Assembly: GCA_030426125.1 (NCBI GenBank)
Contig: JAUHZB010000005.1
Coordinates: 1 to 58,920, forward strand
DNA: 58,920 nt
Source: a bacterium
Lineage (GTDB): Bacteria; Patescibacteriota; Saccharimonadia; Saccharimonadales; AWTP1-31
Direction of reading: 5' to 3'
Shown here: positions 1-58,920 of the stretch, in pieces
How the letters are laid out: every line of letters begins with the position of its first letter
Numbering within the stretch: position 1 is the first letter of the stretch
Position numbers and translations under genes: made by a program
The notes under the pieces: generated by a model
What the model was told of the DNA's origin: nothing
Seen by the model: the letters and a program-made list of their open reading frames with translations, nothing else
The model's database searches: none

Positions 1-154
1 CCAAATTCACAAAAAATATTATTTTAACTATTAAATTCATACTATTATTTAAAATACGTTATAATTTTTAGTAATTTAAAAATCAATGAAATTTACAGAA
101 TAATTTTTAAAAGTAGAAAAGGACCAAAAATAACTTAAATTAAAAATAATATAA

Positions 155-583
155 ATGAAAACAGAATCACTACCTAATAAAATTGATCAAGTCGCCTTTT
201 TGCTATCTCGTCACGTCGATCAAACTCTTCAAGAACGGCTCGGCTTAGGTTATTCGCAGTATAAGATTATGGAAATCTTGCGTTTCTCGCCAAATCTGCA
301 ACAAAAACAAGTAGCTAGCAAGCTAAGCCAGACCGAGGCTAGTATTAGTCGGCAAATTAGACTAACGCAAAGTCAGATGCTACTGACGGTTTACATTAAT
401 CCAAAGAATAAAAGAGAGCACATCTTAAAGCTAACCGATAAGGGCGAGAGGCTGACTATTGAGGCAGAAGAGATACTAGATAGTTTCTATAAGAACTTAT
501 TCTCTAAAATTAGCATTAAACAACAAGAAGAGCTGTTTAGAAGTCTGTCCGAGATTTACTTTGCATTAAAGGGCAGTGCATAA
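155..583 (+). CDS. MarR-family transcriptional regulator
   Basis: 142 aa winged HTH (QKQVASKLSQTEASISRQI...NKREHILKLTDKG); very AT-rich upstream region. Confidence 0.85.
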   Translation: MKTESLPNKIDQVAFLLSRHVDQTLQERLGLGYSQYKIMEILRFSPNLQQKQVASKLSQTEASISRQIRLTQSQMLLTVYINPKNKREHILKLTDKGERLTIEAEEILDSFYKNLFSKISIKQQEELFRSLSEIYFALKGSA

Positions 584-646
584 TACAAACAGCTCATATT
601 AGACAATATTGTATAAACTTTAGCAATATGATATAATATGAGCTAT

Positions 647-1053
647 GGGGCTGAATTTTAAGCTCGACGTTGGACTTTAACAAGCTTATGTGGCAGGCCG
701 GATTTATCTGCACGTTAGTCGGATAAAACATCTAGTTGCAAAAACAACAGATCGTGAATCGCTAATCGCTGATCTAGCTAACAAGCTATTACCTCGTGAA
801 GCATTCGCACTAGCAGCCTAACATTTAGGTTGCCGCCATTGGTTCGATATCAGATAGAACTAATACGCGTCATATTTTTCTGATTGCTACTTCGCTAGTT
901 ACCCCTAGCTGAGTCTAAGACTTTAGGGTTGCAGCCATATTACATTTTGTATATTTTTAGTCATTTGGCTAAAGAAAAAATAAATATACTAAGCCTGTAG
1001 TCACTAAGTAAGTTAACCGGCGGACGCGAGGGCAGTACTCGCCAGCTCCACCA
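647..1053 (+). ncRNA. ssrA: tmRNA (one-piece)
   Basis: 5' GGGGCTGA, 3' CAGCTCCACCA with G3:U pair; tag ORF 738-821 ending FALAA-stop; TGaTATAAT promoter at 629-637. Confidence 0.95.
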
Positions 1054-1063
1054 TAAGCATTTT

Positions 1064-1093
1064 GACCTCTATTATTTATGATAGGGGTTTTTG
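1064..1093 (+). terminator. intrinsic terminator after ssrA
   Basis: GACCTCTAT/ATAGGGGTT stem followed by T-run. Confidence 0.7.
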
Positions 1094-1159
1094 TATTTGT
1101 TCACCCCATAATTTGCCTGTGCTTGCCTATAAATATTCTACGACCTATAATCAAGACAA

Positions 1160-1804
1160 ATGAGTCCAGACATGATAAGACCAGGTTATAGCGGCATTAA
1201 AGAAAATCCATTATCGCTAATTGAGGGAGTTGGACTTACCATAGAGCTTGGTAGATCTCATGCTGGTGATGATTATGACAATGCTGATGTCTATGGCAGA
1301 ATATTACACTTTGGTGGCGGTGGGTATCTTGGGGCAAGGTTGATAGCAGATAAAGAGGAATTTATATCCAAAATAGATACTCAAGTTGACAGGGTTCAAA
1401 AAATAATTGCTCCATATATAGGTAGGTGGGCCACTGCAAAGCATCGTATGTTAGGAGTTAAAAATGAAGGGGAATGGCAGCTATGGCAAAGGAGTCACGG
1501 CGATGCAGATGTTATGCATACAAGCGGTATTATACTTGGTGCTGCTGGAGTAGCAATGAATAGTACAATGACATTTCACTGGGATCATCCTGACGAAGTT
1601 AGCAAAGCATATGAAGCACACGCAGGGCAAACTTTCAAGATTGGAGTGTTACTAGACACTACTTATTCAAGCCCAGCATTTAGTTATGGTGTTGAAGCCC
1701 CCGATACAGACGAAATGCTCGTGCCCGTAAGAGGTTTTCCGGGTAGTAGAGAAGGGTTTTCAGGCTTATGGTCATGGCAAATAGGTGGAACAGATAACAA
1801 GTAA
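1160..1804 (+). CDS. hypothetical protein
   Basis: 214 aa ORF; TATAAT 8 nt upstream of ATG; no recognised motif. Confidence 0.6.
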   Translation: MSPDMIRPGYSGIKENPLSLIEGVGLTIELGRSHAGDDYDNADVYGRILHFGGGGYLGARLIADKEEFISKIDTQVDRVQKIIAPYIGRWATAKHRMLGVKNEGEWQLWQRSHGDADVMHTSGIILGAAGVAMNSTMTFHWDHPDEVSKAYEAHAGQTFKIGVLLDTTYSSPAFSYGVEAPDTDEMLVPVRGFPGSREGFSGLWSWQIGGTDNK

Positions 1805-2059
1805 GTATTCATTTATAAGGGCACATCCCTTCAGGGAGTAGTCAACTTCCTTAGGCGTTCTTCCTTTCTTTTATGTTCTATATAGTCGTCCCAGAGTAAA
1901 TACCGTCATCTGCGTATTTCTTCTTCGATGAGGGGTGAACTTTTTGAGAGGTGCTTCACCATAAGAACATCAGCATAGCCTGGTGTTTTTTTGTTTGTGT
2001 TTGCATCAGTATGTATTAAAGCTAAAATATCTACACAAGAATGTATAAGGAGAATAACT

Positions 2060-2476
2060 ATTTTTGGTAAATTCTTTAGAAGTAGGAATAGACGGGTGAG
2101 AGATACCTTCCCAGCTGAATGTATGGGTGAGCAATGTCCTAATTACAGCGTTGAAAAGTGCAATAATTCTAGGTGGGAGTGGATGACTGCTAAAACAACG
2201 GTGAAAGAAGAGGATATCAGTAAACCACCACTTAAGGAGAGCACTGTCTTCGTCACATACAGGCAAGTTTGTACCTCAGGCGATAATCAGAACAACATAC
2301 GTTATAGAGTGGATGACTACAATAATGGAGAGTACTATCAAGAGGAAACTGGATTATTGATGCATGGAGATGCGGCTTTTGGTGAAGGTGTTGATGTTGA
2401 TGTATTTGATGTACAGATTCGGGAAGATGGAGTAATTACAGATAATTTGCGCAAAACCTATGAAGGTTGGGGCTAG
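2060..2476 (+). CDS. hypothetical Cys-containing protein (putative ATT start)
   Basis: ORF 1991-2476; AAGGAG at 2047-2052 lies 7 nt before in-frame ATT giving MFGKFFRS... Confidence 0.5.
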   Translation: MFGKFFRSRNRRVRDTFPAECMGEQCPNYSVEKCNNSRWEWMTAKTTVKEEDISKPPLKESTVFVTYRQVCTSGDNQNNIRYRVDDYNNGEYYQEETGLLMHGDAAFGEGVDVDVFDVQIREDGVITDNLRKTYEGWG

Positions 2477-3343
2477 TTAAAGCTTAGCTCCCTGTGTAGC
2501 GCCGTGGTTGGTGACTTTATCGAATTCGATGTTTTGTTTATCTAGCTGTTTAACTACGCTAGTGGCTGTAGTGTTTGCTAGCTGCTGGATTGAGTCACAA
2601 TCGGTTGTTGGCAAGTTCCTAAGACTAGATAGTAATCTGTTTGCATGATGTATGTTTATTGCTTTGTGCTCTTCTTCGTGTTCTTCTAGGTGAGTAATGA
2701 AGTCTTTCCATTCTTTCTTTGTAGTACTATCGGCTGTGCCACTGTTTGACCATGCCGGATATACCATAGCTATGCTTAGCCCAACCCCAGCACTCGAAAC
2801 TGTACACTGGTTGGTATGGACAACTCTGGTGTACTGGATTGCCCAGTTTATTGCATAGTCAGTGCTAGCCGCGTACTTACGCTTATTGTGTTGTACAGGT
2901 GTACAGCTATATATCTGGCTTGCTATTTGTTCAGTAGTATCACCGTACACTTTATAGTGGCTTGTAACTGTTTCTGACAAATTTACCTGGTTACTCCAGC
3001 TTAAGGCTTGAGGCTCCCGAGGCTTGGTATAGCTTTTTGCTGGCGTACAAGTTTTGTTATCTGGCTGACTGTTAGTGCTACTTAGTGCATTACCTTGCGC
3101 CTGGTTGTTATTAGTTTGTTGCTTGCCGAGAATGGCTGTTGAGACACTAGTAGTTTTGGTTGGGCTAGCCACTAGGCTTATCGCTAGCAAAGCAAAGGCA
3201 GTAACTAAGCTACTAGCCAGCAGTTTATGACGGCGTAGCCTAGCTTTTTTGGCTTTAGATAGAGCCAATGAATTAACAGATAGGTGGGGGTTGTTGAACT
3301 GGCCCACCGGACCTGTGTTTTTACCAATATTAATAATATTCAT
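2477..3343 (-). CDS. membrane-anchored/secreted DUF922-like Zn-dependent protease
   Basis: N-terminal hydrophobic segment; HYKVYGDT...HLEEHEEEH (HExxH); DKVTNHGATQGA C-terminus typical of DUF922. Confidence 0.75.
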   Translation of the reverse strand: MNIINIGKNTGPVGQFNNPHLSVNSLALSKAKKARLRRHKLLASSLVTAFALLAISLVASPTKTTSVSTAILGKQQTNNNQAQGNALSSTNSQPDNKTCTPAKSYTKPREPQALSWSNQVNLSETVTSHYKVYGDTTEQIASQIYSCTPVQHNKRKYAASTDYAINWAIQYTRVVHTNQCTVSSAGVGLSIAMVYPAWSNSGTADSTTKKEWKDFITHLEEHEEEHKAINIHHANRLLSSLRNLPTTDCDSIQQLANTTATSVVKQLDKQNIEFDKVTNHGATQGAKL

Positions 3344-3484
3344 AAGATAAGCGCCTCAAACAAAGACTGCTATATTATACCGAAAAATAGAGAAAAAGTC
3401 AATAGCTAGGACAGCTAACTAGCATCTGGCTGGTAACAGTTAAATTATGTTTGCACCGTAACCGTTAATACTCTAGTCTAGTAA

Positions 3485-4777
3485 GTGATGTTAATTAATA
3501 AAAATACACCAAAAAAGATCTTCCGGATCGTCACTCGGCGCAGCGATAAGCACGACGAGCTATACATTGGTGAAGCTATAGATTACGTTAAAAAATACTG
3601 GAAAGAGATAACTCAACATCAGACTAAGAACGACGGAACGCTTATTGGTTTACCGCACCCTTACATTATTCCAGCCGCTAAGCAGGGAGAGAAGTTCAAT
3701 TTCTCGGAACAGTATTACTGGGACAGCTATTTCATCGCTGTTGGCTTAGTAGAATCTGGACAGATAAAGATGGCTGAGGGTATGCTCGAAAACCTGATCT
3801 ATCTATTCGAAAACTATGGCTTTATTCCAACGGCTAATAGGATGTATTTCATGAGTCGTTCTCAACCTCCGCTTCTAACCAGCTATATCCGACTGATCTA
3901 TGAAGCTGGTAATAAAGATAAAGACTGGCTTAAAAAACGAATGGCTATAGCTGAGGAAGAATACAACAAGGTTTGGCTGAGTGAACATCATCCTTACTGG
4001 CATAATATTCACCGCGGACTTAGCCGTTACTACGACATCAATGTATTGCATGACTTGGCTGAAGCTGAAAGTGGTTGGGATATGACCCCGCGCTTTGGTC
4101 GTAAGTGTTTAGATTACTTGCCGGTAGATTTGAATTGTTTACTGTATAAATACGAAGCAGATTTTGCTTGGGCCGCTAGGCTTATGGAAGACAAGAAACA
4201 AGCTAAGCACTGGGAAGCAACCGCTGGGCATCGTAAACATGTGGTTAGTAAGTTAATGTGGAATAAGCGAAAAGGCTATTTCTTTGACTATAACTACGTT
4301 AAAGGTAACCAATCTGAAACCTGGTCGCTGGCTGGCTATTATGCGATGTGGAGCGGTCTGGCAACTGAAGGTCAAGCCAAACAGATGGTTAAGGCGCTAG
4401 CTAAATTTGAACAAACTGGCGGACTAGTGACTACGGTTCGGCCAATTGTAGATACTTCTATATTTGGATCATTAAGAACCCAGTGGGCCTATCCAAATGG
4501 TTGGGCACCCTTACAGTATCTGACGGTTGAAGGTCTAGAAAAATATGGATATAACCAACAAGCAACTAGACTAGCCAAGAAATGGGTCCATACAAACTTG
4601 GTTTGGTTTGAGCGTCATGGTGTCTTCCAAGAAAAGTATAATGTCATAAAGCCCAACAAACTGCCTGTTGAGGGTGTTTATCCGAGTCAGAATGGCTTTG
4701 GTTGGACTAACGCTATTTTTATTAAGTTTGCTTATAAATATCTAAAAGGTCATGACCGGGTTGGTAAACAAAAATAA
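3485..4777 (+). CDS. alpha,alpha-trehalase (GH37)
   Basis: EQYYWDSYF, RSQPPLL, AESGWDMTPR, QWAYPNGWAPLQ, EKY, GFGWTN motifs. Confidence 0.92.
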   Translation: MMLINKNTPKKIFRIVTRRSDKHDELYIGEAIDYVKKYWKEITQHQTKNDGTLIGLPHPYIIPAAKQGEKFNFSEQYYWDSYFIAVGLVESGQIKMAEGMLENLIYLFENYGFIPTANRMYFMSRSQPPLLTSYIRLIYEAGNKDKDWLKKRMAIAEEEYNKVWLSEHHPYWHNIHRGLSRYYDINVLHDLAEAESGWDMTPRFGRKCLDYLPVDLNCLLYKYEADFAWAARLMEDKKQAKHWEATAGHRKHVVSKLMWNKRKGYFFDYNYVKGNQSETWSLAGYYAMWSGLATEGQAKQMVKALAKFEQTGGLVTTVRPIVDTSIFGSLRTQWAYPNGWAPLQYLTVEGLEKYGYNQQATRLAKKWVHTNLVWFERHGVFQEKYNVIKPNKLPVEGVYPSQNGFGWTNAIFIKFAYKYLKGHDRVGKQK

Positions 4778-4952
4778 CGATTCCTTTGCATCCGATGATG
4801 TAAGTGAGGGCTGTCAGGATAAGTTGGCTTTCGATAGTAAAAAGCAAGCCGACACTGCTAAAGTTGTAGCTGGTTTACAGCACGGAGCTAAGCTAAAAGC
4901 TTATCTATGCAAGAAGTGCCAGTTGTGGCAATTAACTACTAACTACGATTGA
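4752..4952 (+). CDS. small putative zinc-binding protein
   Basis: CxxK...AYLCKKCQLWQLT resembles YxCxxCxxWHLT zinc-finger microproteins. Confidence 0.55.
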   Translation: MTGLVNKNNDSFASDDVSEGCQDKLAFDSKKQADTAKVVAGLQHGAKLKAYLCKKCQLWQLTTNYD

Positions 4953-4983
4953 TGCTGTATATTGATGGGCTATAATAGTAAGT

Positions 4984-5643
4984 ATGACCACGGATAGTCG
5001 TTACCGGCATAGACAGTATTATGATGAGTTGATATTTAACGGTTTTGTAGAGAGCGGTCAGCATAGTGAATTTCGAGATGGCTTACACGGCTACAAGGCA
5101 GACTATGAATCAGTAGCTCCGCCAGACAGTGAACTGTTTGATGAGGGCGTAGATATCTTGGCGAACTTTGTTCAAGATCGTTTTAACTATCCAATTCAGC
5201 CTAATTTAATAATTGGTGTGGCTAATGGAGCAAATGCTCTGGCTCTGGCAGTTGCAAAGAAAATTGGTTCTGGTTGTCTCGGTCTTCAAACTGCCAAAAC
5301 TTTCTCTGACCCTAGTCGTTTAGAGATCCCGTTTTTTAGCGAGCGTCTTATCCAAGAAATTGATCCAGAATTTGCTTTGGTTCTTGATGACGTTGGGACT
5401 ACTGGTTCTAGCACCGCTCAAGTAGCATTATTATGCCAACAACTGGGAATTCCTAGAGTCGAAGCCCTATACCTACTGCAACGTTCAAAGAGCTTAGATC
5501 GGTTGGCTGAAATTGGGGTTGCTCATCAGGCAGTAATTGAACGACCAATGGATAATTACACACCAGAGCAGTGTTTGGTTGATGGACCCTGCTCGGAAGA
5601 TATTCCATTAATCAGGCACCCCAGCAGAATTGCATTGCAGTAA
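4984..5643 (+). CDS. type I phosphoribosyltransferase (PyrE-like)
   Basis: PRPP-binding loop LVLDDVGTTGSS; IIGVANGA. Confidence 0.75.
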   Translation: MTTDSRYRHRQYYDELIFNGFVESGQHSEFRDGLHGYKADYESVAPPDSELFDEGVDILANFVQDRFNYPIQPNLIIGVANGANALALAVAKKIGSGCLGLQTAKTFSDPSRLEIPFFSERLIQEIDPEFALVLDDVGTTGSSTAQVALLCQQLGIPRVEALYLLQRSKSLDRLAEIGVAHQAVIERPMDNYTPEQCLVDGPCSEDIPLIRHPSRIALQ

Positions 5644-5711
5644 TCACAATGGTTGTTTGCTAACAGATTAATATTCTTAAATATTAAGTATTTGTGCGGT
5701 ACAATGGTTTT

Positions 5712-7163
5712 ATGAATTATTATGTGACCAGTTCTATTCCTTACGTCAACGGTAATCCGCATATTGGACATGCCCTTGAATTTATCATGGCCGATGTTTT
5801 AGCCCGTTCAGCACGAAAACAGGGGAAAAACGTAATATTTAGTACCGGTACCGATGAGCATGGCGATAAAATCGCCCAGACAGCCGCTAAACTTAAAAAG
5901 ACGCCAAAGGCTCTAAGTGACGAAAAGAGTAAATTATTCCGTGATTTAGCCAAACTTCTAAATATTAGCAACGATCGTTTCATTCGAACTACCGACGCTG
6001 GTCATGAAGAGCGAGCTAAAATTATCTGGAAACAGCTTGAGAAAGATATCTATAAAAGTAAATACATTGGCTTGTACTGCACTGGTTGTGAAGAATTTGT
6101 AACTGAGTCTGTAGCTAAAGCCAACAACAATACCTGCCCTAACCATAAGAAGCCCTACGAACGTTTAGAAGAAGATAACTATTTCTTTAAAATATCTAAC
6201 TATGCTGATCAAATACGGGCAGCTATTACAGCCGGAACCTTTGAGATAATACCAAAAACCAGAAAAAACGAAATCCTTAGCTTAATCAGTGAAGGGCTAG
6301 AAGATATTTCAATATCTCGGCCAAAGAGCAAACTTTCTTGGGGTATTGCGGTCCCGGGTGATCCGAATCAGGTTATGTATGTTTGGTTTGAGGCGGTTAT
6401 GAACTATATCACGGTGCTCGGCTATCCAGAGCACGCTGACTTTAAGAAATTCTGGCCGGCTAATGTTCAGGTTATAGGTAAAGATATTCTCAGGCATCAC
6501 TCAGCTATTTGGCCTAGTATTTTGCTTGGTCTGGGGCTTCCTTTGCCCGAAAAACTATTCGTACATGGTTTTGTGAATATGGATAGCCATAAGATGAGTA
6601 AATCGCTTGGTAATGTTGTTGATCCAGTTGAAGTAGTTAAAAAGTATAGCGTTGACGTCTTTAGATATTACATGCTTCGCCATATTCCTAGTTATGATGA
6701 TGGTAACTTTAGTTGGCAGGGCCTAGAAGATGCGTACAATAATGAACTAGCCAATGAACTAGGTAATGCTGTTCATCGTACCTCAGTCATGATTAGCAAC
6801 TACCAAAATGGAATCATTGGTGAAATGCCTGAGGCCAACCATGACACCACTAGTTATTGGGAAGCAATTGAACGTTGTAAGTATGATCGTGCGCTGGATC
6901 ATGTCTGGGAGCAAATTAAAGGTTTAAACCAATATATTGAGCAAGAAAAACCTTGGACCATAGCTAAGGAAGACGACAGCGAGCATCTTCAGGAAGTGCT
7001 AGCCTACCAAGCTAGTAACCTAATCCAAATCGCTGACTTACTAGAGCCATTTATGCCGGAAACTGCTGTCAAGATTAAGCACGTCTTTGAAGAAGGTGTA
7101 ATTCGTCCAATTAAGGGTACGCTTTTCCCAAAATTAGATAAATCTGATTCAGAAAAGAAATAG
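5712..7163 (+). CDS. metG: methionine--tRNA ligase
   Basis: YVNGNPHIGH, GTDEHG, CxxCEEF, KMSKSLGN; start moved to ATG 5712. Confidence 0.97.
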   Translation: MNYYVTSSIPYVNGNPHIGHALEFIMADVLARSARKQGKNVIFSTGTDEHGDKIAQTAAKLKKTPKALSDEKSKLFRDLAKLLNISNDRFIRTTDAGHEERAKIIWKQLEKDIYKSKYIGLYCTGCEEFVTESVAKANNNTCPNHKKPYERLEEDNYFFKISNYADQIRAAITAGTFEIIPKTRKNEILSLISEGLEDISISRPKSKLSWGIAVPGDPNQVMYVWFEAVMNYITVLGYPEHADFKKFWPANVQVIGKDILRHHSAIWPSILLGLGLPLPEKLFVHGFVNMDSHKMSKSLGNVVDPVEVVKKYSVDVFRYYMLRHIPSYDDGNFSWQGLEDAYNNELANELGNAVHRTSVMISNYQNGIIGEMPEANHDTTSYWEAIERCKYDRALDHVWEQIKGLNQYIEQEKPWTIAKEDDSEHLQEVLAYQASNLIQIADLLEPFMPETAVKIKHVFEEGVIRPIKGTLFPKLDKSDSEKK

Positions 7164-7167
7164 TACA

Positions 7168-7932
7168 GTGCAGTTCGTAGATACCCATTGTCATATCCAC
7201 TTCCCGGATTACCCTCTAGAGATTGATCAGGTGATTGCCGATGCCAAAAAAGCTGGCGTAGAGCAGATGGTTTGCGTGGGTTGTACATTAACGGACAGTA
7301 AGTTGGCTGTTGAGGTAGCCAAAAAGAATCCTAGCCTTAAAGCTTCAATCGGACTACACCCCCATGAATCCAGTCAATATATCAATGACCCTAAGGCTCT
7401 GCAGAGTTTTGGTGATTTAGCCAAAGATGAAAATGTAATGGCTATTGGTGAAATTGGCCTAGATTATTATTACAATCATTCAGATAAGGCCGATCAGCAA
7501 GAAATGCTAAAATTCCAGCTAACTATAGCTCAAGAACACAACTTACCAGTAATCTTTCATGTCCGTGAAGCTTTTGATGACTTTTGGCCCATCTATGATC
7601 AGTTTAAACCACGCGGGGTAATTCATAGTTTTACTGCCGGCGAAAGCCAAGTTCAGCAGATAATCGATCGGGGGTTATATATCGGTCTGAACGGTATTAT
7701 GACCTTTAGTAAAAACCAGGAACAGCTCGAAGCAGTCAAAGCGATACCGCTGGAAAATATAGTGCTGGAGACCGATGCTCCCTTCTTGACCCCAGTTCCG
7801 TTTCGTGGTACAATCTGTCAGCCTAAGCATGTAGTTGATACGGCGCAGTTTTTAAGCGAACACCGGGGAGAGAAACTAGAAGATTTCGCATCTGTTACAA
7901 CTGCTAACGCCAAAAAACTATTCAGGCTCTAA
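7168..7932 (+). CDS. tatD: TatD-family hydrolase (DNase)
   Basis: DTHCH, GLHPH, IGEIGLDY, ETDAPFL. Confidence 0.93.
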   Translation: MQFVDTHCHIHFPDYPLEIDQVIADAKKAGVEQMVCVGCTLTDSKLAVEVAKKNPSLKASIGLHPHESSQYINDPKALQSFGDLAKDENVMAIGEIGLDYYYNHSDKADQQEMLKFQLTIAQEHNLPVIFHVREAFDDFWPIYDQFKPRGVIHSFTAGESQVQQIIDRGLYIGLNGIMTFSKNQEQLEAVKAIPLENIVLETDAPFLTPVPFRGTICQPKHVVDTAQFLSEHRGEKLEDFASVTTANAKKLFRL

Positions 7933-7950
7933 GGCAAAAATTATACGTTT

Positions 7951-8349
7951 ATGAGTAATATTATATCTTTTGAGAGATTCGCCGAATTTCAGCCGATTGA
8001 AGGCTTGCTTGATAGTATGCGAGATTTTCGCCTGCACTCACAGGTTGGCACTGCTGTCCGCTTAATCGAGGAAGCTACTGCTGGCTTGCCAGAAACCAAG
8101 CCTCTAGCTGATAGTTCTGTTAGTAATGAACAGAGTGGGGCGAAAATCGTAAATCCAAACATTGTAAATCCAGTTATGGATGAGGTTCGGATACAGTCTC
8201 AACCTAATCTTAATGATCCTGATGCTAAGTCCCCAGAGCAACTCATTGAAGGTGCTATAGATATTAAATCTGCTAAAAAGCAAGTTGAAGCTATCTATTC
8301 TGGCATAAGCCCAGAGTACCGGATTCCTAGCGAACTACAGGGAGTCTAA
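7951..8349 (+). CDS. hypothetical protein
   Basis: 132 aa ORF tightly packed in operon. Confidence 0.55.
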   Translation: MSNIISFERFAEFQPIEGLLDSMRDFRLHSQVGTAVRLIEEATAGLPETKPLADSSVSNEQSGAKIVNPNIVNPVMDEVRIQSQPNLNDPDAKSPEQLIEGAIDIKSAKKQVEAIYSGISPEYRIPSELQGV

Positions 8350-8718
8350 ATGATTTCCAAAATTATTAAAAGCATTGTTGGGCCTAACCAACGAGAGCGT
8401 CAAGAAAAATTGTATTCTGATCTCATTAGGCATGAAGCCAAAATTGGCGGTACTCTTTTTGGACCCTTGCCAGAAGGCGGCAAAAGGGAATTCTTTTGTC
8501 TTGATGAAAAAACCTGGGTTTGGTATGAAGAGTGGATTGATGAAAACAAACAGTACCAGAGCAAGACTACTAGGTATAACGTCCGACCGAATAGTATTCT
8601 AAAGGCTGTTGATGGTGGACATTACCAGTTAGTTGCTGATGACGAGGCCGTTCATCTTCGAGATGCGGCTCGACTTTACCAAAAGAAAATTAAAGCTGAA
8701 CTGTACGATCGCATCTAG
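8350..8718 (+). CDS. hypothetical protein
   Basis: 122 aa ORF abutting upstream stop; IGGTLFGP...REFFCLDEKTWVWYEEW. Confidence 0.7.
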   Translation: MISKIIKSIVGPNQRERQEKLYSDLIRHEAKIGGTLFGPLPEGGKREFFCLDEKTWVWYEEWIDENKQYQSKTTRYNVRPNSILKAVDGGHYQLVADDEAVHLRDAARLYQKKIKAELYDRI

Positions 8719-8727
8719 GTCAGGGGT

Positions 8728-9888
8728 ATGAAAAAACCGGTAAATATTTACATGGACTATGCAGCCGCTACTCCGGTTGACGCTGGGGTGCTATCTAAAA
8801 TGTTGCCCTATTTCAGCGACAATTTCTACAACCCAAGCGCCAGCTACCTGTCAGCAAAGTCGGTTGCTGAAGATGTTCGTTCAGCCAGAGAAAAAATAGC
8901 TAAAACACTTGCTATTAAACCGACTGAAATTGTATTTACTGCTGGTGGCACTGAGGCCAATAACCTAAGCATTAAGGGGGTTATGTCTAGATATCCTGGG
9001 AAGAAGCTCCTAATTAGTAGCATTGAGCATGATTCGGTATTTGCGGTTGCTGCTAATTATGATCACCAGACTATTGCAGTTAAAGGCGACGGTCGGATAA
9101 ATACTGATGACTTGCTACAAAAGATTGATGACAATACCGTTTTAATAAGTATTATTCTAGCCAGCAATGAAATTGGTGTTATTCAGCCGATTGCTAAGAT
9201 TGCTAAGTTGCTTCAAGCCGTAAAATCAGATCGCTTGAAACGCGGAAATAGCTTGCCTTTGTATTTACATACTGATGCTTCTCAGGCGCCACTGTATTTA
9301 GATTTAAACTGCAATCGTTTAGGCATTGATCTTTTGACTTTAAATGGTGGAAAGATATACGGTCCGAAACAATCTGGGTTATTAGTAGTCAGGACTGGTA
9401 TTGAAATAACTCCGCTAATTGATGGTGGTGGTCAAGAGAGAGGTCTTAGGAGTGGTACCGAAAATGTCCCAGCTATTATTGGGCTAAGTGAAGCATTGTA
9501 TAAAGCTCAGCGTAAACACAAGCAAACCAGCAAAGATATTTCAGAACTCAGAGACTACTTTATTCGTGAGCTAACTAAGCTGATTCCTGACATTGAGATT
9601 AATGGTTCACTCAAGCACCGACTGGCTAATAACATTAGTATTGTCTTGCCAGGCAAAGATAACGAACGACTAATGATGGAGCTAGATGAGTTGGGCGTGA
9701 AGTGTGCTGTTGGTTCTGCTTGCAGTGCTAGTAGTGATGAGCCATCAAAGGTTTTAAAAGCTATTGGGCTGAGCGACAGCCAAGCTCAATCTAGTCTGCG
9801 CTTTAGCCTCGGCAACACCAGCGATAAACAACAGATAGACTATGTTGTCAGTGGTCTGAAGACTATTTTGGCAAAAAGCTACATCTAA
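8728..9888 (+). CDS. iscS: cysteine desulfurase (IscS/NifS family)
   Basis: YMDYAAATP, GGTEANN, GGGQERGLRSGTEN, GSACS; near mnmA. Confidence 0.93.
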   Translation: MKKPVNIYMDYAAATPVDAGVLSKMLPYFSDNFYNPSASYLSAKSVAEDVRSAREKIAKTLAIKPTEIVFTAGGTEANNLSIKGVMSRYPGKKLLISSIEHDSVFAVAANYDHQTIAVKGDGRINTDDLLQKIDDNTVLISIILASNEIGVIQPIAKIAKLLQAVKSDRLKRGNSLPLYLHTDASQAPLYLDLNCNRLGIDLLTLNGGKIYGPKQSGLLVVRTGIEITPLIDGGGQERGLRSGTENVPAIIGLSEALYKAQRKHKQTSKDISELRDYFIRELTKLIPDIEINGSLKHRLANNISIVLPGKDNERLMMELDELGVKCAVGSACSASSDEPSKVLKAIGLSDSQAQSSLRFSLGNTSDKQQIDYVVSGLKTILAKSYI

Positions 9889-9977
9889 TCAGTGCTATTA
9901 GTTATTGGCGTTGGATAGCATTTGTTTAATTGCTATACTAACCATATAAACATAAGGTATATAAGGAATAGACAGCG

Positions 9978-10586
9978 GTGGGAAATGACTTTCAACTAAC
10001 CTTACTGATTGTAGTGCTAGGCGGTATCTTTTCGTTACTACTGGCCTTTATTTGGATTGCCGTCCGAATTGGACCGAAGGGTCGTAACCTTCGTAGTCAT
10101 AGCGGAAATAACAATGAGTTGTTTGATGAGACATACCGTCAGAAACTACAAGCTAGAGGGGTGGCTAGGTTTGAGCGAACTTTGGATCAAAACGCTACCG
10201 TACTGCAAAAAGAGTTAAGCAACGTTAGCGAAGAAGTGACGCAGTATATAAAAGACAATATTGGTCAGATTCTAGGTGATCAGCTCGATGATCAGAAACA
10301 GGTGGTTCGAGCAGCTGAAGAAAAAATGGCTCAATCTTTTAAAAACATAGATAATGCGCTAACTGATTACCAAAAAAGCATGCAAGCCGAAATGCATCAG
10401 CAACTACTCAAGCAGGTAGATAGTCGGGTGCAGTTTCTAGACCAGAATATGTCAGAGATTATCAATAGCTACATCCAGCAAACGCTAGCTAGCGAATTAG
10501 ATGTTTCCGATCAGATTAAAGGCATCGTAGCAAACCTAGAAGCCAATAAGTCTGCCATAGTTGAGGATTTAAAGCGTGAAGTCTGA
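9978..10586 (+). CDS. N-terminal TM plus long coiled-coil protein (ATP synthase b-like architecture)
   Basis: single N-terminal TM helix, Q/E/K-rich helical remainder; overlaps next gene. Confidence 0.6.
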   Translation: MGNDFQLTLLIVVLGGIFSLLLAFIWIAVRIGPKGRNLRSHSGNNNELFDETYRQKLQARGVARFERTLDQNATVLQKELSNVSEEVTQYIKDNIGQILGDQLDDQKQVVRAAEEKMAQSFKNIDNALTDYQKSMQAEMHQQLLKQVDSRVQFLDQNMSEIINSYIQQTLASELDVSDQIKGIVANLEANKSAIVEDLKREV

Positions 10587-11034
10587 TCCTTCCATAGCCC
10601 TACATATTTCGATTGTCTCCGCTCATGACCTAGGTCTAATCCAGCGAGAATTGTTCTCTATCGACTCTAATATTAAAGCTCACGGCTCCTCGGTAGTGAG
10701 TAGAATAAAACCATCTGGGCAGTTAGATAACTTAATAAAATCTAGCGGTATTGATTTAGGCGATGACCAGCAGCGCCAACTATTGAGCCAACAGTTACAG
10801 TTCGTTAGGCGAACTGCACCTAATGTAACGTTAGTATTTGCAAAACGACCCGACAGTCGATCGCTGTTGATGTTAGTTAAGTGGTTCCGAGAAAATGGTC
10901 ACCCAAATACTTTAATCAATGCGGTAACTGACCCTTCAGTCGGTGGTGGTTGCGTTGTTAAGACGGCTTCTAAGACTTTCGACTTTAGTTACCATAAGTT
11001 GTTTAGTAAGCAACCAATAAAGTTAACTAGATAA
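10576..11034 (+). CDS. ATP synthase delta/OSCP C-terminal-like protein
   Basis: VTDPSVGGGCVVKTASKTFDFS matches the delta-subunit vDpsliGGlvi...iDxS motif. Confidence 0.6.
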   Translation: MKSDPSIALHISIVSAHDLGLIQRELFSIDSNIKAHGSSVVSRIKPSGQLDNLIKSSGIDLGDDQQRQLLSQQLQFVRRTAPNVTLVFAKRPDSRSLLMLVKWFRENGHPNTLINAVTDPSVGGGCVVKTASKTFDFSYHKLFSKQPIKLTR

Positions 11035-11062
11035 TAGTTTTATAATATTGTAAAATATACAG

Positions 11063-12139
11063 ATGCAAAAGAGGCAAAAAGTATTCGTTGGTTTAAGTGG
11101 TGGTGTCGATAGCTCGGTCACCGCAGCACTGCTACTTGAGCAGGGCTATGACGTCACTGGTGTATACATGAAAAACTGGAGTAAAGATTTACCTGGGATG
11201 GATTGTCCATGGAAGCAGGATTACCAAGATGCTAAGCGGGTAGCTGTGCAACTGGGTATTCCTTTTAAGATGTATGACTTCGAGAAGCAATACCGTAGTA
11301 AGGTGGTCGACTACATGCTAGAAGAATATCGGGCCGGTAGAACACCTAACCCAGATATTATGTGTAATCAGGAGATCAAATTTAAGTTGTTCTTTGAAAC
11401 GGCAATAGCTGACGGCGCCGACCTTGTAGCCACCGGGCATTATGCAAAGACTAGAAATATCCATAATTCATCCAATCGCAACGGACAACTTCTCAAAGCC
11501 AAGGATGATAATAAAGATCAGACTTACTTTCTCTATCGTATACGCGAAGAAGTGCTTAGTAGAACATTGTTTCCTTTAGGGGAATACACCAAACCACAGG
11601 TTAGAAAACTTGCCGAAAAATTCAAGCTAGTCACTGCTAGTAAAAAAGAAAGTATGGGTATTTGCTTCGTCGGCAAAGTTGGCATAAAGGACTTCTTGCT
11701 TCATGAATTAGGTCCACAACAGACAGGAGAAGTAATTGATGAAAATGGTAAAGTTGTTGGCCAACATGACGGTGCCATTTTCTACACCATTGGCCAACGC
11801 CACGGCTTAGATGTTGGTGGTGGTTTGCCGTATTATGTTACAGGCAAAGATATGCAGAAAAATCAGGTATTTGTTACTACCGACCTTAATGACTCTAGTT
11901 TATGGAAAGCAGATATTAGAGTCCAGGATGTTCATCTAATAAACGGTCAACCAAAAAGCAGTGATATTGAGGTTAGGACTCGGCACCGGGCCCCACTAGT
12001 TAAGGGTCGGATATCCTTCCAAAAAGAAGATAATAAGGCTTCAGTTAAGTTAGATAAAGATATTAGAGCGCTAACACCTGGACAGTCAGTTGTGTTTTAC
12101 CATGGTTCAACCGTGGTCGGTGGTGGGATAATTTACTAA
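11063..12139 (+). CDS. mnmA: tRNA-specific 2-thiouridylase
   Basis: SGGVDSS, TPNPDIMCN, ATGHYA, KDQTYFL, YTIGQRHGL, TPGQSVVFY. Confidence 0.97.
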   Translation: MQKRQKVFVGLSGGVDSSVTAALLLEQGYDVTGVYMKNWSKDLPGMDCPWKQDYQDAKRVAVQLGIPFKMYDFEKQYRSKVVDYMLEEYRAGRTPNPDIMCNQEIKFKLFFETAIADGADLVATGHYAKTRNIHNSSNRNGQLLKAKDDNKDQTYFLYRIREEVLSRTLFPLGEYTKPQVRKLAEKFKLVTASKKESMGICFVGKVGIKDFLLHELGPQQTGEVIDENGKVVGQHDGAIFYTIGQRHGLDVGGGLPYYVTGKDMQKNQVFVTTDLNDSSLWKADIRVQDVHLINGQPKSSDIEVRTRHRAPLVKGRISFQKEDNKASVKLDKDIRALTPGQSVVFYHGSTVVGGGIIY

Positions 12140-12163
12140 TTTCTGTGCACTAAGCTTCGTAGA

Positions 12164-12544
12164 CTAATCTTCATACATTGCTGCTAACTCACTGGAGCAG
12201 TGCCAGGTGGGTTGGTCTGCTGATTGTTGGCTAGGACCTACGCAGTCAGCACGCAGTGTATTGACCCACTCAACTAAATTTCGAATTTCATCAGCATTAT
12301 CTATGTTAACAATCTGTCTTAGCTTTTGGTGTACAACTGGGCAGTGCAAAAAACAGCTGTCGTTAGGGTCTTCTTCCTCCAACGTGAATTCATCTGTTTG
12401 GATGGTTATTGGAATGGGCTCTAGTTTTGGTTGTTGCTCCGGATCAACATTGCCAGGGTGGGTGCAGGCCTCGAAGGACCTTTCTGGACCACCAGAATTA
12501 GAAGGTCTAGGACTATCAAAATTGGCAAGTTCAAGGGTATTCAT
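12164..12544 (-). CDS. hypothetical protein
   Basis: 126 aa acidic, Cys-containing ORF; TATACT 8 nt upstream of ATG on minus strand. Confidence 0.5.
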   Translation of the reverse strand: MNTLELANFDSPRPSNSGGPERSFEACTHPGNVDPEQQPKLEPIPITIQTDEFTLEEEDPNDSCFLHCPVVHQKLRQIVNIDNADEIRNLVEWVNTLRADCVGPSQQSADQPTWHCSSELAAMYED

Positions 12545-12703
12545 AATTAACTTAGTATACTATAAAAATAGCCGATAGTCAATTTTGGGCATATTCATTG
12601 AGGGTTAACATCAGATTTGCTTATGCTATACTGATTAGTATGAGTTGGGTAGAATTAGGCACCAGTTATTTATTGGTTTTCTCAGTAAATATGGGGGTTA
12701 CCA

Positions 12704-13537
12704 GTGCCTAGATTACCTATCCCCGGTGAAGATAGTGGCACCTGGGGTGATATATTAAATGAATATCTATCTGTTTCCCATAACGCTGATGGTAGCCTAA
12801 AAAGTTCAGCTGTTTCCGACAGTGGAGCTACTGGCCCCGAAGGGCCGCAAGGTCCAGCCGGTCCACAAGGGCCAGCTGGTGATGATGGCGCAGATGGACA
12901 GGACGGCGCAGATGGTGCTCCTGGGGCTACAGGTAATGATGGCGCTGACGGCCAAAATGCCTATTTTTATACTGTTTATTCGAATTCATCTGATGGTACC
13001 GGCTTTAGTGCAACCTATTTAAACCAGACTTACATAGGAACGTTAAGTACTGATACAGTTTACAATCAGGCAGGGCTTGAGGCATTAGACAAAAGTAGCT
13101 ACCAGTGGTTGAGAATCAAAGGTGAGGATGCGCCTACCGATCATGGAGATTTGGATGGCCTAGCTGATGATGATCATACCCAGTACCACAATGATACCCG
13201 TGGGGATGCGCGCTACACACAGCGCAGTAATGACCTATCTGATTTAAACGACAATACCACTGCGCGCTCGAACTTAGGGCTTGGTTCGGCTGCAACATCA
13301 GACATAGGTGATTTTGCAACAGCTGCGCAAGGTACAACTGCTGATTCTGCTGTGCAACCTGGTGACTTATCGACTGTTGCAACTAGCGGTTCTTATGATG
13401 ATTTGGCCGATAAACCTAACCTAACCAACAACGTGCTTGGTAATGGTACTATAAACACTGTTGTAGCATTGACTCAGGCTGAGTATGATGGATTAACCCC
13501 AGATGCGAACACTTTATACATAATTACGGAGGCATAA
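12704..13537 (+). CDS. collagen-repeat, phage tail-fibre-like protein
   Basis: 15 Gly-X-Y triplets; DHGDLDGLADDDHTQY, LSDL...ARSNLGLGSAAT, VATSGSYDDLADKP and LTQAEYDGLTPDANTLYII motifs familiar from phage tail fibres; no signal peptide. Confidence 0.8.
   Translation: MPRLPIPGEDSGTWGDILNEYLSVSHNADGSLKSSAVSDSGATGPEGPQGPAGPQGPAGDDGADGQDGADGAPGATGNDGADGQNAYFYTVYSNSSDGTGFSATYLNQTYIGTLSTDTVYNQAGLEALDKSSYQWLRIKGEDAPTDHGDLDGLADDDHTQYHNDTRGDARYTQRSNDLSDLNDNTTARSNLGLGSAATSDIGDFATAAQGTTADSAVQPGDLSTVATSGSYDDLADKPNLTNNVLGNGTINTVVALTQAEYDGLTPDANTLYIITEA
12824..12958 (+). repeat. collagen-like (Gly-X-Y)15 coding repeat
   Basis: GATGPEGPQGPAGPQGPAGDDGADGQDGADGAPGATGNDGADGQN. Confidence 0.9.
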
Positions 13538-13540
13538 CAC

Positions 13541-13987
13541 GTGGCATTACCAAATACTGGAATAGTAATACCGAACATCTTCGCTGATGGGCATGATATC
13601 GATTGGGATGGCGACACTTTTAAATGCGCCTTATTCAATTCCTCATGGTCTCCAGATGTTGATTCAGTTCTTGGGTACACAACAACTAACGAAGTGACCG
13701 GTACGGGATACACAGCTGGTGGGAAAGCATTAACTAGCGTCAGTATAACTCGTAGTGGCGGGCAATTTTTATTTACCGCTGATGATGTGGAGTTTACGGG
13801 CGCAACTCTTACTGATGTAGCTGCAGCTGCTGTATATTCGGATAACGCTTCTAGCCCGGTTAGTAAACCAATAATAGCTGTTTTTAAGCTAACTGCAACT
13901 GGTGCCAATAATGGCGGGACTTTCCGTATAATTTGGTCAGATAATCCGGTGGATAACACTATCATTCATATTAGTGGAGCATCATAG
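13541..13987 (+). CDS. phage minor-tail-like structural protein
   Basis: IDWDGDTFKCAL...NEVTGTGYTAGG...FTADDVEF...GGTFRIIW pattern seen in phage tail-region proteins. Confidence 0.65.
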   Translation: MALPNTGIVIPNIFADGHDIDWDGDTFKCALFNSSWSPDVDSVLGYTTTNEVTGTGYTAGGKALTSVSITRSGGQFLFTADDVEFTGATLTDVAAAAVYSDNASSPVSKPIIAVFKLTATGANNGGTFRIIWSDNPVDNTIIHISGAS

Positions 13988-13990
13988 ACT

Positions 13991-15724
13991 ATGCCAATAA
14001 CCACTGTAACCTGTATTGAGGATGCAGATGAAAGGCAGAACGAGAGCAATTTCGTCTCATCTCGAGGATATATTGATTTACTGCAACATACTTCTACGGG
14101 TAATGCTAGAACCGGTGCTTGGCTCTTTCAGGTCCCGGATACTGTAGTCATCGATGATATCACTAACGTTGAAATGTCCTTTACGCGCGCCAATACGACT
14201 GGCACTTATGGCGATTTAACAGTGGAATCTGATGCTGATTCTTTGGCGGTTGGGCTTACAAGTAGATTTACCTCTGCTGAGTCACAAAATGGATCTGTTG
14301 CCTGGGACCCAGTTGGTGGCAGTACAGGTGATCCTGCATCTTCGGTAGATTTTGCTACTCCTTTGAAGTCAGCACTAAATAATTCAACTGCTAGCGGTGG
14401 TTACTACACAGTAGCAGTAATTTTTAAGGCAGATATTGGCGCCCCTGTGTCTCTTAGGGTAGCCGACATTGAGCATGCTACATATGATCCAGCAGATTTA
14501 GTAATAACTATTGCAGCTCCGACCAATTTTGATGCCGAACTAGATGGTGAAATTAGTACCCAAACTACTATTGATGCACTACTGATAGATGAAGACGTAG
14601 ATTATAGTGTGGTGTCAGCACTAGGTACTGGCGATGGAGCAGGAGCTCGCAAGCTTGATGTATATCCTGCCAGAAATGGGGAGCCGGGTAGTAATGGGTT
14701 TCCAGCTATAGTGTTCGCTCATGGCGGAAGATGGATAGAAGGTTCAAAAAGTCTAGGAATGACTGAAAATAATTTATCTCGGAATTTAGTAACTAAGATG
14801 ATTGATGAGGGGTATAACTTTGTATCGGTCGAGTATCGAAAAGTGCAGTCGAATATTAACCCCGGTGCAATTTTCCGCTCATTTCCGCAGAACGTCCATG
14901 ATATCTATGCATCATTAAAATGGTTCGAACTAAATTCTTCGAACTATAATGCAGATAGTACTAGGGTGGTGGTGTCTGGCTATTCAGCCGGAGGTCACTT
15001 GGCGGCCTTTGCTGGCTTAGTGGCCAATAACAGTGATTCAACTACCTATAATGGATCACAAAATGATGCAGGAGATCGGCCAGCCGGTTATGGCTATGAA
15101 GACGATGCAGATCCGTGGCAATTCGATTTCGATGAAAACGGTGAGCTGTCTTTATCTAATCCACCGATCGGTATCATGCTTTGGGATGCGCCAATAGATC
15201 TTTGGGAGGTGGCTACTATGAGTGGTGGTGCAGGAGCGGCCAACACTAATGCCCGCCGGGCCTTGATGGGCGAAACTCAACTTAATACTGTTTCTTCTAC
15301 TAAAGACGAAGCTGATATTAATCACTATATTGCTGGTGACGGTAATATCTTTAACTCTGCTCAAAATGCTGCCTCAATTCCACCAATCTTTTTTGTGTAC
15401 AGTACCAATGAAGATTTAGTTTCCAATGAAGCATCCATCGATGCTTTAGATAGCTCGCTAAACTCTATTGGCTACGATGTCTCGACTGCATCCGGGGTTT
15501 TGAATCCAAATAACGGATTAACTCGACATGGTGTAGCCCGTGATCACGCCGATGTATTGCGGGGTCAGGATGCTGATTTTCCAATGGAGATAGAGTGGTT
15601 GGCTATAGTTAGCGCCAGCTCAGGATCCACTCACTACGTTGGCACAAATACAATAGCAGCCATTCGATTAGGTTCTGCATCTGTAGGTAAAGCCTATCTA
15701 GGTGAGAATCAGATTTGGCCCTAG
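13991..15724 (+). CDS. alpha/beta hydrolase (esterase) with N-terminal beta-rich domain and phage-fibre-like C-terminal motif
   Basis: HGGRW oxyanion motif, GYSAGG nucleophile elbow; C-terminal AIRLGSASVGKAYLGENQIWP. Confidence 0.75.
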   Translation: MPITTVTCIEDADERQNESNFVSSRGYIDLLQHTSTGNARTGAWLFQVPDTVVIDDITNVEMSFTRANTTGTYGDLTVESDADSLAVGLTSRFTSAESQNGSVAWDPVGGSTGDPASSVDFATPLKSALNNSTASGGYYTVAVIFKADIGAPVSLRVADIEHATYDPADLVITIAAPTNFDAELDGEISTQTTIDALLIDEDVDYSVVSALGTGDGAGARKLDVYPARNGEPGSNGFPAIVFAHGGRWIEGSKSLGMTENNLSRNLVTKMIDEGYNFVSVEYRKVQSNINPGAIFRSFPQNVHDIYASLKWFELNSSNYNADSTRVVVSGYSAGGHLAAFAGLVANNSDSTTYNGSQNDAGDRPAGYGYEDDADPWQFDFDENGELSLSNPPIGIMLWDAPIDLWEVATMSGGAGAANTNARRALMGETQLNTVSSTKDEADINHYIAGDGNIFNSAQNAASIPPIFFVYSTNEDLVSNEASIDALDSSLNSIGYDVSTASGVLNPNNGLTRHGVARDHADVLRGQDADFPMEIEWLAIVSASSGSTHYVGTNTIAAIRLGSASVGKAYLGENQIWP

Positions 15725-15749
15725 TTTTGTTTGTTAATTTTCTAAGTTA

Positions 15750-15962
15750 TTAATTTGGGTTGTTTCTGCCACCATAGCTACTTTGACCATAACCGAGTGT
15801 CTGATTGTCCAGTTTATTGGTAGCGCCGGAGCCTAAGCTACGATTAAGGTTTTTGAGAAAAGAAGTGATTCCCAACACCGATAATAAGGTAGCTCCAGTA
15901 AGACCCAGAAATTCCGCCCTGGTTAGCTCTTTTTTTAGGAGTTGTTCTAAATTTAGCCTCAT
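15750..15962 (-). CDS. small Tat-signal-like peptide (TRAEFL + hydrophobic core + GYGQSSYGG tail)
   Basis: resembles S/T-R-R-x-F-L with second Arg replaced; lies 0.4 kb from tatC. Confidence 0.65.
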   Translation of the reverse strand: MRLNLEQLLKKELTRAEFLGLTGATLLSVLGITSFLKNLNRSLGSGATNKLDNQTLGYGQSSYGGRNNPN

Positions 15963-16032
15963 AACTTCAGTACCTAGCAAACGCTTATGATAATATATTA
16001 TTGTAAAGACATTAGCTTAATGATGCAAACTT

Positions 16033-16284
16033 ATGGATATGTTTAACATTAATACAGTAAAATCAGTTCGCTTCGCTGCCGAAGTAAATACTCGCTACGG
16101 CCAAGATGCCTACAACGCCGAGGTCTATAGTGGCAGTACTGTCAATACCCTCCCACCAAAACAGGACTATTCCGGCGATTTGTCTGCTACCGGAAATGGA
16201 ATATATATAGCGATGATTGCCGTTGGTTTACTGGTAACATCCATAATAATTAGGCGAATTCTTAAGCGCCAGGAAGCCAAGTAG
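16033..16284 (+). CDS. small protein with C-terminal sortase-like sorting signal (LSATG-TM-RRILKR)
   Basis: LxxTG, hydrophobic stretch and basic tail; YGQDAYNAEVYSG motif; no N-terminal signal. Confidence 0.65.
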   Translation: MDMFNINTVKSVRFAAEVNTRYGQDAYNAEVYSGSTVNTLPPKQDYSGDLSATGNGIYIAMIAVGLLVTSIIIRRILKRQEAK

Positions 16285-16345
16285 ATGTATGGTTTCTAGC
16301 TTGATTTCTCTACATTTATATAAATTTTAGCTATAGTCTATAGTT

Positions 16346-17110
16346 GTGAGCAGTCTAACCCACGGTCAGAAAATATCGGTCGAAGCGCATATTAACGAAC
16401 TTAGACAGAGGCTGTTGTGGTGTGTATTGGCACTAATGATCGGCGCTGGAATAGGCTATAAGTATAATCAGGAGATAATTCAATTTTTAGTTCGCCCACT
16501 TGGTCAGCAATTATTCTACACTAGTCCAACTGGTGGCTTTGACTTCTTAATCAAGATTTGTGTTTTCTTTGGCTTCTTATTAGCCATTCCAGTGGTTATA
16601 TACAATATTCTGCGCTTTATTGAGCCGTCAGTTCCAGCTCGAGTTCCATTTAAGGTTTACCGATTAGTGGTGGTATCTATTCTTTTAGCACTGGCTGGTG
16701 CCTCATTCGCTTACTTTGTTAGTTTGCCGGCTGCGCTTTACTTCCTAGACAACTTTAATAATGAACAGATATCTTCTTTAATATCGGCTCAGGAGTATTT
16801 TAATTTTGTCTTGCTATATATTGGCGGCTTTGCAGTATTGTTCCAAATGCCGCTAGTTTTTTTGTTTATTAACAAGGTAACACCGTTAAAACCATTGTCG
16901 CTGTTTAAAAAACAAAGAATTGTAATACTCGGTAGTTTTATAATTGCAGCCATTTTAACCCCAACTCCAGATCCAATAAACCAAACCATAATGGCGGTAC
17001 CGATTATTGGCTTGTACCAAGCCTCAGTGGTGGTTGTTTGGCGTGACGGTCGTAAAGGTCATAGACCTAAGCCGAAGATAAGTTCTAATTCTCGGGCCAC
17101 TAAAGAGTAG
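16346..17110 (+). CDS. tatC: Sec-independent translocase subunit TatC (divergent)
   Basis: HINELRQRL, YTSPTGGF, FQMPL, AAILTPTPDP; six TM segments. Confidence 0.93.
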   Translation: MSSLTHGQKISVEAHINELRQRLLWCVLALMIGAGIGYKYNQEIIQFLVRPLGQQLFYTSPTGGFDFLIKICVFFGFLLAIPVVIYNILRFIEPSVPARVPFKVYRLVVVSILLALAGASFAYFVSLPAALYFLDNFNNEQISSLISAQEYFNFVLLYIGGFAVLFQMPLVFLFINKVTPLKPLSLFKKQRIVILGSFIIAAILTPTPDPINQTIMAVPIIGLYQASVVVVWRDGRKGHRPKPKISSNSRATKE

Positions 17111-17175
17111 TTGCATAGCCCCAGAGTCTGGACTATACTTGAAGATGTATAAGTCTAAAGTAAGTGAGGATTAAC

Positions 17176-17361
17176 ATGTTTGGATTGGGAACCGGTGAAC
17201 TTCTACTAGTTCTATTGATACTACTATTATTATTCGGTGCAACTAAGCTACCTAAATTATCTCGTTCAATTGGCGAATCTGCCCGTGAACTTCGAAAAGG
17301 GATGAATGGCGAGCCAGAAGACAAAACTGAAGAAAAGCCAAAATCTAAGTCAAAGAAATAG
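17176..17361 (+). CDS. tatA: Sec-independent translocase subunit TatA
   Basis: MFGLGTGELLLVLLILLLLFGATKLPKLSRSIGESARELRKG; GAGGA SD. Confidence 0.93.
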   Translation: MFGLGTGELLLVLLILLLLFGATKLPKLSRSIGESARELRKGMNGEPEDKTEEKPKSKSKK

Positions 17362-17383
17362 CAGATAAAGCAACAATCTTACT

Positions 17384-17420
17384 ACTAGTCTGAATTAACT
17401 TTCAGGCTAGTTTTTATTTT
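17384..17420 (+). terminator. intrinsic terminator after tatA
   Basis: ACTAGTCTGAA/TTCAGGCTAGT stem followed by T-run. Confidence 0.75.
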
Positions 17421-17435
17421 AACCATCGTTTATGT

Positions 17436-17852
17436 TTACTCAGTTTCGCCAAGTAGTCTATCGATGTTCTGCATCTGCATTTCAACCCAGTCCGTAAACT
17501 GCGAATCATTCATCGGACCTAGGTCTGCATTACTGGGAGCAACTGCAGTTAGATCATGTACTGGTACTTCGGCATCAAGTAGCTGTTTAAACTGCAATTC
17601 GCCGGGAACATTAGCGATTACTGGTTCTTTAGTAACTTCACAGCGAACCATCAGGGCAGCAATTCCTAAGCTTTGACCGTATCTTATGAGGTCGTGCTGG
17701 TAGTTTTCTTGAGGCGGAAGTAGGTTGATCCAGGTATTGATGGTGCTATCAAACTCCTCTCCGTGTTCCGGGCAGGTAAAGTCAATTTGCCGATTTTTGA
17801 ATAGCTTGCGTAAATTCATATCTATTGCATAATTATAACATAGCTTAATCAC
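17436..17852 (-). CDS. hypothetical protein (likely start ATG 17819)
   Basis: ORF with CPEH and RCE motifs; TATAAT upstream of second Met. Confidence 0.5.
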   Translation of the reverse strand: MIKLCYNYAIDMNLRKLFKNRQIDFTCPEHGEEFDSTINTWINLLPPQENYQHDLIRYGQSLGIAALMVRCEVTKEPVIANVPGELQFKQLLDAEVPVHDLTAVAPSNADLGPMNDSQFTDWVEMQMQNIDRLLGETE

Positions 17853-17946
17853 TTTGTCGATATCAGGAAAGACTGTTTACGATAAAATAAATTAACAGAT
17901 GTAGCTGGGCTTAATTTATTGTCTGTTAACTGCTATAATCTGCTCT

Positions 17947-19866
17947 ATGACTGCAAAAGAAATTAGAAAAGAGTTTTTAAAGTTTTTCGAATCCAAACAT
18001 CACAAAGTAATTCCCCGGGCTAGTCTAGTGCCCCAGGAGGATCCAACGACTTTGTTTACTGGTTCTGGTATGCAACCGATGATTCCTTATCTGCTGGGTG
18101 AAGAATACGCTGGTGGCCATAAACGTTTAGTAGACTCCCAGCCAGTCTTTCGGGCGGTTGATGTTGAAGAGATAGGTGATAGTGAGCATTTAACCAATTT
18201 TGAAATGCTCGGTAACTGGAGTCTAGGAGATTATTTTAAGAAAGAACAAATTCCATGGATGGCTGAATTTTTATTTGACTGCATCAAATTAGATCCCCAG
18301 AAAGTTTACGTAACTTGCTACATAGGCAACGAGAAGCTAGGCATTCCCCGCGACGATGAAGCTATAGAGCTTTGGAAGACAGAGTACCAGAAAAGGGGTA
18401 TTGAGGCTAAGGTCGTAGAACTCGGGGCTGCCGAAAACGGCGATAAGCTAGGAATGCAGGGCGGGCGAATTTTCCTCTATGATGGACAAGAGAATTGGTG
18501 GTCAAGAGGTGGTGATGAAGCGGGCACTCCTATCGGTGATCCCTGTGGCCCAGACTCTGAAATGTTTTATGACTTTGGTGAGCAGTATCACGATGAAAAG
18601 CAATGGGGTAAAGCGCATCCAGCTAGCGATTCACCGCGTTTTTTTGAAATTGGCAATAACGTATTTATGGGCTACCAGAAAAAATCGGATAGCCAATTTG
18701 TGAAATTAAAAGCTCCAAACATTGATCAAGGGGCCGGACTAGAGCGTCTAGCAGCCGCCTCGCTAAATGACCCCGATGTTTACAAGACCGATCTGTTGTG
18801 GCCAATAATCGAGAAGCTAGAAAAGATTACTGGTAAAAGTTATGACCAAGAAAAGAAAGCCCACCAGGTGGTTGCTGATCATATTAAGTCAGCCTATTGG
18901 CTAGCAGTCGACGGCGTGGTACCTAGTAATACCGGACAGGGCTATGTACTAAGGCGGCTAATACGGCGGGCTCTAAGGTTTGGACATGAGCTAGGTATTA
19001 ATTCTGAGTTAGTTAAACAAATTGCCCCAGTCGTAAAAGACATATATGGAGCTGACTATCCGGAGATGGAAGCAAATTACCAGACGGTATTAGATGTACT
19101 TAATAGAGAAGAGCGGATATTCCGTCAAACTCTACGTAAAGGACTAAAAACACTAGAAAAGATGGTTGAGCAAAATAAGTCATCTAGTGGTGAATATGTT
19201 GTTAGTGGCGATAAAATATTATTCCCGATGTACGATACCTATGGCTTCCCAACTGAATTAACTCTCGAAGAAGCATATGTACGCGGTTGGAGCGTAGAGA
19301 AGAATTGGCAAGAAAAGTTTGACCGCAAGATGGCCGAACAGCGTCAACGCTCTAAAACTGCAACTAAAGGTACTTTTAAGGGTGGTCTAGGCGGTAGCAC
19401 TGAGCAGCATAAGAAATACCACACCGCTACCCATTTAATGTATCAAGCGCTAAGGGATGTGCTGGGTGATCATGTGATTCAGCGAGGCAGTAACATTACT
19501 GAAGAAAGACTGCGCTTCGATTTTAGCCATCCAGCCAAGGTTACCCCAGAAGAATTAGCTGAAGTTGAGAACATCGTGAATAACCAGATAAATCAGGATT
19601 TGGTGGTTACCTGGAAGGAGTATCCGACCGACGTGGCCGTTAACCAGAAAAAAGCACTCGGTCAATTCGGTGATCGTTATGGAGAAACTGTAAAAGTCTA
19701 TAGTATGCAAGCTGAAGATGCCGATAAGCCATTCAGCTTTGAAATATGTGGTGGACCACATGTCGATAATACCAAGAGTCTGCACCAAGATGGCAAGAAA
19801 TTTAAGATTGTAAAAGAAGAATCTAGTAGCGCTGGTATTAGGCGAATAAAAGCTAAGTTGCTGTAG
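17947..19866 (+). CDS. alaS: alanine--tRNA ligase (short form, no C-Ala domain)
   Basis: DPTTLFTGSGMQP, FEMLGNWS, GLERL, YDTYGFP, HTATH, EICGGPHV; ends just after GIRRIKA. Confidence 0.95.
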   Translation: MTAKEIRKEFLKFFESKHHKVIPRASLVPQEDPTTLFTGSGMQPMIPYLLGEEYAGGHKRLVDSQPVFRAVDVEEIGDSEHLTNFEMLGNWSLGDYFKKEQIPWMAEFLFDCIKLDPQKVYVTCYIGNEKLGIPRDDEAIELWKTEYQKRGIEAKVVELGAAENGDKLGMQGGRIFLYDGQENWWSRGGDEAGTPIGDPCGPDSEMFYDFGEQYHDEKQWGKAHPASDSPRFFEIGNNVFMGYQKKSDSQFVKLKAPNIDQGAGLERLAAASLNDPDVYKTDLLWPIIEKLEKITGKSYDQEKKAHQVVADHIKSAYWLAVDGVVPSNTGQGYVLRRLIRRALRFGHELGINSELVKQIAPVVKDIYGADYPEMEANYQTVLDVLNREERIFRQTLRKGLKTLEKMVEQNKSSSGEYVVSGDKILFPMYDTYGFPTELTLEEAYVRGWSVEKNWQEKFDRKMAEQRQRSKTATKGTFKGGLGGSTEQHKKYHTATHLMYQALRDVLGDHVIQRGSNITEERLRFDFSHPAKVTPEELAEVENIVNNQINQDLVVTWKEYPTDVAVNQKKALGQFGDRYGETVKVYSMQAEDADKPFSFEICGGPHVDNTKSLHQDGKKFKIVKEESSSAGIRRIKAKLL

Positions 19867-19998
19867 CCTAGCGCCCAACAGATAAGCTGGTGTATTTTAC
19901 CTGGCTAGTTAATAGACCTATACTTAAAGTTATGAATAGTAATCTCAGTGATATTGCTAGTCATTTACATCTTATAATATGATATACTTATACAGCTT

Positions 19999-21294
19999 AT
20001 GCTAGATAAAATACACAATATTCGTGATCGGGTTTTAAGTGCTAAACCCAACAAAAAAGACAATAGCCAGTACCTTGTTGCTTTAGATATTGGAACTGAG
20101 TTTGTTAAAGCCCTAATTGGTAAAGTGACTGATGACGGTATGCAGATCGTTGGCGTTGGCCGAGCGCATCAAGATCTAAATGACATGCAAGCCGGCGCTA
20201 TTTCCGATATCTCAGCAGTGGTTAATAACTGTGATTCAGCCCTTTCTCAAGCCGAGGAACAAGCTGGTGTTAGCACCAAGTCGGCGATACTGGGTATTGC
20301 CGGTGAACTGGTTAAAGGCACAACTACTACTGTTCATTGTAAACGTAAGCATGCCGACAAAGAGCTAGATATTGAAGAAGTTGAGCAGATTATTAGTCTT
20401 GTTCAGGAACGAGCTAAGACTAGAGCTAAAGATCAGCTAGTTTGGGAACTCGGTGGCAAAGACGTTGAGATTAGATTAGTTAACAGTGCCTTAGTAAGTA
20501 TCGAGATTGACGGCTACCCAGTTACTAACCCAGTTGGCTTTACTGGAAAAGAAGTTGTCGTTCAGCTCTACACCGCCTTTGCTCCGATGATCCATATTGG
20601 TGCCTTGGAGCGAACTGCAAAAGAACTTGATCTCGAATTAATTGCCGTAGCTGCCGAACCATTTGCCGTGGCTCGCTCGGTCATCGGTGATGATGCCAAT
20701 GCTAATATGAGCGCTATTTTAATGGACGTTGGTGGTGGAACCACCGATATCGCAGTAATAAATGATGGTGGTGTTCAGGGTACTAAGATGTTTGGTATTG
20801 GTGGTCGGGCTTTCACTAAATCAGTGGAGCGAGAGCTTAGCGTTAGCTTCCTGCAAGCTGAAGAACTAAAACTAGGTCTGTCTAGTGATAAGATTGCCGA
20901 AAACAAGATTAAACCAGTTGAAACTGCACTAAAGAAGACTCTCGACGTTTGGACTAGCGGTGTTGAGCTAGCCCTAGCTGAGTATGACCAGATTGATCAC
21001 TTGCCGCGAAGAATTTTACTTTGTGGTGGTGGTTCAAGTCTAGATATGCTGATGCACCGCTTGGAGTCATCGAATTGGTACAGTGAGCTACCCTTCACTC
21101 GGAAGCCAGTAGTTCAACACATTAAACCGAGCCACGTGGTTGGAATTTCTGACCAAACCGGAACAGTCACTGACCACACCATGATAACCGCTATGGGTTT
21201 ACTAAGAGTTGGCCTAGACACCTTACAACAAGACGGTTATGGTAATAGCGACAATACAATCCGTCAAAAAATTGATAATATGTTAAGAGTATAG
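19999..21294 (+). CDS. FtsA-like actin-fold ATPase
   Basis: ALDIGTEFVK, AEPFA, MDVGGGTTDIA, LCGGGS. Confidence 0.85.
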   Translation: MLDKIHNIRDRVLSAKPNKKDNSQYLVALDIGTEFVKALIGKVTDDGMQIVGVGRAHQDLNDMQAGAISDISAVVNNCDSALSQAEEQAGVSTKSAILGIAGELVKGTTTTVHCKRKHADKELDIEEVEQIISLVQERAKTRAKDQLVWELGGKDVEIRLVNSALVSIEIDGYPVTNPVGFTGKEVVVQLYTAFAPMIHIGALERTAKELDLELIAVAAEPFAVARSVIGDDANANMSAILMDVGGGTTDIAVINDGGVQGTKMFGIGGRAFTKSVERELSVSFLQAEELKLGLSSDKIAENKIKPVETALKKTLDVWTSGVELALAEYDQIDHLPRRILLCGGGSSLDMLMHRLESSNWYSELPFTRKPVVQHIKPSHVVGISDQTGTVTDHTMITAMGLLRVGLDTLQQDGYGNSDNTIRQKIDNMLRV

Positions 21295-21378
21295 TTATGC
21301 AACAGACAACATTACAAAAATTAGATGCAGTTAATAAGGGTACCGACAACGATTCACCTAGTCCGGAGGAATTTACTC

Positions 21379-23142
21379 ATGTCTGAAGCAGCTAAAGACA
21401 CCATATACGTAGATATTGACGATGAAATAACCGGCATTATAGATAAGGTTAGTAATTCTAAGCATAAAATTGTTGCATTAGTGCTGCCTAAACGAGCGAC
21501 AGTTTTTCAGAGCTTAGTGAATATGAAGCTCTTAAAGCGAAGTGGCGATAAGAATAAGAAAAAGTTAGTCTTAATAACTTCTGAGGCCAGTATAGTGCCA
21601 CTAGCTGGAGCCGTTAAGCTACATGTTGCTAAAACTTTGCAGTCTAAGCCCGCCATTCCAAAGGCCCCTAATGAAGTGTCTGGTGAGGTGGATCTCGGTG
21701 AAGTAGATGACTACCAGGAGATGGCTGAGGATCAGGATGATGATGAGAATAATGATTCTGAAGAAGATGAACCGCTAGATAAAGCCAAGCCTGTCGGGGC
21801 GCTAGCCGCCGCTGGGGCTGGTGGGGCGGCACTAGCAAAAAACAACGACGATGATGTTATTGAGATAGATAATAAATCTAAATCAGCTGATAGCCCAGCT
21901 AAAGAATCGGAAAAAGCAGCTGGTGCTGGTGGCTCAAAAGCAAAAAAATCCAAAGATAAGCTTAAAGTACCTAACTTTAATAAATTTCGTAAACGAATAC
22001 TACTAATTGGTGGAGGTGGTGTTTTACTGCTTACACTGCTACTGATGGCTATTTTTATACTGCCAAGTGCCAAAATCACAATAAAGACAGATAGCGTAAG
22101 TGCTAATACTTCGATAAACTTTACAGCCTCAGCAGCTAGCCAGACTTTTGACGAAGAGGCCTCAGTAGTACCAGCTGAGAAGGCGGAGGTTACCAAGACC
22201 GATACCGAAAAAGTACCAGCTACTGGAAAGAAGAACGTTGGTGAAAAAGCTAGTGGTACGGTTACTCTGCAATTAACAGATTGTTCTCAGAATAAGACTA
22301 CCGTACCAGCAGGAACCGGGGTAAGTAGCAATGGTCTAACCTATATTACCCAAACTTCCATTACCTTAAATAAGATTGAAATTGGTGATACTTGTCGCAA
22401 TGAACTAGACCCATCGTTTACTAGCGGTACTATCAAGGTTATAGCTAAGTCGCCCGGAGAGAAGTACAACATCAATGGTGGAAGAGAGTTTGCAGTAGCT
22501 GGTTTTTCTAATGTTGAAGGGATAGATAGCAGTGAAATGACCGGTGGAACCAACAAGGAGGTAACTGTTGTTACTTCGGGAGACATTGAAAACGCTAAAG
22601 AGAAGCTAAAAGATAAGAGTCAAGATCAAGCCCTAGAAGAGTTAACTAAAGAGTTAGAGAGTGATGATATGTTGGTTATCGAAGACTCATTAAGCTCCGG
22701 CGAACCGTCAATAACAACCTCTCCAAACGTTGGGGCTGAAGCATCGGAAGTTACAGTAACTAGCGCCACTGTATACAGCTTATTTGCGGTAAACCGTGAG
22801 GACCTTAGCACTTTAGTTAAGAAAGAGGCTGAAAAAGAAATAGATACCTCTAAACAAAAGATTAGTGAAGATGGCCTCGATGATGCCGTCTTTAGAGTAG
22901 TAGATCGACCAACCCCAGACGACATTAAGTTCTCGCTCGATTCGACAGTTAGTACTGGAGCCCAGTTTGACGAAGAAGAGATCAAGAAAGAGCTATATGG
23001 TAAGAAAAGTGGCCAGGTAGAACTACTGCTTGAGGACCGACCTAGTGTTAATGACGTTGAAGTATCTTTCAGCCCATTCTGGGTCTACAAAGTGCCATCT
23101 AAAGACAGCAAGATAGAAATCGTCATAGAACAGGTTCAGTAG
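21379..23142 (+). CDS. membrane protein with baseplate-J-like extracytoplasmic domain
   Basis: N-terminal IYVDIDDEIT domain, acidic linker, one TM, then ASGTVTL...VPAGT...VIAKSPGEKYNI...MTGGT baseplate-J-like pattern; GGAGG SD before ATG 21379. Confidence 0.7.
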   Translation: MSEAAKDTIYVDIDDEITGIIDKVSNSKHKIVALVLPKRATVFQSLVNMKLLKRSGDKNKKKLVLITSEASIVPLAGAVKLHVAKTLQSKPAIPKAPNEVSGEVDLGEVDDYQEMAEDQDDDENNDSEEDEPLDKAKPVGALAAAGAGGAALAKNNDDDVIEIDNKSKSADSPAKESEKAAGAGGSKAKKSKDKLKVPNFNKFRKRILLIGGGGVLLLTLLLMAIFILPSAKITIKTDSVSANTSINFTASAASQTFDEEASVVPAEKAEVTKTDTEKVPATGKKNVGEKASGTVTLQLTDCSQNKTTVPAGTGVSSNGLTYITQTSITLNKIEIGDTCRNELDPSFTSGTIKVIAKSPGEKYNINGGREFAVAGFSNVEGIDSSEMTGGTNKEVTVVTSGDIENAKEKLKDKSQDQALEELTKELESDDMLVIEDSLSSGEPSITTSPNVGAEASEVTVTSATVYSLFAVNREDLSTLVKKEAEKEIDTSKQKISEDGLDDAVFRVVDRPTPDDIKFSLDSTVSTGAQFDEEEIKKELYGKKSGQVELLLEDRPSVNDVEVSFSPFWVYKVPSKDSKIEIVIEQVQ

Positions 23143-23595
23143 ATGGTCACTGAAGCTTACCAGATTATGGCTCTAGATGTTGGCTCGGTCAGAATTGGAG
23201 TGGCCACTGCTAGCAGTATTGCAAGAGTAGCCAGTCCTTTGAAATATATTGCCAACGATAAAGATGTCTATAGCATCATTAATCAGCTTATTGTAGATAA
23301 TGAAGTTAAGCAGTTAGTAGTTGGTTTGCCACTAAATATTGAAGGAGAACCGACAAAACAAACTGAATATATTAAGCAATTTGTAGAAAAACTGAAGCAA
23401 AGCTTAGATACAAAGTTAAGCATAGATTATGCTGATGAGTCTAGTACTTCTCAGTTGGCTGAGAAGCAACTCCAGGCTGGTAAGAAGTCATACCAAAAAG
23501 GGGATATTGACGCCATGTCGGCAAGCTATATACTACAAAGATATTTGGATGATTCTAGTATTGCCAATGTACCCCAGGAGACAGTAACTAACTAG
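23143..23595 (+). CDS. ruvX: RuvX/YqgF pre-16S rRNA nuclease
   Basis: ALDVGSVRIGVA, VVGLP, DESSTS, IDAMSASYILQRYL. Confidence 0.9.
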   Translation: MVTEAYQIMALDVGSVRIGVATASSIARVASPLKYIANDKDVYSIINQLIVDNEVKQLVVGLPLNIEGEPTKQTEYIKQFVEKLKQSLDTKLSIDYADESSTSQLAEKQLQAGKKSYQKGDIDAMSASYILQRYLDDSSIANVPQETVTN

Positions 23596-23620
23596 CGTCA
23601 AAAAGATTAATACAGGAAAT

Positions 23621-24670
23621 ATGAAGTATAAATATAACAGTCGTCGCAAACGTTTAACCAGAACAGTCCTGATCATCGGGGTTATTGGTCTGTTGATGCT
23701 AGGTGGTGTCTTTTTAGCCCGCAATTACTATTACGACAACCTTGGTTCTGTCAGTCAAAGTCAGAAAAGCGTTAATGTAATTATTCCAGCCGGATCTTCG
23801 TTAGTTGATGTTGCTAAGATACTAAAAACCAATGAGCTAATAAAAAACGAATGGGCATTTAGGCAGTATGTGCGGAATCAAGAGCTACAGGATCAAATAC
23901 TGGCCGGTACTTACGCAATCCGTCCTAGTCAAACAGTTCCACAGATAGTCACCGTACTAACTGAAGGCAAAGTATCTTCTAAATTAATTACTATTCCTCC
24001 AGGACAGCGGATTGATCAAGTAGAGCAGATATTAATCAATGCCGGATTCGACCCTACTGCGACCAAAAAAGCTTTGAGCCCGGCTACGTATCCTAATCAC
24101 CCAGCGCTAGTAGATAAACCAAAGAATGCTAGCCTAGAGGGCTATATTTTCCCAGAATCTTTCCAGCGAACTGCTGAGACAACTCCGCAGCAAATTATTA
24201 AGGCTTCACTGGATGAAATGGCTAAGGTGCTCACTCCTAGCCGGCGACAAGCCTTTACTAAAGCCGGTCTATCCACTCACCAAGCCATTATTATGGCCTC
24301 ACTGGCTGAAAAGGAAGTCGATAGCTATCAGGATAGACAGAAGGCGGTTCAGGTTTTCTTAAGTCGAATAGAGCAGGGCAAGAAGTTAGAATCTGATGCT
24401 ACGGCGCTGTATGGAGCAATTCTAGCTGGTGAAGAACCCTCAGTTACTTATGAGTCCAAGTACAACACCTACAGCAATGCTGGCTTGCCTCCTGGGCCAA
24501 TTAGTAATGTTAGCCTTGATGCTCTAAAGGCAGTCGCAAACCCGGCCAAAACTGACTGGCTATACTTTGTTTCCGGAGATGATGGCATTACCTATTTCTC
24601 GAAAACTTTAGCTGAGCACGAAAAATTGACCCAGCAACATTGCAGTGAAAAATGCCAGCTAAATCGCTGA
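23621..24670 (+). CDS. mltG: endolytic transglycosylase MltG
   Basis: N-terminal TM, LEGYIFPES, ASLAEKE, YNTY..GLPPGPISN, LYFVS. Confidence 0.92.
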   Translation: MKYKYNSRRKRLTRTVLIIGVIGLLMLGGVFLARNYYYDNLGSVSQSQKSVNVIIPAGSSLVDVAKILKTNELIKNEWAFRQYVRNQELQDQILAGTYAIRPSQTVPQIVTVLTEGKVSSKLITIPPGQRIDQVEQILINAGFDPTATKKALSPATYPNHPALVDKPKNASLEGYIFPESFQRTAETTPQQIIKASLDEMAKVLTPSRRQAFTKAGLSTHQAIIMASLAEKEVDSYQDRQKAVQVFLSRIEQGKKLESDATALYGAILAGEEPSVTYESKYNTYSNAGLPPGPISNVSLDALKAVANPAKTDWLYFVSGDDGITYFSKTLAEHEKLTQQHCSEKCQLNR

Positions 24671-24737
24671 TATTAAATCGCTGATAATTAGACCTTAATT
24701 AGATATAGCGATAGATGTTAACTTATTTAGCCAAATG

Positions 24738-24907
24738 TGCTACTATATTGGCGTTAATCAGGTTAAGCATTAGTAATTAACAGATACAGGACTAATCTTA
24801 ACAGGTTAACAATAGAGGTGAATTTGAACTAATAACAGGTAATGTCGAAAGCCTGAAATAACAATTAATAAACCTCGTTTCTATGGTTTCGTGACCAAGG
24901 AGTTAGT
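24738..24907 (+). promoter_or_regulatory. promoter and structured leader resembling the 3' half of a c-di-AMP (ydaO) riboswitch
   Basis: TGcTACTAT -10; GAGGTGAAT...CAGGT/GCCTGAA...AACCTCGT; precedes LysM-CHAP gene. Confidence 0.35.
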
Positions 24908-26053
24908 ATTAGTACACTAAATGAATCAACTAGCACTGATCAAGTATCACGACTAGGTGAAATTCAAACAAAAACCCGAAAGAAATTTGTAAGTCGATTC
25001 AAGGCCCGCACCCGTAAGCGGATTATTCGTTATGGGATTCTTTCGGCTAATGTCCTACTATTAGCTCTAGTAACGGGCTTTATTTTGCGTTCACCAAGTT
25101 CTGGGCCAAAAACTAATGGTCTAGCTATTCAGTCAGTTGAGAACAGCGTAGCAGACAATGCCCTAGACGAGCTGTCTTCGGCAGATATCGCCGTAAACGT
25201 GGCTAGAATTACTAACCTACCGGAGTCATTATCTGTAGTTAACCGTGCCGACTCTGTTAATGCTCAGCTGGCAGTTATCCCGGCCGATGATACTGTGGTT
25301 GCTAAACCGCAGGTAGTCACCACTGAGCTAAAATCCTACAAAGACATCGTTACTTACGTAGTTAAGAAGGGTGACACCGTGCCTAAAATTGCTGAGCAGT
25401 TTGGTATTACTTCTGATTCGGTTCGTTGGTCTAATGGAATTATTGGAAATAACGTTACCGTTGGTAAAAAGCTACAAATACCACCAGTTAACGGTATTGT
25501 ACACAGCGTAGCTTCTGGCGATACCATAGATTCTATAGCTTCTAAGTATAAAGCTAAGAAGGATCAGATAATTGCCGACAACGATTTAGACATTCGAGGG
25601 TTGGTTGTTGGGCGACAACTGTTGGTTCGAAACGGTGACGCAACTCCAGCACCTGTTGCTCCGGTAGCAACTGCTTCAAACTACGGTACTAGCTACGCTT
25701 GGGGCGGTGGCGGTGCAGTATACGGAGCAAATGGCTATGACTACGGTTACTGTACTTGGTATGCTGCCAACAAGCGAGCAGCTGCTGGTAACCCTATACC
25801 TAGTAACCTCGGAAATGCTAGCACCTGGAGAACTCTTGCTCAGCGAGCTGGATTTGCAGTTGGAAATGTTCCTCAAGCCGGAGCGGTTATTTGGACTCCA
25901 CCACGAGATTACTATGGACACGTTGGTTATGTTGAATCGGTTAACCCAGATGGTTCTGTGAATGTATCGGAAATGAACGTTGCTGGCTGGGGTGTTGTTA
26001 GCACTAAGACTTTGTCGGCTAGTGAAGCAGCTGGATACTCATATATTTACTAG
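24908..26053 (+). CDS. LysM x2 + CHAP peptidoglycan hydrolase with N-terminal TM (putative ATT start)
   Basis: YVVKKGDTVPKIA and HSVASGDTIDSIA LysM repeats; GYCTWYA...YGHVGYVE...VSEMN CHAP; frame open upstream of 25085 through a TM segment to AAGGAG-N5-ATT. Confidence 0.85.
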   Translation: MSTLNESTSTDQVSRLGEIQTKTRKKFVSRFKARTRKRIIRYGILSANVLLLALVTGFILRSPSSGPKTNGLAIQSVENSVADNALDELSSADIAVNVARITNLPESLSVVNRADSVNAQLAVIPADDTVVAKPQVVTTELKSYKDIVTYVVKKGDTVPKIAEQFGITSDSVRWSNGIIGNNVTVGKKLQIPPVNGIVHSVASGDTIDSIASKYKAKKDQIIADNDLDIRGLVVGRQLLVRNGDATPAPVAPVATASNYGTSYAWGGGGAVYGANGYDYGYCTWYAANKRAAAGNPIPSNLGNASTWRTLAQRAGFAVGNVPQAGAVIWTPPRDYYGHVGYVESVNPDGSVNVSEMNVAGWGVVSTKTLSASEAAGYSYIY

Positions 26054-26117
26054 GCGCCTAGTATTCAGTATCTTCAGCTATTGCTAAAACGTTGTAAAAA
26101 TTGTACTATATAGCATT

Positions 26118-27398
26118 ATGTTTATAGATACTGCAGACATATCGGTTAAAGCAGGTGGCGGTGGCGATGGCTACATTAGTTTTCGTCACGAAAAATTTGT
26201 CGATCGTGGTGGTCCGGATGGTGGTGACGGTGGTGACGGTGGTGACGTTGTGGTGGTGGCTAGCCTAAACCAAAACACGCTGGCCAAGTTTCGCTATAAA
26301 AAGGAACTGACTGCTCAATCTGGCAAACCTGGCTTCAAACAGAAAAAACACGGCAAAAGTGGCAAGGACCTAGAAATTATCCTACCAGTTGGTACTTCGG
26401 TTATTTCTAAGGACGGGGATATTATTGCTGACCTGGTTGAAGATGGCCAGAAACAGGTTATTGCCCAGGGCGGAAAAGGTGGTTTTGGTAATGCTCATTT
26501 TGTTTCATCACGCCGTCAAGCTCCTCGTCTTGCCGATAAAGGTGAGCCTGGTGAGGAGCTGGAGCTTAGATTGGAGCTTAAACTAATTGCTGACGTAGGT
26601 ATTGTTGGTCTGCCTAATGCTGGAAAGTCGACATTTTTGTCTAGTGTAAGTAATGCTCAGCCGGAAATAGCTAACTATGCTTTCACTACTCTTACTCCCA
26701 ATTTAGGGGTAGTAGATATAGCAAAAGACAAAAGCTTACTGCTAGCTGACGTCCCGGGAATTATTGAAAATGCCAGCAAAGGTAAGGGTCTAGGAATTGA
26801 ATTCTTGCGTCATATTGAGCGCACCAGTGTGCTACTGCATCTAATTGATATTTACCAGGAAGACATAAAGGAGGCGTATAAGACAATCACTAAAGAGTTG
26901 GCTGGTTATAAGATTGATTTAACTAAGAAGCCACAGGTCGTTGCGCTAAGTAAGGCTGAGGGTATGCCCGAGGATATGGTTAAAGATCGCCAAGCTGAGT
27001 TAGCTAAAGTGTTGCCAAAAGGCACTAAAGTATTTGTGGTATCTGCAGTTAGTGGCTTAAATGTTCGGGAACTACTTTTTGCACTAAGAGAAGCTGTCGA
27101 TAAGCAGCAACAAATTCAGCAGGTCGAAGCTGAGGAAAGTGATCAGCTTCCAGTGCTCAGCTTGCCAGAGAATAAGAGTGGTTGGCAGGTAAATAGAAAA
27201 GGCAAGAAACTGGTGGTCACTGGTCAGAAGATTGAGCGCTTTGCCCGGCGAACAGATTTTAGTAATGATCAGGCAGTCGCTAGGCTTAGAGATATTATGA
27301 AGAAAATGGGCATCATTCATCAGTTACAAAGAATGGATATTGAAGTCGATCAACAGATTGTGATTGGTGACCCTAAAATTGGTCAGTTCGATTACTAA
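26118..27398 (+). CDS. obgE: GTPase ObgE/CgtA
   Basis: FRHEKFVDRGGPDGGDGG, GLPNAGKST, YAFTTLTPNLG, DVPG, C-terminal OCT domain. Confidence 0.97.
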   Translation: MFIDTADISVKAGGGGDGYISFRHEKFVDRGGPDGGDGGDGGDVVVVASLNQNTLAKFRYKKELTAQSGKPGFKQKKHGKSGKDLEIILPVGTSVISKDGDIIADLVEDGQKQVIAQGGKGGFGNAHFVSSRRQAPRLADKGEPGEELELRLELKLIADVGIVGLPNAGKSTFLSSVSNAQPEIANYAFTTLTPNLGVVDIAKDKSLLLADVPGIIENASKGKGLGIEFLRHIERTSVLLHLIDIYQEDIKEAYKTITKELAGYKIDLTKKPQVVALSKAEGMPEDMVKDRQAELAKVLPKGTKVFVVSAVSGLNVRELLFALREAVDKQQQIQQVEAEESDQLPVLSLPENKSGWQVNRKGKKLVVTGQKIERFARRTDFSNDQAVARLRDIMKKMGIIHQLQRMDIEVDQQIVIGDPKIGQFDY

Positions 27399-27457
27399 AT
27401 TAGCTATTAATCCATAGCCAATTTCTAATTAGCTGATACATGCTACACTCAAAGGGT

Positions 27458-28963
27458 ATGGTCAATAGTACTAACAACAGTAGCAATAACCAGAACAATA
27501 GTGCTCGTAGCTTCTATTTCTATGACCTAGAAACGTCGGGTTTCAATTCTAGGACAGCTCGTATTATGCAGTTTGCGGGACAGCGGACTGATATGGATTT
27601 AAATCCAATTGGCGAGCCAGATAACATCCTAATCAAGCTAGCTGAAGATGTTTTACCAGATCCTGGAGCAATACTAGTAACTGGAATTACCCCTCAGCAA
27701 ACCATCATGGAAGGTATTACTGAGCTAGAATTTCTAAAGATATTTAATTCCAGGATTGCCACGCCCGGTACAGTTTTCTTAGGTTATAATACCCTGCGTT
27801 TTGATGATGAGTTTATAAGAGCTATTAATTACCGGAATTTCTTTGATCCTTACCGCTGGCACTGGGAGGCAAGTCGTGCACGTTGGGATTTGCTCGACTT
27901 GGTACGGATGACTAGAGCGCTGCGCCCCGAGGGCATTAAGTGGCCAGTAAATGAAGAAGGCTTTGCAACTAATAGATTGGAACTAATAGCTAAACTAAAC
28001 GGTTTGGAGCATACCAAAGCTCATGATGCTCTTAGTGATGTGTTGGTGACCATAAAGCTAGCTCAGCTAATTAAAGAAAAGCAACCTAAGCTTTTTGAAT
28101 ATTTATACAAGATGAGCGATAAAGCGGCGGTTAGTAAGCTTGTAAATAGTTCAGATATTTTCGTTTATACATCTGGCAAGTATCCAAGTGAGTATCAGAA
28201 GACTACTTTGGTTGCTAAGTTAGCGGATCATCTAGATAAATCCGGAAAAGCCGATGGGGCCTTGGTCTACGACCTGCGAGTGAACCCGGAGCATTTTGCT
28301 GATATGACGGTTCAACAGATAGTAGAGGCTTGGCGCTGGAAAGACAAGGAAGATAAGTCGATTCGTTTGCCGGGTAAAACCCTGAAATATAACCGTTGTC
28401 CGGCTATTGCTCCATTGGAGGTTATAACTGGAGCCTCTGGTAGCCAGCAAATCTTAGAGCGCTTACAACTAGACATCAGGCAGATAGAGACAAACAAACA
28501 GCGATTACAAGCAGCAAGCGGTTTAGCTAAGAAGGTAGAAGAGGCTCTTGTGGTCCTAGATAAAGAGCAAGAAAAGCGCTACGCCAAGAAAAATAAGCAT
28601 GTTGATGAACAGATTTATGACGGTTTCTTTTCGGCAAAAGACAATAGCCTGATGAATAAAGTTCATAGTACTAGTCCAGAAAACTTAGCTGACTTTGTTC
28701 GAGAATTCTCAGACTCTAGACTTAAAGAATTATTACCGCTGTATAAGGCCAGAAATTTCCCTGAGAAGTTAACATCAGAAGAACGTCAAACCTGGGAAGA
28801 TTATCTAAAAGTTGAGTTAATGGATGGTGGTCAAAACAGTAAGCTGGCTCAGTTTTTCAAGCGCCTGGAAGAAGTCTCGAGTAATAGAAAACTAAGTAAA
28901 GCCCAGCAATCGCTGATAGAAGACCTGGATTTATACGGTCAAAGTTTAATAATTAACGACTAG
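27458..28963 (+). CDS. sbcB: exodeoxyribonuclease I
   Basis: FYDLETSG, QFAGQRTD, GYNTLRFDDE, AHDALSDV, YKARNFP. Confidence 0.92.
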   Translation: MVNSTNNSSNNQNNSARSFYFYDLETSGFNSRTARIMQFAGQRTDMDLNPIGEPDNILIKLAEDVLPDPGAILVTGITPQQTIMEGITELEFLKIFNSRIATPGTVFLGYNTLRFDDEFIRAINYRNFFDPYRWHWEASRARWDLLDLVRMTRALRPEGIKWPVNEEGFATNRLELIAKLNGLEHTKAHDALSDVLVTIKLAQLIKEKQPKLFEYLYKMSDKAAVSKLVNSSDIFVYTSGKYPSEYQKTTLVAKLADHLDKSGKADGALVYDLRVNPEHFADMTVQQIVEAWRWKDKEDKSIRLPGKTLKYNRCPAIAPLEVITGASGSQQILERLQLDIRQIETNKQRLQAASGLAKKVEEALVVLDKEQEKRYAKKNKHVDEQIYDGFFSAKDNSLMNKVHSTSPENLADFVREFSDSRLKELLPLYKARNFPEKLTSEERQTWEDYLKVELMDGGQNSKLAQFFKRLEEVSSNRKLSKAQQSLIEDLDLYGQSLIIND

Positions 28964-28974
28964 AGAATTAATTA

Positions 28975-29166
28975 CTAGCTGTGACGAACTATTTTACTGG
29001 CAAGTCCTAGTAGTCTAGTCTGGTGATCTTTAATGTCTTTAACTTTTTTCAGTTCGACGTAGGCTAGTGCACCGAGGGCAATAAACAAACTAATCACTAG
29101 AACCCAGGTTATTGTTAGAGTTATTGAAGTGCCAGGTATAATACCCAGTATTAGAAAATCTAGCAT
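28975..29166 (-). CDS. small membrane protein
   Basis: 63 aa with TM segment; AAGGGCGG upstream. Confidence 0.55.
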   Translation of the reverse strand: MLDFLILGIIPGTSITLTITWVLVISLFIALGALAYVELKKVKDIKDHQTRLLGLASKIVRHS

Positions 29167-29371
29167 GATTGCCGCCCTTGTATAATTACTTGTTAATTTG
29201 ATTATATTAATAATTAGCTAGAGTGTCAATAAGATTGTATAGTGTTAATGCTTAATTAAGTCAAATTAAGTTGGGTGATTGACATTTATGTATCCGGGCT
29301 ACTGGTGAAAAAGACAATAATTTTGTAAAGTAGTTAATATAATATTCTAACTAGAGAGATATTAGAGCTGA

Positions 29372-30061
29372 ATGCCTAGAAGAAAAAACAAAGGCCGAGG
29401 CGGTCGTAGTCAAGCCCAAAGAGAGAAGCGACGTGGCGGTAACGTTATTAAAGCGTGGCGTATGCTCGATCGTGATATTTCCTCAAGACTCTCTGGAACA
29501 ATGTTAGAACTGGAAAAAGATGGAGCAATCCCTGAGTTAAGTAGTGTGTGGAGGGCGCATAGAGTAGCTATAATCGATCCCAGGCTAGTAAAAAAAGATA
29601 TGCGCCAGGGTTTTGAGATGAGCATGGATTTTGTTAGAGAAATGAATAGAATCCATCGTAATTCCGAAGAACTATTTCCTAGACCACAGGCAAAATTGGG
29701 ACAAGTAGTAATTAAAGGCAGTCCCAATAAACGCTTTATTGCCCTGCAGCTGGACAGTGAAAAGATTAGACAAGAACGTGAAGCAGCTTATCGGGCGTTG
29801 GGTGGTGCAGGGTTGAAGGGCTTTCAGAACGATGCTAAGAATAGTAGAAGATGCTCAAACATTGACATAATATTAGCCAAAACCAAGGCCCCAATGATGC
29901 CGGACTATAAAATATATAACGATGAACTAGATCCTAGTAGATATAGCATATCTCAAGAACAAGTTATCGAGGCCGTTACCGACACGCTTACAATTCATGG
30001 TTTATATGACGAAACAGTTGAGTTTGGGGATTTAGATATGCCTGAGAGTAGGCATGGATAG
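29372..30061 (+). CDS. hypothetical protein with basic N-terminus
   Basis: 229 aa ORF, Arg/Lys-rich N-terminus. Confidence 0.55.
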   Translation: MPRRKNKGRGGRSQAQREKRRGGNVIKAWRMLDRDISSRLSGTMLELEKDGAIPELSSVWRAHRVAIIDPRLVKKDMRQGFEMSMDFVREMNRIHRNSEELFPRPQAKLGQVVIKGSPNKRFIALQLDSEKIRQEREAAYRALGGAGLKGFQNDAKNSRRCSNIDIILAKTKAPMMPDYKIYNDELDPSRYSISQEQVIEAVTDTLTIHGLYDETVEFGDLDMPESRHG

Positions 30062-30080
30062 GCGGTTTAGTGTATAATAA

Positions 30081-32900
30081 ATGGACTTTATGCACGATTA
30101 TATTGAGGTTAAAGGAGCGCGCGAGCATAACTTAAAAGATATTAATGTTAAGTTACCGCGCAATAAACTAGTAGTCATTACTGGGCTGTCTGGCTCTGGA
30201 AAATCTAGTTTAGCGTTCGATACTATTTACGCTGAGGGCCAGCGTCGCTACGTCGAGTCACTTAGTAGCTACGCTCGGCAGTTTTTGGGGCTAATGGAAA
30301 AACCTGATGTTGATCAAATTGATGGGTTAAGCCCAGCAATTAGTATTGACCAGAAGTCTACTAGCCGGAACCCAAGGAGTACTGTAGCTACTGTAACTGA
30401 AATTTATGACTATTTAAGGCTGTTATACGCTAGAATCGGTGTACCTCATTGCCCAGTATGTTCTAAGCCAGTTGAAAGACAGACCACTAATGCCATAGTA
30501 GATAAAGTTGCTTCACTGCCTAGTAGTGCAAGACTAATAATCCTAGCCCCAGTTGTGATAGATAAAAAAGGGGCTTTTGAGCACATACCGGAGCAGTATC
30601 AGCGAGCTGGCTTTGCCAGAGCTCGAGTCGACGGCGTAATTTATGCTCTTGATGAATTCCCAGAACTAGATAAAAAGTACAAACATACCATCGAGGTTGT
30701 TATCGACCGATTGGTAAACGATAAAGATAGTCAGGGACGGCTTAGTCAGTCAGTCGAACAGGGCCTAGATATTGGCAATGGCCGATTAAACGTAATCAAC
30801 GCCGATGATGACTCACTGCATAACTATAGCTTAATGTATGCCTGTATTGACCACCCGGAAGTAACTATTCCTGAACTAGAGCCAAGGACTTTTAGTTTTA
30901 ATAGCCCACATGGGGCTTGCCCAGTTTGTACTGGTCTTGGCTCTCGGCTAGAAGTTGATCCGGAATTAGTAATACCAAATGGCAGACTTACTATAGCTGA
31001 AGGGGCAATACGTCCTTTTAATCGGATTAGTACCGACAGTTGGTATACCAAGAAACTGGCGGCTGTGGCTGAGCGCTATAACTTTAGTCTGCATGTTCCA
31101 ACTTCTGAGCTAACAGCTGATCAGATTCAAAAACTTATGTATGGAACCGGAAACCAGAAATACAGTGTTAGCCTAGGGACTGGTCGTAGTTTTGAAACTA
31201 CCTATGAGGGAGTGGTTAACAATCTAGAACGGCGCCATAAAGAAACTGACAGTGACTTTATTCGTCGTGATATCGAGCGATTCATGCAAGAAAAGCCTTG
31301 CCATGCCTGCAATGGAAAAAGATTAAAGCCAGAAGTGTTAGCTGTAACGGTCGCCAATGCCTCAATTATGGATATCTGTGAACTATCTATTGATGAAGCC
31401 GTTAAGTTTTTTGAGGGCATCAAGCTAAACTCCAAGCAACTACATATTGCTGAGATGATCTTCAAAGAAATAATGTCGCGTCTAAAATTTCTTCAGGACG
31501 TAGGCCTAAACTATTTGAACTTACTTAGAAGTGCGGCCACGCTAAGTGGTGGTGAGGCTCAGCGGATTAGATTAGCTACACAAATAGGTTCTGGACTGCA
31601 GGGTGTGCTTTATGTCCTCGATGAACCGTCAATTGGATTGCATCAGCGAGATAATAGCCGATTAATTAAGACCCTTAAATACCTAAGAGACCTTGGTAAT
31701 AGCGTTGTTGTTGTTGAGCATGATGAGGAAACTATCCGCTCAGCAGACTATTTAGTAGACATTGGGCCTGGGGCTGGCGTGCATGGCGGTAAGATTGTAG
31801 CCGAGGGTTCACCGGACAAGGTAGCAAAGGTTGAGGCCAGTATTACTGGACAGTACTTAAGGCATCAAAAAACTATTGCTGTGCCAAAAAAGACACGACC
31901 TGGTAACGGCAAAGAACTACGTATTTTAGGGGCTAGTGAGCATAATCTAAAAAATGTTGACGTAAGTATTCCACTCGGTAAGTTGGTGGTAGTAAGTGGA
32001 GTCTCTGGCTCTGGAAAATCTAGTTTAATAAATGATATCTTAGGCAAAGAACTATCTGCCAGACTAATGCGATCCAATACTGTTCCAGGTAAGCACCAGG
32101 ACATTAAAGGTATAGAGCATTTGGATAAAGTAATAAACATTGATCAGTCGCCAATTGGTCGGACACCGCGCAGTAACCCGGCCACCTACACTGGACTATT
32201 CACGCCAATTAGGGAGCTATTTGCTGGCGTGCCAGAAGCTAAACTACGTGGTTATGGTCCTGGTCGCTTCAGCTTCAATGTTAAGGGCGGGCGTTGTGAA
32301 AACTGTTCTGGTGATGGAATTATTAAAATTGAGATGCATTTCTTGCCTGATGTATACGTACCCTGTGAAGTCTGTAAAGGCAAACGCTATAACCGTGAAG
32401 CACTTGAGATCCATTACAAGGGCAAGACTATTAGCGATGTGCTTAGTATGACCTGTGAGCAGGCTTTAGAATTCTTTGCCAATATTCCGTCTGTAGCCCG
32501 CAAACTACAAACTTTAGTTGAGGTTGGCCTTGGCTATATTAACTTAGGCCAGCCAGCAACAACTCTTAGCGGTGGTGAAGCCCAGCGGATTAAGCTAGCC
32601 ACTGAGCTAAGTAGGCGTTCAACAGGACGGACACTATATATCCTAGATGAACCAACTACTGGGCTACATATTGCCGATGTGGATAAGCTATTAGATGTTC
32701 TGCAGGCCCTAGTCGACAATGGTAATAGTATGATTGTAATCGAGCATAATTTAGATGTGGTAAAGTCAGCTGATCATATTATTGATATGGGGCCAGATGG
32801 TGGTGCCGGCGGTGGAATGGTGGTTGCTGAAGGAACACCTAAGCAGGTAAGTCAGAACTCGAAATCCTATACTGGTTCATATCTAAAAGAAATACTGTGA
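30081..32900 (+). CDS. uvrA: excinuclease ABC subunit A
   Basis: GAREHNLK, two GxSGSGKS Walker [10 protein letters not shown] x2, zinc fingers. Confidence 0.98.
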
Positions 32901-33036
32901 TTCTATCTGCAGTTTCGATAAGAAACGTTAAAGTTGTTCATACCAATTTAACAACGACATCGACCCTCAAATCTGTTATAATAGCATAAGAAATCTGATA
33001 AGCATTCTATAATTATTCTAAAGGAGTAGAAATTTG

Positions 33037-33720
33037 ATGAGCGGACAGGAACTAACTATTAAGCTGGAAAAACGTAGTGTAGAAGGTAAGCAAGTAAGGG
33101 GTCTTAGGCGTCAAGGAATTGTGCCAGCTGTAATTCATGATCATGGCAAACCTTCTATAATTGTCGAAGGGGCTTTTAATGAACTAACCAAGGCTTATCA
33201 CCTGGCTGGAAAGCACCACCCACTTACAGCTACAGTAGCTGGCAAAAAGTACGTAACTTTAATTAAAGACGTCGATTTTGAACCACGAAAACATACTATT
33301 CGTCACATTGTTTTTAATGCAATTAAGGCCGATGAGAAACAAAAAATTGAGATTGCTCTAGAATACGAGGGCGATGCTGAGGCTGAGAAAGCTGGACTAG
33401 AAATTGTACATAACCTTGATAGTGTTGAAATCGAGGCTCTACCAAAAGACCTTATAGATAACTTAACAGTAGATATCTCTGGCTTAGCCGAAATTGGCGA
33501 CAAAGTATTAGTTTCTGATCTAAAAGTCCCTAGCGGAGTTGAGATCCTAACAGAAGCTGATCACCCAATTGCTACAGTTGAAGAACCTAAGGTTCAAGAA
33601 GAGCCTGAAGAGCCTGAAGAAGGTGCTGAAGGTGAAGAACCTGAAACGGGATCTGAAGAAGGCGCTGGATCAGCTGATGACAGCAGTGACTCTTCTGAAT
33701 CTAAAGATAAAGAAGACTAG
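33037..33720 (+). CDS. rplY: 50S ribosomal protein bL25 (Ctc type)
   Basis: LRRQGIVPAVIH, DFEP...HIVF, C-terminal domain and acidic tail; AAGGAG SD. Confidence 0.9.
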   Translation: MSGQELTIKLEKRSVEGKQVRGLRRQGIVPAVIHDHGKPSIIVEGAFNELTKAYHLAGKHHPLTATVAGKKYVTLIKDVDFEPRKHTIRHIVFNAIKADEKQKIEIALEYEGDAEAEKAGLEIVHNLDSVEIEALPKDLIDNLTVDISGLAEIGDKVLVSDLKVPSGVEILTEADHPIATVEEPKVQEEPEEPEEGAEGEEPETGSEEGAGSADDSSDSSESKDKED

Positions 33721-33754
33721 TTTAGACACAATAAGCTAACTTTGTAGGATAGAC

Positions 33755-35551
33755 CTAGTCTTCTATAAAGCCGCCAGATTGGTGGGCCCATAGTTCGGCG
33801 TATTTGCCCTTCTTTTTTATTAACTGGCTGTGACTTCCTTGTTCTATTACTCGACCATCTTCAAGAACAATAATCCGATCCATTTTTTGAATTGTACTTA
33901 AGCGGTGAGCAATAACAATAGCCGTTTTATTAGCCATTAGTTTCCAGAGCGCATCTTGGATTAATCCTTCGCTTTCAGAATCTAGCGCGCTGGTAGCTTC
34001 GTCTAGGACTACAATCGGGGCGTCTTTAATCATGGCCCGGGCAATAGCGATTCTTTGTCTTTGACCACCGGATAGTTTAACGCCGCGTTCACCAACTAAG
34101 GTGTCATATTTATTTGGTATTTTGCTAATGAACTCATCAGCATTTGCTAACTTGGCAATGGCTTTTATTTGCTTGAAATCGGCTCCTGGTTTGCCATATT
34201 CAATGTTTTCGGCAATTGTTCGATGGAACATTAGTGGTTCTTGGGGAACGTAGGTAATCTTTGATCGAAGATCTGCTTGGCGGATATCTCGGATATCTTG
34301 ACCATCTATAGTGATTGAACCACCGTCAATGTCGGCAAAGCGCAGGATCAAACTAGTAATACTGGTTTTACCGCTTCCGGAGTGACCAACAAGGCCAATT
34401 TTTTCACCGGCTTTAATACTCAGGTTTAATTTCTTAAACAGTGCCTCATTATTATCTGCATGGGTAAAAGTAACATCCTTGAACTGTATAGATCCACTAG
34501 TAATTGCCAATTTCTGTGGATTTGCTGGATCCTGAATAGTGGGGCTAATGTGTAGGATCTCAGTCATGTCGTAAGCATCACCCAGTGATTGGTTGATATT
34601 CTTCAATGCATGGTTTCCAAATATCCAGAGACCTTCGGCGATGATACCAATATATGTAAATATTAGGAAAACGGTAGCTACGTCGCTATCGAAGTTGACA
34701 ACACCAATAATAGCGATCAGTAGACTGGCAGTTAAAAGAACTGCGTTAACTGAGGAGAATATGAACTCTCTTTTAATTACCGAAGTCACTAGCCTTTGGT
34801 AAGCACTTCTTGTTTGGGAGGTTGCCTGTATATAGCGTTTCTTTTCGAAACCCTCTTTAGCGAAGCTTTTTACTGCTATAACGTTGGCAATGGCGTCAGC
34901 TAAGAACCCAGTTTGTTTATTTTGCGCTTTAGCTAACAGCGTAGTTAGCTTTCGAATATGTCTGGTTATAGCAATCGCAATAATGACGAATATAACTGAA
35001 AAAGCCACTAGAAACAAAGCCACATAAGGGGCTCGAGGGTAGAGAATTATAATCGCCAATATAAAAGACAGAATCAAGCCGTTTATTTGGTAAAAGATAG
35101 TATCAGTTAGTCGCACATAAGCACCGGCGAATTTATTGGCCTGACTAACCAGTGATCCTCCAAAGCGGTTAGCGTGGAAGTTATTGCTTTGAGCTACTAA
35201 ATGATTAAAAATCCGATTATGAATATCGAATAGAACCCTTTTTTCTAACTGCACCAAAAAGAAGTTTTGTAATCTACCAATGAATACTCCGCCAACAATG
35301 ACAACAAGTAGGTAAGCTACAAAGATGGCGCCAAAGGAGTTCATAAAATCACCAGCAATATATTGCCGACTGCTAATTTTATCGAAGATATTTGCTATGA
35401 TAAGCGGTGGCAGAAAGCGATAAGAGAATACAAAACTAAGTCCGCTAATTAGGGCAGAGAATAGGAAGGTTTTATGTTCATAGGCATGTTGCCAGAACAG
35501 AGCGACTGTCTGTTTGTTGACATTGGTTCGTTTTTTGGATTGTTTTGACAT
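33755..35551 (-). CDS. ABC exporter, fused permease/ATPase (MdlB-like)
   Basis: six TM segments, GHSGSGKT, LSGGQRQR, LDEATSALD. Confidence 0.93.
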   Translation of the reverse strand: MSKQSKKRTNVNKQTVALFWQHAYEHKTFLFSALISGLSFVFSYRFLPPLIIANIFDKISSRQYIAGDFMNSFGAIFVAYLLVVIVGGVFIGRLQNFFLVQLEKRVLFDIHNRIFNHLVAQSNNFHANRFGGSLVSQANKFAGAYVRLTDTIFYQINGLILSFILAIIILYPRAPYVALFLVAFSVIFVIIAIAITRHIRKLTTLLAKAQNKQTGFLADAIANVIAVKSFAKEGFEKKRYIQATSQTRSAYQRLVTSVIKREFIFSSVNAVLLTASLLIAIIGVVNFDSDVATVFLIFTYIGIIAEGLWIFGNHALKNINQSLGDAYDMTEILHISPTIQDPANPQKLAITSGSIQFKDVTFTHADNNEALFKKLNLSIKAGEKIGLVGHSGSGKTSITSLILRFADIDGGSITIDGQDIRDIRQADLRSKITYVPQEPLMFHRTIAENIEYGKPGADFKQIKAIAKLANADEFISKIPNKYDTLVGERGVKLSGGQRQRIAIARAMIKDAPIVVLDEATSALDSESEGLIQDALWKLMANKTAIVIAHRLSTIQKMDRIIVLEDGRVIEQGSHSQLIKKKGKYAELWAHQSGGFIED

Positions 35552-35650
35552 GGTAGCCTCCAGCTACTAGTTAACTTTTATAGAATTAATTGATTATAGT
35601 TAGCGATTTGACCGCTATTTTTGAATTTTTTGTTTTGCAAACAGGGTCGT

Positions 35651-35710
35651 CTAGCGTGCCGCGTTTGTGGCGACCGAAGAGATGTTGCTGTTGTTTGACA
35701 TGAATTTCAT
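35651..35710 (-). CDS. putative leader peptide MKFMSNNSNISSVATNAAR
   Basis: short ORF with AAAGGA upstream, 100 nt before ABC exporter whose SD lies in a hairpin. Confidence 0.5.
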   Translation of the reverse strand: MKFMSNNSNISSVATNAAR

Positions 35711-35829
35711 GATTTTTTGGCCGCTCTTTCCTTTAATTTAATATATGAAATACAGGTTACCACGGAATAACTGTTTAGAGCAAGTGCCTAGAGAAGAAAA
35801 TGTTTGTTTAATTTGCTATAATACTGCCG

Positions 35830-36705
35830 ATGAAAAAAGTAATTCTCTACTATAAGTTTGTCCCAGTGGCTGATCCGGCTATTACTATGCGTTGGCAGCG
35901 TGAACTGTGTAATCGTTTAAATTTAAAAGGACGCATAATTATTAGTGAGCACGGCATCAATGGAACTCTTGGTGGAGATATTGAAGACCTGCGTGAATAC
36001 AAGCGAGAAATGAATCGATCAGTTATCTTTAAAGGCATCCAGTACAAATGGAGTGCAGGCGATGGTAAGGAATTTCCAAGATTAAGCGTCAAAGTCCGAC
36101 CGGAGCTAGTTGCTTTTGGTGCTCCTGAAGAGCTAAAGGTAGATAAGAAGGGCGTAGTAAATGGCGGTAAACACCTAAAACCCGATGCCCTTCATAAATT
36201 ACTAGAAAAAAAGCCCGAGACTGTTTTCTTTGATGGTCGAAATGCCTATGAGGCCGAAGTAGGGCGGTTTAAAGATGCTGTGGTGCCAGAAACCGAGACT
36301 ACCCGGGATTTTATTAGTGAAATTGAAAGTGGAAAGTACGATGATTTAAAGAAAAAACCAGTGGTCACCTATTGTACTGGTGGCGTTCGCTGTGAGGCGC
36401 TTAGCGTTTTAATGAAAAATCGCGGGTTTGAAGAGGTCTATCAGATGGATGGCGGAATTGTTAAATATGGTGAAAAATTTGCTGATGATGGCTACTGGGA
36501 AGGCTCTTTATACATATTCGATGGCCGAATGGAGCAACGCTTTAGTGATAAATCCAAGGATATTGGTAAGTGTGTGCACTGCAGGTCAAAAACCAGTCGC
36601 TATATAAACTGCGCTGAAGTTTCATGTAATAAATTGGTGCTAGTCTGTGATAAATGTGGTGATGTTTCACATTGTTCGTCGCATAAGCACCTAAGTGTTG
36701 CTTAA
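35830..36705 (+). CDS. trhO: tRNA uridine(34) hydroxylase (rhodanese-related)
   Basis: LKGRIIISEHGINGT, DGRNAYE, YCTGGVRCE, GGIVKY, FDGR, C-terminal Cys cluster. Confidence 0.9.
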   Translation: MKKVILYYKFVPVADPAITMRWQRELCNRLNLKGRIIISEHGINGTLGGDIEDLREYKREMNRSVIFKGIQYKWSAGDGKEFPRLSVKVRPELVAFGAPEELKVDKKGVVNGGKHLKPDALHKLLEKKPETVFFDGRNAYEAEVGRFKDAVVPETETTRDFISEIESGKYDDLKKKPVVTYCTGGVRCEALSVLMKNRGFEEVYQMDGGIVKYGEKFADDGYWEGSLYIFDGRMEQRFSDKSKDIGKCVHCRSKTSRYINCAEVSCNKLVLVCDKCGDVSHCSSHKHLSVA

Positions 36706-36748
36706 GCTGCTCATCTAGAAATAAATTGTTATAAAACTGTTAAAGCTA

Positions 36749-36777
36749 TTGACAAATAATCAATAATATAGTAATAT
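36749..36777 (+). promoter_or_regulatory. sigma70-type promoter
   Basis: TTGACA-N17-TAATAT. Confidence 0.7.
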
Positions 36778-36794
36778 TCACATACCAAAAAGTG

Positions 36795-36876
36795 TTTTGG
36801 TTGTAAGCGAAGAAATATATATCTAATCTGGACGCTCGATATATATGGAGCTACTAGCGTAACCGGGCAACTAAAC
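36795..36876 (+). ncRNA. c-di-GMP-II-like riboswitch aptamer
   Basis: P1 TTTGGTTGT/GCAACTAAA; GAAG/GGAG kink-turn-like; ATATATATC/GATATATAT stem; loop CTGGACGC pseudoknots with GCGTAACCGG. Confidence 0.75.
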
Positions 36877-36886
36877 CGTCTCTAAT

Positions 36887-36922
36887 AAGCGGTTTGGCAG
36901 TCTAAAAGCTAAGCCGCTTTTT
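36887..36922 (+). terminator. riboswitch expression-platform terminator
   Basis: AAGCGGTTTGGC/GCTAAGCCGCTT stem plus T-run; alternative pairing 36871-36878 with 36890-36897. Confidence 0.75.
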
Positions 36923-36967
36923 GGTTGTAATTAATTATCCCTAATCGTTCTTATAGGAGTATTATTT

Positions 36968-39424
36968 ATGCCAACCAACAAACAACCTGGTATGGAGCTA
37001 GATGTTCATTTAAACAATGCAAATCTAGTCGATGGAGATATATTTAACCTACCTTCATCTTTTGGTTTTGATCAAGTCGATCCGGCTACCGATACTTTAT
37101 CGTCGGATAGAAGTTACCGTGATGTTATTTATGATGTATTGAATTTGCAAGAAGGCGATGGAATTCGGGAGCAGCTCAAGACTCGCGCCTGGCTGCTGGG
37201 CAATAAAATGGTAGACTCGGTTCGAGAAATTACTACTAATTTAGACAGAAAAGCTAAAACCAGATTGATCGGTGTAGCTATGATTGGTGTTTTATCGGTT
37301 GGCGCTACAGCAGATAGTATGACTCTTTTCGAGCAGGGTGAAGCTAGCCAAGCTAATGAATTAATTGAAGAAATAAATAGCGAACTTGTGGCTATGCCAA
37401 AGGAAATACATATTTCTTACGATGTGCCACAGTCACAACCTAGAGTCTTGGATCTAGCGGTGGCGATGGATATGGATCCAAGTGATGCTGCAAAGCAGGT
37501 CAGCGAGCAGTTAGGGGAAGGTTATAACCCAGAATCGAATATGCCAGCTGGCGAGAGTGTTGCAATTAAAACGGTTGGTACAGATTATTTCGTCAGTAAA
37601 GAAGATACAATGGCTTCATTAAGTGAACGTTTTGTTGTCCCACCAAATGTACTCCGGGCTGCAAACCCGGAGCTTCAAGCCGCTTCTGCTGATCAGAGTG
37701 TTTCTGAGGTTATGCCTAGTGTTGTGATACCAAGACCCCTACTTATTGCACAGTTACCGACCAAAATGTCATATCAGCAAGCTCAAGAGGAAACTGGCCT
37801 AACTAGCTTAATGGAAAGCGGTGAAATATCCAGTAGCCAATCGGAAGTACTTTTTGACGGTCGTCTATTGGTTGTTCCTGTTGCTGGTGATGCTGGGTTA
37901 GTTTCTATAAAGAAATCTCCGGTTTTAGTTACTTCAGAAGCCGACTCAATGCCAGCTCCAGAGAAGGCTCAACTCGCCATTTCTCCAGAAGTGCAAAGAG
38001 TCAATGAGATACTCAGTGGCATTGACCTTGGCAGCCCTACTATTGACCTAAGTGAATTAACAAGCTCAGTTATTGCTTTAGACAGGGCGTTTCGGACGAT
38101 AGATAAAGACCGAATGGCTTTAACACCCGAAGGTACTGTCAAGATGTTGTTAGCCCACGAAGCTATTGGCTTGGAAGTACCATTTACGGTTGCTGAGCGT
38201 ACTGCCGATGTAGAGCGCTACGTTTCACCTGAAGCCTATGCGGTTTTTCTGGCAACTGCCAAGTTATACCAACTTAGATTAGCAGATTTCCCTGAATTAT
38301 CTGGATCAATGCTGAGAATGCGAGATGGCAATGGTCCGGCCCATAGCACTCATAATGATGGTACTTCTTTCGATATTTCTAGTGCATTTGGTTGGGAAGT
38401 TCAGCAGTACGCTGATGGGCCTTTCGGTGATTATCAGTTTTCAGAAAGTTTTCATCGTCAATTCAACCAAGTTCTACTAACAGATATGGCGAAAATGAAA
38501 ATAGGTGGACAGAATGCAATAAAAAGAGTCTACTTTAGTGATCAGGAATTAGTGAATTCTGTAAATCAGGCCAGTGGCTATACCTTTATGAAGGATATTG
38601 ACGAGAACCATAAAGATCATTACCATGTGACCCTTAATCCGGCCTTTAGCCAACCGCAGTGGCGACCAACTATGCGCGATATGCCATGGGATGATATTCA
38701 GGATTTGAAGATCGGCGACGCTGCAAGACCAATAACATCTACTCAGCACGACGCTGAACATAAAGATTTCGAGCAGTATGTAGCAGGTATTATTGGTTCA
38801 GCAGTCAGTAGCCAAGAAGCTGCCGAGGGCACTAGGGACGAAACGACCGAAAACACTAACGATGTTGATCCGCTTGAAAGTATAGTTGATAGCCTAGATG
38901 CTACTGATTACCAGAAAGAATTTCTGCGTCTTTCGACCAGGAAGGTTATTGAAGTCTCAGCTCAGTATAATTTAAACCCCTACGCCGTTCTGGCTCAAGC
39001 AGCTATGGAAAGTGGATATGCCGAGAGTGAATTATCCGTAAAAGCCAACAACCTGTTTGGAGTAAAAATTGGCTCAAATTGGGAGGGTGATCACATTGAA
39101 CTAATGGTAGGCCCAGAGGATGAACAATATCCGGCCAAGTTTAGGGTCTACGATTCTATTGAAGAGTCCATTGAAGATTACGCAAAACTTATAGACAGTC
39201 GATCATGGTATGACGATGCTCAACTGCACAGTGACAGTATTGAATTATATCTACGTGGGTTACTTGATGAACTCAACCCTGACGGAAGCGTTGCTAAAAG
39301 ACAGGGAGAAGAAGGTGTATTAAGTTATGACTTCACTCCAGATTACGATCAGAGAGTTATTGATGTGATAAATAGTTTAAACATCATCGAGTTAGTAGAT
39401 GCTGTAACAAAGGAGAATAAATAA
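36968..39424 (+). CDS. multidomain murein hydrolase: TM, LysM-like, MepA/LAS-like Zn peptidase, GH73 glucosaminidase
   Basis: EDTMASLSERF...LRAANP; HSTHNDGTSFD...HKDHYH; AQAAMESG...ANNLFGVK...FRVYDSIEESIEDY. Confidence 0.75.
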   Translation: MPTNKQPGMELDVHLNNANLVDGDIFNLPSSFGFDQVDPATDTLSSDRSYRDVIYDVLNLQEGDGIREQLKTRAWLLGNKMVDSVREITTNLDRKAKTRLIGVAMIGVLSVGATADSMTLFEQGEASQANELIEEINSELVAMPKEIHISYDVPQSQPRVLDLAVAMDMDPSDAAKQVSEQLGEGYNPESNMPAGESVAIKTVGTDYFVSKEDTMASLSERFVVPPNVLRAANPELQAASADQSVSEVMPSVVIPRPLLIAQLPTKMSYQQAQEETGLTSLMESGEISSSQSEVLFDGRLLVVPVAGDAGLVSIKKSPVLVTSEADSMPAPEKAQLAISPEVQRVNEILSGIDLGSPTIDLSELTSSVIALDRAFRTIDKDRMALTPEGTVKMLLAHEAIGLEVPFTVAERTADVERYVSPEAYAVFLATAKLYQLRLADFPELSGSMLRMRDGNGPAHSTHNDGTSFDISSAFGWEVQQYADGPFGDYQFSESFHRQFNQVLLTDMAKMKIGGQNAIKRVYFSDQELVNSVNQASGYTFMKDIDENHKDHYHVTLNPAFSQPQWRPTMRDMPWDDIQDLKIGDAARPITSTQHDAEHKDFEQYVAGIIGSAVSSQEAAEGTRDETTENTNDVDPLESIVDSLDATDYQKEFLRLSTRKVIEVSAQYNLNPYAVLAQAAMESGYAESELSVKANNLFGVKIGSNWEGDHIELMVGPEDEQYPAKFRVYDSIEESIEDYAKLIDSRSWYDDAQLHSDSIELYLRGLLDELNPDGSVAKRQGEEGVLSYDFTPDYDQRVIDVINSLNIIELVDAVTKENK

Positions 39425-40458
39425 TGACTGCGTTACCAAAACCAGGAACCATAGATGGCCAATACGGAGAGTACGAGATTGTGTCAGATGCATTAGCTGA
39501 GGGTTTAGCAAACGAGCAAGCTCAACAAATTGATGAGCTACTAAATCAACCACCAGTAGAACAAATGTCTCCAGTGATTGAAAGAGAAACAGTCATTCGA
39601 GAGAGACGTCCAAGGAAAAGCTATCCCCAGCGAATAATGACCGGAGCTAAGCTAGCTGGCGTTGCTCTGGCTTTATACGGTGGATATCAAATATACCAAG
39701 GAATAACTAGTAACGGGGGAGCTCACATGGAAGGTGAAGTAGCTTCTGAGGAGACTAGGGTCACTTTCTATGAAAACAGCCCGATTGAGTTAGCTGGTAT
39801 AGAAAGCGATGTTAGCCTAGAGCTAGAAGCCGGCTATGACCGGACAGTTTCCGTTTTTGGAGTAGAAGTAGATATTAACCCGATTAATAATGAATATACA
39901 GTAGACGAGGATCTAACGCTTGATACAACAGCTAAAATGGTTATTGAAAGCATGCGGGTCGAGGAGACCGAAGATCAATTTATCGTTAGTTTTGATGGAA
40001 GTATGGATATTGATGATGCTTCAGTTGATTGGGAAGAAGAAGAGCTTGCTGGAGCAGATATCAAGTGGAATTCATTCTCTGTCGGTAATGAGGAGAAGGA
40101 TAATATAGACAATGATGCTCTAGAGATACTTCAAGATTCAGCTGGTGTTACCTCAGCTTGTGCTTTGAGGGACGAGAGTGTTGGTGATTTACTAGCTAAT
40201 GGAGTTGAGAAATTCTTAACTATCGTAAATCCTGATTTTGCTGATTCTGGTAAAGAACTAGTCCTAAAAATTGAAGATATAGATAGTAAAACAGCCGAGC
40301 TATACGCCAAAGCTGTTGATGCTCTTAACGCTACAATAGAAAAAATTAGACAAGACTATAGCGAACCGAATGATATTTTTAACTTGGATATTAGCTCAAT
40401 CCTTGATTGTGCTTCACAAGATATTCGGATAACTGATCCGAAGTCGAAGTCAGAGTAG
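39424..40458 (+). CDS. acidic single-pass membrane protein
   Basis: TAATG overlap with upstream gene; one TM after basic patch; D/E-rich ectodomain. Confidence 0.65.
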   Translation: MTALPKPGTIDGQYGEYEIVSDALAEGLANEQAQQIDELLNQPPVEQMSPVIERETVIRERRPRKSYPQRIMTGAKLAGVALALYGGYQIYQGITSNGGAHMEGEVASEETRVTFYENSPIELAGIESDVSLELEAGYDRTVSVFGVEVDINPINNEYTVDEDLTLDTTAKMVIESMRVEETEDQFIVSFDGSMDIDDASVDWEEEELAGADIKWNSFSVGNEEKDNIDNDALEILQDSAGVTSACALRDESVGDLLANGVEKFLTIVNPDFADSGKELVLKIEDIDSKTAELYAKAVDALNATIEKIRQDYSEPNDIFNLDISSILDCASQDIRITDPKSKSE

Positions 40459-40491
40459 TCTGAAGGCATAAACTCAAGCTATACTGGTAGA

Positions 40492-41976
40492 GTGAATAAG
40501 CGACTGCAAGAAAAACTAAAGCAATTACCGAGTGGACCGGGAGTCTATTTTCATAAAGATGAAAACGGACAAATTATCTACGTCGGTAAAGCCTCGGTAC
40601 TGAAAAACCGGGTACGCCAGTATTTCCATAAATCTCGTCAGAGTGACCCTAAAACTGACCTGCTGGTAGCTGATATTCGGGACGTCGATTGGCAAGAAGT
40701 AGATAGTGAGATTGAGGCGTTGTTTTTAGAAGCCGAATTAATTCGGCGCTACATGCCAAAGTATAATATTCTGCTACGTGACGATAAAAGTCAGATATAT
40801 GTTCGGATAGATTTCAATAACAAGTATCCAAGTGTTACTACCACCCGGCGACCACTAGACGATAAAGCCACCTACTATGGACCTTATCTTAGTCAGCTAG
40901 CAGTTAAAAGGGCTTTGAAGTATCTGCGCAAGATATTCCCATATTCTACACACACCACACTACCCAATCGAGCTTGTTTGCTAGTGCATCTAAACTTGTG
41001 CCCGGGTCCAGAGACCGGTCAGTTAGATGAAAAGCAATACAAAAGCTCCCTAAAGAAGCTAGTAGCAGTATTAAATGGTCGCAAAAAGAAACTGATTAGT
41101 GAATTGGACAGTGAAATGAAACAGCTTGCCAAACAGTCAGATTTTGAACAAGCTGGAAAGCTGCGTGATCAGATCATTGCTCTTAAGGATTTAGATAAAC
41201 GAATTTTGTTTAGTGATAAAGAATTTATGGATCTTTCCAAAGACCATGCTCTTATAGAGCTCAGTGAACTGCTTGGACTGGACTCACCTCCTAAAAGGAT
41301 TGAAGGCTATGATATCAGTCACATGTCTGGGAGTGACGTAGTTGCCAGTATGGTGGTCTTTAGTAATGGTGTCGCCGATAAATCTAGCTACCGTAAGTTT
41401 AAGTCTCGTCTTCCTGGTAACGATGACTTTTTGCATATGCGCGAAGTAACGCAGAGACGATTTAGTGATAAAAATATTAAACAGTGGGGAAAACCAGACT
41501 TTATATTAATCGATGGCGGTAAAGGGCAGTTAAGTGCTGCTCAGGAAGTGCTTAAAGAGAAGGAGTTGTTTATTCCGACGGTCGGCCTTGCTAAAAATTA
41601 TGAGGAAATAATAGTAGCCAAGCAATGGCCGTCTACTAAATTAAATGATGAAATTGTGTTAAAACAAAGGGGTTTCACAAAACGGAGCGAAGACTTTGTA
41701 AGTGTTGATTTACCCAATAACAGTAATCTAGTGAAGTTATTACAGAGAATCCGCGATGAATCACACCGTTTTGCTGTTAGCTACCACAGTGTACTAAAGT
41801 CAAAGCGTCAGACCCACAGTCGTCTAGATGATATCCCTGGTATTGGCCCGGCTACTAAAAAGAAACTGCTCCGGCAATTCGGTAGTCTAAAAGGTGTTAA
41901 AGAAGCTAACCAAGAAGAACTGAGCTTACTTATCGGCAGTCCGAAGGCAAAAGTAGTAAAACAATATTTATCTTAA
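40492..41976 (+). CDS. uvrC: excinuclease ABC subunit C
   Basis: GIY-YIG (PGVY...IYVGKA), RIEGYDISH, IDGGKGQ, RDESHRFA, HhH. Confidence 0.96.
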   Translation: MNKRLQEKLKQLPSGPGVYFHKDENGQIIYVGKASVLKNRVRQYFHKSRQSDPKTDLLVADIRDVDWQEVDSEIEALFLEAELIRRYMPKYNILLRDDKSQIYVRIDFNNKYPSVTTTRRPLDDKATYYGPYLSQLAVKRALKYLRKIFPYSTHTTLPNRACLLVHLNLCPGPETGQLDEKQYKSSLKKLVAVLNGRKKKLISELDSEMKQLAKQSDFEQAGKLRDQIIALKDLDKRILFSDKEFMDLSKDHALIELSELLGLDSPPKRIEGYDISHMSGSDVVASMVVFSNGVADKSSYRKFKSRLPGNDDFLHMREVTQRRFSDKNIKQWGKPDFILIDGGKGQLSAAQEVLKEKELFIPTVGLAKNYEEIIVAKQWPSTKLNDEIVLKQRGFTKRSEDFVSVDLPNNSNLVKLLQRIRDESHRFAVSYHSVLKSKRQTHSRLDDIPGIGPATKKKLLRQFGSLKGVKEANQEELSLLIGSPKAKVVKQYLS

Positions 41977-41991
41977 AATTCTTTTCGTTTG

Positions 41992-42258
41992 CTAGCTACT
42001 GGCTTTGGGGCCCCTGAAAGCCTTCAATAAGGCAATTAATATTACTGAACCAATCACAGCTACTATAAGGCTGTATAGGCTAAAGTCATCAACGTTGTCG
42101 CCGCCCAGCATGCTGAATATGAATCCTCCGATAATTGCGCCCAAGATTCCAATTACTATATTGGCTACCGCACCTTGTTGTTCATTTGTTTTCATAATTA
42201 TTGAAGCCAGCCAACCAGCCAGGGCTCCAAAAAGTATCCATCCTATAATATTTAACAT
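41992..42258 (-). CDS. GlsB/YeaQ/YmgE family stress membrane protein
   Basis: [16 protein letters not shown]...[13 protein letters not shown]...AVIGSVIL. Confidence 0.88.
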
Positions 42259-42312
42259 TGTTTCTCCTTATTCGTTCATTTTTAGATTAACTAATTCGGC
42301 TTTCGCGGCCAC

Positions 42313-42408
42313 TCATACCTGAAGCTCGTACCAAAAATCACTATTGTTTTTCTGGCGCCACTCCTTTAGGAATTGTTGCTTGCTTGATGATCTATCATAC
42401 TTTTTCAT
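42313..42408 (-). CDS. 31-aa microprotein MKKYDRSSSKQQFLKEWRQKNNSDFWYELQV
   Basis: GGGGG SD-like motif before ATG; below ORF-track size cut-off. Confidence 0.45.
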   Translation of the reverse strand: MKKYDRSSSKQQFLKEWRQKNNSDFWYELQV

Positions 42409-42459
42409 ATTACCCCCAAATGTTACTTTAATTTCAAAGTCTATTGATCTTAGTGTCCT

Positions 42460-42555
42460 TTAAAGCTCCAATAAACTTATTCTGTCCTGTTTCCGGTTCA
42501 AGAACTTGTTTATCTTTTTGTCTAGTTCTCTGTCGGTATATAATATATCCCTCAT
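42460..42555 (-). CDS. 31-aa microprotein MRDILYTDRELDKKINKFLNRKQDRISLLEL
   Basis: strong AGGAGG SD before ATG; amphipathic helix. Confidence 0.55.
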   Translation of the reverse strand: MRDILYTDRELDKKINKFLNRKQDRISLLEL

Positions 42556-42660
42556 ATCCCCTCCTGCTTAATTTGCTGCTCCCGTACGATTTTAAATTTT
42601 TCATCGTACACTAACAATATATCTTCTTGCTGATTGCTAGTCTGCCAGCCGGCATACAAC

Positions 42661-42686
42661 CCAATTGTTAGCAATATGACAATTGG
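42661..42686. promoter_or_regulatory. Crp/Fnr-type box TGTTA-N6-TGACA
   Basis: palindrome CCAATTGTTA-GCAATA-TGACAATTGG; centred at -41.5 relative to CAGACT on minus strand. Confidence 0.6.
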
Positions 42687-42842
42687 CTGCCCGGATTAAA
42701 TACAAATACAGTGCTCGTAAGCAATATGTGGCTATCAACATCTAAATTTGGCCGGTGCGTATCAATTTTAGAACTTTTTAGTCATAATGCTATTGTGGTT
42801 GGTAATGAACGGGTCAATAAAATTAAGTCAGGGGTAATTAGA

Positions 42843-43667
42843 GTGACGCTAGTTGTTGTCGGAATTATAATATTAATAGTAGCGGTAATTTTCTTAAGTT
42901 TTTCTGGGCGAGACCGCGAAGTATTTATGCAAAGCTATAAGTCATTTCAATTTGTAGACCAAAGTCGAAAGTATCTTATATCTAAGCCAAAATCCGTCGA
43001 CCAGGATAGCAGGGTAATTATTGGTCTGCACGGCTATGGGGACTTCGGCCGTCGTTTCGCCTATTACAGTGGACTTCATAACAGCGCTAGACCGAATGAT
43101 ATTGTTGCATACCCACAGGCTATTGAGCCACAACCTGGACAAATTAGTGGCTGGAACGCTGGTTTCTGTTGTGGCAGTGGATGGAAACAAAATATTGCTG
43201 ATGATGAATTTATAGTTGCCCTTGGTAAGAGTATTGCCGAGCAATACGGAGTAGATAACAGTCGGCTATACGTCACTGGCTTTTCCAATGGTGCTTTTAT
43301 GGCTCAAAGACTGGCTACCGAACACCCGCAGGCTATCAAAGCGGTAGCTAGTGTAGCTGGCAGTGCTGGAACCAAAGATCAGCAAATTTCGCCGAGCGGT
43401 CCTGTGCCTATCCTGTTGATCCATGGCGATCAAGATAAGACAGTGCCATTTAACGGTGGTGCTTCAAAGACAGACCCAGATTTTGTTTGGAAGTCATATC
43501 AAGAAACCAAGCAGCTATGGCAGAACAATAATCAGGATATAGCCCCGGTGGAAAGTTTTGTCTATCAGGGGGTTGGTCATCAATGGCCTAATTGGCGGAT
43601 TGTAAATTTCTGGCATAAACGACCACAAGCCAGTAATCAGGTCATAGAGTTTTTCAATAATAATTGA
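42843..43667 (+). CDS. PHB-depolymerase/LpqC-like esterase, N-terminally anchored
   Basis: LHGYG, WNAGFCCG, GFSNGA, IHGDQD, GHQWP. Confidence 0.82.
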   Translation: MTLVVVGIIILIVAVIFLSFSGRDREVFMQSYKSFQFVDQSRKYLISKPKSVDQDSRVIIGLHGYGDFGRRFAYYSGLHNSARPNDIVAYPQAIEPQPGQISGWNAGFCCGSGWKQNIADDEFIVALGKSIAEQYGVDNSRLYVTGFSNGAFMAQRLATEHPQAIKAVASVAGSAGTKDQQISPSGPVPILLIHGDQDKTVPFNGGASKTDPDFVWKSYQETKQLWQNNNQDIAPVESFVYQGVGHQWPNWRIVNFWHKRPQASNQVIEFFNNN

Positions 43668-43675
43668 ATTTAGGA

Positions 43676-44317
43676 TTAGCCTATTTCTTCAAGGAAATCG
43701 CTGATTCGGTCACTATGAATTAATAGTTTATGGTCATGATGGCTGAACATTTTGGCTTTTTCTAGTTCTTTCATTTGGACACTGGCTGTGGCTCGGGTTA
43801 GTCCGGCCATATTGGCGATAGCTTGATGAGTAATATCTAGACTTATACTATAGCCTGATTTGGCAACTTTAGTGCCGTGGGCAGTAGCCAGATATAGTAG
43901 CACCTGGCAGACTTTGTGTTTAGCACTGGTAGCTTCGATGCAGTCCACTCTACTAAGTAAATCACTGGTTTTATCTACGAAGTACTGCAGAAGCTGGATG
44001 GTTATTTGATGATTAGCGGAAACAGCATTAATGACTTTCTGGCGGGGTAGGACTTTAATTTCAGCTTCATCGAAGGTTTCATAAAAGTAGTGTAGATCGG
44101 TAGGTGATTTAAAGCTCCAAATAAGCGGAAAGATATCACCCGGGCCTAGTATTAAGATTAATTTTTCGGTGCCGCTAGCGGTAACGTCGTAAACTTTTAC
44201 GTGACCTTTATTAATGTAATAAATGTCTCTAGCTTTTTCACCTTGGTAAAGAACAATTTGTGATTTCGGGTAGTTTCTATTGTGGGCTTGATCGAATAGC
44301 TTGGTCAGTTCTTTCAT
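43676..44317 (-). CDS. Crp/Fnr-family transcriptional regulator
   Basis: cNMP-binding barrel (LYQGE..IYYINKGHVK..GPGDIF); HTH THQAIANMAGLTRATAS. Confidence 0.9.
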   Translation of the reverse strand: MKELTKLFDQAHNRNYPKSQIVLYQGEKARDIYYINKGHVKVYDVTASGTEKLILILGPGDIFPLIWSFKSPTDLHYFYETFDEAEIKVLPRQKVINAVSANHQITIQLLQYFVDKTSDLLSRVDCIEATSAKHKVCQVLLYLATAHGTKVAKSGYSISLDITHQAIANMAGLTRATASVQMKELEKAKMFSHHDHKLLIHSDRISDFLEEIG

Positions 44318-44326
44318 AATTCGTGC

Positions 44327-44342
44327 TGTTAGATTTCTAACA
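44327..44342. promoter_or_regulatory. Crp/Fnr-type box TGTTA-N6-TAACA
   Basis: palindrome between crp-like gene and yggT; centred at -41.5 relative to CATACT 44364-44369. Confidence 0.65.
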
Positions 44343-44388
44343 GAACCTCCAAGACTATTATTGCATACTATGAGATACGGAGGAATTA

Positions 44389-44694
44389 ATGAATAGTAAA
44401 CTGAATCAATTTATCAAGGGATTAATAAACCTAATGCTGGCGGTTGTCGGTGTGTTGCTGGGTTTGCGATTTATATTAAAACTGTTTTCGGCCAACCCCC
44501 AAAACGATTTCGTTAATTGGATTTATCAGTCATCAGCAGAGATACTGGGGCCCTTTAGAAATATCTTTCCGGCCTCAAATTTAGATGGCTTTGTGATTGA
44601 GTTCTCGACCATCTTTGCCATGCTGGTTTATGCTATTATCGCAGCCCTGGCTTTTTATCTAATAGATGTACTTCTAGTAAGGACCAAGAAGTAG
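44389..44694 (+). CDS. YggT-family membrane protein
   Basis: LGLRFILKLFSANP..FVNWIY...LGPFRNIFP; GGAGG SD. Confidence 0.8.
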   Translation: MNSKLNQFIKGLINLMLAVVGVLLGLRFILKLFSANPQNDFVNWIYQSSAEILGPFRNIFPASNLDGFVIEFSTIFAMLVYAIIAALAFYLIDVLLVRTKK

Positions 44695-44696
44695 TT

Positions 44697-44906
44697 ATGC
44701 CGTATAGTGAGCTAGATCGACTGCCAAAGGGTATTAAGGATAATCTACCGCCCCATGCCCAAGAAATCTATATGTCTGCTTACAATAATGCCATTGAACA
44801 ATATAGTGATCAGCAAGATAGTGAATCAACGGCCCACCGAGTTGCTTGGTCAGCTGTTAAGCAACAGTATGAAAAAAGCCCGTCAGGAAACTGGCATAAA
44901 AAATAG
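44697..44906 (+). CDS. chaB: ChaB-family protein
   Basis: MPY...LP..LPPHAQEIYMSAYNNA...AHRVAWSAVKQQYEK...W. Confidence 0.9.
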   Translation: MPYSELDRLPKGIKDNLPPHAQEIYMSAYNNAIEQYSDQQDSESTAHRVAWSAVKQQYEKSPSGNWHKK

Positions 44907-44988
44907 TTTGCTTAAGTAGGTTTGTGGTCAAGATTCCTAAGCTGGATAATAGGCTGCTTCTTTTTTGATGTATACTTAGAAGTTGATA

Positions 44989-46239
44989 ATGAGTGAAATA
45001 TTAGTTGATCAAAAAGATCTGTTTAATGCTGAATTTTTTAAACAGAATCGTCAGAAACTAAAGAGTATCTTTATTGGTTCAGCGCCAATAGTTATAACTG
45101 CCAATGGTTTACTCCAGCAGTCGATGGATACTACTTTTCCTTTTAAGCAAGATGGTAATTTTTGGTATTTAACTGGAATAAACCAACCAGATATAGTGCT
45201 GGTCATAGATAAAGACAAGGAATACTTAATTGCACCTATTCAATCACAGTCACAAAAGAATTTTGATGGTGAGTTAGATTACCAAGAGCTTAGCAAGCTA
45301 TCTGGAATTGGGGACGTGCTAGACAATAAGACCGGTTGGAAGCGACTGGCGGGAAGGCTTAGTCGAGCTAAACACTTCGCTTCTTTGTCGGTGATGCCAA
45401 GCTATGTTGAGTCGTTTGGTTTTTATACCAATCCGGCCAGGCGGCATCTAGTAGAAAGAATTAACGATATTAATCCCGGTATTGAGCTCCTAGATTTGCG
45501 GCAACACTTTGCAAAGCTACGTATGGTTAAACAACCAGCTGAGCTTTTAGCCATCAAGCAAGCAATCGCTATCACTAGCGAGTCGCTGAGCTATTTGAAG
45601 AAAAGGCTAGATAGCTACAGTAACGAGTCTCATTTGGAGGCTGACCTGAGTTATCGGTTTATGAGTAAATTTGGCACTGATCATGGTTTTGAGCCGATAG
45701 TTGCTAGCGGTCCGAATGCCTGCGTAGTCCACTATGTCCGCAATAATGCTGATCTAAATCACAAGGATCTAATACTATTCGATGTTGGTGCCCAAGCTGG
45801 CGGATATTCTGCAGATATTTCTAGGACATATTCGCTGAGCGCTAAGCCGAGCAAACGTCAAAAACAAGTACACCAGGCTGTGTTAGAGGTTCAGCAGTAC
45901 GCTGCTAGCTTACTAAAACCGGGTGTTATATTGCCGGAATACGAAGCTAAGGTACAGCTATACATGGGCGAAAAGTTAAGGACACTAGGACTTATAAAGA
46001 CAATCGAGCAGCAGGAGGTTCGAAAGTATTTCCCGCATTTAACTAGCCACCATCTTGGTTATGATGTTCATGATCTAGATAACTATGATCAGCCGTTGTC
46101 AGCCGGCAATGTTGTTACAGTTGAGCCGGGGATTTACATCCCCGAAGAAGGCATTGGCGTTCGGATTGAAGATGACTATCTTATTACTGAAGATGGAGCT
46201 GATTTACTCAGTAATAAACTGAGTCGAAATTTAGTCTAA
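44989..46239 (+). CDS. pepP: Xaa-Pro aminopeptidase
   Basis: FKQDGNFWYLTG, DVGA..YSADISRT, HHLGYDVHD, TVEPGIY, GVRIEDD. Confidence 0.9.
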   Translation: MSEILVDQKDLFNAEFFKQNRQKLKSIFIGSAPIVITANGLLQQSMDTTFPFKQDGNFWYLTGINQPDIVLVIDKDKEYLIAPIQSQSQKNFDGELDYQELSKLSGIGDVLDNKTGWKRLAGRLSRAKHFASLSVMPSYVESFGFYTNPARRHLVERINDINPGIELLDLRQHFAKLRMVKQPAELLAIKQAIAITSESLSYLKKRLDSYSNESHLEADLSYRFMSKFGTDHGFEPIVASGPNACVVHYVRNNADLNHKDLILFDVGAQAGGYSADISRTYSLSAKPSKRQKQVHQAVLEVQQYAASLLKPGVILPEYEAKVQLYMGEKLRTLGLIKTIEQQEVRKYFPHLTSHHLGYDVHDLDNYDQPLSAGNVVTVEPGIYIPEEGIGVRIEDDYLITEDGADLLSNKLSRNLV

Positions 46240-46275
46240 GTTTGCTAGCTAAGCTTAAGATCTATGCTATAATTT

Positions 46276-46647
46276 ATGCAAGTTATGAAAAGTCCTTTCG
46301 CAAGGTTTATAGTTCGTTGGTTTGTTAGCGCACTAGGTATCTGGTTAGCAGCTGGGCTACTAGGTGGCACCATAAGTTACGATGAGCGTTTAGCGGTAGT
46401 TATTATATCTGGCTTAATTCTAGCTGTTATTAACGCTATTATTAAACCAATTGTTATTATCTTGTCTCTGCCAGCCATCTTATTTAGCCTCGGATTGTTC
46501 ATGATAGTGATTAACGGCTTGATGGTTACCTTGGTTAGCTGGCTATATTCACCACTTCAAGTTACCAATTTCGGAGCAGCCATGTTAGCTGGTATGGTAA
46601 TTGGCTTGGTAAATTACCTGGTGACCACTATACTAGAGGACAGATGA
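46276..46647 (+). CDS. YvlD/4-TM phage-holin-family membrane protein
   Basis: NAIIKPIVIILSLP..FSLGLF..VING. Confidence 0.8.
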   Translation: MQVMKSPFARFIVRWFVSALGIWLAAGLLGGTISYDERLAVVIISGLILAVINAIIKPIVIILSLPAILFSLGLFMIVINGLMVTLVSWLYSPLQVTNFGAAMLAGMVIGLVNYLVTTILEDR

Positions 46648-46859
46648 ATATATTTAATTACATTACCATTGCAACGACTGTTTTAGTTATTATCCTAATT
46701 TTAATCCAAACCCGTGGTGCTTCACTGGGGGCCGGACTTGGTGGCGGCGGCGGTGAAGTCAATACTGTCAGAAGAGGTTCAGACAAAACCTTACACCAAC
46801 TAACAATATTATTAGTAATTATTTTCGCTGTTTCCTTAATCCTGGGAATATTACTTTAA
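46644..46859 (+). CDS. secG: preprotein translocase subunit SecG
   Basis: ILIQTRGASLGAGLGG...RRGSDKTL; two TMs. Confidence 0.88.
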   Translation: MNIFNYITIATTVLVIILILIQTRGASLGAGLGGGGGEVNTVRRGSDKTLHQLTILLVIIFAVSLILGILL

Positions 46860-46908
46860 GGATAGTCTGTAAGGAAAATAAGGAAGTTTAAAGACAATAA
46901 GGGGGACT

Positions 46909-48696
46909 ATGTTTGATCGGGCGACTCGTTTACGATGGCGACGAAAGTTTAGGCGTAGCAAGAAGCAGGTCGAAGGAATAGGCCAACAAGCTGAAGTTGG
47001 AGTAGAGAAACACTTTTTTAAACGAGTAAGTCGTTTAGCTCAAGTCCGAAGGTTTATTGCTAGTTGGGTAGTACTATTTGTGCTACTTATTGGCGGAGTA
47101 CTTTACCAGACCAGAAGCCTCGGAGCTCATTATTTAAGTCCACAGCCAGCTGCTGGCGGTATATATAACGAGGGGATACTCGGTAGCTTTACTAATGCCA
47201 ACCCAATCTATGCAGCCAGTAGTGTAGACAATAGCGTCGTAGAATTAGTGTTCGCCGGGTTGTTTACTTTTGATGCCAACAACAAGCTGGTCGGAGAGCT
47301 TGCCAAAAGCTGGAAAGTTGATGCTCGGGGCCTGAACTACACTGTTACTCTTAAGCAGGGCCTAACTTGGCATGATGGTCAGCCTCTAACCTCGGCCGAC
47401 GTAGTTTACACCTACAATATGATCAAAAACCCAGACGCTAAATCGCCACTAGCTAGCAGTTGGCAGGGTATTAAGGTTAAAGCCAAAGGTCCCAACCAAG
47501 TGATCTTCACGCTGCCAAATATTCTAAGCTCTTTCCCTTATTCGATGGTTAATGGCCTGCTACCTAAACATTTACTTGATGGGGTACCAGCTTCACAGCT
47601 TCGGAGCGTAACTTTTAACACCAAAAGTCCAATCGGCTCTGGCCCCTTCAAATGGGAAGCTGTCGAAGTGATAGGTGCAACACCAGAGGAACGGGAACAG
47701 CGAATTGCCCTGGAGCCTTTTGAAGATTATGCCAATGGTAAGCCAGCTATAGATAAATTTTTAATTAGAACTTTCAACAGTGAAGAGAAATTAGCATCGG
47801 CTCTTAAGGCAAGACAAATAGATGGAGCGGCTGGTCTAACTACAGTTCCCGAGAACTTACGCGGCGATAGTACACTCAAGGAATACAATATCCCTCTAAC
47901 TAGTCAGGTTAACCTGTTTTTTAAAAACACTGTAGCTCCGTTTGACGAAGTCAATGTCCGCCGTGCCTTAAGCTACGCAACTGATACTAAAGCGATAGTC
48001 GACAATATTGCTCGTCCGGTAGGTGCAGTGCAAGGACCTCTGCTTAAGGGCCAGATTGGCTACAGCGATAAGATTACCCAAAAGGTAGGCGACCAAAACA
48101 AAGCCAAAGATTTACTAGATAAAGCAGGATGGCGATTAGCTCAGGATGGTTTGCGCCAAAAGAAAGATAAAACGCTGAGCTTTGCACTTACTACACAGGA
48201 AAATTCTACCTTTGACTTTGTTGCCCAGCAACTAAAAAAACAATGGGCTGAGATTGGTGTGAATGTTGACATTATTCAGCAAAAAGATAGCGATCTTCAA
48301 TCAGCTCTTACGGTTCATAATTACGATACTCTGCTATACGGAATTGCTATTGGTCCAGACCCAGATGTTTTTGCTTATTGGCATAGTTCTCAAGCTGATC
48401 TGCGTTCACCTAATAGCTTAAATTTCTCAGAGTATAATTCAGCTAAAGCCGATCGTTCACTAGAAGCTGGGCGAACGCGTGAAGATAACCGAGTTAGAAG
48501 CGTTAAGTATAAACCGTTTTTAGAAGCTTGGACCTCAGATGCTCCAGCGGTTGCTATCTACCAACCTCGCTATTTATATTTAGTAAGGGAACCACTATTT
48601 AACTTCTCGCACCGCCTGATGAATAACGGCTCTGATCGTCTTAATGACGTTAGTAACTGGATGGTTCGTAGAGAGCAACAGCCGGTAAAATATTAG
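46909..48696 (+). CDS. peptide ABC transporter substrate-binding protein (family 5), TM-anchored
   Basis: LAKSW..YTVTLKQGLTWHDGQPLTSADVVYTY; PIGSGPF. Confidence 0.88.
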   Translation: MFDRATRLRWRRKFRRSKKQVEGIGQQAEVGVEKHFFKRVSRLAQVRRFIASWVVLFVLLIGGVLYQTRSLGAHYLSPQPAAGGIYNEGILGSFTNANPIYAASSVDNSVVELVFAGLFTFDANNKLVGELAKSWKVDARGLNYTVTLKQGLTWHDGQPLTSADVVYTYNMIKNPDAKSPLASSWQGIKVKAKGPNQVIFTLPNILSSFPYSMVNGLLPKHLLDGVPASQLRSVTFNTKSPIGSGPFKWEAVEVIGATPEEREQRIALEPFEDYANGKPAIDKFLIRTFNSEEKLASALKARQIDGAAGLTTVPENLRGDSTLKEYNIPLTSQVNLFFKNTVAPFDEVNVRRALSYATDTKAIVDNIARPVGAVQGPLLKGQIGYSDKITQKVGDQNKAKDLLDKAGWRLAQDGLRQKKDKTLSFALTTQENSTFDFVAQQLKKQWAEIGVNVDIIQQKDSDLQSALTVHNYDTLLYGIAIGPDPDVFAYWHSSQADLRSPNSLNFSEYNSAKADRSLEAGRTREDNRVRSVKYKPFLEAWTSDAPAVAIYQPRYLYLVREPLFNFSHRLMNNGSDRLNDVSNWMVRREQQPVKY

Positions 48697-48784
48697 CTAG
48701 CTTAAAGCATTAATTTTATCTTTGTTTGTGATATCATTATTACATTAACAGTAATGCTTTAATTGGTAACAATACAAGGGGCTC

Positions 48785-50422
48785 ATGAGTAAAGTAGCAC
48801 ATTATCTTCAGGAACATTTAAGTGGGCGTGTAACAGCTGCTCAACCGATACGGAAATACTTTTCAACGGATGGTGGAGTTTTTGAAGTAACCCCTTCATT
48901 AGTTATTTATCCAAAGAATGAAAGCGATGTTCGTAAAACAGCTCGTTTTACTTGGCAGTTAGCTGAGCGTGGTCGAGTTATCCCGATAACTTCCCGTGGA
49001 ATGGGTACTGACCAGGCTGGGGCTGCTGTCGGTAGCGGAATAATGATGGTCTTTCCAGCTCATATGAACCGGATATTAGAGTTTGATGGTGGCTCTGGGA
49101 AAGTAACTGTCGAGCCGGGGCTGTTGTACGGTAAATTACAGCAGACTCTGCATACTCATGGTAAGTTCTTACCACCTTATCCTTCGTCTATGGAGTTCAG
49201 CTCTATTGGTGGGGCGATAGCCAATAACGCTGCTGGTGAGAAAACTTTAAAATATGGTTGCACGCGGGATTTTGTAAAGAGCTTGCGAGTGGTTTTAGCT
49301 AATGGTGAGGTTATTGAGACCCGTCGTTTATCTAAGCGGGAATTAAACAAGAAAATGGGCCTTACCTCTTTCGAGGGTGAGATATACCGAACTGTCGATG
49401 CCATTATTGAAGACAATAAAAAGGTGATCGAAGACTCTAAGTTAAGCGTCTCCAAGAACTCAGCCGGTTACGATATCGCTGACGTTAAACACAAGAACGG
49501 TTCCTTTGACTTAACGCCATTAATTGTTGGCTCACAGGGTACGTTAGGGATTGTAACTGAGGCTGAAATCCAGTCTGTGCCGCATAATCCCAAAACTAGT
49601 CTAATAGCTGCGTTCTTTGATGATCTAGCAGTTGCCGAGGAAGCTATTGCTAAGATTCGAGATTTGTCTTCAATACCGAGTGCTATGGAGATGGTTGATG
49701 ATAGTTTACTTAACTTCTTAGACAAACATAATCCTAATGAACTTAAAGGCTTGGTAGAAAAACCATTTAGTAAATTAATTGTCTTAATTGAATTTGATGA
49801 TGCCAATTCTAGAGTTCAAAAGCGAATGACAAAAAAAGCAATTAAGATACTTAGTAAGATGGATGTGAAGTACCAGCTAGAGACTGAAGAAGCTGAGAAA
49901 GAAAAGTTATGGTCAATTCGTCATAGTGCAGCTGCTGTAATATCTCACTCTGAAGGGAATACCAAAGCCCTCCCTATAGTTGAAGATGGTATTGTGCCAG
50001 AAGATAAGTTCCATCAATATATTGTTGGTGTTAATAAGATGTTCGAAAAGCATGGCTTAGATGTTGCTTTCTGGGGCCACGCTGGCAATGCCAATATCCA
50101 TATGCAGCCATTCCTGGATCTAAGTCAGGTAGGTGATCGTCAAAAAGCTTTCAAGATCATTGATGAATACTACAATCTGGTAATTAGCCTTGGTGGTAGT
50201 ACGAGTGGTGAGCATAGTGATGGAAGACTAAGGGCACCTTATCTAAAGAAACTCTATGGTGAGCCACTTTATACGGTTTTCCAGAAAGTTAAACAAGCTT
50301 TCGACCCTTATGATCTGCTTAATCCAGGGGTAAAGATGGACGTTAGTATTGACGACATTAAGCCATTACTGCGGCACGAATACTCGATGGATCATCTTGG
50401 GCACCACTTACCACGTAGTTAG
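48785..50422 (+). CDS. FAD-binding oxidoreductase (GlcD/D-lactate dehydrogenase-like)
   Basis: RGMGTD, SIGGAIANNA, GSQGTLG, GHAGNANIH, GEHSDG, LNPG. Confidence 0.88.
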   Translation: MSKVAHYLQEHLSGRVTAAQPIRKYFSTDGGVFEVTPSLVIYPKNESDVRKTARFTWQLAERGRVIPITSRGMGTDQAGAAVGSGIMMVFPAHMNRILEFDGGSGKVTVEPGLLYGKLQQTLHTHGKFLPPYPSSMEFSSIGGAIANNAAGEKTLKYGCTRDFVKSLRVVLANGEVIETRRLSKRELNKKMGLTSFEGEIYRTVDAIIEDNKKVIEDSKLSVSKNSAGYDIADVKHKNGSFDLTPLIVGSQGTLGIVTEAEIQSVPHNPKTSLIAAFFDDLAVAEEAIAKIRDLSSIPSAMEMVDDSLLNFLDKHNPNELKGLVEKPFSKLIVLIEFDDANSRVQKRMTKKAIKILSKMDVKYQLETEEAEKEKLWSIRHSAAAVISHSEGNTKALPIVEDGIVPEDKFHQYIVGVNKMFEKHGLDVAFWGHAGNANIHMQPFLDLSQVGDRQKAFKIIDEYYNLVISLGGSTSGEHSDGRLRAPYLKKLYGEPLYTVFQKVKQAFDPYDLLNPGVKMDVSIDDIKPLLRHEYSMDHLGHHLPRS

Positions 50423-50511
50423 TTAATGTAGTATCCGTAGCGTTGCTTTTTAACTAAAATGCAGTTAGCATAAAATAGTTCTTTAATTTTAATAATATAT
50501 TGAGTAGCTAT

Positions 50512-50595
50512 GCGCGAGTGGTGGAATGGTAGACACGCTTGTCTGAGGGGCAGGTGCCGCAAGGCGTGGAGGTTCAAGTCCTCTCTCGCGCACCA
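50512..50595 (+). tRNA. tRNA-Leu(GAG)
   Basis: GCGCGAG/CTCGCGC acceptor, long variable arm, CT-GAG-GG loop, CCA encoded. Confidence 0.95.
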
Positions 50596-50797
50596 AAAGA
50601 AGATTGGGTGTTAGCAAACATCGTAGCAAAGGGCTCTTTCCAGATAAAGGAAGGGACTCTTTCGTCATTGGACAAGACGTTTGATGAGGCGATGGCTAAG
50701 AGAGGTTTTGCAAACACGAGCGTACGCAACGAGCAAGGTCGCTAGATAATCACTCTTCCTTCTTGACAAACTTACTTTACTTTGGTAAACTGTAGCT

Positions 50798-51124
50798 ATG
50801 TCGCAAGATGTAAGTACAGTTTGGAAGGATGAAAAAGCACAACAGCTTGTTGAGGTTATACTTTCTATTTCAGATAAGCTTACGATGCAAAACTTCCTAC
50901 GTGACGTAATGACCGAAAAAGAGATAGTTGAAATTAGTGCACGCTTTGAAGCTGCGAAGATGCTTACAGAGGGCAAGAAGTACACTGAGATAGTCGCTAA
51001 GACAAAGCTCAGTAGCCGAACTGTTGCACGTATCAGCGAATGGCTTCAAAACGGCTGTAATGGCTATCAGTCAGCGTTAAACTCTGTTCATCACGAACAT
51101 CTGTCGCCAGCTCGTGCTGATTAG
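50798..51124 (+). CDS. YerC/YecD (TrpR-like) regulator
   Basis: FLRDVMTEKEI..RFEAAKML..KYTEI...SSRTVARI...GY. Confidence 0.88.
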   Translation: MSQDVSTVWKDEKAQQLVEVILSISDKLTMQNFLRDVMTEKEIVEISARFEAAKMLTEGKKYTEIVAKTKLSSRTVARISEWLQNGCNGYQSALNSVHHEHLSPARAD

Positions 51125-51148
51125 CTCGTTATCTTTAGAAACAGATAT

Positions 51149-51174
51149 AAACGCCAGCACGACGCTGGCGTTTT
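51149..51174 (+). terminator. terminator/attenuator hairpin
   Basis: AAACGCCAGC/GCTGGCGTTT stem; alternative pairing with end of yerC. Confidence 0.6.
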
Positions 51175-51210
51175 AAGTTGTGTATTTTTGTCAATTTGAA
51201 AGGGAATAAT

Positions 51211-51873
51211 ATGAGTAACAATAATTTTTATACGCCCGAGACGGTTCGCCCGTTGTACGGTGAAATACTACCAGCGTATCAGGAAGTTTTTGCAGTTCCA
51301 CCCTGGAACGAAGTGAGTAAATGCGTAGACGAGCAACTCCGCTGTGATGGTGGACTGTCTGACGTAGAAGTGGGTGGGCTATGTAATACTTGTGGGCTAT
51401 GCCCTACTCAGCCAGCTTACGAAGCTGATGAGCTAATCGAGCGATTTGATGCTCTTGGGCTATCACGCCCCACTGCTTGGTATGCTGAACAGAACGATTT
51501 GGGCTTAACAATGGCAGCTGTAGCGTGGAAGGCATTGCCTTCTGAAATTGCCACTGAGAAGTACGCAGATGTACCTGAAATCAGCGATTGGATAGTAGAT
51601 AAGCTCGGTGAAGAGCCTGTAATGTGGCTTGACGAGGTGTTTTCTAATAGAAAGCTTAAGTCTAGGGGCAATCTGCAGAACTTTGGAGGTTTTGTTCTGG
51701 GTTTAGCAATGATGCTCGATTGCGAGAAAGTCGCATATAGAACTATTGAGCCTAGAATGACCGCAGTGCCTAAGCGAGATTTTGGTGATAATGCGGTCGT
51801 TATGAACCGTAGGTTGGATGTACCTGATAGGCGGGATTTTGTCACAATCAGAAACATACAGGAGGTTCTATGA
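51211..51873 (+). CDS. divergent GNAT-like protein with Cys-rich insert
   Basis: YQEVFAVPPWNE...WLDEVF...RGNL; C-C-CxxC insertion. Confidence 0.55.
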   Translation: MSNNNFYTPETVRPLYGEILPAYQEVFAVPPWNEVSKCVDEQLRCDGGLSDVEVGGLCNTCGLCPTQPAYEADELIERFDALGLSRPTAWYAEQNDLGLTMAAVAWKALPSEIATEKYADVPEISDWIVDKLGEEPVMWLDEVFSNRKLKSRGNLQNFGGFVLGLAMMLDCEKVAYRTIEPRMTAVPKRDFGDNAVVMNRRLDVPDRRDFVTIRNIQEVL

Positions 51874-52577
51874 AAGTTTTAGTGATAGGTGGTATGCACG
51901 GCAACGAAACACTAGGGCTTGAGGTCGTAAAACTGTTTAAAGATAAATCCGTCAAAGCCGTAGATGTACTGCTTGCAAATGAACAAGCCATTGAAGGCAA
52001 TTGTCGCTTCGTCGGACAAGATTTAAACCGTTCGTTTCCTGGCGATAGCAACAGCCCTGAGTACGAGCCTCGACGAGCCTCTGAGATACTCAAACAAACC
52101 AAAAAGTACGATGTGGTATTAGACTTTCACAACACTTATTGCCCAAATAACGACTGCGGTTTCATCGGAGATAACGCAAACGATAATTTAACAGATGTGG
52201 CGTGGCTACTGGGTTTCGACAAAGTGATTGTTGCGGATTACGACTGCATCAACAAAGCTGCGAACAATTGCATATCGGTCGAGGTTAGCCTAGATAGCCC
52301 TCTTAACAATGCAGAGCTCTGGTACGAACGTATCGTGATGCTTTCTAGGCTAGATAGCTTTACAGCGACATCAAACATCCATAAGTATCGTTTTGTATAC
52401 AGAATGACCATCCAAGACAAAGAACGACTTAAGCTTGATGAACAAAAGCTTTTGGCATTCCAGCCCTTAAGTCGTGAGCTTGCAGATGCAATGGGAGTTT
52501 CGTCACCTGCTTACCCGATTTTTATCGGTGACAGCTACACCCCATACAATTATGGCGGTCTTCTTAACAGGTTGTAA
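51870..52577 (+). CDS. succinylglutamate desuccinylase/aspartoacylase family
   Basis: GGMHGNE, RF..DLNRSFPG, LDFHNT. Confidence 0.88.
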   Translation: MKVLVIGGMHGNETLGLEVVKLFKDKSVKAVDVLLANEQAIEGNCRFVGQDLNRSFPGDSNSPEYEPRRASEILKQTKKYDVVLDFHNTYCPNNDCGFIGDNANDNLTDVAWLLGFDKVIVADYDCINKAANNCISVEVSLDSPLNNAELWYERIVMLSRLDSFTATSNIHKYRFVYRMTIQDKERLKLDEQKLLAFQPLSRELADAMGVSSPAYPIFIGDSYTPYNYGGLLNRL

Positions 52578-52996
52578 AAAGCATCAAAAGCACATTGAAC
52601 CATCTAATTTCACCGCTTTGCCAACAGGAAAACAAACCATTTTTTGGTATCGGTAATTATTTAGGCGGTATGTGCGATTACGTCGTCTCTAGTTTAGAAG
52701 GTTCTAAGCATAGGGGGGGTAGCACGGCTATGACCTAAAGCATATAAGCTAATCCAACAACCTCCATTGTTTGCTAACAACTTTATTGTTGGCTACGGTT
52801 CAAACTTTACTCTAGTAAATATGATGCTAATAGGTGTAACTAGACTGTAACCTCTGTAATCTGAGACTTTCTGTATCAAGCGAAAGTAGCCGAAAAGCAT
52901 CCGCAATTTTGTTGGAAAACAACCAATCAGCTATACTGCTCAGTAGTTCAAAGTTGTGTGCGGGTTCCGCACCAACATGAGAAAGTTCATGATGAC

Positions 52997-53650
52997 TTAC
53001 TTCTCGAATATAGCTGAAGCCCAGCCAGTAATTTTTAAAAATAACTTTACGTCGAGTACGTATACGTCGAGAACTCCATATGGCAGAGTATTTTTTTTGT
53101 TGGTGCTAGATTTGTTTGGTTTATTGTATGTTTTATAGAATTGATTAAGAGGGATATTTGTTTGTTTTGACCAGTACTTTTCAGCCTTTTTGGTATCTAG
53201 ATGCTGATGAATATGAATATAGCCTCTAAATTTATTTTCTGGCACTTTGCATATTTCTCGAAAAAATCTCATCATTATTTGTATCATTCTAGGGTCACCA
53301 TTAGAAAATCTTACCATTCGTTGAGTTTTGCCTCCTTCAGCCCAGTAGAGCATTGTTCCGATAAGTAACAATTGGTAGTGCGTTATTTTGTTGATGTCGT
53401 TTTTGGCGGAATTTATAATTTCAATTCGTTTTTTTTCTTCAGACAATAATCTTGCTTCTCTCCGCTTTTCTATAGCTGATGTAGTAAAGGCGTTGTTTTT
53501 CAGATTATTTAGCTGAATAGAGTTTAATTTGACATCTTTTACCCATAAGCTAACTGAACTTTTAGAAACTCCTATTTTAGAAGCAATGTAGTTTAAAGAG
53601 TGTCCTTTTTCTCTGAGTTTGATCGCTTGACTTTTTTCTATATGCTTCAT
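52997..53650 (-). CDS. HTH plus LAGLIDADG-like domain protein
   Basis: LREKGHSLNYIASKIGVSKSSVSLWV HTH; MLYWAEGGK..FSNGDP..YWS. Confidence 0.7.
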   Translation of the reverse strand: MKHIEKSQAIKLREKGHSLNYIASKIGVSKSSVSLWVKDVKLNSIQLNNLKNNAFTTSAIEKRREARLLSEEKKRIEIINSAKNDINKITHYQLLLIGTMLYWAEGGKTQRMVRFSNGDPRMIQIMMRFFREICKVPENKFRGYIHIHQHLDTKKAEKYWSKQTNIPLNQFYKTYNKPNKSSTNKKNTLPYGVLDVYVLDVKLFLKITGWASAIFEK

Positions 53651-53739
53651 ACTAATACTACATAGTATACACTCCAAGGTTCGATAAATACAAGATTACT
53701 ATTGTTATATGGGCTAAAAATCTGTATTATATAAGCCTT

Positions 53740-53816
53740 GGGTCGTTAGCTCAGTTGGCTAGAGCGCCTGTTTTACACACAGGAGGTCGGGGGTTCAAAT
53801 CCCTCACGACCCACCA
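53740..53816 (+). tRNA. tRNA-Val(TAC)
   Basis: GGGTCGT/ACGACCC acceptor, TT-TAC-AC loop, CCA. Confidence 0.95.
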
Positions 53817-53844
53817 GTTAACACAATAAGCGTAGTATCTGCCT

Positions 53845-53920
53845 GGCTCTTTAGCTCAGTTGGTAGAGCAGAGGCTTGAAGAGCCTTGTGTCCCCAGTTC
53901 GAGTCTGGGAGGAGCCACCA
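53845..53920 (+). tRNA. tRNA-Phe(GAA)
   Basis: GGCTCTT/GGAGCC acceptor, TT-GAA-GA loop, TTCGAGT, CCA. Confidence 0.95.
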
Positions 53921-54126
53921 AGATACTAACTACAAATATGACTACATACTATTCAAGTTTAAACAATAAGACTAAGATACTGCCTTAGCTGAGCGCGGTC
54001 TCTTTGTCTATGCCCCGCACTCAGCGGGGTTTTTTATTTCCGAATAAAAAGTTCATTTAAGGCACACAGGAATAAGATCAGTATCGATTAGATACAAGAC
54101 TATTAACCTTAAATGAGTAGAAGATA

Positions 54127-54495
54127 ATGAATAACAGGATAAAAATAGAACCAAGTGTTTGCAACTTTATGGCCGAGCAGAGGGAGAATTGTATTAGCCA
54201 AAGCCAGTTCTATGGGCTAATGGAAGGTCATAGTGCTTTAGTTTCAGGAGTTCCGATGTTTAGGGATAACCCAGAGATATACTACAACCATAGCCAATAC
54301 CAGGCAGGTGCGTTGATACTACCAAGAGCATTAAGGATAGTGACTATACCTAGGGAGGGGCATAATCATCTGGAGGATAGATTTATTGGGAGATACCTCC
54401 AGCTGGAAGGTTATGATGAGATTAATGACATCAACTATGTATTCGGTGTTAGGCAACAACTTAGATTCTCTATACAGCTATTTGACCGAGGCTAA
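54127..54495 (+). CDS. hypothetical protein
   Basis: 122 aa ORF between tRNA genes. Confidence 0.45.
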   Translation: MNNRIKIEPSVCNFMAEQRENCISQSQFYGLMEGHSALVSGVPMFRDNPEIYYNHSQYQAGALILPRALRIVTIPREGHNHLEDRFIGRYLQLEGYDEINDINYVFGVRQQLRFSIQLFDRG

Positions 54496-54527
54496 CAATT
54501 CAGTATAATTATAGGGGTTAAATACAA

Positions 54528-54604
54528 GCGGGTGTAGCTCAGTTGTTTAGAGCGCGTCCTTGCCAAGGACGAGGCCAGGGGTTAGAGTCCCCTCACCCGC
54601 ACCA
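54528..54604 (+). tRNA. tRNA-Gly(GCC), atypical D/T loops
   Basis: GCGGGTG/CACCCGC acceptor, TT-GCC-AA loop, T-loop TTAGAGT, CCA. Confidence 0.92.
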
Positions 54605-54617
54605 AGATGACACTTAG

Positions 54618-54645
54618 AAAGCTCCCTTTTTCGGGAGTTTTTTGT
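54618..54645 (+). terminator. intrinsic terminator after tRNA-Gly
   Basis: AAAGCTCCC/GGGAGTTTT hairpin plus T-run. Confidence 0.7.
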
Positions 54646-54794
54646 TTATTGATCGGGTGCACGGTTTCAACCTGCGTCCGGCAAAGTGAACCTCACGAGA
54701 CAAAATGTGCCATTTTACAGATTGGAACCAGGGTTATAGCCTTGGCTCCATAGCGCTTTTGTTTAGCTGTGTTGTGTCTTGTATAGTTAGAGCC

Positions 54795-55463
54795 ATGGAA
54801 GATTACATTGGTTCAATAGTGACACTGGTCGTAGGATTTGTAGCGCTCTTTATTTACCAAAAGCAAAAACGTGACCACAAAAAAGATGCCGCCAACATTC
54901 TTATCATCGAAGTTGAGAGTGCAGAAAGGCAGCTACAAAATCTTAAGGAAAGCGGAACACCCAAGACACTTAAAGAAGGTCAGTATTTAATGCCTTCGTC
55001 TAGCTGGTCTAAGTATAGACATCTGTTCGCACGTGATTTCAGTAGTAGAGAATGGGATATACTCACAAACTTTTACAATAGATGTCACGAATTTGATGAT
55101 GCTGTGAGATATAACAGTACATTCTTTAGACAGGACGTTGAAGCATACAGAACCAGCATAAATCGAGTGCTTGCGGAAGTGGCCCTCGAGGTTACAAAGG
55201 ACGCCGAAAAAGACACAGAGGAAGATGATCAAAATAAACTAGAAGCGGCGGATAAGAAATATCTAGATCGGATAGCCCGAGTCATAAAACTGTATATGGA
55301 GCCTAAGAATCTGTACACCTACGATCCCCAGAAGCCAATCAATGATGCTGTTGCAGCATTGGGTAGCATGGAAAGCACGATATCTACCAGTACGATCGGC
55401 GTAAAGCTTCGAAAAATTGCAAAGCAATCCTTATTACAGAGAATCTTCTCAAAAAGAATCTAG
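54795..55463 (+). CDS. hypothetical protein with N-terminal TM
   Basis: MEDYIGSIVTLVVGFVALFIY then helical domain. Confidence 0.65.
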   Translation: MEDYIGSIVTLVVGFVALFIYQKQKRDHKKDAANILIIEVESAERQLQNLKESGTPKTLKEGQYLMPSSSWSKYRHLFARDFSSREWDILTNFYNRCHEFDDAVRYNSTFFRQDVEAYRTSINRVLAEVALEVTKDAEKDTEEDDQNKLEAADKKYLDRIARVIKLYMEPKNLYTYDPQKPINDAVAALGSMESTISTSTIGVKLRKIAKQSLLQRIFSKRI

Positions 55464-55537
55464 ATAGTAGCTAAGAGAGTTTTAACTTCAGCCACTATAC
55501 TGCACCAGACCATAAGCACTATCGGATGATAGTGTTT

Positions 55538-56446
55538 TTATTTTGATAAATAATTTTTTAGATGATGCAAAGCTCGTTTAGATCTTGCCAGATTTGACTC
55601 GTATGTATCACCTGCTACATGTTTAGAAAATATAACTCGTGGTAAATCTTTATAAAGCTCGTAGTTACGCTCGTTCGCAGACATATCAAAGATTGCAAAA
55701 TTACCTTCTTCCGCAATCCATTTATAAAATGCGGGCTTGTCAAAAGGGCTACCGCCACACGCCTGTACCAAAATTGAATTCGCCTTCATTGAATTAAATT
55801 CATCTCTACCCATAACCTCTACATTCGTTGGGCTACACAAAACTATAATTTCGGAATTTTCTATCAATTCTTTTTTGCCTTTATGAATGACACCTTTTTC
55901 TTCCCACTCTCTTTTACGGTTTGGGCCATAATAGCTAACATTCATCTTGTAGGCTTGGGCCATTCTTGCGATACCCTGACCGACTTCACCGAGCCCAATT
56001 ATTCCAATATTTCTATTCTTGAGCTGTAGAGATTTACCCTCCTGCCACTGATATTCGCCAACTCCTCTAGCGAGCTGAACTAGTAGCATAAAAAAGAACT
56101 CGGATACAGCCTGTTTGCCACCGGCAGATTTCGCATTTTTATCTGGCTTGCCTGACTTCATGTTTGTAAATGCAATATTTCGCCTATCTAATTCTTCTAA
56201 ATCTATATTCGCCGTCGAAGTACCGCACAGCCCGATGTATTTCAAATTTGGGCATGCATCTAAATATTCAGTGTCGATTTTTTCCCAAGGAGTTACTAGA
56301 GCGATTTCTGCATCACCAGTTCGTTCAATTCTTTCACTTTCTGGGCAGCGCTTTTTTGGAAATTCTATTTTATTTGTAGCAAATTTCTGAAATTCTTTTT
56401 GAACTTCGTCTGGTATCCTAAAGTCTAAGCAAACGATTTTATTCAT
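55538..56446 (-). CDS. D-isomer-specific 2-hydroxyacid dehydrogenase-like protein
   Basis: CPNLKYIG, IGIIGLGEVG Rossmann motif, HVAG. Confidence 0.8.
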   Translation of the reverse strand: MNKIVCLDFRIPDEVQKEFQKFATNKIEFPKKRCPESERIERTGDAEIALVTPWEKIDTEYLDACPNLKYIGLCGTSTANIDLEELDRRNIAFTNMKSGKPDKNAKSAGGKQAVSEFFFMLLVQLARGVGEYQWQEGKSLQLKNRNIGIIGLGEVGQGIARMAQAYKMNVSYYGPNRKREWEEKGVIHKGKKELIENSEIIVLCSPTNVEVMGRDEFNSMKANSILVQACGGSPFDKPAFYKWIAEEGNFAIFDMSANERNYELYKDLPRVIFSKHVAGDTYESNLARSKRALHHLKNYLSK

Positions 56447-56606
56447 GCTAACAGTATAGCAAGTCGATAAAAATAGTTCTGACATCATTCAAAATGCCCC
56501 ACCAAATCATTTTTAGAAAATGACCTCAAGAAAACGTCGAGTATATCAGCGTTTTTTCTTATACCTAAACTAGGACTTTAACTAACTACATTGTTATAAT
56601 TAGTCT

Positions 56607-57050
56607 ATGAATAAATATGACAAAGATCTGTATTTCGTAGCAGTCAAATTATTAATCCGAGATGGAAATAAACTTCTAATTACACATGACGTCTTTGGTG
56701 CTTGGGATTTACCAGGCGGCAGAATCAAAAAGGATGAGTTCAAAGCTAGCCTATCTTCCGTTATTGAAAGAAAGATGGGAGAAGAGCTTGGTAGCGAATT
56801 CAAATATAGTGTAGGCGTTCCAAGTGTTTTCTTCAGAGTTGAACGTGAAGAACATGGGTTAAATAACCAGAAGGTTCGAATTTTTGCTGTGGGCTATGAA
56901 GCTGTTTATGAAGGCGGAGAAGTCCAGCTTGGAGACCACCATGATAAATACGAATGGGTAGACATTGATAGATTCAAGCCAGAAGAATATTTTGTAGATG
57001 GTTGGCTAGAGGGCGTTCAGGAGTACTTGGCTCAACAATCTGGCCGATAA
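56607..57050 (+). CDS. NUDIX hydrolase
   Basis: WDLPGGRIKKDE...RKMGEELG. Confidence 0.82.
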   Translation: MNKYDKDLYFVAVKLLIRDGNKLLITHDVFGAWDLPGGRIKKDEFKASLSSVIERKMGEELGSEFKYSVGVPSVFFRVEREEHGLNNQKVRIFAVGYEAVYEGGEVQLGDHHDKYEWVDIDRFKPEEYFVDGWLEGVQEYLAQQSGR

Positions 57051-57263
57051 AGATGTCTCTACAAACGGCCAATTTTGGCTATGAAAGATGACCTAGCTCG
57101 AATTTAGAAAAAGATTGATCATGTGCAGACTGCTATTAAAGTCGATAGTTAAACCCCATTAGTCCAATAAAGTGCTTTCTTTAGCTACGTTTGTAATATA
57201 ATATGACTATCCTGGCATGGGTATAAAAAGCTAAAAAATATAAGCAGGCAATAGGGCGTAAGA

Positions 57264-57926
57264 GTGAAAAGAATATTATCAAAATTTAAACTATTATCTA
57301 CAAATCAACAATTAGCATCCTTAGGTTTGCTAACCATGTTATTAGTGGCTATCGTTGGAATAGTTTACTTAGCTTTTAGTAGTGATCCACCTCCCGTTGA
57401 AGCTACTATCACATATTCAACCGATAACCCAGATGAATCAAAGGACAATGCAGATAATTATGATTGGCGTGGAGCCTTTGATGAACCAAAGAAGATTATT
57501 ATCCCTAAAATAGAGGTAGATGCCTACGTTCAGAAAGCAGGAGTTGATCAAAATAATGAAATCGCAGTACCAAATAATGTACATTTAGCGGGTTGGTTTG
57601 CTAATGGCCAAAAACCTGGGCAGAAGGGATTAAGTATCATTGCCGGGCATGTATCTGGGGAAACAACAGATGGCGTTTTTAAAGAATTAGATCAATTAGC
57701 CGAGGGAGATAATTTTGAAGTTGAGCTAGGTAATGGTGATATAAAAAAATACAGTGTTATTAAAGTAATGCAGATTGAAGAAAGTAAATCTGAGCAAGTT
57801 CTGTTTAATCAGGAGCCTGAGGTGCTTAGTCAATTAAATCTAATAACCTGTGGTGGTGAATTTGATGATGCTAACGATCAATATAGAGATAGAGTTATTG
57901 TCTACGCGAAGCTACTAGACTATTAA
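57264..57926 (+). CDS. class F sortase
   Basis: N-terminal TM; IAGHV, GVF..L, LNLITCGG, YRDRVIVYA (His/Cys/Arg triad). Confidence 0.88.
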   Translation: MKRILSKFKLLSTNQQLASLGLLTMLLVAIVGIVYLAFSSDPPPVEATITYSTDNPDESKDNADNYDWRGAFDEPKKIIIPKIEVDAYVQKAGVDQNNEIAVPNNVHLAGWFANGQKPGQKGLSIIAGHVSGETTDGVFKELDQLAEGDNFEVELGNGDIKKYSVIKVMQIEESKSEQVLFNQEPEVLSQLNLITCGGEFDDANDQYRDRVIVYAKLLDY

Positions 57927-58920
57927 GTTCGTCAGTTATTTTATTTCCGTCCCTTGTATTTGAGTTATCATGTATTGCTAAGTTTAATTTTCGCGCTATG
58001 CGGTTTTCTCTTATGCGTCGCTGCAGGATTGCTAAGCGTTCAGCATCAGCCATGAACTTGTTGTATTCTTCAGATTTGGGATCTAGAGTGCTTTCTATAA
58101 ATGCAATTATTCTTTCTGTATCGTGAACTCCAATATCTGCCACAAAGACATCAATTCTGCTAGCAATTATTTTGGAGCTTAGCCCACTAGGGTGGGTTTC
58201 CAGTAAGCTTACTGCTCTTTGAGCGGCTGTTTGTACAATATCTACAAGACCAGGATGTAATTCTCTTGCAATAGGTAGGTGAGCATCGATGTCATGCTCA
58301 GCCCAATCACCGTCGTAGGCAATTGGAAATCTTCGCTTTGCTATTAAGTTCAGGTACGTTCTGTATGGCAAGCGTCTATGCCCGGAAATTGGCTCGATCT
58401 GAAAGAAGCTGCCATCACCTACTTCTCCGTCTAGAAGATCTTTAGCTTCTCCTTTAGTATATGAGTAAGTTTTTAATAATCTTAGATTATCTTCGTTAAC
58501 TGCTGGTGGCTGGTCTGTACTTTCATTGGTCTTAGTACCTTCAACACTGCGAAAGCCTGTTCGTTTAATGGATTTAATGTATTCAGGAAGCTCAGTCAAA
58601 TCCTGATAATAAGGTTTTCTATCACCATTGTCTTTTTCATCCCGGGTGGCGCTATAGTAGTCGGTGATTTTATGTACCAGTTTACTGCTACTTAAGTTAT
58701 CAAAATCTACTGATTCAGGAACTGGCCTATCTAAGAGACGATCATCGCCGAAAGCAGGATCCAGTTGTTCTATTGGATCGTAGCCGAAGTCTTCTGGACC
58801 TAATTCTTCTCGGAGATTCATAGGCAAGTCATCAAACTGACCAGTCTCAATAGCCTCAAGCTCTGGTGAGCTGGCCGGACCTTGGAGACCAAATACAGGC
58901 TTTCCGCCTGAGAATTTCAA
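57895..58920 (-). CDS. hypothetical protein (5' end outside window)
   Basis: open frame to window edge; WAEHDIDAH possible metal site. Confidence 0.5.
   Translation of the reverse strand: MKFSGGKPVFGLQGPASSPELEAIETGQFDDLPMNLREELGPEDFGYDPIEQLDPAFGDDRLLDRPVPESVDFDNLSSSKLVHKITDYYSATRDEKDNGDRKPYYQDLTELPEYIKSIKRTGFRSVEGTKTNESTDQPPAVNEDNLRLLKTYSYTKGEAKDLLDGEVGDGSFFQIEPISGHRRLPYRTYLNLIAKRRFPIAYDGDWAEHDIDAHLPIARELHPGLVDIVQTAAQRAVSLLETHPSGLSSKIIASRIDVFVADIGVHDTERIIAFIESTLDPKSEEYNKFMADAERLAILQRRIRENRIARKLNLAIHDNSNTRDGNKITDELNSLVASRRQ

Follow-up and report, generated by a model that had tools for sequence, protein, structure and literature searches.

A candidate Tat-dependent pathway for export and surface display of phage-type fibres in Saccharimonadales

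Introduction

The closest described systems fall into two groups. In Tat hitchhiking, as the available portions of two papers describe it for the NiFe hydrogenase and formate dehydrogenase heterodimers and for PaoABC, signal-less folded proteins cross the membrane together with a partner that bears the Tat signal (PMC10924467, PMC4273604). The MAT (mosaic adhesive trimer) fibres of Bdellovibrio are cell-owned, phage-like trimers with variable tips and a conserved N-domain of ~130 aa that is presumed to bind the cell surface; they have their own signal peptide, and the parts of the text at hand name no dock for them and make no link to Tat (PMC10769870).

On how Patescibacteria recognise their hosts and act on them, the literature that we found centres on pili. 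On Tat in CPR, our search returned presence statements only, as seen in excerpts of PMC9166423 and PMC6031116. Term searches found no mention of CPR in a 2026 Tat review (PMC13673990) and no mention of Tat in PMC13278184 and 10.64898/2026.10.06.756255. Literature searches, mainly of openly accessible main texts, returned no paper describing the module reported here.

The module lies in a stretch of 58,920 nucleotides from the genome of a very small, host-dependent member of Saccharimonadales; we refer to the whole stretch as the window. An earlier note had proposed that export signal, cargo and anchor are split into separate genes served by a dedicated TatAC. In comparative tests this design holds up: the parts co-occur across genomes, no canonical twin-arginine (RR) substrate was found in the window genome, and the locus is not a prophage. 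Overall, we consider it fairly probable (about 0.6) that the locus is an export-and-display pathway, in which a trans-acting Tat signal would bind fibres bearing a short N-terminal handle by its YG tail, and a YG anchor would then catch them.

Results

The locus opens with three co-oriented, closely spaced genes on the plus strand (12704–13537, 13541–13987 and 13991–15724), none of whose products has an N-terminal signal. The gene for a 70-aa Tat-like peptide comes next, followed by an anchor gene, tatC and tatA. The genes proposed earlier are real and their parts confirmed; what needed correction was the strand of the 70-aa gene, the number of fibres and the key feature of the anchor. A single transcript for the whole set is not supported. 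Since the 70-aa gene is encoded on the minus strand, running towards the fibre genes and away from anchor-tatC-tatA, the locus is not one operon. Counts of predicted promoters and terminators are close to those in shuffles (13 vs 13.8 and 6 vs 4.8, respectively). An intrinsic-terminator-like hairpin, with an 11-bp stem followed by a T-run, stands at 17384..17411 on the plus strand. The stretch is also present in three RNA-labelled runs as flat-depth contigs, from which strand and transcripts are unreadable.

Cargo 1 (277 aa, 12704..13537, plus strand; matched by PF01391, PF24243 and the handle profile) is composed of the handle (aa 1–35), a collagen segment (41–84), fibre repeats and a C-terminal phage tail tip motif (252–275, PF24243). 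Collagen forms trimers. The RLP handle, MxRLPxPG..WGxILNxxL..HNxDG (12704..12808, plus strand), is a predicted docking domain for YG repeats. It occurs once in the window genome, on gene 1 only of the three signal-less genes. The earlier note had seen three tail-fibre-like proteins without signal; the lack of a signal holds for all of them, but gene 1 alone is a fibre, and the motif MPRLPxPG..WGxILN, present on gene 1, is absent from genes 2 and 3. The handle is matched by 6,590 clusters at 50% identity and sits at the N-terminus of proteins 48–1588 aa long, with 1–13 of them per genome. A weakly hydrophobic start was seen in one of 131 handle proteins and in none of the other 130, and no TM helix or LxxTG in any of the 96 complete ones. 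In P0004, copies of the handle lie internally and follow a Sec-like signal. The protein atlas returned no family for the handle, PDB sequence searches with the handle, the Y3 repeat, the 148-aa family and two phage partners gave nothing relevant, and no solved structure of the handle/YG-repeat pair was found.

Gene 2 (13541..13987, plus strand) encodes a beta protein of the phage tail module (148 aa; phrog_644, E=6e-18) with neither handle nor signal and with at least 548 viral relatives. A fold comparison of its AF2 model (pLDDT 76.6) by VIA gave middling Z values of 7–9, with the Bxb1 tail tip at 7.9 and the GP4 fibre I/adaptor at 7.2, and Foldseek gave no match at E<=0.001, the best being again the Bxb1 tail tip (E 0.04). 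In phages, relatives of this protein or similar small proteins come before the YG3 (triple-YG repeat) and handle genes. It is a phage tail-adaptor-like protein that likely co-assembles with cargo 1. Gene 3 (13991..15724, plus strand) encodes a 577-aa signal-less esterase of the alpha/beta-hydrolase type (BD-FAE, E=5e-25; single-sequence AF2 uninformative at pLDDT 30), with visible HGG and GYSAG motifs and an acidic N-terminal region. Its C-terminus carries a phage-type motif, IRLGS..V.K.YLG...IW, the predicted partner of the cargo-1 tip; the tip/partner pair recurs in another locus (L166) and in gp34/gp35 of Gordonia phage Evaa.

The 70-aa peptide (15750..15962, minus strand) consists of T-R-A-E-F-L, an h-region, a Gly, a predicted amphipathic segment and the tail GYGQSSYGG. 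The Tat-like signal first proposed is retained in its components, except that its motif contains a single Arg in place of a pair: the canonical twin arginine S/T-R-R-x-F-L-K is not in the window peptide. Family NF038009 matches it over positions 2–69 of 70 with E=7e-15 and 55 bits, against a curated cut-off of 100 bits; judged by E-value, the peptide clearly belongs to this family despite the sub-cut-off score, and 56/56 peptides match the model at E<=0.01. Among 58 peptides, the helix-cap S/T/D/N and the first Arg are found in all, the consensus Phe is invariant, and the second motif position is K in 38, R in 10 and another residue in 10; the h-region has a mean hydropathy of 1.8. No cleavage site leading to a folded passenger was seen (AxA 0/56, lipobox 0/56), and the chains end shortly past the YG tail, 34–47 aa from the Arg. 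Two weak matches were not taken as peptides: a canonical Tat precursor in G455 and a 628-aa frame in G156.

Several of these features suit another reading, which we regard as unlikely though far from negligible: the 70-aa protein might be a resident TatB-like receptor subunit, whose cytoplasmic YG tail recruits handle cargo to TatAC and which is itself not transported. The missing cleavage site agrees with it, as do the hydrophobic helix, invariant Gly and predicted amphipathic segment, as in TatA/B, and a net charge higher on the C-side (+3.2) than on the N-side (+1.1). The NCBI model is named 'TatB_1', the window locus has no separate TatB gene, and at locus L007 a TatA-like protein with a C-terminal YG-x3-YG tail adjoins a handle gene, which would fit a receptor staying inside. 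However, the TatA/TatB models (PF02416, TIGR01410, TIGR01411) do not match the peptide at E<=0.1, and the peptide bears a Tat targeting motif, which is a perfect S/T-RRxFL in three peptides of family f76. TIGR01409, with no match in the window genome, matches 4/56 peptide family members and three peptide loci, while the peptide profile also matches the N-terminus of a canonical Tat precursor (L230). Moreover, the peptide gene often adjoins cargo genes away from tatC and has been duplicated along with cargo subtypes. We keep to the view of the peptide as a probable trans-acting signal.

The translocase genes are tatC (16346..17110, plus strand; PF00902, E=3e-52) and tatA (61 aa, 17176..17361, plus strand; PF02416, E=2e-12). 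We took the TatC contacts H12, E15, F94, Y100 and E103 from the accessible part of PMC13323110. Equivalents of the first three are kept in the window TatC, while those of Y100 and E103 are lost. The same holds for the TatCs of the order that were compared: the first-Arg and Phe pockets are conserved (H12 57/57, E15 57/57, F94 as F/Y 58/58), whereas the second-Arg contacts are gone (Y at Y100 0/58; E at E103 0/58, with no Glu within one position). E103 is kept in 6/9 Patescibacteria TatCs outside the order and in 2/2 actinobacterial ones. According to the same portion of that paper, E. coli TatC E103A is transport-inactive, so the E103-less TatCs must compensate somehow. In family f76, a control that represents one lineage, TatC keeps E103 and 4/4 peptides have the second Arg. 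Two actinobacterial peptides have a single Arg though their hosts' TatC is canonical, which breaks the covariation of TatC and peptide. Canonical RR substrates, which might have explained tatAC otherwise, were not found in the window genome; a longer RR-type protein was present in 2/26 Saccharimonadia genomes tested (G036, G040), so Tat may not be exclusive to the module. The window genome has an F-ATPase and COX1 was not found in it, so the source of its proton-motive force is one that we infer.

The distribution of the parts across the order bears out the co-occurrence predicted earlier for tatC, the R-x-x-F-L peptide and the handle. Among 201 genomes, which are kin and were scanned with profiles seeded from tatC-neighbour loci, TatC was found in 79, the peptide in 80 (a count that includes G156) and the handle in 75; 71 have all three and 116 have none. 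Among the 79 genomes with TatC, no peptide was detected in five and no handle in six, and the handle occurs in 2/122 TatC-less genomes, both with the peptide. Presence is patchy and matched within families, all three parts being found in 3/7 genomes of f1, 2/8 of f4, 4/6 of f10 and 6/8 of f8. In a phylum sample of 251 genomes, TatC exceeded the cut-off in 13 and the handle was found in nine, 9/9 with TatC and peptide. Peptide-tail and handle subtypes agree in 37/38 pairs <=3 kb apart, and locus L122 has both matched pairs. Finally, two actinobacterial contigs carry anchor, handle cargo and peptide together without tatAC. In 200 other genomes of the family of the actinobacterium G223 the handle was not found, so this is not a native actinobacterial system.

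One might suppose instead that Tat exports the peptide only, as a membrane dock, and that the fibres exit otherwise (by lysis or pilus-type secretion) and bind YG docks from outside. By itself the peptide could plausibly be a substrate of Tat, Sec-exported YG docks exist, and the actinobacterial cassette has no tatAC of its own. We nevertheless find this improbable: an unstructured tail of 30 residues would have no need of Tat, Sec-type docks already exist, and Tat is kept almost only with the handle (73/79) and the handle almost only with Tat (73/75).

The 83-aa anchor (16033..16284, plus strand) comprises a Y-x4-Y-x4-Y repeat, LSATG, a TM helix and a basic tail. Its reading frame is closed 9 bases upstream, and an N-terminal Sec signal is absent. 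It has the features of a sortase substrate, namely LSATG (an LPxTG variant), TM helix and basic tail, in a genome with five sortases, five Mur-ligase matches and 10 other LxxTG-TM-basic C-termini. It had been described as little more than a sorting signal; its elements are all present, but this description is not supported. Many homologues lack LxxTG, and long relatives combine a Sec signal with a plain TM helix that has no such motif, so the conserved part of the anchor is the Tyr repeat. In phages, YG3 is present in 54/80 loci picked by the handle motif vs 3/80 control tail loci, most of the 54 looking like one phage group, and the gene after an N-terminal-YG3 gene begins with the handle in 17/18 phage loci. 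The small beta protein, the YG-repeat protein and an LP..WG..LN fibre are recurrent neighbours in IMG/VR phages; a phage YG-loop protein matched PDB 9nwi outside the repeat only. Phage tails appear to be the origin of handle and YG repeat as a pair that docks fibres.

Export might also proceed as we propose with the fibres then released or built into an extracellular particle, the anchor having another job. Every cargo part is indeed a phage-tail module, and the YG3 profile matches 49 genomes (47 with TatC, none of the 116 without TatC, peptide and handle) vs 75 for the handle. However, this short profile is insensitive, the anchors carry a TM helix or LxxTG and have their Y3 where the mature N-terminus is predicted, and no capsid, tube or terminase genes lie near the locus; we give this variant a slender chance, slightly below that of export of the peptide alone.

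That the fibre genes are a prophage remnant beside an ordinary tatAC by chance is hardly credible and, as a refutation of the split design, is contradicted, for although all three genes have phage-like domains, the block is flanked by mnmA and alaS at the GC of the window, no integrase, terminase, portal, capsid or tube genes or decay signs were found near it, the rest of the window gave no phage-type Pfam match apart from a distant superfamily IV holin, in a ~95% identical strain the block is present from 12944 onwards and differs by 233 substitutions with 0 gaps (26/40 at third codon positions among the changes listed), and the parts co-occur order-wide.

Discussion

As we picture the export-and-display pathway, fibres with the handle would first fold and form oligomers inside the cell; for cargo 1, the oligomer is probably a trimer in view of its collagen. 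The double-YG tail of the peptide would bind the handle, as gene adjacency, subtype matching and phage precedent suggest. Its R-x-x-F-L, a pattern observed in the sequence, would engage TatC with the first-Arg and Phe pockets and without second-Arg contacts. TatAC would then move the complex out as a hitchhiker, and the uncleaved peptide would keep it on the outer side. Capture of the handle would next fall to the triple-Tyr anchor, which would be Sec-exported or, when short, inserted N-out, and held by its TM helix or sortase-linked. In what is the weakest step, the handle-less 148-aa protein and the esterase may ride along via phage-type tip/partner contacts. The role of the whole is likely host recognition or host-surface hydrolysis.

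A broader scenario, which we hold tentatively and at a little under even odds, is that Patescibacteria domesticated a phage docking pair. Placed on a Tat signal, the docking module would have become a universal trans export adaptor, and on a membrane anchor a surface dock, with TatC re-tuned to a single client. Any protein gaining the handle would be exported folded and clipped to the surface, enzymes would be chained onto fibre tips, and the cassette would be portable, having reached Actinobacteria, the group that includes known hosts.

For host recognition, the module points to a second toolkit besides pili. TatC occurs in 79 of the 201 genomes sampled from the order, and a single genome can have as many as 13 swappable fibres. 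If our reading is true, the Tat field gains a natural trans-acting signal peptide, and also a family of TatCs that function although they lack the E103 that is essential in E. coli. The 35-residue handle and the 70-residue adaptor are small and, if working, usable for exporting folded trimers.

The name of NF038009, 'TatB_1, twin-arginine translocation system-associated protein', already links the peptide to Tat; it names the peptide only, being silent on mechanism, cargo, handle and anchor, and the accession was not found in the papers that one literature search listed. With Tat hitchhikers, the locus would share a signal-less folded cargo carried by a signal-bearing partner. The hitchhiker carrier, as far as the excerpts describe it, is one folded subunit of an enzyme, has a fixed partner and bears a twin-Arg signal, whereas here it is a signal with a ~10-residue tail that would serve up to 13 handle proteins per genome, and the E103/second-Arg pair of TatC is lost. 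Like MAT fibres, as portrayed in the accessible text, ours are cell-owned and phage-like with a conserved N-terminal domain; unlike them, they are signal-less, their handle spans ~35 aa, and a gene for a candidate dock lies next to them. The anchor resembles sortase-anchored LPxTG surface proteins in its LxxTG-TM-basic tail and differs in being an 83-aa protein without Sec signal or folded passenger, with many homologues that lack LxxTG. The phage tail cassette has the same kinds of modules as neighbours, yet there the YG repeat sits in a virion protein, whereas the bacterium has it joined to a Tat signal in one protein and to a membrane anchor in another; display of phage-derived fibres on a cell surface by such a docking-pair route would be a mechanism not described so far.

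Organization of the Locus

The module lies between mnmA and alaS on contig C13, which is the window itself, in a 0.9-Mb genome that is 98% complete. Three signal-less genes on the plus strand encode a collagen fibre that ends in a PF24243 tip (gene 1, 12704..13537), a phage tail-module protein matching phrog_644 (gene 2, 148 aa, 13541..13987) and an esterase (gene 3, 577 aa, 13991..15724). After gene 3 comes the gene of a 70-aa free-standing Tat-like signal with a double-YG tail (hereafter, the peptide; 15750-15962, minus strand), followed on the plus strand by the gene of an 83-aa anchor with a triple-tyrosine (YG3) repeat, tatC, tatA and a terminator-like hairpin, in that order. The gene content and order described in the earlier note are upheld, but its assignment of the peptide strand and its count of three fibres have to be corrected. 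In structural alignment, the predicted model of gene 2 (pLDDT 76.6) reached middling Z scores: 9.2 with a chain of the phage KP1 baseplate, where the alignment is scattered across 500 residues, 7.9 with a Bxb1 tail-tip chain (99 residues aligned at rmsd 2.6) and 7.2 with the GP4 fibre I/adaptor (111 residues aligned at rmsd 3.2).

We consider it probable, at roughly 60%, that this module performs split-signal Tat export and display of phage-derived fibres.

Some neighbouring features deserve a comment. Acidic ORFs with no Pfam match stand on either side of the module (12164-12544 and 17436-17852, both on the minus strand), the second with an 11-of-12 sigma-70 match upstream. Products similar to ATP synthase b and delta are encoded at 9978-11034 (+), one a coiled-coil membrane protein and the other a weak match to OSCP/delta (E 0.03), while alpha and beta are on contig C5. 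Elsewhere on the window contig there are a LysM-CHAP hydrolase (25085-26053), an 818-aa glucosaminidase (36968-39424), a superfamily IV holin-like gene (46276-46647) and a sortase (57264-57926).

Co-Occurrence of the Parts

Profiles of the peptide (A1, 21 rows), the Tyr repeat (A4, 28 rows) and the handle, a ~35-aa N-terminal motif (MxRLPxPG..WGxILN) of signal-less fibres (A2, 11 rows), were built on the first tatC loci, and all profiles were run against one set of 201 genomes of the order to which the window's genome belongs. TatC was found in 79 genomes, the peptide in 80 and the handle in 75, with all three together in 71 and none in 116; these counts, and those given below, are not independent tests, since the seeds come from tatC neighbourhoods and the genomes are kin. 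The handle occurred without TatC in two genomes of this set, both with the peptide, and the peptide without TatC in six, one of them through a weak match in a long frame. Matches to the Tyr repeat, some of them inspected and a few of them in long frames, came from 49 genomes; 47 of these have TatC, and the other two are the TatC-less handle genomes. Within 1.5 kb of tatC (30 loci), we found the peptide at 22, a triple-Tyr protein at 15, the handle at 10 and none of them at six.

Of 251 genomes sampled across the phylum, 13 had TatC above the cut-off and nine had the handle, each of these nine together with TatC and the peptide; a further TatC locus with a peptide (L217) was recognised by eye. 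Neither peptide nor handle was found in three TatC genomes of this sample, one of which encodes four canonical RR proteins. We conclude that the module is real, widespread and co-inherited.

Handle, Anchor and the YG Repeat

The handle opens proteins of 48-1588 aa, with one to 13 per genome, often distant from tatC. A weakly hydrophobic start was seen in one of 131 distinct handle proteins, and neither a TM segment nor LxxTG in any of the 96 complete ones. The profile matched 6,590 clusters (50% identity), and in nearly all of the 150 listed the handle starts from residue 1; the exceptions carry the handle in tandem or internally, in one case after a Sec-like signal. Among such proteins, P0001 has three tandem handles and then an enzyme-like domain, and P0004 a Sec-like signal with internal handle copies. 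Named records with the same handle are nearly all from Saccharibacteria.

Relatives of the anchor share Y-x4-Y-x4-Y and a C-terminal TM. Short forms, including the 83-aa one, have no Sec signal and mostly keep LxxTG. As in the long forms a Sec signal stops just ahead of the repeat and LxxTG is often absent, and as the window's genome encodes five sortases (with five Mur-ligase matches and ten further LxxTG-TM ends), the Tyr repeat is predicted to lie on the outer side, and attachment by sortase appears optional.

There are two types of peptide tail and two types of handle, matched in 37 of the 38 pairs lying within 3 kb, which co-duplication alone could explain; locus L122 holds both matched pairs. 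A YG-repeat protein is present in the locus of six of eight handle-bearing viral contigs, three of them near-identical. Phage loci were compared at 80 per selection, many coming from a few phage groups: among the matches listed, triple YG occurred in 54/80 loci chosen solely by the handle-type pattern versus 3/80 control tail loci chosen by the 148-aa protein, and the handle (HMM) in 10/80 loci chosen solely by YG3 versus one for the reversed decoy. Where a gene with an N-terminal YG3 had downstream DNA, the next gene opened with a handle-type motif in 17 of 18 loci among the matches listed (13 of the 18 chosen on YG3 alone), and a small beta protein, 148-aa-like or similar, often stood upstream. 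The recurrent gene order, in which a small beta protein is followed by an N-terminal YG3 protein and an LP..WG..LN fibre, is seen in L304:2521-4982, L280, L296, L326, L386 and L436; we found no solved structure for it. YG3 also forms a loop inside phage tail proteins of ~490 aa.

Peptide and TatC

In E. coli, the TatBC-signal structure report describes E15 and F94 as contacting Arg1, E103 and Y100 as contacting Arg2, a Phe pocket of L9/H12/L13/F94, and E103A as transport-inactive (PMC13323110). The window TatC (E. coli numbering) retains H12, E15 and F94, with Pro at Y100 and Val at E103. In an alignment of 59 rows, with closely related sequences and some rows that repeat a single genome, the three retained positions were His in 57/57, Glu in 57/57 and Phe/Tyr in 58/58, and E103 and Y100 were each found in 0/58. 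The 58 peptides all have a cap residue, Arg1 and Phe; at position 2 they carry Lys (38), Arg (10) or another residue (10). This pattern mirrors that of TatC. In family f76, a single lineage, TatC has E103 and Arg2 is present in all four peptides, three of them S/T-RRxFL. Counter to such covariation, two actinobacterial peptides are single-Arg while the host TatC is canonical. No AxA site or lipobox was found in 56 peptides.

Canonical RR substrates could account for tatAC, as the earlier note allowed. Longer RR proteins do occur, one each, in two of 26 Saccharimonadia genomes tested; these two, from Saccharimonadales (L587 in G040 and L589 in G036), have RRxF motifs preceded by long acidic N-regions; the window's genome has no TIGR01409 match and no second Tat-like R-x-x-F-L start, which argues against that explanation there.

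Other tatC loci vary in further ways. TatC of L218 and L219 has E103 with divergent TM1 His/Glu positions; L218 adjoins handle-less phage-like genes, and L219 has three tatA copies. In genome G034, a TatA-like protein with a C-terminal YG-x3-YG (L007:859-1158, minus strand), whose gene has a second tatA-tatC on one side and a handle gene on the other, is a natural fusion of a YG module with a translocase subunit.

Phage-Type Features and Possible Further Cargo

Phage proteins map on the window contig at genes 1 and 2 only, and a flanking prophage remnant, which the earlier note had considered, is rejected, since no terminase, portal, capsid or integrase families are found among the window genes and the block is gap-free in a related strain (12944-18100 on a single contig, 233 substitutions, 0 gaps). 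Third codon positions account for 26 of the 40 listed changes.

The C-terminus of gene 1 is a tip motif, and the C-terminal motif of the esterase recurs at the start of the gene that follows a tip-bearing protein, both in L166 and in Gordonia phage Evaa (gp34, gp35). That the handle-less esterase may ride with the tip-bearing gene 1 product is a lead only, because just three tip proteins are present among the stored loci. Further second-tier cargo may exist in family f1 (L024:743-1180, L025-L027), where a conserved signal-less protein of 146 aa that begins with MSYNPQNPNGQA and phage-like proteins lacking the handle are encoded after tatC.

Anchor, handle cargo and peptide also come together on two high-GC (62%) contigs titled Galbitalea and Salinibacterium (L115:7554-10718 and L148:7498-9835), amid what by eye are restriction-modification and mobile-type genes. 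No tatAC was found with these cassettes in 16 kb, and no handle in a further 200 genomes from the family to which genome G223 belongs.

Comparison with Known Systems

Tat hitchhiking is established (PMC10924467, PMC4273604). TatA and TatC have been reported in Saccharimonadia, with no substrates in the part of that report concerned (PMC9166423), and tatBC with four TATFIND matches is listed for one genome (PMC6031116). The peptide is already named by NF038009; our literature searches found no description of a trans-acting Tat signal, nor any of the handle or the anchor. The closest functional parallel to the module is offered by the Bdellovibrio MAT fibres, which, as described in PMC10769870, have their own signals, unlike the signal-less handle fibres presented here.
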